Part shown: piece after piece, positions 1-64,000 of the stretch
Layout: each line of letters starts with the position of its first letter
Position numbering within the stretch: the stretch's first letter is position 1
Assembly: GCA_002269645.1 (NCBI GenBank)
Contig: NIVC01003251.1
Location: forward strand, 1 to 64,000
Source of the DNA: Macrostomum lignano
Taxonomy: Eukaryota
Length of the DNA: 64,000 nt
Direction: 5' to 3'
Made by a program: the position numbers and the translations under genes
Notes under the pieces: model-generated
The model's input: the letters and a program-made list of their open reading frames with translations, nothing else
Databases searched by the model: none
Told to the model about the DNA's origin: nothing

Positions 1-12272: not shown

Positions 12273-13429
12273 GCAGCTGCTAACTTAGCTTTAAGCTAAC
12301 TATGGTTCAGTTTTGACTCTCAGAGCCTGAAACAGATGTCTGCATTACATTCTATTCCTTTGATACACTCCGTGCTTCTCTTGGTCCGCAAAACATTTTC
12401 AGGTTTCTTCGAATGCCAAAGCACAGGCAAAGTAAGTTAGCAACGTCTTGTATATGCGAGTTACTGGATTATCTGGATTAATAACCAGCGTTAGTACTAC
12501 ATGTATAATAGGTTTAGGACTTTAGCTTTAGGTTGTCTCTGTCTAGCAGCAGCAGAAGCAACGGCTAAAACTGAGTATTTTACCTCGCTCTCTTAATGGT
12601 TCCCACAACCAGCACAACTAAAACCTTTATTAAAACCCAGCAAGCTTTAGTTCTATATATCCACCTCCCACTCCCACAGTAAAACCCACCCGGCACAGTC
12701 TTTCCGGTCCCAACATTTCTAAAACAGTAGTGAGTGTCGTTTAATATCGCCATTTTTCTTCTCTCTCTCTTTGTATAAAGCTGCATATGCATAAAGTGAA
12801 GCGGAGGCCCTGCTTGTGTGCAATGTTGGGTTAGTATTGTGTGGGAGTTGGGTTATAGAATGTAGTGTTTGTATGGCCTGCTTCAGTAGGGGGAGGTTAG
12901 CTGTAGGTTCAGATCTATTTGCTTTCTAGACTACTGCAAGGGCAAAACGGACGGCAAGGCGGGAGGGCAGTTGTAGGAGGACAAAGCTTTGGGTCAAATA
13001 CCCACCCCCCAGCGCCAGCCAACCGCCCTGCTCCCCCCGCCCGGGTTTTACGCCCCCAACGGCACATTGTACGGCCGGCCCAAGTGTACAGGGGCAACCC
13101 CCGCGCGCCCCCTATCCAATCTACAGAGTCTTTCCTTATCGGAAAGCCCCCACACAGCCAACCCCCTCCCTCCGCGACCCCGACCCAAAACACGAGGGGA
13201 GAGGAGAGAGGCCGGGCCGTCCCTATAAGGTAAAGGCAAGGCTGGCTAAAACTATAAAACATTTTGGGTGCTTCTCTCTAATACCATACCATATAGGACT
13301 GAGTGCTGTTTTCCGCCCTGCCTTCTACCTAAAAACTGTTTATTCTATTTCCTATTCAATAATATAAATAATTGTTACTACTTACTACTAAAGAAATCAG
13401 TTGAATTTAACAAAGTCGATCTTCAGGTC

Positions 13430-24638
<11,209 letters not shown>

Positions 24639-25469
24639 CTCACTGACTGACCAGTGTGTTTTCTCTGTATTCCTAGCTGCTTTTTGTAAGACTTATTGTT
24701 AAACTACTGAGTTGCCGTGACGAATTAAACAAAATTATAAATATATAGTATATTTTTCTTATTATTGCTGCTGCCAAAAACATTAACTAATTTGCTTTTT
24801 TGTGTACACGATTGAATCTATCAGTTATATTATATTTATTATTATATACTATGCACAAATCAATACTGCAATAGTTCCCAAATAAAATAGACTTTTGTAC
24901 ACACTGCTACTGTCCTTAATCTCATGTGTGTGTGTGTGTGTGTGTGTCTACCCACCATTAACCTGTTTATTGAACTTTGCGCCAAAAAAAGACATCTTCA
25001 AACGCCAATGGTTCTTTGTGACACTTACAAATTAGTAAGCTTTATCTGTTTAAATTGTGTTTGAACTCCCAAAATTGTGTTTGTTATTGCTTGCTGCTGT
25101 TTTTTTCTGCTTCTAAAAGCATCCCAATCTGTCTGTTTTGTAGTATCTGTTCCCGGCTCTTGTTGCCTGTTCCTTTTGTTTAATATATTCGTTTTTACAG
25201 TTTCCTATTGTACAAAATTTTTATTTTGCATTACAATATGCGAAATATGCGAAGAATGAATAAATAATCACAATGCAAATTGTTGTCCAGATGGCAACTG
25301 TTGCTGCCTGTTTGACCCGCGGCGTCCCTGGGGGCATTTCGCAGTCAGCTTCTTCATTATGCCGATAAAATCCATTGTATTTGCTTCTTTTGGCGTTATT
25401 TCATTTGGGTTTATTTAGCTCATGTAAGTAAGAAAAATTTAGACTTGGCTATCCACTGACACCCTCCAA

Positions 25470-25880
25470 GATCCTCAGTTGCTGGGCCAGCCTTCCAGAT
25501 GCTCAGTTGCTGTGCCAGCCTCCCAGATCCTCAGTTGCTGGGCCAGCCTCCCAGATCCTCAGTTGCTGGGCCAGCCTCCCAGATCCTCAGTTGCTGGTCC
25601 AGCCTCCCAGATCCTCAGTTGCTGGTCCACCAGCCTTCCAGATCCTCAGTTGCTGGTCCACCAGCCTTCCAGATCCCCAGTTGCTGGTCCACCAGCCTCC
25701 CAGATCCTCAGTTGCTGGGCCAGCCTCCCAGATCCTCAGTTGCTGGGCCAGCCTCCCAGATCCTCAGTTGCTGAGCCAGCCTCCCAGATCCTCCAGCCTC
25801 CCAGATCCTCAGTTGCTGAGCCAGCCTCCCAGATCCTCCAGCCTCCCAGATCCTCAGTTGCTGGGCTAGCCTCCCAGATC
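25470..25880. repeat. ~28-bp minisatellite (GCCTCCCAGATCCTCAGTTGCTGGGCCA)n
   Basis: Directly visible. Confidence 0.92.
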
Positions 25881-26524
25881 CCCAGATTCTGTGCCGCCGA
25901 CGAATAGGCAATAAAAATGATTCAGATTTAGCATGTACATTTGCCAATACCGCAGCTGATAATCCACCAGCTTTTGAGGGAGCAGCTGCTGCGTTGTCAC
26001 ACAAAATATTACCATCATGGCTTAGTCACACTGCTTACTACACAAAGCGTAACGCATAGGATATATCAGTTGAATGAGTCGAGGAAAATCCCGTGCTAAA
26101 AATAGAACAAATGCTGCGCAGACTACAGTTGGGGGGTCGCGTATTGGTTTGTAGCAGTGAGTCACAGGGGCCGGGGGGCTGTCTCAGTACTGTAGGTCAA
26201 GGGAATTCGGATGAATGGTCTTGAATGGGCCTAGTAGCAGTAGCTATGCTATTACCATACTGACATTATTAGTATGCACTGCGCAGTGTTGTGCGTGTAG
26301 GAATTAACCAATATGCTGGTTCGAATTGAATAATCCTGAAAGGGTAAGGAAACAGAAAGATGGATGGGACGGACAGATGCTGTAGGCTCTAATAGAGAAT
26401 AATTATAGTTGGAGCTAAAAATAGAATTTCGTCATAGATTGTACTTGAAGTGGGGCATCGACAGTAGGACAAAGGCTAAAGCCCGTATGGTTAGACTAAT
26501 CTCTGTGATTCAGGCATGCGTTAA

Positions 26525-26990
26525 GGAGAGGAGAGAAGATTAAAATGTAGGAGAAAGAATAGAGAGTCGAGAAGAGAATGCAGACGAAACAGGAGACAGG
26601 AGAGAGGTGAGCAGAGAGAAGTGAGTCGAGAGAATAGAGTGGAGAGAGGAAAGAGGAGAGAGAGGAGAGGGGAGAGAGAAGAGAAGATAGGGGAGACGGC
26701 AGAGAGGAGAGAGGAGAGGGGTGAGGGGAGAGGAGAGGGGAAAGAGAAGAGGGTTAAGGGAAGAGAGGAGAGGGAAGAGGGGAGAGAGGAGAAGTGAGAG
26801 GGGAGAGAGGAGAGAGCAGAGAGAAGAGAGGAGAGGGCAGAGATGTGAGGGAAGAGAAAACAGAGAAGAAAACATATGAGGGGAAGGAAAGAATGAAGTG
26901 AGAAGAGAGAGGAAAGAAAAAAGAGAAAAGAGAGAAGATAAGGGAGGAGATCTTAGAGGTGAGAGGGAGAGTCAGGAAAAGAGAAAGTGA
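26525..26990. repeat. Polypurine low-complexity tract (GA-rich)
   Basis: Directly visible. Confidence 0.88.
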
Positions 26991-27544
26991 TGCGGGGACA
27001 CCAGTAATCCGAAGATCGTACATGTACTTGAGATTAAATTATTAAAGTTTCCAAGAAATCGCAATTTTAGGCAATCCCAATGTCATTGAAATGATATTTC
27101 ATCAGCACAGGGCACTGGCACATGGATCCGCTATACTCGTATACTGCTCATTAATCTTTTCGCAAATTTCACATTCTGTCTTTATGGTTCATGCAATCAT
27201 GAAGTGAAGAAAGTTCTTTATCAGATATTTGTGTTTTTTCTGTTCCAAAAGTAGCTGTTTTACCACGAGGGTTACGAGGGTAAGCGGCCATGCAGTGACA
27301 GCTGCAAGTGACATGTAAAGCTGGAAGGTTGCAAGAGTCACCTGATTACTGTCACTTGTGGTGAACCAAATTTTTCAGAGGCTACTTAAGTGGCGTAATA
27401 AGTGGCTTTTTTGCTCATGAGAGCCGAGTTGGGCAAACTTACTCAAACCTGCGATTGGTTGGCACCAAATACTCCGGTAAGAACGCGAATCAACTTTTTA
27501 CGAGCTAATCCAGTTATTTTTTCATGCATAAGGTTTTCTTCGTC

Positions 27545-28585
27545 AGGTGAAGTCCCTGTCTAACAGGTAAAGTCCCTGTCTAGCAGGTGAGGTCCCTGTC
27601 TAGCAGGTGAAGTCCCTGTCTAGCAGGTGAGGTCCCTGTCTAGCAGGTGAGGTCCCTGTCTAGCAGGTGAGGTCCCTCCCTAGCAGTTGAGGTCCCTGTC
27701 TAGCAGGTGAGGTCCCTCCCTAGCAGTTGAGGTCCCTGTCTAGCAGGTGAGGTCCCTGTCTAGCAGGTGAAGTCCCTGTCTAGCAGGTGAAGTCCCTGTC
27801 TAGCAAGTGAGGTCCCTGTCTGGCAGGTGAGGTCCCTGTCTGGCAGGTGAAGTCCCTGTCTAGCAGGTGAAGTCCCTGTCTAGCAGGTGAGGTCCCTGTC
27901 TGGCAGGTGAGGTCCCTGTCTGGCAGGTGAGGTCCCTGTCTAGCAGGTGAAGTCCCTGTCTAGCAGGTGAAGTCCCTGTCTAGCAGGTGAAGTCCCTGTC
28001 TTGCAGGTGAAGTCCCTGTCTAGCAGGTGAGGTCCCTGTCTAGCAGGTGAGGTCCCTGTCTAGCAGGTAAAGTCCCTGTCTTAACAATCAAACAAGTAAA
28101 GTCCCTGTCTAACAGGTAAAGTCCCTGTCTAGCAGGTGAAGTCCCTGTCTAGCAGGTGAGGTCCCTGTCTGGCAGGTGAGGTCCCTGTCTGGCAGGTGAG
28201 GTCCCTGTCTAGCAGGTGAAGTCCCTGTCTAGCAGGTGAGGTCCCTGTCTGGCAGGTGAAGTCCCTGTCTAGCAGGTGAGGTCGCTGTCTAGCAGGTGAG
28301 GTCCCTGTCTAGCAGGTGAAGTCCCTGTCTAGCAGGTGAGGTCGCTGTCTAGCAGGTAAAGTCCCTGTCTAGCCAGTTGAAGTCCCTGTCTTAACAATCA
28401 AACAGGTAAAGTCCCTGTCTAACAGGTAAAGTCCCTGTCTAGCAGGTGAGGTCCCTGTCTAGCAGGTGAAGTCCCTGTCTAACAATCAAACAGGTAAAGT
28501 CCCTGTCTAACAGGTAAAGTCCCTGTCTAGCAGGTGAGGTCCCTGTCTAACAGAGAAGGTCTTTGTCTAACAAGTAAAGTCCCTG
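27545..28585. repeat. 20-bp minisatellite (AGGTGA(A/G)GTCCCTGTCTAGC)n
   Basis: About 50 copies, directly upstream of AP-A. Confidence 0.95.
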
Positions 28586-28803
28586 TCAAATAAGTAAAGG
28601 TCTGTAGACGTTAGGTAGTCAAAAATTCGCAAGTAACTTAATGGATGTTAAATTTGGTCTTTCTCAAATAAACTTAGTTTTAAGAGTTAGATTAAAGCTC
28701 GATTATAGTACTGTTAGTATACATGTAGGTATAGTAATTCGCGGTTGCAAGAATACGCCTTCAAATTTCCTATTAACACTTGCTTCAGAAAAGAGGGAAG
28801 ACG

Positions 28804-31800
28804 ATGCAGGATCAAAGATCAACAAGAGGACTACTCCTAGCGGCCTTGTTTCTGCTGACAATATTCTCAAACAAAGTGAGTTGTAAGCAGCCAAAGCTCT
28901 ATCCGCAACCAAACTACGAAACTAAGGAGTACTGGACCAGGTGAGTCGTTTTGCAGTTCCTTCTAGCCCCAAATGAATATGGTCAAGCACGGCGTCTACA
29001 TGTGGATGGTGTCCAGATGTCGCGCATATTCTTGAGTCTCCCCTCGTCCCCAGGGATGCCCAGCAGTCCATGGACCGGGCCTCGCGGGTGCTGCAGCAGC
29101 TGCGCTACTCCGCCAAAAACGTCATTCTGTTTATCGGCGACGGCATGGGCGTCAGCACGGTGACAGCCGGCCGGATTCTCAAAGGCCAGCTCAAGAACTC
29201 GTCGGGCGAAGAGGCGTCGCTAGCGTTTGACGAGTTCGACCATGCAGGACTGATCAGGACGTACAACATGGACAGGCAGACACCCGACAGTGCGTCCACT
29301 GCGACCGCCTTCATGTGCGGTGTGAAGACAAACGGCTACATGCTTGGGGTGAACCAGGATGCAAAGCTGGGCAGCTGTTCGACTTACGATAGCCGACAGC
29401 ACGACGTGGTGTCGTTTCTGAAGTTCGCCTCCGAGCAGGTGAGCGTCCAGAGCGGTATTCTTGTAGGGTTGTTGGGATGATTGTTGTAGGGTTGTTGGGA
29501 TGATTGCTGTAGGGCTGTTGGGGTGATTGTTGTAGGGTTGTTGGGGTGATTGTTGTAGGGTTTTTGGGGTGATTGTTGTAGGGCTGTTGGGGGTGACTGT
29601 TGTAGGGTTGCTGGGGTGATTGTTGTAGGTCTGTTGGGGGTGACTGTTGTAGGGTTGTTGGGGTGATTGTTGTAGGGCTGTTGGGGTGATTTTTCTGGGT
29701 AATTCTAGCTGGATAGCTCTCTTTCTCTCCCTAATCTCCTCTTCAGGGCAAGGCCACTGGTGTGCTCACCACGGACCGCCTGACGGGCGCAACACCAGCC
29801 CCAGCCTACGCCAGCTCCGTCAGCCGCCAGTGGCAGGACGACACCGACCGAAACACGGACGACTCGAGCCCGGACTCGCCTGAGCAGCGACGTCGTTGCC
29901 CCGACATCGCCACCCAGCTGGTCGATCGGGCCGTCAATTTCACCGTCCTAATGGGCGGCGGTCGGCTCAAACTGCTGCCGAAAAATGTCACCACAATGGA
30001 CCAGTTTGGCGGCGTTCAGGTGAACGGCACACGCTCCGACGGCATCAACCTGGTGGAGCGCTGGAGCAGCTTGCAGCGGCAGCTCGGCCGGCGCCCAGTC
30101 TACGTGGAAACAGCCGAGGAGCTGAGAAATCTTCGTGCAGATCAAGCCGACTCAGTTCTGGGTCTCCTATCAACCAAGAAGATGCGGTATCACTCGACAA
30201 ATATTCGTTCTGAGGGTTACCGTGAGCCCAGCTTAGCCGATATGACTCGGAAAGCTCTGGAAGTTCTGCGCAAGAATTCCAACGGTTTCGCTCTGATGGT
30301 TGAGGGCGCCCGAATCGACAGCGGTCACCATGCCAACCAGGCCCAGCGGGCTCTCTACGATGTCCTAGCATTCGACGAAGCTGTCCAAGTGGCTACTGAG
30401 ATGACTAGCATTGAGGACACCCTGATAGTTGTGTCTGCAGATCATAGTCACGTTTTCACTATCGGTCACTATGGTTACAGAGGCCAGCCTATTCTTGGAA
30501 AGATGGTTAGCAAGAGTAGCGACGGCTCGCTGCAGTACGAAGTGGCTCCCGACAACATTGAGAAGACCGTGGCCAGCTACAGCGATGGGCCGAGCGCCAA
30601 GCCGAATCAGCCGCGACCGAACATCACTGAGGATGTGCCTGAGGAGAAGGAAAAATACAGGTGACTGCCTTGGATGCAAAGTGGTAGAGAGGCGCCAAAA
30701 CAGACACAGAGAGGGGCGCTAAAATAGACACAGAGTGAGGCGCTAAAATAGACAGAGAGTGAGGCGCTAAAATAGACACAGAGTGAGGCGCTAAAATAGA
30801 CATAGAGAGAGGCGCTAAAATAGACACAGAGTGAGGCGCTAAAATAGACAGAGAGGGGCGCTAAAACAGACACAGAGAGGGGCGCTAAAACAGAGACAGA
30901 GAGAGGCGCTAAAACAGACACAGAGAGGGGCGCTAAAATAGACACAGAGTGAGGCGCTAAAATAGACATAGAGAGAGGCGCTAAAATAGACACAGAGTGA
31001 GGCGCTAAAATAGACAGAGAGGGGCGCTAAAACAGACACAGAGAGGGGCGCTAAAACAGAGACAGAGAGAGGCGCTAAAACAGACACAGAGAGGGGCGCT
31101 AAAATAGACACAGAGTGAGGCGCTAAAATAGACATAGAGAGAGGCGCTAAAATAGACACAGAGTGAGGCGCTAAAATAGACAGAGAGGGGCGCTAAAACA
31201 GACACAGAGAGGGGCGCTAAAACAGAGACAGAGAGAGGCGCTAAAACAGACACAGAGAGGGGCGCTAAAATAGACACAGACAGAGGCGCTAAAACAGAGA
31301 CAGAGAGAGGCGCTAAAACAGACACAGAGAGGGGCGCTAAAATAGACACAGACAGAGGCGCTAAAACAGAGAAAGAGAGAGGCGCTAAAACAGACACAGA
31401 GAGAGGCGCCAAAACAGATAGAGAGAGAGGCGCCAAAACTGACACATAGAGAGGCGCCAAAACTGACACAGAGAGAGGCGCCAAAACAGATAGAGAGAGA
31501 GGCGCCAAAACTGACACAGAGAGAGGCGCCAAAACAGACACAGAAAGAGGCGCTAAAATAGACAGAGAGAGAGGCGCTAAAACAGACACAGAGAGGGGCG
31601 CTAAAACAGAGAAAGAGAGAGGCGCTAAAACAGACACAGAGAGAGGCGCCAAAACAGATAGAGAGAGAGGCGCCAAAACTGACACATAGAGAGGCGCCAA
31701 AACTGACACAGAGAGAGGCGCCAAAACAGATAGAGAGAGAGGCGCCAAAACTGACACAGAGAGAGGCGCCAAAACAGACACAGAAAGAGGCGCTAAAATA

Positions 31801-33014
31801 GACAGAGAGAGAGGCGCTAAAACAGACACAGAGAGGGGCGCTAAAATAGACATAGAGAGAGGCGCTAAAATAGACACAGAGTGAGGCGCTAAAATAGACA
31901 TAGAGAGAGGCGCTAAAACAGACACAGAGAGAGGCGCTAAAACAGACACAGAGAGGGGCGCTAAAATAGACACAGACAGAGGCGCTAAAACAGAGACAGA
32001 GAGAGGCGCTAAAATAGACAGAGAGGGGCGCTAAAATAGACACAGACAGAGGCGCTAAAACAGAGACAGAGAGAGGCGCTAAAACAGACACAGAGAGGGG
32101 CGCTAAAATAGACACAGACAGAGGCGCTAAAACAGAGACAGAGAGAGGCGCTAAAACAGACACAGAGAGGGGCGCTAAAATAGACACAGACAGAGGCGCT
32201 AAAACAGAGAAAGAGAGAGGCGCTAAAACAGACACAGACAGAGGCGCCACAACAGATAGAGAGAGAGGCGCCAAAACTGACACATAGAGAGGCGCCAAAA
32301 CTGACACAGAGAGAGGCGCCAAAACAGATAGAGAGAGAGGCGCCAAAACTGACACAGAGAGAGGCGCCAAAACAGACACAGAGAGAGGCGCTAAAATAGA
32401 CAGAGAGAGGCGCTAAAATAGGCACAGAGAGGGGCGCTAAAATAGACAGAGAGAGGCGCTAAAACAGACACAGAGAGGCGCTAAAACAGACACAGAGAGA
32501 GGCGCCAAAACAGACACAGAGAGAGAGGTGCCAAAACAGACACAGAGAGAGGCGCCAAAACAGACAGAGAGAGGCGCTAAAACAGACGCAGAGAAGGCGT
32601 CTAATCCAGGCATACTTACGACAGAAGTATCTACACGGATCAAGCGGCTCTCACAAAGTGCTATCTTACTAAAACAAAAATTCCCTACCCTTTAATATTC
32701 CCAGATACCCAGCCCTGGTGCCGCGCCATTCTGAATCGCATTCAGCCGAAGACGTGGCGCTATTCGCTCGGGGCCCGGGCGCCCACCTGTTCCAAAGCGT
32801 GCACCAGCAGTCCTACATTGGTCACGTGATCATGAAGGCCGGCTGTCTCGGCTGGTATGCTCGGACTGGAAATTGTCTGCAAGACCCCGAGTCTGCCACC
32901 AGTGCGGCAACTGTTGATCCCCGCACTACCGCGAATGGTGCGACATCGACTGGTTTGAGCAAAGCTGCTTTGTCAATCGTTTTGTGCTGTCTCATGCTTT
33001 TGCAGCAACTTTAA
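28804..33014 (+). CDS. Alkaline phosphatase A (secreted, GPI-anchor-like tail), 581 aa; exons 28804-28940, 29054-29438, 29747-30660, 32705-33014
   Basis: Signal peptide MQDQRSTRGLLLAALFLLTIFS. Motifs KNVILFIGDGMG, PDSASTATA (catalytic Ser), EGARIDSGHH, SADHSH, SHSAEDV; hydrophobic C-terminus. All introns GT-AG with matching phases (1746 nt total). Confidence 0.9.
29460..29690. repeat. ~23-bp GT-rich minisatellite filling AP-A intron 2
   Basis: (GGGTTGTTGGGGTGATTGTTGTA)n. Confidence 0.9.
30685..32595. repeat. ~24-bp minisatellite (GGCGCTAAAA(T/C)AGACACAGAGAG)n filling AP-A intron 3
   Basis: About 1.9 kb with higher-order variant blocks. Confidence 0.95.
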
Positions 33015-33129
33015 TATTGTTTACCTCATCTCAATTCAGACTTGACATGAATCTATTATGGACTGATTTTGATTTTAATTTGACTTCTGTTAAAATAAGC
33101 TTAAGATTTAAGGCTTCATGATTCTGATA

Positions 33130-33554
33130 GAGCGGAGAGGCAGATTCTCAAGGAGTCTGAGTGAGTGATGGAGCGGAGAGGCAGATTCTCAAGGAGTCTG
33201 AGTGAGTGATGGAGCGGAGAGGCAGATTCTCAAGGAGTCTGAGTGAGTGATGGAGCGGAGAGGCAGATTCTCAAGGAGTCTGAGTGAGTGATGGAGCGGA
33301 GAGGCAGATTCTCAAGGAGTCTGAGTGAGTGATGGAGCGGAGAGGCAGATTCTCAAGGAGTCTGAGTGAGTGATGGAGCGGAGAGGCAGATTCTCAAGGA
33401 GTCTGAGTGAGTGATGGAGCGGAGAGGCAGATTCTCAAGGAGTCTGAGTGAGTGATGGAGCGGAGAGGCAGATTCTCAAGGAGTCTGAGTGAGTGATGGA
33501 GCGGAGAGGCAGATTCTCAAGGAGTCTGAGTGAGTGATGGAGCGGAGAGGCAGG
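33130..33554. repeat. 41-bp tandem repeat, ~10 identical copies
   Basis: GAGCGGAGAGGCAGATTCTCAAGGAGTCTGAGTGAGTGATG; period 41 (33130, 33171...). Confidence 0.95.
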
Positions 33555-34014
33555 TTTAAATTCTATAATAAGGTTACTGTCTGCTAAAAACATGCACGTT
33601 GAAACTTGCACCCATAAATTTTACCAATTTTTTTAACGTTTTCATGGTTTTATTCGCCTTGCTTATCGCCCTGTTAAAATTTTAAAATACAGTCGAAGAA
33701 ACGAGCAACCGAAAATAGAAAAGCTACATATTTCAAAACGTTTGCGGCTTAATCAAATTATTTTTAACCAAATCAAAAGAAAAAATAATGAAAGTAAAGT
33801 CAAGAGAAAGATAGCATTTTCGCCTATCCATGTATCACGCACCTAAAAATGATAAAGAAGTAGTGACTGAAATGAAAACTATTAAAAGATTTTTTGAAAC
33901 GCCTTAAAAGAGAAGAAATGAAATTCAAAATTAAGTGTCGCCTTCGGATTCACCATACAAGCAAATATATGGAGATTGGTGAGAATTGTTCTGTACCATT
34001 TGGTCCTGAGCAAC

Positions 34015-34340
34015 AATAGATACTTCACTGGATACATCACTAAATACTTCACTAGATACTTCACTAGATACTTCACTAGATACTTCACTAGATATTTCAC
34101 TAGATACTTCACTAGATACTTCACTAGATACTTCACTAGATACTTCACTAGATACTTCATTAGATACTTCACCAGATACTTCACTAGATACTTTACTACA
34201 TACTAGATACTTCACTAGATACTTTACTAGACCACTAGATGCTTCACTGGATAATTCACTAGATACTTCACTAGATACTTCACTACATACTTCACTAGAT
34301 ACTTCACTAGATACTTTACTAGATATTTCACTAGATACGA
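34015..34340. repeat. 12-bp minisatellite (GATACTTCACTA)n
   Basis: Directly visible, just upstream of AP-B. Confidence 0.93.
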
Positions 34341-34424
34341 GCTACTTAGACAGGTAACACTTTTTTGTTGCAGAATAAATCAAAGAACTTTTGGCGGAAG
34401 AAACTTTTTAACATTTACTTTAAA

Positions 34425-37826
<3,402 letters not shown>

Positions 37827-38066
37827 CATGGTTATAAACCACACTACTTCGAATCCCTTCAGTTCAATTTTGACGTGTTTAATTAGGACACCATCAGCAA
37901 TGATGATTCAGAAAGTTCAATCGATATTAACAAATATTGATAAAAAACCGAATAAATCATTTTTCTGCTGTTTAAAGCTTCACTTTTTCTAATATTGCTA
38001 CCATGTAAACGTAGTGATAGCAACATAATAATATTAATAATAATAATTGATTACACCTGCCCTAAT

Positions 38067-38524
38067 GGGCGCCGTAGGCACTCATTTTGACGCCGCAGGC
38101 ACTCATTTTAGCGCTGCAGGCACTCATTTTAGCGCCGCAGGCACTCATTTTAGCGCTGCAGGCACTCATTTTAGCGCCGCAGGCACTCATTTTTGCGCCA
38201 CAGGCACTCATTGCCTCATGGTTTTTGGTACCCGCCGCGCCCAACCCCACCCACCCCCCAGCCCCAGGCGATTGGGGGGGGCCGCGGCCCCCGGCCCCCC
38301 TCTTGGCTACGCCACTGGGGGGCGGTATGTTCATGGAGGAAACGTTCGATCAATTCAATATGAGATCAGTGACTACGGCGCTAAAATGAGTGCCTGCGGC
38401 GCTAAAATGAGTGCCTGCGGCGCTAAAATGAGTGCCTGCGGCGCCAAAAGTGGCAATGGCATAAGGCATGGCCAGCCAGACCAACCCGCCCCCCCCCCAA
38501 TTGAAATTCCTGGCTACGCCACTG
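38067..38524. repeat. Two oppositely oriented arrays of the 21-bp GCTAAAATGAGTGCCTGCGGC unit around a GC-rich core; probable MITE remnants
   Basis: Reverse array ~38075-38212 and forward array ~38376-38445; each is followed by GGCTACGCCACTG (38305-38317, 38512-38524). Confidence 0.7.
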
Positions 38525-39129
38525 CCGCCCCCACACGTCGTATTCCTCATAGTGACAATTATGTACCTTGGATTGCTACAGGAGCCCTCTTTAATGCAAA
38601 TATTGTGTCTAGTGTCATTGCGCTCATATCTACACATATAGGCTGTATAGGCAACATCAATGTCCTTCTCAATAGCCTTCAAGTATTCCGCTTTTAGAGC
38701 TGTCTTTGGCTCAATGATTTCAAGATGCAGCTCCACATCAGCTAGTTTAAGCTTAGTTTCAGCTCCTTTCCAAATTCCTTAATCTCGATCATCTCTAGTC
38801 CACCTAAAAGTGTAGCTAAAGTTACGTGTCAATCGATTGAAGCTACATGTATTACGGAAATCACTCATAAATATCAAGGGTACAAAAATATCTACGGACC
38901 TAAACAGTGGATTATCAAACAATTTTTTAAACAGTAGGAACCAAACTGATTACTTCAAATTATGCTCAGCAACATAAAAAATTCGCCATCACAGAAGATT
39001 CCGTCTGTGGTAGCCACTTTTCAGAGTGCAGGTAAAGTCTCTCAACCTTTGCGAGTGACGCAACTCAGCTACGCCGCGGTAGACTTGAGTTGAGGAATGA
39101 AGTGGGGGGGAGCGATGTGCATTATCGCT

Positions 39130-39420
39130 ATGAATGATCGATAACAGGAACCGGACAGTGTACAGCGCCACTGTCCAAGGCATCAACGAATGGTGGAAAG
39201 TGCGAATGGCGGCTCCAGCTTTCGTGGTCTACCTCACCATCTCGTACAACGGGCTCGTCAGGCCCGAATGGCTCAATGCCTTTAAGCCCGTTGACAGCGT
39301 CGAGTGCAACCGGGTGAGCCTGACAGAGTCGTTCTCCATCGCCAGCTTCCTCTGCAACGCTCGAGTTGTCAATCAGTTGAACAATCGTCTTGTTATCTGC
39401 GAGGTCGAGGTCGAACGAGT
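39130..39420 (+). pseudogene. Degenerate F-type-lectin-like exon (paralogue of 40038 and 48655 genes)
   Basis: NRTVYSATVQGINEWWKVRMAAPAFVVYLTI...VECNRVSLTESFSIA.F.CNARVVNQLNNRLVICEVE aligns to the neighbours. It has internal deletions, a diverged end and no recognisable exon 1. Confidence 0.7.
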
Positions 39421-40037
39421 ATTTCGAGTACAACAAATTTCAGAGGAAAACAGAGAAATTCTTCATCAGTAGCCTGCTATACCAGATGGGAAAGCACCCT
39501 TTCTTTGCCTCATCGACAGTCCGTTTGAAATAATATTTAAACAGTGTGATAAACGCAAACACTTAATAAAAATCTCTGCAGCAATTGACAACGATAGATT
39601 GACTCATGTCCTGTTGGCTCTTCATGCCTGTCCATTAAATCGAGAGCTCCATATTTGCTGAGTTTTGCAACCCAGCCAACTTCTTCACTTCTACTTCAAT
39701 TTAACTAGTTAAGGTGTCATAAGCTAGAGGAATATTTCCCACCTACCCATGCTGAAGCGCTTCTGAAGTTGACAGAAGCATCGAACACTGAGGCATCACG
39801 TAGGAACTAGAAAGCTGTTAGGTAAACTTGACAAGCACTCTATCAAGTCTTAAAAATAATTTAAAATCATTATTTGTCAAGCACTGAAATTCGTCACTCC
39901 ATTGGAGTGGCACCATCGGATGCGATAAGTCTATTTATTTGAGGTAAAATAATCGAGCGAAAGACGGCGGTAGAGAGCGGAGATTCCGGGATCTGGCAAA
40001 AAACACAAACTTAACGCCTGACGAAAGCAAGCAGCAA

Positions 40038-40822
40038 ATGGTGCAAGTTAAGGTGCAGTGGACCAGTCTGCTGCTAAGTCTGCTGGTGCTGACGGTGATC
40101 CCTATAATTTTAGGGTTCACTTTCGAAATGGTCACAAAGGACGGCTTGAAGAGTCCGGCGTCGATGAGCACTATGCCAGGTATTACCACCATAGAATGTT
40201 CTGTGAAGTGTGCTCAAACACCTGGTTGCTATGGTTTCTCCTGGCTGCATGGCCTGTGCCGATTTTTTAATTCGAGCTCATTCTTCGTGAGCCTATCGTC
40301 CAGTTCTTCGAAACTTTCGGTTTACAAACTGGGTGAGTCAGGAGTCGATCAGTTGTCTCAGTGACCCTGAATATAACTAGTCGGCGTCATAAATCTTGAA
40401 CTCAAATAAGAAATTGAAACATCTTTTCAGTTAATGCCAATAAGAAACTGAGTCTAGTTGGCTGCAAAAACAGTGCCACCCGCCAGTCGTACGTCTGCAC
40501 CAAAGCCATGGACGGTAACAGAGAGCAGAACGATGTGAGTTTTTGTAGTGTTACCATGCGGTCCTCTAACCAGTGGTGGAAGGCCCAGCTGTCCGCTCCA
40601 TCGCAGGTCGAATACCTCACCATCTACAACCGGATTAAAAATGCCGAGTTGCTCAACACCTTCAACTTGCTGGTTGACGGCGTCGAGTGCAACCGAGTGA
40701 ACCTGACGGAGCCGTTCTCCATCGCCAACTTCGGTTGTAACGCTTTCGGCAGCAAAGTTCGAGTTGTCAATCAGTTGTACACTCATCTCATTCTCTGCGA
40801 AGTTGAGATCTACGGTTACTAG
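40038..40822 (+). CDS. Secreted PAN/apple + F-type-lectin-like (F5/8C fold) protein, 228 aa; exons 40038-40332, 40431-40822
   Basis: Signal peptide; PAN-type CSVKCAQTPGCYGFSW..GLC; exon 2 DGN...WW.A.L.....YLTIYNR...C...C...LILCEVEIYGY. Phase-1 GT-AG intron. Confidence 0.8.
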
Positions 40823-41430
40823 CGACATCATGTGCAGCATCGAATTAACCTGATAACTTAGTCAGAGAAGACAAACTGTTGATAAGTGCCTAGACTAGCT
40901 CTGATTGTGAGCATATAGGCACTGGGTTTTCTGCTGGTTCAAAATCATCGTCTTGAATTCGTGCCATAGTGACGATTTAAACAAAATACACTGCTTGAGT
41001 TTGTTAAAGCGTCAGCATGCCAAAATGTTTCATCCAGAAGTTAATTACTCGATGCTAAGCCGGAGCCGCTTACGACAAATACTTCTTTAGTGGTTGAACA
41101 AATCATCCTTTTTAGCAACAACAAATGTGCAAGCTAGCACTCATAGTAGCAACTATAGAAACTGAAGAAAAAAATGCAGCAAAAAATAAATTAACAAGCA
41201 GCATAGCATTGCAATTTCATATTCAGATGTAAAAAATAAAGAGAAAGCCGAAAATCAACATGTAGGTTTTTACGACGCGTTTCGCACACCAAGGTGCATC
41301 GTCAGGTATATCGTTTAAAACGTAGGTGTGACTTTGACTTACTTGACTTAGCTGCAGGGCTGTCCCGGAGGGGACACAGCGGGAAGGCGCGGGCGCCCAT
41401 TCCGCTAATCCCTGAACGGCCGACGCGTCG

Positions 41431-44400
41431 CTATGGACGGAGGGTTGGCGCCGCCCAGGGAGGTCCCCCAGTGTCGCCAGCAGCTATAGTGCTCTCAGGA
41501 AAGGAGAATTCAGCCCTGCGGGTGGCCCGAAGGTAGCGCATGAGCTGATTAAAGTTTTCGGGTTTGCACGCTTCAGTAATAGATGTGTGTGGCCCGAGGT
41601 AAGTGAGTCTGGCCCGCGTGAAGGCGGGACAGATGCTGACGAAATGCTCAGCGGTTTCGTCACCTGAGTTGCAGAAACTACAGGTGGCGTTGGTGGCGTT
41701 GCCCTGCAGGTACTGGTGCCTGGAGAAGCAGCCGTGACCAGAGAGGGTCATGGTGGCAGCCCGGATGTCTCTGCGCGAGAGGCGCAAGAGGAGCTTCCGG
41801 AGCTGGTGAGAGGGCTGAGGGACAGCGCCTCTGGATTGCCTGCAGCTCGTGCGGTTCGCCCAAGTCGAACGGTGCTGAGTCCTGATCCACGCTTTGATGC
41901 GCGAGTCGATGACACAGCCAGGAATCGGGACAAGAGGTTTGGGGCCGAGAGAGGAGCCGGAGGCACCAACTTTTGCAAGGGTGTCAGCCAGCTCATTTCC
42001 TCGGATCCCCACATGCCCCGGAACCCACTTAAGGGTAATTTTGTTGGCGGAACCCAACACGTTGAGAAGTTTGATACAGTCGAGGACTGTAGCAGAGTTG
42101 GTGCTGCAGCCACTGATGGCGTGCAAGGCAGCTTGGCTGTCCGAATGGAAAATGATGTTCTTGCCAATAACGCCAGTGGCGAGAAGCTCTGCAGTGCAGG
42201 AGCTGATGGCCAGAACTTCATTTTGGAAAACACTGGAGTGTATTGAGCGTGGGTAGCGATGACCCTCCCGTTCAGAAAGATTCCAACACCAAAGCCGGTG
42301 TTGGCTGACTACTTCGAACCGTCGGTGTAGCAATGAAGCTCACCAAGGTTCCATTGCTCATTGATGTTATCGCGCGAGTCGATAGCTACGGAGTAGCGCT
42401 GTCTCAGGTTGAGCGTTGAGGCAATGCCATCGGTGAAGACGCGATTGGCCTGACACTCGTTGAGAAAGTTGAGGCACAGGTCGCTATGCGGGACAAGGTT
42501 CCGCTTAGCAGGTGCTCTCATGTAAATGAATTTGACGCCGGCATCAATTAGACGCCGCGTCGTTCTAGCCGCCTCACCCCTGACGAAGAGTCAAGAGGCG
42601 GTAGATTAAGGAAGGCCCCCATGCCAGCAAAGGGCGTGGACCTGGTGGCGTTGCAGATGAGCCTACACGCTCTGCCTTGGATCGTGTTGAGCAGGTCTGC
42701 ATGGCTTTTGACCTGGGTAGCGCTAACCCAGACAACAGAGGCGTACGTAATGGCAGGTCTAACTACGGAAGTATAGATCCACCAAAGCCGCTTTGGGGAT
42801 AGACCCCAAGAAGTGCCAAGTGCTCGTCGGAGCTGGGCCAGGATGGCTGAGGCACGCTTGGCTTTTGCTTTCACGTGGAAGGACCAGTTGAGCTGGTGGT
42901 CAAGTGTGACCCCGAGACATCTGGTCTGGTGCGCGAAGGCAATATCTCTGCCGTAGAGCTGCAGAGGACGTATGTTCCAGCGTAGTCTGCTGGTAAACAT
43001 AATGGCAACGGTTTTGGGCTCAGAGAGTTCCAGACCATTGTCATTGGCCCAGGATTCTGCTTTGCGGATAAAGCTCTGCATCAGATCCCTGAGCGTGCTG
43101 GGAGACGGTCCTGCCACAATGGCCGTGACGTCATCAGCATACCCGACTTTGAAGACGGGGTCGGGTCGGGAGTCACTCAAAAGAGCGTCCATGACCAGGT
43201 TCCAGAGCGTCGGGGTGAGGACTCCGCCTTGGGGTCCACCCTTACAGACTTTGGTGGAGGCAGTTTGCCCAAGAATTTGGGCAGTGACCGTACGGTTGGA
43301 GATCATGTACATGATCCACCGTATGAGGGTAGCATGAGCTTTGCGATTTTGAAGGGCCCTCTGAAACGCTTCAAAGATAACGTTGTCGAAGGCGCCAACA
43401 ATGTCAAGAAAGAGAGCCAGGGCGTAACCGTCACCCAGTACCGCCCTTTCAATCTTCTCGACAATCGCATGCAGGGCGCTGTCAGTCGACCTCCCGGTAC
43501 GGAAGGCGTGCTGATTATTGCTGAGGGGCATCGCTGTCAGCTCGCAGGACAGCAGCCGCCAGAGAATAAGCCTCTCAGTGAGCTTAAGCATTGCTGACGT
43601 TAAGCTAATAGGCCGGAAGGCCTTGACGCTTTGGTAGTCACCCTTCCCAGGTTTGGGAATAAAGACTACCCGAGCTTCAGTCCAGCATTTGGGAACGTAT
43701 CCCAGCTGGATAGAGGCCCGCATAAGATTGCGGGTGAGTCTCAGGAACGAGGGTATCTTGGCTGCTTCACGAAGGAGAACAGGGTAGATACCATCAGGTC
43801 CAGGAGATTTGAAGGGTTTGAAGGTTCTGACCGCACGAGCGATTAGGTCTTCAGTGACAGTGCCCGCCGCTAGGGTGGCTCCATCCATCGAATGGTTGGG
43901 CTCCGGTCTAGCAGTAGGTATCCTCGGGAAGAATGTGCTAAGCGTTTGCTGAAGCACTTCTTCAGGGTCTTTAGTAAGAGAGCCATCATCTTTTTTGATC
44001 ATGGCTAATTTGGACATTTTGTCCATTGTAAGGGCCTTGACAAGCCTAGAAGTAGGTCTGTCTTGATCCAATTCATTGCAGAATTGGCGCCACTTACATT
44101 CCTTGGCCTTGCGCACTTCAGATTTGAATTTGCGGGAGGCTTGCCGGAAAAGCTCCATGTCCTCCGGGTTTCCGGTCTTCATGGCACAGCGATGAAGGCT
44201 TTTGGCCTTCCGCCTGAGTTTCCCCAGCTCCGGGTTCCACCACGGCGCCGAGGTCTTGCCTTTGTAGGCGCGAGCAGGACAAGCCGCTTCGTAGGCTGCA
44301 ATAATGCAACCTGTCAGCGTCTCAGCCATATGATCCACATCCTCGCAGGTCTCAATCGGACGTAAGTCCGTGAGTTCCTGCAGGTGCAGATCAAGGGCAG

Positions 44401-45157
44401 CCTTGTAGGCCGCCCAATCAGTGTTGCGGATATTGCGCCTCCAAGTGATCGGAGACTGGGTTTTAGTGTCCGCGATGTTAAAGGCGATAAAGCAGTGGTC
44501 AGACAGGGAGGGCTCCTCAGACCAGACTCTCCACTCCTCAACTCTGTCAAAGAGTCTTGGGTAACGAGTGTGGCGTCGAGGACCTCGGTCCATCTGCCAT
44601 TATTAAAGGTACGAGTGCTGCCGCGGTTGCAGAGCATGAGGTTTGTGTTAGAGATGAGGGCCAGAAGCTCCTCTCCTCTAGTGTTGGTATCTTTGCTACC
44701 CCAGTGCTTGTGATGCGCGTTGAGGTCGCCCCCTAAGCACAACTCAGCGTTCTGGGACTCGCAGTACTGCGCAAGGCGCAGTAAACTCTCGGGAGCAGGG
44801 TCTCTGTCGCCTGGGATATAAACCGAGGCAACAAGACACGTACGCGGAGAGAAATGATTAGATTGGATGACGCAAAGGTCTCCATCAGAGAGATCAGTCC
44901 TCAGCCAAGCCTGGAGATGGCTAGCAGCGAGGATAGCCGCTCTAGGGCGGCTGTTCCCCGGGCCACACACAAAAATCAGAGTCGCCAGAGGGAATGTTGG
45001 GCAACTTACCGTTGCGCATCCAGGGTTCCTGGATCAGGATGAGGCCTGGCCTGTACAGCTCAGCAATCTTCATCAGATTTACTGACGCAGATACGCAATG
45101 CTGTAAATTAATTTGCAGACAGAATGTCGCTCCTTTGGCAGCGTGGAGCTTAGTCAT
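41431..45157 (-). pseudogene. LINE ORF2 (APE endonuclease-RT-RNase H), disrupted
   Basis: Consecutive minus-strand ORF pieces 45157-44942, 44970-44314, 44593-42548, 42521-42309 and 42333-41431 carry the domains in order. Confidence 0.92.
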
Positions 45158-45196
45158 ACTGTATTAAATGCAATGTCTGGCTAGAGCCCAGGGCCA

Positions 45197-46757
45197 TCAA
45201 GGAGACTTGGACAACAGATCGTCCTCGTCCCAGGCCGCTGGGGCTTGACTGGGAGATGGGAGTTGGTCGACGTCCATGGCCTCCTCACCCCCACCGGCCA
45301 CCCCAGCAGAGTCCTCAGGCTCCGATGACAGGATGGAGGAAGCTTCCTTACCTGCATCTTTACCTTCAGACCCCACCAGGGTGGCCGAGGAGAGCTCGGA
45401 TTCCGAAGACCCGGCCTCGTCCTCAACTCCTTCTCCGACTAGCAGGTTTGGTTCCCGGGGCTTGGCCGGAGCCGTTACCGCGGTCGCCGAACTGCTGCTA
45501 GCAGAGGGGCGAGACGCAGCTTTGGCTTTGGGATCGGCTTGCGCCTTTCCTTGGGTCTTAGACTGCGCCCCGCTCTTGCCGGAGATGCCGGGGTTGGCAG
45601 TAGCCTTCCCTTTGGCAGACTTTCCTCGGCGCATCTTGAGCTTGAGGGCATCCAGCTGGAAAGAGGATCCATTAGGGTACCGACTCGCCCAAGTGCTGGA
45701 AAGGCCGAGGACAATTGAGTTGCCCGTCTCCCCCCTGCGGACTTGGCGGTGATACACCAGTCCACTAGCAGGGAGGTCGGGGTTCAGACGCAGTAGGACC
45801 CGGCGGATAACGTCTGGTCCAGCTGCGGTGCTCTTAGCAGGGACGAAAACCATAGGGTATCGTCTTTGGACGCTGGCCCTCGCGAAGAAAAAGAGCTCCG
45901 CCAAGGTCAGCATCCAAGGAGACCGTCGGTAGCCGCTGGAGCAGCTGCCGAGCGTCCTCCTCGCTGCTAGGAGCAATAAGAACGAATGTGCTTCGCAGCA
46001 CCATCCGCTCAATGCCGATGGAGATTCCCTCCTCGACAGTCAGCTCAATCAGATAGGAGTCAACAGCACTCCACACTTTTTGAAGCTGATCAGTGGTCCA
46101 GTCCTGGTCGCGACCTTGGATGATCACTCCCGGGATTTTGGCCTTGGCCTTCGCCGCAAAGGTAGCTCCCGAAGGAACCTCCTTGTTGGCAGTGGCCATT
46201 TGCTGCGCCGTGGTTTCGGCCTCAGCAGCCGCAGCAGCATCTCCAGGGAGCGCCGCCGCTGAACTACTGGAGCTTCCACCGGCCGGCCCGCCTGGTTGCC
46301 TTGGGACTCCAGTCGCTTCAGCATCCATGGTGGACGCCGCCGCTTTGGCCCCCGCAGCTCCCTGCTTGGCCTGCCTTTTGGCGCGTTGTTTAGCGCGTTT
46401 GCGCTCAAGCCGAGCCCGCTGAGCTTCATCGGATCTGCCAGATTTGGCCGGTCCTTTAGGCTCAGAGCTCGCGGTTCCCTTAGATCCACCAGCGGAGCTG
46501 GAAGGTCTTTGGGCATTTTGAGTTTGGTAGCTCTGGTCGGATCTGCCAGCAGAGCCAGCCGGTCCTTCCTTTGCCACAGTTGAATCAGTCGGTTGGGATC
46601 TGCCAGCAGGGCCGGCCGGTCCTTCGGACTGAGGTTGGGGTTTAGAAGGGTCCCCGTCCCTAGAAAAAGCTTGGTTATCCATAGTCGGCTCGAAGGCCAT
46701 GATAAAAGGTTGTTGGGCTACCCTCAAAGGGGCGCGGTACCCACCCGGCCGCTCCAC
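45197..46757 (-). pseudogene. LINE ORF1 (DUF4780-like, LOA-type), frameshifted near 45860
   Basis: Two overlapping ORFs (46757-45834, 46012-45197). VFVP...VIRRVLLRLNPDLP resembles the LOA ORF1 domain. Confidence 0.65.
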
Positions 46758-48654
46758 CTGACCGGGCAGTAGGCCAATAGAACCCTCAAGGCTGGCCCGA
46801 CACCAGGAGGGGGACCGCTTGCGACCGGACTACTCCCCGGCCTTCCAGCCCATCGGCACGGTCAACACCTTAGGCATTTGAGAGTACGTTGAGCAGTACC
46901 ACGGCCTGCAGGTTGGCGAGCCAGACCCGCATACCCAAATTCGGCCGAAGCCACTGGATAGGGTCGCCAGCGCCGGAGCCCAGTCTGTCCAGCAGCCCTA
47001 GGGTCTGCCTTGAACACACGCGGGGACGAGTACCCTGGGTCGACTTGCGAGACAGCGTGGGGGGGGGTCTGCGGCTGCCAGAGGCAAGTAGAGGGTGCAG
47101 ACCTCCCACCGGCCTTGACCTGCCAAAGATAGGGGCAGGCGTGAAGCATCGCAGACCGTAGCCCATAGGCCTAGTCTGTCTCATACTTCACTGGCGTGCT
47201 GAATACACCTTCGCGTGCAACGTAGGTGTGAGTAAAGCGAATTTATAAATTTTTGTCAATGAAACAAATGTAGCTGGTATAAATTCGATTGACTCACACC
47301 ATTAATTTCAGTTAGGATGGAGGTGAATGGGGGGAACCCTCAAAAAGTGACAGGTGCAGCCATTAATCATCAAATTTCAATACATTTTTTAAATGAGTTT
47401 TAACAATGCTAAGTAAAAAAATTAGCATGAAATCTCATAGAATTCACTTCATGGAAATCTCATGTGAGTTATCGCAAGCCAGCATACCAGATGGCCGATT
47501 AATACCTTGACGTCTGGTGATTTGGTGGTATGGAAAAGAAAAAAACCATGAAAGAGAGAGCAATACTAATATGAAAGACAAAGGGTACAAAGGAGGTAAT
47601 AAAAAAGAGGAAATGAAAGAATGGGAACGATAGGGAAGTGTTGTGATTTACAATGCTTGCGCAATGAATTGACCACTGACAATTAACTATTGACCTTATT
47701 GAATGCGTGGGCGTATACTATACTCAGACTAGAATGTGTAGGTGATTGCGTATCGATTTGGCAATGCAACGTGCAAGTAGTTTCATCTCTATAAATATAT
47801 TGTGAGCGAGATGTGTATCTCTGAACTCAAAAGCTTCAATCAAAGAAACTCTCTGTGTTAATTAGAACACAACAGGAAGATTATAATCCCAACTGGCCAT
47901 AGTGAGTACACAACAGAGGAAAGAGCTCATGTGCCGTCATACCAGTGCGAGGGCTGTCCGAGTACTGGATACTCAGAAGTCCCAGGTCGTTTCCCCTTGA
48001 CTCATCAAATGATTCATTCCACCCCATCATTGCTTGTTCACCTTCGCGTTACTTCCTCAGGCTCTTCCTCACGTTTTAAACCTCGTATCTCCCAAAGCTA
48101 TTTTGCTTCTTTCGCGTGACCTATTGCGCAACCCTCGGATTTTATAGGTCGTCTACGCACATGACGTCACTTGGCTGCCAAACGACGCCATTCAAGGAAT
48201 GGTCAAGGCCACTTTGTTCTCATATCATGCCTGTGATTTTTTATTAAAGACAGTGGCTGTGTGCACCCTGGCGCACTTTAAGCGACATTGTCACACAACC
48301 GGCGAGAGGCATTGCTGCCCATTCCGCCGACTCCCCTGAGCAGGCACACAAGCGCAAGGATACGAACGCAGTCATACGCACAGGCACACACTCACACAGG
48401 AGTGTACAGCGGCCCTAACTTTACTTTATTTATCGTCAGGCATGTACACTGTGCCTTGGAGGTTGGCCCCTCAAGGGCATTACAAGCAGATCCAAGCTGA
48501 GATTTGCAACGAAGTTTTGGTTGGTTATTCCCGCAGCCAATCGCTTTGTCATGAAAGAATTTTCATAAATCAATAAATAATGAAGATTGCTTCTGAGCCC
48601 TAGGTTTCCACAGCTACCCGAGACAGAAGCAGTTGCCCAAATCCAGCCTCCAGC

Positions 48655-49451
48655 ATGCATTGCCAAACTGTTGAGCACTTTCTACCCCTGCTGCTGCTGC
48701 TGCTGACTGCCAGTCCACCAGCGGCTGGCTTCACCTTTGAAATCGTGGGATCCGAGAGCTCATCAGCCCCTGCCAGCATGAAGTCTGTGGCTGGCAGAAG
48801 CACCTTGGACTGCTCGGTGAAGTGTGCTCAAACAGCCGGCTGCATCGGATTCTCCTGGCTGCAGAGTCTGTGCCAGCTGTTCGACTTGAGCGCCTTCTCT
48901 GGCACCTGGCTGAGCTCGCCACCCTGCGAGGTGTTCAAGCTGATAGAAGAGCCGGCAGCTGCTGCCAGTAAGGAACGAAACGTCACATGCGCATACAGTT
49001 TTATTTTAGTCTGGTAAACCCTGAAGCTCATTCACAACTCTGGCTACTCGTTCCCGCAGGTGCTTCGCCCGCCAACATAAAAAAGTTGAACATTTCCAGC
49101 TGCCAGCACAGCAATACCTACCTGAGCTACCACTGCACAATCTCTATGGATGGCAACAGGGACCAGACCGTCTACAGCGCCACTGTAAAAAACATCGGCG
49201 AATGGTGGGAGGCGCGGCTGGCCGCTCCAGCTTTCGCGGCCTACATCACCATCTACAACCGGCTTTCCAGTGCTAGTTGGCTCAACAAGTTCAACTTGGT
49301 GGTTGATGGCATTGAGTGCAACCGAGTGGACCTGACAGAGCCGTTCTCCATCGCCAACTTCACCTGCAACGCTTTCGGCAGCGCAGTTCGAGTTGTCACC
49401 CAGCTGAGCAATCATCTCGTTATCTGCGAAGTTGAGATCTACGGTTACTGA
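48655..49451 (+). CDS. Secreted PAN/apple + F-type-lectin-like protein, 234 aa; exons 48655-48967, 49060-49451
   Basis: Signal peptide (FLPLLLLLLTASPPAAG|FTFE); CSVKCAQTAGCIGFSW..LC; exon 2 is 392 nt as in the paralogue and ends CEVEIYGY*. Confidence 0.8.
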
Positions 49452-50579
49452 GACGTCAAGGTCGTGTCAAATGAATAGCGGATCAAATTTATCCCTAAGC
49501 TGCAAAATCTTACTTTTTTATACAACTATAAAACTGACATAAATTAGATTTTTTACTCTTTAACAACTCTTTGAAGATGAATTTGAAATTTAGGACTTGT
49601 AGAAAAGTAGATAAGTAGAAACTCCTAGCGACTCAGAAAAAATAAACGCTGGAAATACCTTTCTTGTTGAGCCGCATCAAATCAATCAAATTTGAGTAAT
49701 TAATGCTGTTTTCGAACCCACCGCCGACCACAAAGACTCCATGGCTACTCCAGCCCTGTATTCGCTCTCCAGTTTCCAGTAAAAAGTGAAAATCTATTCA
49801 CAACAACAAAAATGTTTGCTGGGTTTGGGAAATTCAAGCTAAGAACGACACTGTGGAGAGAATTGCAGAGGTTCCGCCTCTTGACTGGTCGGTTTCCTGT
49901 TGCTAGAGCCTTACTTTCGAAGAAAGAACTACAATGAAGGGCAGGAAAAGTGGATTGAAATACTTTCAGTGGCGATCAAACCTGTTAAAAGTTCTCTATA
50001 GGCACTTAGACTGGAAATTTTTCGGGGTCTGCTTTTGTTTCAATCCACAGGAATCTAGTTGCTTTTAGAGTTATTAGCTCAGCGAGATTGGCACGGCTTT
50101 TAGTCATGAGTAGCCTTCGCTTAACCCCCAGTTCTGAGCTGCAGCTCCCCACCTGCCCGTGCCCGGTTGCCTGTGCCTTTAGTCTCCGTCTCCTCAGAGT
50201 CCGCTCCGTCTGCTCCTTGTTCTCGACATTCATTCGTATTTTTTCCTCACATGACCAGCTCAGGCTTGTCCAGTCTGCGAGTGCAATAAAACATGTTTAC
50301 CAAACTTCCTTGGTCGCGTGTATTTTTTACATGTCTGTGCCAAGGACCTAAGTATCGCGACTTCTTGCTTCTGGTTCAAGGATTCAAAAAACACCAGATA
50401 TGTCAACTCTAGCATATTGGTTTCGCGTGAAGATTGTTCCATTAGGCTGATATAAGTTTTGTCTCTGCTCTGGCTTGATGGAGCTCTGGAGCTCTGGAGC
50501 TTCAGCCCCAAGAAGAACCCCAATCCTCCTGATCACTCGCTGTTCAGAGACTAATAGCGTTCTGTTCAGCCCACCTTAA

Positions 50580-53361
50580 CCATGAGCGGGCGGATGGCCC
50601 GAGTTCGGGTCATCCCACCAGCACCGAAGCGAACGGCTGCGCGTTTGTAAAAGTCTATGGCAAATCAATCATCATCTCAGCACTCCCGTTCCCGACGGGA
50701 ATGGCCCAATTTCGGGTCAGTGTCTAAGAAGGTTGCAAATAGTAGATGACGCAAAAATGAGAATTATTAGCTTAGATATGTCACACCTGTAATTTTAATA
50801 ACTCGTTTATAATAAAACTACTGTGGAAGTTTTTTAACAAAACTGTAAAAATTTATTGTACGAAGTAAGCTTGTTCCCAATGAAGCCGGAATAGTCTAAT
50901 TACATGACTTATAAGGGACAATTTCCAAGTAGGAAAAGATGTAAACACTGGAGCATCTGTAAGACACGAGTAAGCAGGATGGTACAATGAGTAGGTAGGT
51001 AGGTAGTTAGGTAGGTGGTTAGGTACATGTGGGTAGGTGATGAAAGGGAACGGCCAGTTAAGGGATTGTGCCTGAATAGGAGACTCAGAACTGTGGTACA
51101 TGCACTTGCACGGGACTGCAATAGAGCCGAAAAATTCATACACGAATAATGCAACGCATAACAATTCAGTGAATAACGAACATTAACATCAACAAAAATT
51201 CGAATACGTAATAACGGTTTTGATTCATCTAATGGTTTGAAGGTAATAAAGCTAATAGCTAATAGTTAGTGCGAGAGTGCCAGTGTGAAAAACAGGCACC
51301 TAGGCAAAGGGCTGGAACTCCCGGGCAGGCTTCGCAAACGAATGTAGTCTTCTTGACCTGGCCAGCTGCATAGCACACACGACATCTTTTGCGTGGTCGG
51401 ACCTGGTCTTCCGATTCTTGGAGCCTTGCTTGGTGAATGGGCGTCAGCACCATCTCCTCCGCCAATAGCAAGAGCGCCAGCACCACCTGGTGTAGGTCCA
51501 CGTCTCCTGGCAACCCCAGCGTCCTCCACAAGTCTCTTTATTGCCAGCCTCAGAAACTGCAGAAAGGTCTTGGTGCCACCTGACTGTCGGTAGATCATCC
51601 ACGAGTTCTGCACAAGCATCGCAAGAAGATGAAATCCCATATTGTGGAACCAGCGCATGCTCTTTCGGTTCGCGAGGTACGGGTGCATTGAGGCATCCAA
51701 ATGGTCAATCCCGCCCATACTGGAAGAATAGGCAAGCACGCTAGCAGGCTTTTGCACTACCGCGACGGTTGCGTTGAACCTGAATGCATTCTGCCTTGCC
51801 CGCCGTGTCCAGCAAATACAGGGTCTTGGTGCCGCTTTGCTTCCTGTCGACAAATTTACACGCTAAGAGGTCACCTGAACGTGCGAATGCAGATGAAGTT
51901 GGGTGGATGTTGACAGCCTGCAAATCAGCGGGAATGCCGCGATCCTTTCGCACCGTCCCAGCCAGCAGCGTATCGTGTTGCAGCAACCAATCGACCAGCC
52001 GGCGTGATGTAAACCAACTATCAGTGAACACATGATGTCCGAGATGGAGGAGACCGCGGCACAGCTCTGCCACAACTCTCACGCTCATACTCATGCCTTG
52101 ACATCCGAGTCGTTCACCAAACTGTTGATTAACCTCAGGAGACGTGTGGATGACGAAGTTCCATAAATGACACAACGGAGACACGACAGGAGCTGCTTAA
52201 ATCGGTCTCTTGATAGAGAGAAAGGCTTGGAAAGAAACGGGCAGTGAAAGATCAGGTCGGTTGACCAGTAGCTGGCTATTTCTGGCTTCTTGTCGACTCC
52301 CATGAGCAGCACAATGCCCACCAACTTTCGAGCTTCATTAGTGGAGCAATCACGCCAGTTTAACACCAGCTTCGGTACAGCATCCTGAGTCTCTGCCTCC
52401 TGAAAGATCTTCCAGGCTTTTGCGTTGGTCCATCGGCTAATATCTTCAAACAGTTGATCCGTCAGAAATAGCTTCAGGAAAGCTTCTTCGTTTCCATCCG
52501 CAGCATGTGGAGAATGCCAATCAGGTCGTGCACCGGGCTACCGAGGAATTCAGGCAAGGCTGATGGTCGATTATCAGTGTCAGCTTGAACCATGTGCCAC
52601 TCACCAACGTGTTCGACTCCTGGGTTCTCTACCTTATCTTCAAACTCATCAACGGCCTCGTCAGCAGTTGAGTAATAGCTGGACGAATCAGCTGAATCCG
52701 AACTCGCACCAGAATCCATGGTTTGTTGATAAACGATTAGTTTGAATGGATCTTGGAAACTCTATGCCAGAACTCTATGAAATGAATTTGACTTTAACAG
52801 CTCCCGACGTCTACGGGTGTGAAAGTTAGACTAAGAAAATTTGTCTAATTTGTCTATGGCCCGATTTCGGAGCCGTCGGGACTATGGCACATTATGTTAC
52901 TTATGGCACACTATGGCACATTATGTTACTTATGGCACACTATGGCACATTATGTTACTTATGGCACACTATGGCACATTATGTTACTTATGGCACACTA
53001 TGGCACACTATGGCACACTATGGTACACTATGGCACAGTATGGCACACTATGGCACACTATGGCATACTATGGCACACTATGGCACACTTTGGCACACTA
53101 TCGCACTCTGGCACAATATGGCATACAAAGCAAATTTTCTGACTGTGGTAGCTTGTAACAGAAAGACATCAACACACACTGTATGGCCTGAGCCACTACA
53201 TTCGAAAATTACAGATTTATAATCTGAAACTGTAACACTGAAACACTATCGCAGGAAAATGATCTTCGCTATCTATTGTCAACAAATGCACAGAGAGGGC
53301 AGATAGATGGTTGGTTTGAGGTTAGAATGTACGAGGATTCCTGGGCCCGCTTCGCTTAGGG
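50580..53361 (-). mobile_element. piggyBac-family DNA transposon, internally deleted and frameshifted (transposase remnants ~52719-51259)
   Basis: FLKLFLTDQLF..I..WTN, LLMG..KKPEIASYWSTD, SRDRFKQLLSCLR, HVFTDSWFTS, GTVRKDRG, MGGIDHLD and a C-terminal CRVC...C..C...LC...CF..WH cysteine-rich domain. Left end is TTAA|CCATGAGCGGGCGG; right end reverse complement is CCCTAAGCGAAGCGG with a degenerate TTAA. Subterminal ATGGCCC..TTCGG repeats at ~50595, ~50701 and ~52856. Confidence 0.85.
52880..53120. repeat. 10-bp minisatellite (TATGGCACAC)n inside the piggyBac 5' region
   Basis: Directly visible. Confidence 0.9.
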
Positions 53362-54923
53362 TTGTCTAACGCATACCGTTCGTGCCCGCCTGCGCCATCT
53401 TTTTAACTGGCCGGACCAATCCACTCTGCTTAGTCTACTTTAAGTGCTGAGCTGGGTGGGGCCTTTTAAGCTAAAGTTCTTCGACTTTGACCTCATTGTA
53501 AGCAATAGTTTAAATGGACATAGTGCTATAGGCGCCAGCACCAAGGAGACGTGGAGACGAAGCCCTAGTTTGTACGAGCGTATCTTCGTTTCGTCGACTT
53601 TTGCCAAGCCTAAATGTGCGCACCTTGAAGTAAGCGTTCCTTACAGAGAAGCTTGACTTTACAGTTCAACAGTCGACATATCGTGCGTAAATGAAAAGTA
53701 GCTTGTAATTACAGCACAAACAAATTATTTACTTTAAAAAATATCCTTACGATGCATTGCTCTTCTCTGATTGGACTATGCGGAATACAACTGGAAGTCA
53801 CCGCGCTGGCATCGTGGAGCATCAGAAGTGACTCACCCGTGCAAAATTCCGTCGTCCGCCGATGTATCTGACATACGCGACGTCGGACACGTCGACTGAA
53901 TCTCGGCGTAATTTAAAAGTGCTTGTTGGCCATCAAGCTTGTTGGGCTTGTTGGACAGTGGCTGCCTCGATAGGTGACCCAAGCCGAAATCAGTTGTGGA
54001 GCTGCATGTACTTACCACAGCAAACAAAGCTTAGCTTTGTATTTTTTAATCATTTTTATCGTTTATTCATCGTTAGGCATGCAAATTCAACTGTCTTGGG
54101 GGTTGGCCTTCAAGGGCGTTAATTACAGAGCCAAGCCGAGATACCAAACTAGCTATAGTCTCAAATTAATGTGACTGCACTTGAAATCGAGCCTTGGCCA
54201 ACCACTGGACTACGGCCCCATCGGGCCCCAATTACGGCCCCAAATTTTACATTCCTTACAGAACCAAATTACCTGCTTATAATAGTTGCACGCAAAGATA
54301 CAGAAGATTACTCTTCTGGCTATTCTTCAGATAATCGCACTCAGTGATCCATTGAAAAGCGTTAATTATTTGTTTTTACCTTCAAAGTACATTCGCGAAC
54401 TTTTCGACATGGAAAGCGTCAGTTTATTTCATGAGAACTTTAAACTGAATAACGAATATTTTACGCAATTTTAAGGGATTCACAGTGTTGTGTCAAACTT
54501 TCTGGTTAGCAAAATATAGCTATACTATACTAAATATACCTGTTAATTCATTGTCTCTTCTTATATGCAATTGTCAGATAGTAGCTATAGCCGTAAATAG
54601 AACTGGATAAACGTACCAACATACAATATTAATTAGAACAATTCATTAAAAAGTGTACATATAGTAGGTACTGATAATAAAAAATAGTTAAAACAAACTT
54701 GTTTAACACTGGATAATTACAACCTATAGTAAAATCTTTTAGCAATATAAGTACGTAAAAACAATCAAGTTACAGAGAACTGACCTCTCAACCAAAGCTT
54801 AAGTTACTAATTTTTTAGGACGCATTAAATAAAAGTACATGTTTTTTAAAAAGGTCTTGCGTAGTTTACCTGATTAAATGTTTTTACCGTGATTATAAAT
54901 AAGTAATCGATTTACACGTGATA

Positions 54924-57900
54924 TCAACGCCTCTCAACAAGTTGAATCAACCGATCCAACTTTGCTTCAACGTCGTTGATCTGCTTGCGTCGACGTTTTG
55001 ACTGCAGCTTCAGGTTGACGAGCTTTGCTTCGATGCCGGTCGAGTCCGACCGCTTTGAAGTTGCCGCCGATCGAGTCCGGCCCAGCGAATCGATGCCTCG
55101 CTTTACAGCCGCGAAGTTGTTGTCGGCGCGAGCCTGCACTCCGTCCGGGTCGCTGTCGGCGTCCACAATCCCACGAGTCAGATATCTTCGACCGAACCGT
55201 CGGAACTGCTTGGCTTGAAACTTCAGGAACTGGGTGTACACTTTCGGATAATCAGTCTGACTGTACCACCAGTTCTGCAAGGCAAGGGCCAACATTTAAG
55301 TTAAACAGGCTAAATGCATCTTAATTAATAGTGTGTGCTCAAACGTTCATTTAGTATGCAGCAGAGAGAAACAGAGAGCGGATAAACAATAGCTTTCAAA
55401 TAGTTTAAAAAGCTCTTCTTACCTGTTTAAGAGCAATCCATAGTTTACATATTAGCTACAATAGAATCTTGCGCTGCTACGTATGCAGAGAAAATTTTGT
55501 ATTACCACTTCAAAAGTCTCTTGCTTCTCTTGAAGATGACAATATCAGACACGCGTCTACTGGTTTGTGGAAAGTATATATCGGCAATGCAAAAAGCTTG
55601 CACGCGGCAGGTAAAGGAAGTATAGCATAGAATTTCTGCTCAGCCTAGCTAATGGGTGTATTTTAGCCTTAAGGCAAGCCAATTGAAGAAGTCTAGGTGT
55701 CAGAGACCCGTCCTGGCAACATCATCTGGGTTCGAGTTCACTTTTGACAGCGGAAAACAAAGTTGAGTTTGGAGGTGTTAGAGAGTGTTAAAGGATGAAT
55801 ATACATTTTAAATGCTTTAAAAAGCGACTGACACTTACCGTGCTCTTACTGTAATGCTCGACATTTTGTAGTGCATCGCGAAATGACCAGTAAATGTAGA
55901 AAAGTCCGACGAAAGTCGCATAAATCACATAGATTGGTGACGGGACGGCGCACATCCGGTTGCACTCAACCAGCATGTCGAAGTACATTCTTCTCCAGAC
56001 TATCTTGGACTTGCTGGCAATTTTGCTCACTCTCAGGCTGAACAATGCAATCAGCAGATTAACCATGACGATGTTAACCAGCAGAAGGAATACAAACATG
56101 AAGCAGTTGTAGAACGCATCACTGCCTTGGTCATAGGCCATGGAGCCGATTTCATACCCAGTAAGGTTGGTACTGTTCACGCTATTAAATTTAATCTCGT
56201 CGAAATTTGTGAACATTAGCTTCAAGGGAAGCGTAAACACCTGGACAAGCGACAGCCAGTAGTTCGCTCCCGCTGGAACAGGGAACAGCAAGTGAAAGAA
56301 GAAAATCCCGAAGGAATATATCACAATCAGAATTATTGACAGAAACGGTAGCAGGTCCAGAAGTAGCAGTTGAACCAGCATCATAACCATGGGCCCCGTC
56401 TTCTCAAAGAATGTCAAAAGTGAAATCAGACGAATTCCCCAAATTAGGAAGCTGGCAGCTGTGAGCATTCTACCGGAGTAGTCTTTATAAAGCAGAACGC
56501 CTAGAAAACCAACAAAAAAAGAGGCCGCACTGGCCAATTCTAGCCAAGAGAGTGCTCTGTTGGTGCTCGAGAAGGGCAGGGAAGACCTGAATATTACACG
56601 AAAAGCCAACTTGAAATGATTTGAAATTCCATAGACAGCGAAGGCTGACTTTGACTTAGCTGCAGGGCTGTCCCGGAGGGGACACAGCGGGAAGGCGCGG
56701 GCGCCCATTCCGCTAGTCCCTGAAGACAGCGAAGGCATACATCAAAACTTGATCGTAAATATACGTATTACTAGACAATGAATAAGCTTCATTCCGTATC
56801 GGAATTCCAATACTAAATAAAGACAGCAAGATTAAAGCTAACACATCAGACGCGCAGTACGAATAAAACTTTGCACGTGGTGAAGCGGCTGGATATCTCT
56901 CTAGCCAAATAATACCGACACCACTCTTAACGTCTTCATCGTTGGGCAGCAGATCCCTAGTCAGACTGCTGTGCCGGTTCTTCCATTCCGTGTCGGCCAG
57001 CTTGGTCATGCACTCACTGACAAACAGCTCATCACAATCAGCTTCCAGCAGCAGTCGCACAGTTGTGCACGGCTCAATAGCATCCTTCTTAGTCTCGTCA
57101 AGCATGCCCGACGTCGGGTGCACACAGGTGAACTGCGGGCCGCTACTTTTTGGCTCCATCCGGCCACAAATATAGTCGAAGAGCAGTTGCTGCTCATAGG
57201 CGCTGGCATTGCGAAACATTTCATCAAGAGCGTTGAATGCAATGCATTTGAGCTTCTGTCTCAGTTCCTTAATCTCCTCGCGCTGCTCAGGAATCTCCTT
57301 CAACTTTCGCTTGAGCTCAGTTAGTACTTTCAGGCATGTAGGAATTAGCTCGAACTGTCTCGTGAGCACTAGGTCCGGTATGATCTTGAATTTATTGAGA
57401 AACAACGCTGTCTCAATGATGGACATCTCTGTTGCCTGAGTAAGATTTTCAGGATGTAAAATCGATGCAGCCAAGTACTCAGTTTCCAGGCTGATGAAGC
57501 CCATGCTTATTGCACTACGCAGAATCTCAGGCGCGTCAAGTTCAATAGAAGTGACAAGAAGGTTTACACCTGAGAGTGCTCTCTGATGTTGCTTAGGGAC
57601 ACTCGCTGATACACTGACGGAGCTCAGAACTCTGTTGGCCGTCTCCCTATCAGGCAGATCCAATGCTCGCTTCGGCAAGTCCAGAAGTCTCAGCAGGTTT
57701 GTCTTTCTCCCGCCACTGCTCAGAAATGCTTTCTCAACTGCGCCATCCTTTCCACTGTTGCAGGCAAAGTCGATCGGTGTGAGTCCGTCATGGGTCGGTG
57801 AGGACAGCGACAAGCCCTTTTCAATGAGAAACTTGATGTTGCCCTCATGACCTGCTTGACACGCAAAGTGAAGACAAGAAGCTCCTCTGTGAGTTCCTGA

Positions 57901-60252
57901 CGAGACTGTCAGTGACAGCAGTTGGGATGCTTCGATGCCAGATAAGCAGGCAAGTGGCTCAACAAAGTCTTTCAAGCGGTACCTGGTGGCAGCGAGATGA
58001 ACCGCATGCGTCCCACTTGAGCTGTGAAGCATTGCCTTGATCAGCTTTCAAACATTGTTGGTGTCCACGGCCGCTTCTAAAATTTGCTTCAACAAGTTCT
58101 CTCGAATTTTGCACACTTGGAGACAAGTCTTACCAATGCTGTTCTCAGTTCCCGGATTTACTCCGGCTTTGGCAATGAGCTTCAGCGATTTGATGAAGGC
58201 TTCTATGCCGCTAGTTGCCGTAGTGTTCATGAAGAGTGCGTGCATCAGGGTGTTGCCGTCAGCGTCAACGCGAGTCATTTCATCGCTTGTTTTGAAAGGC
58301 TCGAGTGCAGCCACGTTCCAGTTGAAGCTCGCATAGAAAAGCGGGTTTCTCCCTGATGCGTCCAAGGATTTCAAGGACTTATCGAGTTCGCCAGGGAAAT
58401 TTTCCTTCAAGAAATTGTAAGACTTGACGTTCGCAAAAGCAAGGTGCACCACTGTTTGTTGTTTGTTATTTCGCCAGAAGATGCAGTCACTCGCGAGCTT
58501 CTTCACAGCGGCATCAGTGAAAGTGAGCATGCCCCGGGAGATAGCGAGATGCAATACTGTGTTGCCTGCGTCATCTGCGGCTTTGAGAACAGCAACCCTG
58601 GCAGCTGGTAGCAGCTCCAATAGAGTGGCCTCATCTTCACGGTGTGCCAAGCAATGCAGCACTGTCTGACCCAGTTTGTTCTGCTTCAACAGGCCTTCTG
58701 AGCCAGAAATCCTGAGTGCAGTGAGAAGTGCTTCTGAACAGTCTGTCCTATGGGCCATGTAGTGCATGCACGTGTTTCCAGAAGTGTCCTGCAAGCTGAC
58801 GCATGCGGTATTCATTGCATTCAGCAGTCGCAACAGCACGCTTGGCTGGCAGTGCACCGACGCCAGATGTAATGCCGTCTCTGACTTGTTGTTTAACCAG
58901 CAGGGGCATCTGAGATTTCTCAGCAGTGCTGCTTTATGCTTATCTAACATGGCGTTTTTCATAGCCTGCCTCTCAGCGTACTCAAGGACAGCTAACATTG
59001 CGTTATCATTATTTTCGTTCATAGCGGCATAGTGCATCCACGTGTTTCCATCCCAATCAACCAGGCCAAACCTTTGGGCAACTTCCGGGTTTAAAGGCAA
59101 CTCTGAAGACAACCTGAGCATTTGTTTTATGGTATCTACTCTGCAGTTTTGAAGCACCAGCTGCAACACCGATTGATTTTTGTTATTTTTCCACCGAAAA
59201 CTCTTTGGAAAAAACTCAACAGCCCGAAGTACAGCCTCGTCTGCACCTCGCATGGCAGCATAGTGAATGCTGGAGTTTCCCTGTTGGTCTTTCGTTTTAA
59301 GATGCTTCGTGAGACAGCCACTGCGTGTGTGACCAATCTCTAATAAAGCCGGTATTCTCTCTGGACTGAACTTCTCAATCGACATGTGCAGCATTGTTTG
59401 TCCAGCGGAGTTCGGAGCAAACAGATCACTGCAACTGGTGGGTGTTGAGTCAACCAGCAGACTCAGCACGTCCTGGTGCTCTATGTTTGAGGCGGCATAG
59501 TGCGCTATGGTGTTTCTGCGTGACGTCTTCAGCATCTTGAGCAGTTTGGAAACCATTTCACCACCATCTATGATGTCAGAGAGGATTTTTCTCACGGTGC
59601 CAGTAGAATGGCAACCAAGCGAGAGGTGGAGCGGCGTGACCGCCTTGTAGTCGTCTTTGAGCAGAGCTTGAGACCCGAACAGCCCCAGAATGTGCAGCAA
59701 TGTGGACTCTCCATCGGTGCTCATCGCTGCATAGTGAGCTGCAGTTCGTCTGCTTTTATCGTGAACATGCTGACCCGAAAAGTCATTGGGTATTTGCATG
59801 AGCAGTTCATTGGCTTCTGAGAATCTACCAACTTTTGTCAAACGAATAATTCTTCTCATAAAGTCCTTCTCTGCACACTCTTTGAGCACCTCTACGGCCT
59901 TGTGCGAAGTGTCTGTTGAATCTTGATAGTCGCTTGAAGAATCCTCACGACAATTCATAGTAGTGCCATCTTCTTGGTCCAACTCGGCTTCTGAGTCGCT
60001 ACTGTCGCAGTCCAGTTGAAGGACGGCATCGGATTTTACATGCAGACCAGATTGATGAAGTTCAGTGGGTTTCGGCAGCTGTGCTTCATCATCTTCACCG
60101 TCTCGCTGATGGAACTGGGCTGACGACTTTTTTTCAGCGAGGCTTTGCTCGGTAGAGCTGCCGCCAACGAAGCTCGCATCGACGTCTACAATTGTCAACT
60201 CCCTGACGTTGTGGCTGCCGTCACTGCTTCCACTTGATATCTCATCCGTCAT
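54924..60252 (-). pseudogene. Ankyrin-repeat TRP cation channel with TRPM-type core; disrupted by TGA at 58050-58048 and a LINE fragment at 56646-56723
   Basis: Large exon 60252-55839 reads ...AVDTNNV*KLIKAMLHSS... in one frame. It carries ~17-18 ankyrin repeats, an MHR4-like region, TM helices (GPMVMMLVQLLLLDLLPF; LLVNIVMVNLLIALF) and a TRP-box-like VWRRMYF..VPSPIYVI. Phase-0 donor after 55839; last exon 55274-54924 ends in a coiled coil. Extra small exons are not excluded. Confidence 0.85.
56646..56723 (-). mobile_element. 78-bp 5'-truncated copy of the LOA LINE 3' end
   Basis: Matches ~41342-41415 apart from one substitution and a shorter tail; flanked by 13-bp TSD AGACAGCGAAGGC (56633-56645, 56724-56736). 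Confidence 0.95.
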
Positions 60253-60807
60253 CCTTTGTTAATGGTGGGACGGCTCTCTGCGACGATCTGTCAATTCAAG
60301 GTTTTATAAAATTTTCATTGGCTTTTTACGATACAGACATATATAACCTTGCTTACCATGTCATTCCATAAAGGAAGATACTACAGACAGGCTAAAAAAT
60401 TTCGGGAAAACTTAAATTAAGCCCACAATACTTCAAAGTAGTCCATGCAGCATTTATGCCGATGGTGAACTTACGATGGTGAACTTAACGGATGACGACG
60501 TTATACTGTACGTCGGCCAAACGTCGGTGTGGTGTAAAATTTGCCATTTCCAGCGACGTTGATAGACGTCAGATTGCTGAACGAGAATGATCTTGTTTTA
60601 ATGTTTCTATTACTGCCACAAGTGCTATCTTTAAAATGACAATTAAATCCGTAGAATAGTGTGTCTGCCCCCCCCCCTTTTAATAGAAGGCGTGGCTGTC
60701 ACATGAGTTCAAAGCACATTTTTGAAGTTTAACGTGTCACCTAAGAACTGTTTTGAGCAGAAAGTAAAGAATACTAGCATTTTAAACAGTGCTGTATATT
60801 TGTGTTG

Positions 60808-63023
60808 TGATGTAACCACGCTCTGGTCGCGGGATAGGGCATGGGAACTTTTTCGAAAGTGCCTCCTATCCCGTGCACCCTCTGCACAGAGCTGTCGAGA
60901 CTCGGCCAGGTCTCCGACCGGGCCTGGAGACTCCCGCTCTGCTGCACCCCTCCTGCTGCCTTGGTCCCGTCTCTCCTGCCGCCACACCTGCCTTTCCGGA
61001 GCCCCTACCCCTTTCTGTACCTCCCCCTCTACCCTATCTCTTCTGTTCCCGCCCTATTCTTCCTGTACTTTCTCTACCTCCTCCCTTTTTTTGTCTCCCT
61101 CTGCACTCTTTTCCTGCGCTGTCCCCTCTTTCCCTGTGTCTACTTACAGTACTTTGTGTGCTCACCGTCTCCCCATCCCCTCTCAAACTCCCAAACGGTG
61201 ACGCAAGTCGTGTGACCCCTTCTCCCCCTCGGTGACTCATCGATGACTCATCCCCCTCTCTTGCGCAACCTTTTCTCACGCTATTGTTCTCCTTCCCAAA
61301 TTTCTCATGTGACACCCACCCCACCTCCGCTTCTATTGTTCTCGTTTTTGCTTCTTTTGTTCTCTCGACCCCCACCAATTATCACATTTTCTCCGATTTT
61401 CTCTTTCTTTTGTTCTCGTTTTCGCACCTAATTATCACCTTTTCTCCAATGTTTACTTTTCCATTGTTCTCAGTTTTCCCCAATTATCCCCGATTTCCAA
61501 TTCCTTTGTTCTCGACCCCAGCCCTATTGTTCTCAATGTTTGCTTGCGCAACACTTTCGCGACCACCCGCTGCGCCAATTATCCCCCCACCCCACCTCCG
61601 GATTGCGCAATTTCCCGATTTCTCATGTTGCTATGCCGGTCTCATGCTTCTCATCATGACTCATTCTGACGTCATTCTGCCGGCAGCCAATCAGAGAGAG
61701 GGAGCCATGGTAACGACCTTGAGGAGGCGGCTGTGAGGTCTATAAAAGGAAGCGATTTCGGCATGAGAATACTCAACTGAGTTTATCTCTGTTCCTCTCC
61801 TCGTCCTTCTTGGACTTGCTGTCAGATTGAGTTCTGACCCATTCGTCTATAAGACGAATCCCTGCCGGCCCGCGGTCTGTTACCGCCAAGTTATCCTTAG
61901 CTCCCCAAGTGAGCTCGCCTATCGGCCAGCGGTCTGATACCGCCCAGCATCATCAGCATCGCCTGATCTACATCAGCGCCTCGTCGCTCCAGCGCATCGC
62001 CGCTTCACCGTCTGCCTGACTGCAGCCTACAGCCGCCCTCGGTCACTCCGTCTCTCTCTCTCTCTGTGCAGCTGCCGGTAAGTTCCTGCTACTAATTTGT
62101 GCTCTAATTGCCTTTGCTTATCCGGGGTTTGCCTATTTTCCATTGTCTGATTAGAGAGCTGAGCCAATTGTGATACCGTATCTTTTGCTGTATTTTACTC
62201 AATAGTGAAGCTGCCTAATTGCCTGCTTATTTGCCTAAGGGCCTAATTATTAACTATTAACTAACTTCATCATTATTCAATCTTTCACCATCATTTCACT
62301 CATGGCTTGCTAAGCCTTTCTCCCGGGTGGCAAAGCATAAGGAAGTTTGGGTAAGCTAATGGCCTCTCCCCGTGCACAGCCCGCCTGTGAGTGCGTGCTG
62401 CGGGGCCGCGTGTGCGTGCAGTAGAGGGATTAGCGAGTCTTGGCACAGAATGGCAGTAGGAAGGTTGCAACCCCATGCTAACGCGTCCCTTCGCCCTGAG
62501 CAATCTAAACTGTAGACAGTACATGTTCGCCTCATACTACTCTTAGTAATCAAAGTCGCAAGTCAGCCTCGCTCACAGCCACAAAGGATCCCCTGCTGAG
62601 AAATCCTCCAGGATTGAGCCCAGAGTTCCCGATCATGCCCCAAGCAGAGTCCCTGTACTCGGCTGCATGCGTCTCCCCTGTCAGCCTAAATCCCCTGGTA
62701 ACCAATCCAGGCGGGGCTCTAGCCTCGAGAGGTCTGGTAGAAAGATCCAGGTGCGCCAGGTCACATAGAGTGGTGGCAGCCACTCGGTCATACTATGACC
62801 GAGTGACCAACTATTGCACCTTGGCTACAGGTGGGGTCCATGTGGGTCCTTGGCCCTCTGGTCACGAAGCGCTACCAAAGCTACTAATCATGTGGGCGGG
62901 ACAGTCTGGTGCTGGAGGTCCGTCAGGTCATTGCCCGGTCATAGGCAGCCTACGGTCATTGCCCCCTCTAGCCACGCGTTCGTCTCTCTACGGAGCGGAC
63001 AGGCGACAAGGGCGGTTACATCA
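60808..63023 (+). mobile_element. Solo-LTR-like element (Gypsy-type), 2,216 bp
   Basis: Termini TGATGTAACC...GGTTACATCA form a perfect 10-bp inverted repeat (TG...CA) with 4-bp TSD GTTG (60804-60807, 63024-63027). No coding domains seen. Confidence 0.75.
61687..61748 (+). promoter_or_regulatory. CCAAT box (61687) and TATAAAA (61741) within the solo-LTR-like element
   Basis: Canonical motifs ~50 bp apart; candidate splice donor GGTAAGT near 62078. Confidence 0.55.
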
Positions 63024-64000
63024 GTTGTAACAAGGACCACTTTAGTAGAAGGGCAGTGGTCCTTGTGTTGTACATGTGTGCATGAAAGCTATTTGGCATC
63101 ATTTGCACTCGCATATGTTCTTCAGCATTATTTTAGAGGTTACATACAGTAACTGCGTGGCTTACTTAATGCTCATAAACTTTTTTTTAAGTCACAGAAC
63201 TATACCTGTTGCGAACCGAGTCAAATTAGCTCGTAATAAGCACCCCGGGCTACAAAGCTTGCGACTAAACTAATCCCCATGCACAAAGCCACACGCTAGC
63301 AACCAGAACCGTAAGCACGTATAAAACGGTAGTTTATTTCAAAACCATTATACGTAATCTTACCGGAAGTTTATCGTAGTTCTTGTACTCGTAAAGTGAG
63401 TTAAATGCCCCCTAAAAAGAGTGATTGAAAGAGAAATCTTGCGCACCGACTGTTGTGCTTTTGTTTTTGCTCCAAAAGCTAGCTAAGGACAAGTGTGATA
63501 TGCAGTGCTTATTTTATGCAGATGCACTGAATGCAGAATATCAGATAGCTTCTATTTTTACTGCCAAACTGAAACTGCAGCGATGCAGTGTTTTGGGGTT
63601 GCAGTGCTGATGGAGAGAGATTTTTTTAGTTGCATAGTGCAGCCCTTCATCAGTAAAGCATCAACCTGTTTATCTTATTATGCTCAACTGCATGAATGAG
63701 TCCTTTTTTCATTGCATTGTACACTTCTAGATTCGAAAAACACTTGATACGCCGTACGCGCAGCAGTACAGCAGTTCTGTACTCTCCACTTTCAGATGCA
63801 TTCTCACGGCTCAATTCCATGCTTATCATAGTAGCGGAGGAATAAATTGGTATAAGATTATTTAGTGTGGATTCGCACTTGCGCAATAAACCTGTCTGAA
63901 TTTCTACAAGAGCCAAAGTGCAACAGAGTGGCACGGCTGTGGCGACTGGCAAGCTTAAACATTTATTCGACAACCTTCTGTACTTTAGCAGAGAGGTGCC

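What the first reader, a model, noticed from the sequence alone, without database searches (positions are those of the whole stretch)
54924..60252. TRP channel joining a long ankyrin array to a TRPM-type core
Seen: ~17-18 ankyrin repeats (RTAAHYAAM, VTPLHLSL, NTWMHYAAM, ETALHLAS, NTVLHLAIS, ASCLHFAC...) are followed by ETALFLNKFK...EIKELRQKLKCIAFNALDEMF...TTVRLLLEADCDELFVSECMTKLADTEW, then TM helices, KIVWRRMYFDML...VPSPIYVI and a terminal coiled coil. Established: long ankyrin arrays mark TRPA/TRPN, whereas canonical TRPM channels lack ankyrins and carry MHR1-4. The middle segment here aligns by eye to TRPM MHR4/pre-S1 (WAVL.NR...ELA..FE..AI....CY; TTCLQLA.EA...FV......L..IW). Inference: this is a chimeric or lineage-specific TRP subfamily in which ankyrins replace MHR1-3. 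About 4.4 kb of it is one exon.
Basis: partly seen in the sequence, partly recalled or inferred. Interest (0 to 1): 0.75.

Follow-up and report, generated by a model that had tools for sequence, protein, structure and literature searches.

The report
Broken ankyrin-armed TRPM-like channel gene
This flatworm (Macrostomum lignano) locus is a disrupted copy of an ion-channel gene that joins 18 ankyrin repeats to a melastatin-type (TRPM) channel core, one of a flatworm-wide group of such channels that the TRP papers I searched do not describe and that contradicts the textbook statement that TRPM-type channels lack ankyrin repeats.

Summary
On the minus strand (60252..54924) a 4.4-kb exon plus one 351-nt terminal exon encode about 1,557 aa. 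The parts, in order, are a disordered N-terminus, 18 ankyrin repeats, a helical linker, S1-S6, a TRP helix and C-terminal long helices.

The channel core is TRPM-type. A family profile hits only TRPM among the best 60 PDB sequences (2.8e-29). The Foldseek top 50 are all TRPM2/3/4. Size-matched profile-profile scores are TRPM 159, TRPN 83, TRPC 85 and TRPA 48. No SLOG/MHR1-2 exists anywhere in the window.

MHR3/4 homology of the linker is recovered only through a bridging flatworm clade. That clade carries ankyrins, the Pfam TRPM2-like domain and Ion_trans, and it occurs in Opisthorchis, Fasciolopsis, Dicrocoelium, Schistocephalus and Macrostomum.

The window gene belongs to a Macrostomum expansion of about 30 clusters at 50% identity. 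This copy is broken. It has an in-frame TGA (Gly in paralogues).

Deep phylogeny is weakly resolved (neighbour-joining only). I found no paper describing this architecture.

The parts
59905..60252 (-). Start codon (60252-60250) and acidic, Ser/Asp-rich N-terminus, aa 1-116, predicted disordered.
   Evidence: ORF. The N-terminus matches paralogues P0001, P0002 and P0007 from Met1. AF2 pLDDT is about 30 for aa 1-116.
57721..59904 (-). Two capping helices followed by 18 ankyrin repeats (aa 117-844). Many repeats are long or degenerate. Repeat 15 is interrupted by the stop codon.
   Evidence: Pfam Ank_2 1.5e-24 and Ank_4 1.3e-14. AF2 solenoid with pLDDT mostly above 85. Foldseek best matches are ankyrin-1, AnkB, NOMPC and DmTRPA1 with 17 repeats. 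The xxxLHxA motifs are spaced 31-81 aa apart.
58048..58050 (-). In-frame TGA at codon 734, a nonsense lesion between the halves of ankyrin repeat 15.
   Evidence: Paralogue models P0001, P0002 and P0007 read ...DTNNVGKLIKAML..., with Gly at this position.
56884..57720 (-). Helical linker, aa 845-1123. It contains an MHR3 remnant (LLVTSIELDAPEILRSAISMGFIS, 57576-57490), an MHR4-like helices region (TEMSIIETALFLNKFK..., from 57432), and the pre-S1 motif TTVRLLLEADCDELFVSECMTKLADTEWK (57066-56980).
   Evidence: hhalign of clade A against clade B: 94.6%, E 6.5e-8, 129 columns. Merged A+B against TRPM MHR3/4: 99.1%, E 2e-18, 252 columns. HMM alignment to TRPM4 residues 652 onward. AF2 predicts an all-helical fold, and Foldseek alignments to TRPM span 670-919 columns. 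Direct A against TRPM was not significant.
56737..56883 (-). S1 (SPRAKFYSYCASDVLALILLSLFSIG) and the first half of S2, up to ...YDQVLMY.
   Evidence: HMM alignment to TRPM2 S1 (sPrakfy / SPQVKFY). AF2 helices. Coordinates.
56646..56736 (-). Frame-breaking 91 nt inside S2. It consists of a 13-bp target-site duplication copy (56736-56724, GCCTTCGCTGTCT; the second copy is at 56645-56633) plus a 78-nt 5'-truncated non-LTR retrotransposon 3' end (56723-56646) that ends in an AAGTCA-type tail.
   Evidence: There is one mismatch to the 3' end of the LINE at 41329-41415. Zero matches are expected by chance. No canonical splice sites are possible at this position.
55839..56645 (-). Rest of S2, then S3, S4, the S4-S5 linker, S5, the pore helix and filter (…PLKLMFTNFD, 56258-56199), S6 (FYNCFMFVFLLLVNIVMVNLLIALFSL, 56114-56034), the TRP helix (KIVWRRMYFDMLVECNR, 56006-55956) and the post-TRP motif VPSPIYVI.
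   Evidence: phmmer and HMM alignments to TRPM3, TRPM2 and TRPM4. AF2. Coordinates.
55275..55838 (-). The only intron: GTAAGT...TTGCAG, phase 0, 564 nt.
   Evidence: The reading frame is restored exactly. Paralogue P0004 also has a break between its main ORF (6001-8685) and a last ORF (8631-8999) near the 3' end; I did not map its splice sites.
54924..55274 (-). Last exon, aa 1442-1557. It encodes long C-terminal helices (rib/pole-like) ending in a coiled coil (IEAKLVNLKLQSKRRRKQINDVEAKLDRLIQLVERR). The stop codon is at 54926-54924.
   Evidence: ORF. AF2 helices 749-779 and 786-821 of the 822-aa model. The family profile aligns with the zebrafish TRPM2 C-terminal helices up to profile position 702.
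41329..46757 (-). Context: a near-full-length non-LTR retrotransposon (RT ORF 42548-44593, RNase H ORF 41431-42333). Its 3' end is the family that inserted into the channel gene.
   Evidence: Pfam RVT_1 2e-28 and RNase_H 3.2e-7. 3' end alignment.

Best explanation
The locus is a recently inactivated copy (pseudogene or null allele) of a Macrostomum lignano gene from a flatworm group of tetrameric six-TM cation channels.

Architecture (shown). The channel half is of the TRPM type: S1-S6, pore, TRP helix, post-TRP Pro motif, C-terminal helices, and the MHR3-remnant/MHR4 linker. The N-terminal nucleotide-binding SLOG domain (MHR1/2) of TRPM/TRPS is absent. An 18-repeat ankyrin solenoid stands in its place.

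Likely mechanism of intact relatives (inferred):
- They assemble as tetramers through the TM domain and the C-terminal coiled coil.
- They conduct cations through a pore whose filter reads F-T-N-F where TRPMs have [FY]-G-[EQ]-[IV].
- They couple the cytoplasmic ankyrin/MHR4 ring to the gate through the TRP helix.
- Protein or cytoskeletal contacts, or mechanical or thermal inputs on the ankyrin array, would replace ADP-ribose/nucleotide sensing.
- The sister clade B keeps the TRPM S2/S3 Ca2+-site signature (EExR[QE] ... WNxxD). The window's subclade has lost it.

This copy (shown). A G-to-T nonsense change at codon 734 and a LINE 3'-end insertion with a target-site duplication inside S2 mean it cannot make a channel. 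At most it makes a 733-aa ankyrin-only protein.

Origin (inferred, least certain). A flatworm-lineage TRPM-type gene exchanged its SLOG module for ankyrin repeats, diverged rapidly, and expanded in Macrostomum as nearly intronless genes.
For: Organism and family:
- The closest proteins are all Macrostomum lignano.
- About 36 clusters at 50% identity cover the whole linker+TM+coiled-coil profile at E below 1e-47.
- An intact annotated paralogue (P0013, PAA74666.1) carries ankyrins through most of the Ion_trans domain in one 1,684-aa ORF; the rest of the 1,761-aa product follows about 130 nt of intron.

TRPM-type core:
- PDB profile search: TRPM2 2.8e-29, and the best 60 are all TRPM.
- Insect references against the family HMM: TRPM 60 bits, TRPN 29, TRPV 8, TRPC 5, TRPA 0.
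- hhalign: A-TRPM 296 (159 with two sequences), against TRPN 83, TRPC 85, TRPV 69, TRPA 48.
- AF2 model pLDDT 75.7, with the Foldseek top 50 all TRPM2/3/4.

Linker:
- Clade B members P0045 and P0047 in my scan, and P0080 by precomputed annotation, hit Pfam PF25508 (TRPM2-like domain); P0045 and P0047 score above the curated cut-off.
- B against TRPM MHR3/4: 99.5%, E 8e-23. A against B: 94.6%. A+B against TRPM: 99.1%.

No SLOG: Pfam finds none, the local SLOG HMM is negative, ANK and SLOG are mutually exclusive across the hits, and the six-frame translation of the window has none.

Inactivation.
Against: - Direct linker-to-TRPM MHR comparison is not significant.
- The window protein itself hits neither Pfam Ion_trans nor TRPM2.
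- Neighbour-joining bootstrap support for {A,B,TRPM} against {TRPN,TRPC,TRPA,TRPV} is only 25-39%, and A+B is only 15-19%.
- SLOG-bearing TRPMs form a clade (90%) that excludes A and B. The ankyrin clades could therefore be an old sister lineage rather than derived TRPMs, or long-branch artefacts.
- Reference TRPN, TRPC, TRPA and TRPV sequences were insect only. TRPS could not be labelled.
- The lesions could in principle be assembly errors or allele-specific.
- No expression or functional data exist. The pore and Ca2+-site readings are by alignment only.
Confidence: 0.78

Rival explanations
1. The family (clades A and B) is an ancient, separate Group-1 TRP lineage, sister to TRPM+TRPS. It kept ancestral ankyrin repeats that TRPM/TRPS replaced by SLOG. 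It is not a flatworm-specific domain swap inside TRPM.
For: - SLOG-bearing TRPM-like sequences are monophyletic at 90% to the exclusion of A and B.
- B is sister to that clade in about 40-49% of replicates.
- ANK and SLOG are mutually exclusive.
- MHR3/4 are reported to contain degenerate ankyrin repeats (Burroughs 2015, as cited in PMC13143021).
- Himmel et al. infer ankyrin loss before the TRPM-TRPS split (PMC7306681).
Against: - Every member whose organism could be named is a flatworm. An old origin would need losses in all other animal phyla.
- Both clades have long branches, so exclusion from TRPM may be long-branch attraction.
- The tree is neighbour-joining only, with low deep support.
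- TRPS was not identifiable among the hits.
Confidence: 0.25
2. The gene is a divergent TRPN/NOMPC- or TRPA-type channel (the known long-ankyrin TRPs). Its TRPM resemblance is convergent, or reflects features shared across Group 1.
For: - A long ankyrin array occurs in NOMPC and TRPA1. The N-terminal model matches the NOMPC and DmTRPA1 arrays.
- With a single-sequence phmmer query, NOMPC scored 5.5e-10, similar to TRPM4/5.
- The pre-S1 motif is shared by TRPC, TRPN and TRPM.
- A+TRPN appears in 5-10% of bootstrap replicates.
Against: - Profile scores favour TRPM about twofold or more in size-matched tests.
- No TRPN, TRPA or TRPC structure appears in the best 60 PDB profile hits or the top 50 Foldseek hits.
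- The linker shows no similarity to the TRPN or TRPC linkers (0.1% and 0.6%).
- Sister clade B carries a Pfam TRPM2-like domain.
- Ankyrin solenoids match any long ankyrin protein equally well.
Confidence: 0.05
3. The locus is functional. The TGA and the 91-nt segment are assembly or sequencing errors, a polymorphism of one haplotype, or are bypassed by readthrough or unconventional splicing.
For: - Apart from the two lesions the reading frame is intact over 4.7 kb, and outside S1-S4 it stays above 95% identical to paralogues. Any inactivation is therefore very recent.
- Another family locus (L001) also shows a frame break between its ankyrin ORF and its channel ORF. This hints at assembly indels in this genome.
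Against: - The insert has the hallmarks of a real retrotransposition: the 3' end of a LINE present in the same window, a 13-bp target-site duplication, and a repeat tail. That is not an error pattern.
- No GT-AG intron is possible there.
- The TGA is a base substitution, not an indel-type error.
- No gene with the 734-aa ORF product is on record in the assemblies collection I queried, and no NCBI protein is among the close matches.
Confidence: 0.1
4. The architecture is a gene-model artefact: an ankyrin-repeat gene lying next to a truncated TRPM-like gene.
For: Database models of the closest paralogues are fragmentary and skip segments. In Schistocephalus the ankyrin and channel parts are annotated as separate proteins on one contig.
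Against: - In the window, ankyrin repeats 16-18, the linker and S1 lie in one uninterrupted ORF (58032-56713).
- The same order recurs in more than 20 Macrostomum paralogues, in an intact 1,684-aa single ORF, in an uninterrupted 1,072-aa ORF on a run-assembly contig (P0044), and in a 1,413-aa Schistocephalus sequence (P0191).
Confidence: 0.02

Closest known systems
TRPM (melastatin) channels, e.g. TRPM2, TRPM3, TRPM4 (PDB 6drj, 8ddr, 6bqr)
   Same: - The S1-S6 core, TRP helix with the invariant Trp, post-TRP Pro-rich motif, C-terminal long helices and MHR4-type pre-S1 linker are shared.
- TRPMs are the best sequence-profile and structural matches.
   Different: - There is no SLOG/MHR1-2 domain.
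- There are no NUDT9H, kinase or TRPM_tetra Pfam hits.
- Eighteen ankyrin repeats stand in place of SLOG.
- The TRP box reads VWRRMY, not WKFQR.
- The filter reads FTNF, not [FY]G[EQ][IV].
- The S2/S3 Ca2+-site residues are lost in this subclade.
- The group falls outside the SLOG-bearing TRPM clade in neighbour-joining trees.
Flatworm 'clade B' proteins, unnamed or auto-named 'TRPM7' or 'ankyrin repeat protein': Opisthorchis viverrini OON13731.1, Fasciolopsis buski KAA0186122.1, Dicrocoelium CAH8570744.1, Schistocephalus A0A0V0J4K6, M. lignano PAA51132.1 and PAA66045.1
   Same: - The order of domains is the same: ankyrin repeats, helical linker, TRPM-like TM domain.
- The linkers are homologous (94.6%).
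- The TM profile score is 302-359.
- These are the nearest non-family relatives.
   Different: - Clade B has fewer ankyrin repeats.
- Its MHR3/4 is clearly recognisable (Pfam PF25508 above the curated cut-off for P0045 and P0047; listed for P0080).
- It has the TRP box LWQFER and a TRPM-like filter (GE) and Ca2+-site motif.
- Identity to the window protein is only 17-20%.
TRPN / NOMPC
   Same: Both have a long N-terminal ankyrin solenoid, a TRP helix and the shared last ~100 aa of the pre-S1 linker helices.
   Different: - NOMPC has 29 regular repeats, against 18 irregular ones here.
- TM profile similarity is about half that to TRPM.
- The linker is not detectably similar.
TRPA1 and insect TRPA channels
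   Same: Both have 14-17 ankyrin repeats and a C-terminal coiled coil. The N-terminal model superposes on Drosophila TRPA1 (TMq 0.44).
   Different: TM similarity is the lowest of all Group-1 families tested (0 bits and hh score 48). TRPA1 has no TRP-box Trp.
TRPS (soromelastatin, ced-11-like)
   Same: TRPS is the sister family of TRPM and is a divergent TRPM-like channel (PMC7306681).
   Different: TRPS is described as SLOG- and Nudix-linked and ankyrin-free. It was not tested directly, because no labelled TRPS sequence was available.

Membership tests
TRPM | Six-TM core and TRP helix homologous to TRPM, and closer to TRPM than to the other TRP families. | tested here: met
   TRPM scored best in every sequence-profile, profile-profile and structural comparison.
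TRPM | N-terminal SLOG domain (MHR1/2; Pfam LSDAT_euk). | tested here: not met
   There is no Pfam hit. A local SLOG HMM is negative for all clade A and B members. The six-frame translation of the 64-kb window has none.
TRPM | MHR3/MHR4 region (Pfam PF25508, TRPM2-like) before S1. | tested here: inconclusive
   The window protein has no PF25508 hit, and the direct hhalign is not significant. The link is recovered through clade B (94.6% then 99.5%) and through a merged profile (99.1%, 252 columns). Foldseek alignments to TRPM cover the linker.
TRPM | Absence of canonical ankyrin repeats (as stated in PMC7306681). | tested here: not met
   There are 18 ankyrin repeats.
TRPM | Phylogenetic placement inside the TRPM clade. 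| tested here: not met
   SLOG-bearing TRPM-like sequences form a clade at 90% NJ bootstrap that excludes clades A and B. The method is weak (neighbour-joining, 291 columns).
TRPM | C-terminal tetramerisation coiled coil. | tested here: inconclusive
   There are long C-terminal helices, and the HMM alignment runs into the TRPM2 C-terminal helices. There is no Pfam TRPM_tetra hit.
TRPN (NOMPC) | TM core closest to NOMPC, plus the NOMPC-type linker after the ankyrin spring. | tested here: not met
   TRPN scores 29 bits against 60 for TRPM and hh 83 against 159. The linker comparison gives 0.1%.
TRPA | TM core closest to TRPA1 or Painless. | tested here: not met
   About 0 bits. The hh score of 48 is the lowest of all families.
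Flatworm ankyrin-TRPM-like group (clades A and B, unnamed) | Ankyrin repeats, then a TRPM-type linker, then a TRPM-like TM domain, with no SLOG. | tested here: met
   The window protein is 28-35% identical to most clade A paralogues in the alignment and 85% identical to P0007.
Functional gene (as opposed to pseudogene) | Uninterrupted reading frame through the channel domain. | tested here: not met
   There is a TGA at codon 734 and a frameshifting 78-nt LINE insert with a 13-bp target-site duplication in S2.

The most novel reading that the evidence does not exclude
Clades A and B together are a ninth Group-1 TRP family: ankyrin plus MHR3/4 plus a melastatin-type core. They branch beside TRPM+TRPS and preserve the pre-SLOG, ankyrin-bearing state of the melastatin lineage. 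That would make the origin of MHR3/4 from ankyrin repeats, and the timing of SLOG acquisition, directly testable. It would also add a new set of candidate drug-target channels in parasitic flatworms.
Probability: 0.22. Interest if true: 0.8.

Novelty: new variant of a known kind. Interest (0 to 1): 0.6.

Why it matters
TRPM and TRPS are described as the TRP families without ankyrin repeats, and their ancestor is reconstructed as SLOG-linked and ankyrin-free (PMC7306681).

Here, a flatworm-wide set of channels has a TRPM-type pore and MHR3/4 linker but carries ankyrin arrays instead of SLOG. This shows the N-terminal sensor module of the melastatin lineage is exchangeable. It also gives a natural experiment on how cytoplasmic domains couple to a TRPM gate.

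Flatworm TRPMs are anthelmintic targets (TRPM_PZQ, TRPM_MCLZ). The trematode and cestode members are currently auto-annotated as 'TRPM7' or 'ankyrin repeat protein', so they are uncharacterised relatives of those targets.

The Macrostomum expansion has about 30 divergent, nearly intronless paralogues, with at least one fresh pseudogene. That suggests rapid birth-and-death evolution of a sensory channel family.

The specific locus in the window is a dead copy and of little interest in itself.

Tried and rejected
- **Pfam on the window protein.** It found only ankyrin families. There was no Ion_trans, LSDAT, TRPM2 or TRPM_tetra hit, so the domain calls had to come from profiles and structure.
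- **Word-indexed homologue searches.** They returned only 2-4 proteins each. The exhaustive HMMER search was what revealed the family.
- **The 91 nt as an intron.** I tried every boundary within the 13-bp repeat. None gives GT-AG or GC-AG, so this reading was rejected.
- **The 183 nt that paralogue gene models skip (VSVSAS...ENLTQ).** I considered whether it is an intron. The segment contains residues invariant across the family (LRS, TE), so I treated it as coding.
- **Direct hhalign of the clade A linker against TRPM MHR3/4.** Not significant.
- **Neighbour-joining trees with three distance corrections and a reduced taxon set.** The deep nodes stay below 50%. With a single TRPN reference, TRPN was drawn next to a long-branch Taenia sequence. 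Those rogue taxa were removed.
- **A home-made single-repeat ankyrin HMM.** It undercounted badly. The repeats were counted from the AF2 models instead.
- **Look-ups of the window ORF and of P0001 in the assemblies.** Not on record.
- **Organism of the Logan/ENA members (DRR639838, ERZ8811445).** It could not be established.
- **Literature searches for an ankyrin-bearing TRPM-like clade.** Nothing was found. The library is limited to open-access papers.

Full report
**What is in the sequence**

The finding lies on the minus strand. Four collinear ORFs run from 60252 to 54924.
- 60252-58051 encodes 733 aa and ends at an in-frame TGA (58050-58048).
- Reading resumes in the same frame at 58047 and runs to 56737.
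- A 91-nt segment (56736-56646) shifts the frame.
- 56645-55839 continues to a GTAAGT donor.
- A 564-nt GT-AG phase-0 intron (55838-55275) leads to a last exon, 55274-54924.

Removing the 91 nt and reading through the TGA gives 1,557 aa. A tblastn search of the window finds no second copy.

**The two lesions are real mutations, not gene structure**

The 91 nt is bounded by a perfect 13-bp direct repeat, GCCTTCGCTGTCT (56736-56724 and 56645-56633). No position within the repeat gives canonical splice sites.

The 78 nt between the repeats matches the extreme 3' end of an element at 41329-41415 on the same strand. There is one mismatch, and the AAGTCA-type tail is shorter. Zero matches are expected by chance. 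Upstream of that end lie a reverse-transcriptase ORF (42548-44593, RVT_1 2e-28) and an RNase H ORF (41431-42333).

The segment is therefore a severely 5'-truncated non-LTR retrotransposon insertion with a target-site duplication. It sits inside S2 (...YDQVLMY|AFAVYGISNHF).

At the TGA, the closest paralogue models read Gly (...DTNNVGKLIKAML...). This copy can encode at most a 733-aa ankyrin protein. It is a young pseudogene or a null allele. Outside S1-S4 it is still above 95% identical to its nearest paralogue, P0007.

**Organism and family**

The closest database proteins are all from the free-living flatworm Macrostomum lignano.

An exhaustive HMMER search used a profile of the linker, TM and C-terminal parts against 1.84 billion representatives. 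It found 810 hits. About 36 clusters at 50% identity match the whole profile at E below 1e-47 ("clade A"). Every one that I looked up is from M. lignano.

An intact annotated member exists. P0013 (PAA74666.1) has 1,761 aa. At its locus one uninterrupted 1,684-aa ORF runs from the ankyrins through most of the channel domain, followed by about 130 nt of intron. The architecture is therefore not a gene-model artefact. In the window itself, ankyrin repeats 16-18, the linker and S1 also share one ORF.

**Ankyrin array**

Pfam detects Ank_2 at 1.5e-24. An AlphaFold2 model of aa 1-734 has a disordered acidic N-terminus (aa 1-116) followed by a confident solenoid (pLDDT mostly 85-96). Its best PDB matches are ankyrin-1, AnkB, NOMPC and the 17-repeat Drosophila TRPA1.

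Helix pairs give 14 complete repeats before the stop, one repeat that spans it, and three after it. The total is 18.

**Channel core**

Every test placed the core closest to TRPM.
- Single-sequence phmmer against the PDB gave TRPM3 (7.5e-14) and TRPM1 first. NOMPC scored 5.5e-10, comparable to TRPM4/5.
- With a three-member family profile, the best 60 PDB sequences are all TRPM (TRPM2 2.8e-29 down to TRPM8 2.4e-12). The alignments run from S1 through the TRP helix. For zebrafish TRPM2 they continue into the C-terminal helices.
- I took insect TRP sequences from Additional file 2 of PMC2753570 as labelled references. Against them the family HMM scores TRPM 60 bits, TRPN 29, TRPV 8, TRPC 5 and TRPA 0.
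- Profile-profile scores for the TM region are A-B 302, A-SLOG-TRPM 296, A-TRPN 83, A-TRPC 85, A-TRPV 69 and A-TRPA 48.
- With a size-matched two-sequence TRPM profile the score is still 159, against 83 for TRPN.
- An AF2 model of the 822 aa after the stop was built from an alignment of 36 sequences that contained no canonical TRPM. It has pLDDT 75.7 and pTM 0.69.
- The Foldseek top 50 for that model are exclusively TRPM3, TRPM4 and TRPM2. The alignments span 670-919 columns, so they include the linker.

**Linker and the MHR question**

The next-best group in the exhaustive search ("clade B") consists of:
- M. lignano proteins;
- proteins from parasitic flatworms: Opisthorchis ("ankyrin repeat protein"), Fasciolopsis and Schistocephalus (auto-named "TRPM7"), and Dicrocoelium;
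- a few sequences of unknown source.

These carry ankyrin repeats and Ion_trans. P0045 and P0047 also hit Pfam PF25508 (TRPM2-like domain) above the curated cut-off, and P0080 lists it among its precomputed domains. In a canonical TRPM, PF25508 lies between SLOG and the TM domain (P0141).

hhalign results for the regions upstream of S1:

| Comparison | Probability | E-value | Columns |
|---|---|---|---|
| B vs SLOG-bearing TRPMs | 99.5% | 8e-23 | 251 |
| A vs B | 94.6% | 6.5e-8 | 129 |
| A vs TRPM (direct) | 10% | not significant | - |
| Merged A+B vs TRPM | 99.1% | 2e-18 | 252 |
| A vs NOMPC linker | 0.1% | - | - |
| A vs TRPC linker | 0.6% | - | - |

In the merged comparison, the window's LLVTSIELDAPEILRSAISMGFIS falls on the TRPM "AL..D...FV.LLL..GV" helices of MHR3. 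ETALFLNKFKIIPDLVL falls on the "WAVL.NR..A..FW" helix of MHR4.

The TRPM pre-S1 ~100 residues do match NOMPC and TRPC (92.8% and 96.7%). The TTVRLLLEADCDELF...EW motif, which aligns to TRPM4 ATCLQLAMQADARAFF...KW, is therefore a Group-1 feature, not a TRPM-specific one.

No SLOG exists in the protein or anywhere in the window. Across the hits that I could place in the tree, ankyrin and SLOG are mutually exclusive with a single exception (P0141), and they track the TM-based clades exactly.

The accurate description is this: ankyrins replace MHR1/2, and a reduced MHR3 plus MHR4 are retained.

**Phylogeny**

Only neighbour-joining with bootstrap was possible (291-304 columns). Support values:

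| Grouping | Bootstrap |
|---|---|
| Clade A | 74-96% |
| Clade B2 | 94-100% |
| Clade B | 28-67% |
| SLOG-bearing TRPMs | 90% |
| {A,B,TRPM} vs {TRPN,TRPC,TRPA,TRPV} (present in the best tree) | 25-39% |
| B sister to TRPM | 40-49% |
| A+B | 15-19% |
| A+TRPN | 5-10% |

The TM domain does not group with TRPA or TRPN. Whether A and B are a sister lineage of TRPM(+TRPS) or fast-evolving derived TRPMs is unresolved.

**How it probably works**

This section is inference from alignment. Intact members should form tetrameric cation channels. They keep S6 (LLVNIVMVNLLIALF), the TRP-helix Trp, the post-TRP Pro motif and the C-terminal coiled coil of TRPMs.

Clade B keeps the TRPM-type filter (…GE…) and the S2/S3 Ca2+-site signature (EExR[QE], WNxxD). 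Clade A has F-T-N-F at the filter. The window's subclade has lost the S2/S3 polar residues and has a shortened S2-S3 segment. This suggests altered selectivity and loss of Ca2+ activation.

Without SLOG or NUDT9H, nucleotide gating is not expected. The 18-repeat array docked on MHR3/4 is the likely input module, through protein or cytoskeletal tethering, or through mechanical or thermal sensing as in NOMPC and TRPA1.

**Novelty**

Himmel et al. [quoted passage not shown]

A 2026 survey of TRPM domain evolution (PMC13143021) mentions ankyrins only as degenerate repeats within MHR3/4. Flatworm TRP reviews and the planarian TRPM paper do not mention ankyrin-bearing TRPM-like channels. A 2026 choanoflagellate preprint names a WD40-bearing TRPW clade but nothing like this one.

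The proteins themselves are public but unnamed or mis-named. I therefore rate this a new variant of a known kind. The caveats are that the literature search covers open-access texts only, and that the window's own copy is dead.

Noticed in passing
window 41329-46757 (-): A near-complete non-LTR retrotransposon with an RT ORF (42548-44593) and an RNase H ORF (41431-42333). Its 3' end carries an (AAGTCA)-like tail. It is the source family of the insert in the channel gene.
   Followed up: partly
window 29762-30664 (+): A 300-aa ORF with a strong alkaline phosphatase match (Pfam 1.5e-64). It is probably one exon of a neighbouring gene.
   Followed up: no
window 23433-24638 (+): A 401-aa ORF ending in a RING-H2 zinc finger (zf-RING_2, 3.8e-13).
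   Followed up: no
window 52841-53222 (+): A tandem repeat that is open in all three frames and gives 'AHYGTLWHTM'-type peptides. It is almost certainly a non-coding satellite.
   Followed up: no
window 11177-12299 (+): Overlapping ORFs in three frames over a Pro-rich low-complexity repeat. The Cornifin match is below threshold.
   Followed up: no
window 56400-56880 (-), aa ~1150-1250: S1-S4 is far more diverged from the closest paralogue P0007 (by eye, many substitutions per alignment block) than the rest of the protein (above 95%). Both lack the S3 N..D motif present in P0003 and P0004. The voltage-sensor-like domain is evolving fast in this subclade.
   Followed up: partly
window 54927-55034 (-): The C-terminal coiled coil (RRRKQINDVEAKLDRLIQLVERR) resembles by eye the C-terminus of Drosophila Painless (RRKQEQINDSRLKLIEYKLEQLIQLVQDRK, from PMC2753570 Additional file 2). 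Not tested statistically.
   Followed up: no
P0141 (1,708 aa, organism unknown): A canonical SLOG + TRPM2-domain + Ion_trans channel that also has an N-terminal ankyrin pair (Ank_2 at residues 63-119, 1e-7). It is the only hit that combines SLOG and ankyrins.
   Followed up: partly
L001 4769-6001 (M. lignano NIVC01001044.1): At the paralogue P0004 locus, a 408-aa ankyrin ORF ends 5 nt before the annotated start codon and lies in another frame. Either the annotated protein is N-terminally truncated by an assembly indel, or this copy is also disrupted.
   Followed up: partly
window 57432-57615 (-): Database models of the three closest paralogues all splice out a 183-nt in-frame segment (VSVSAS...ENLTQ). 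In the window it is open and contains family-invariant residues. The paralogue gene models are probably wrong there, or the segment is alternatively spliced.
   Followed up: partly
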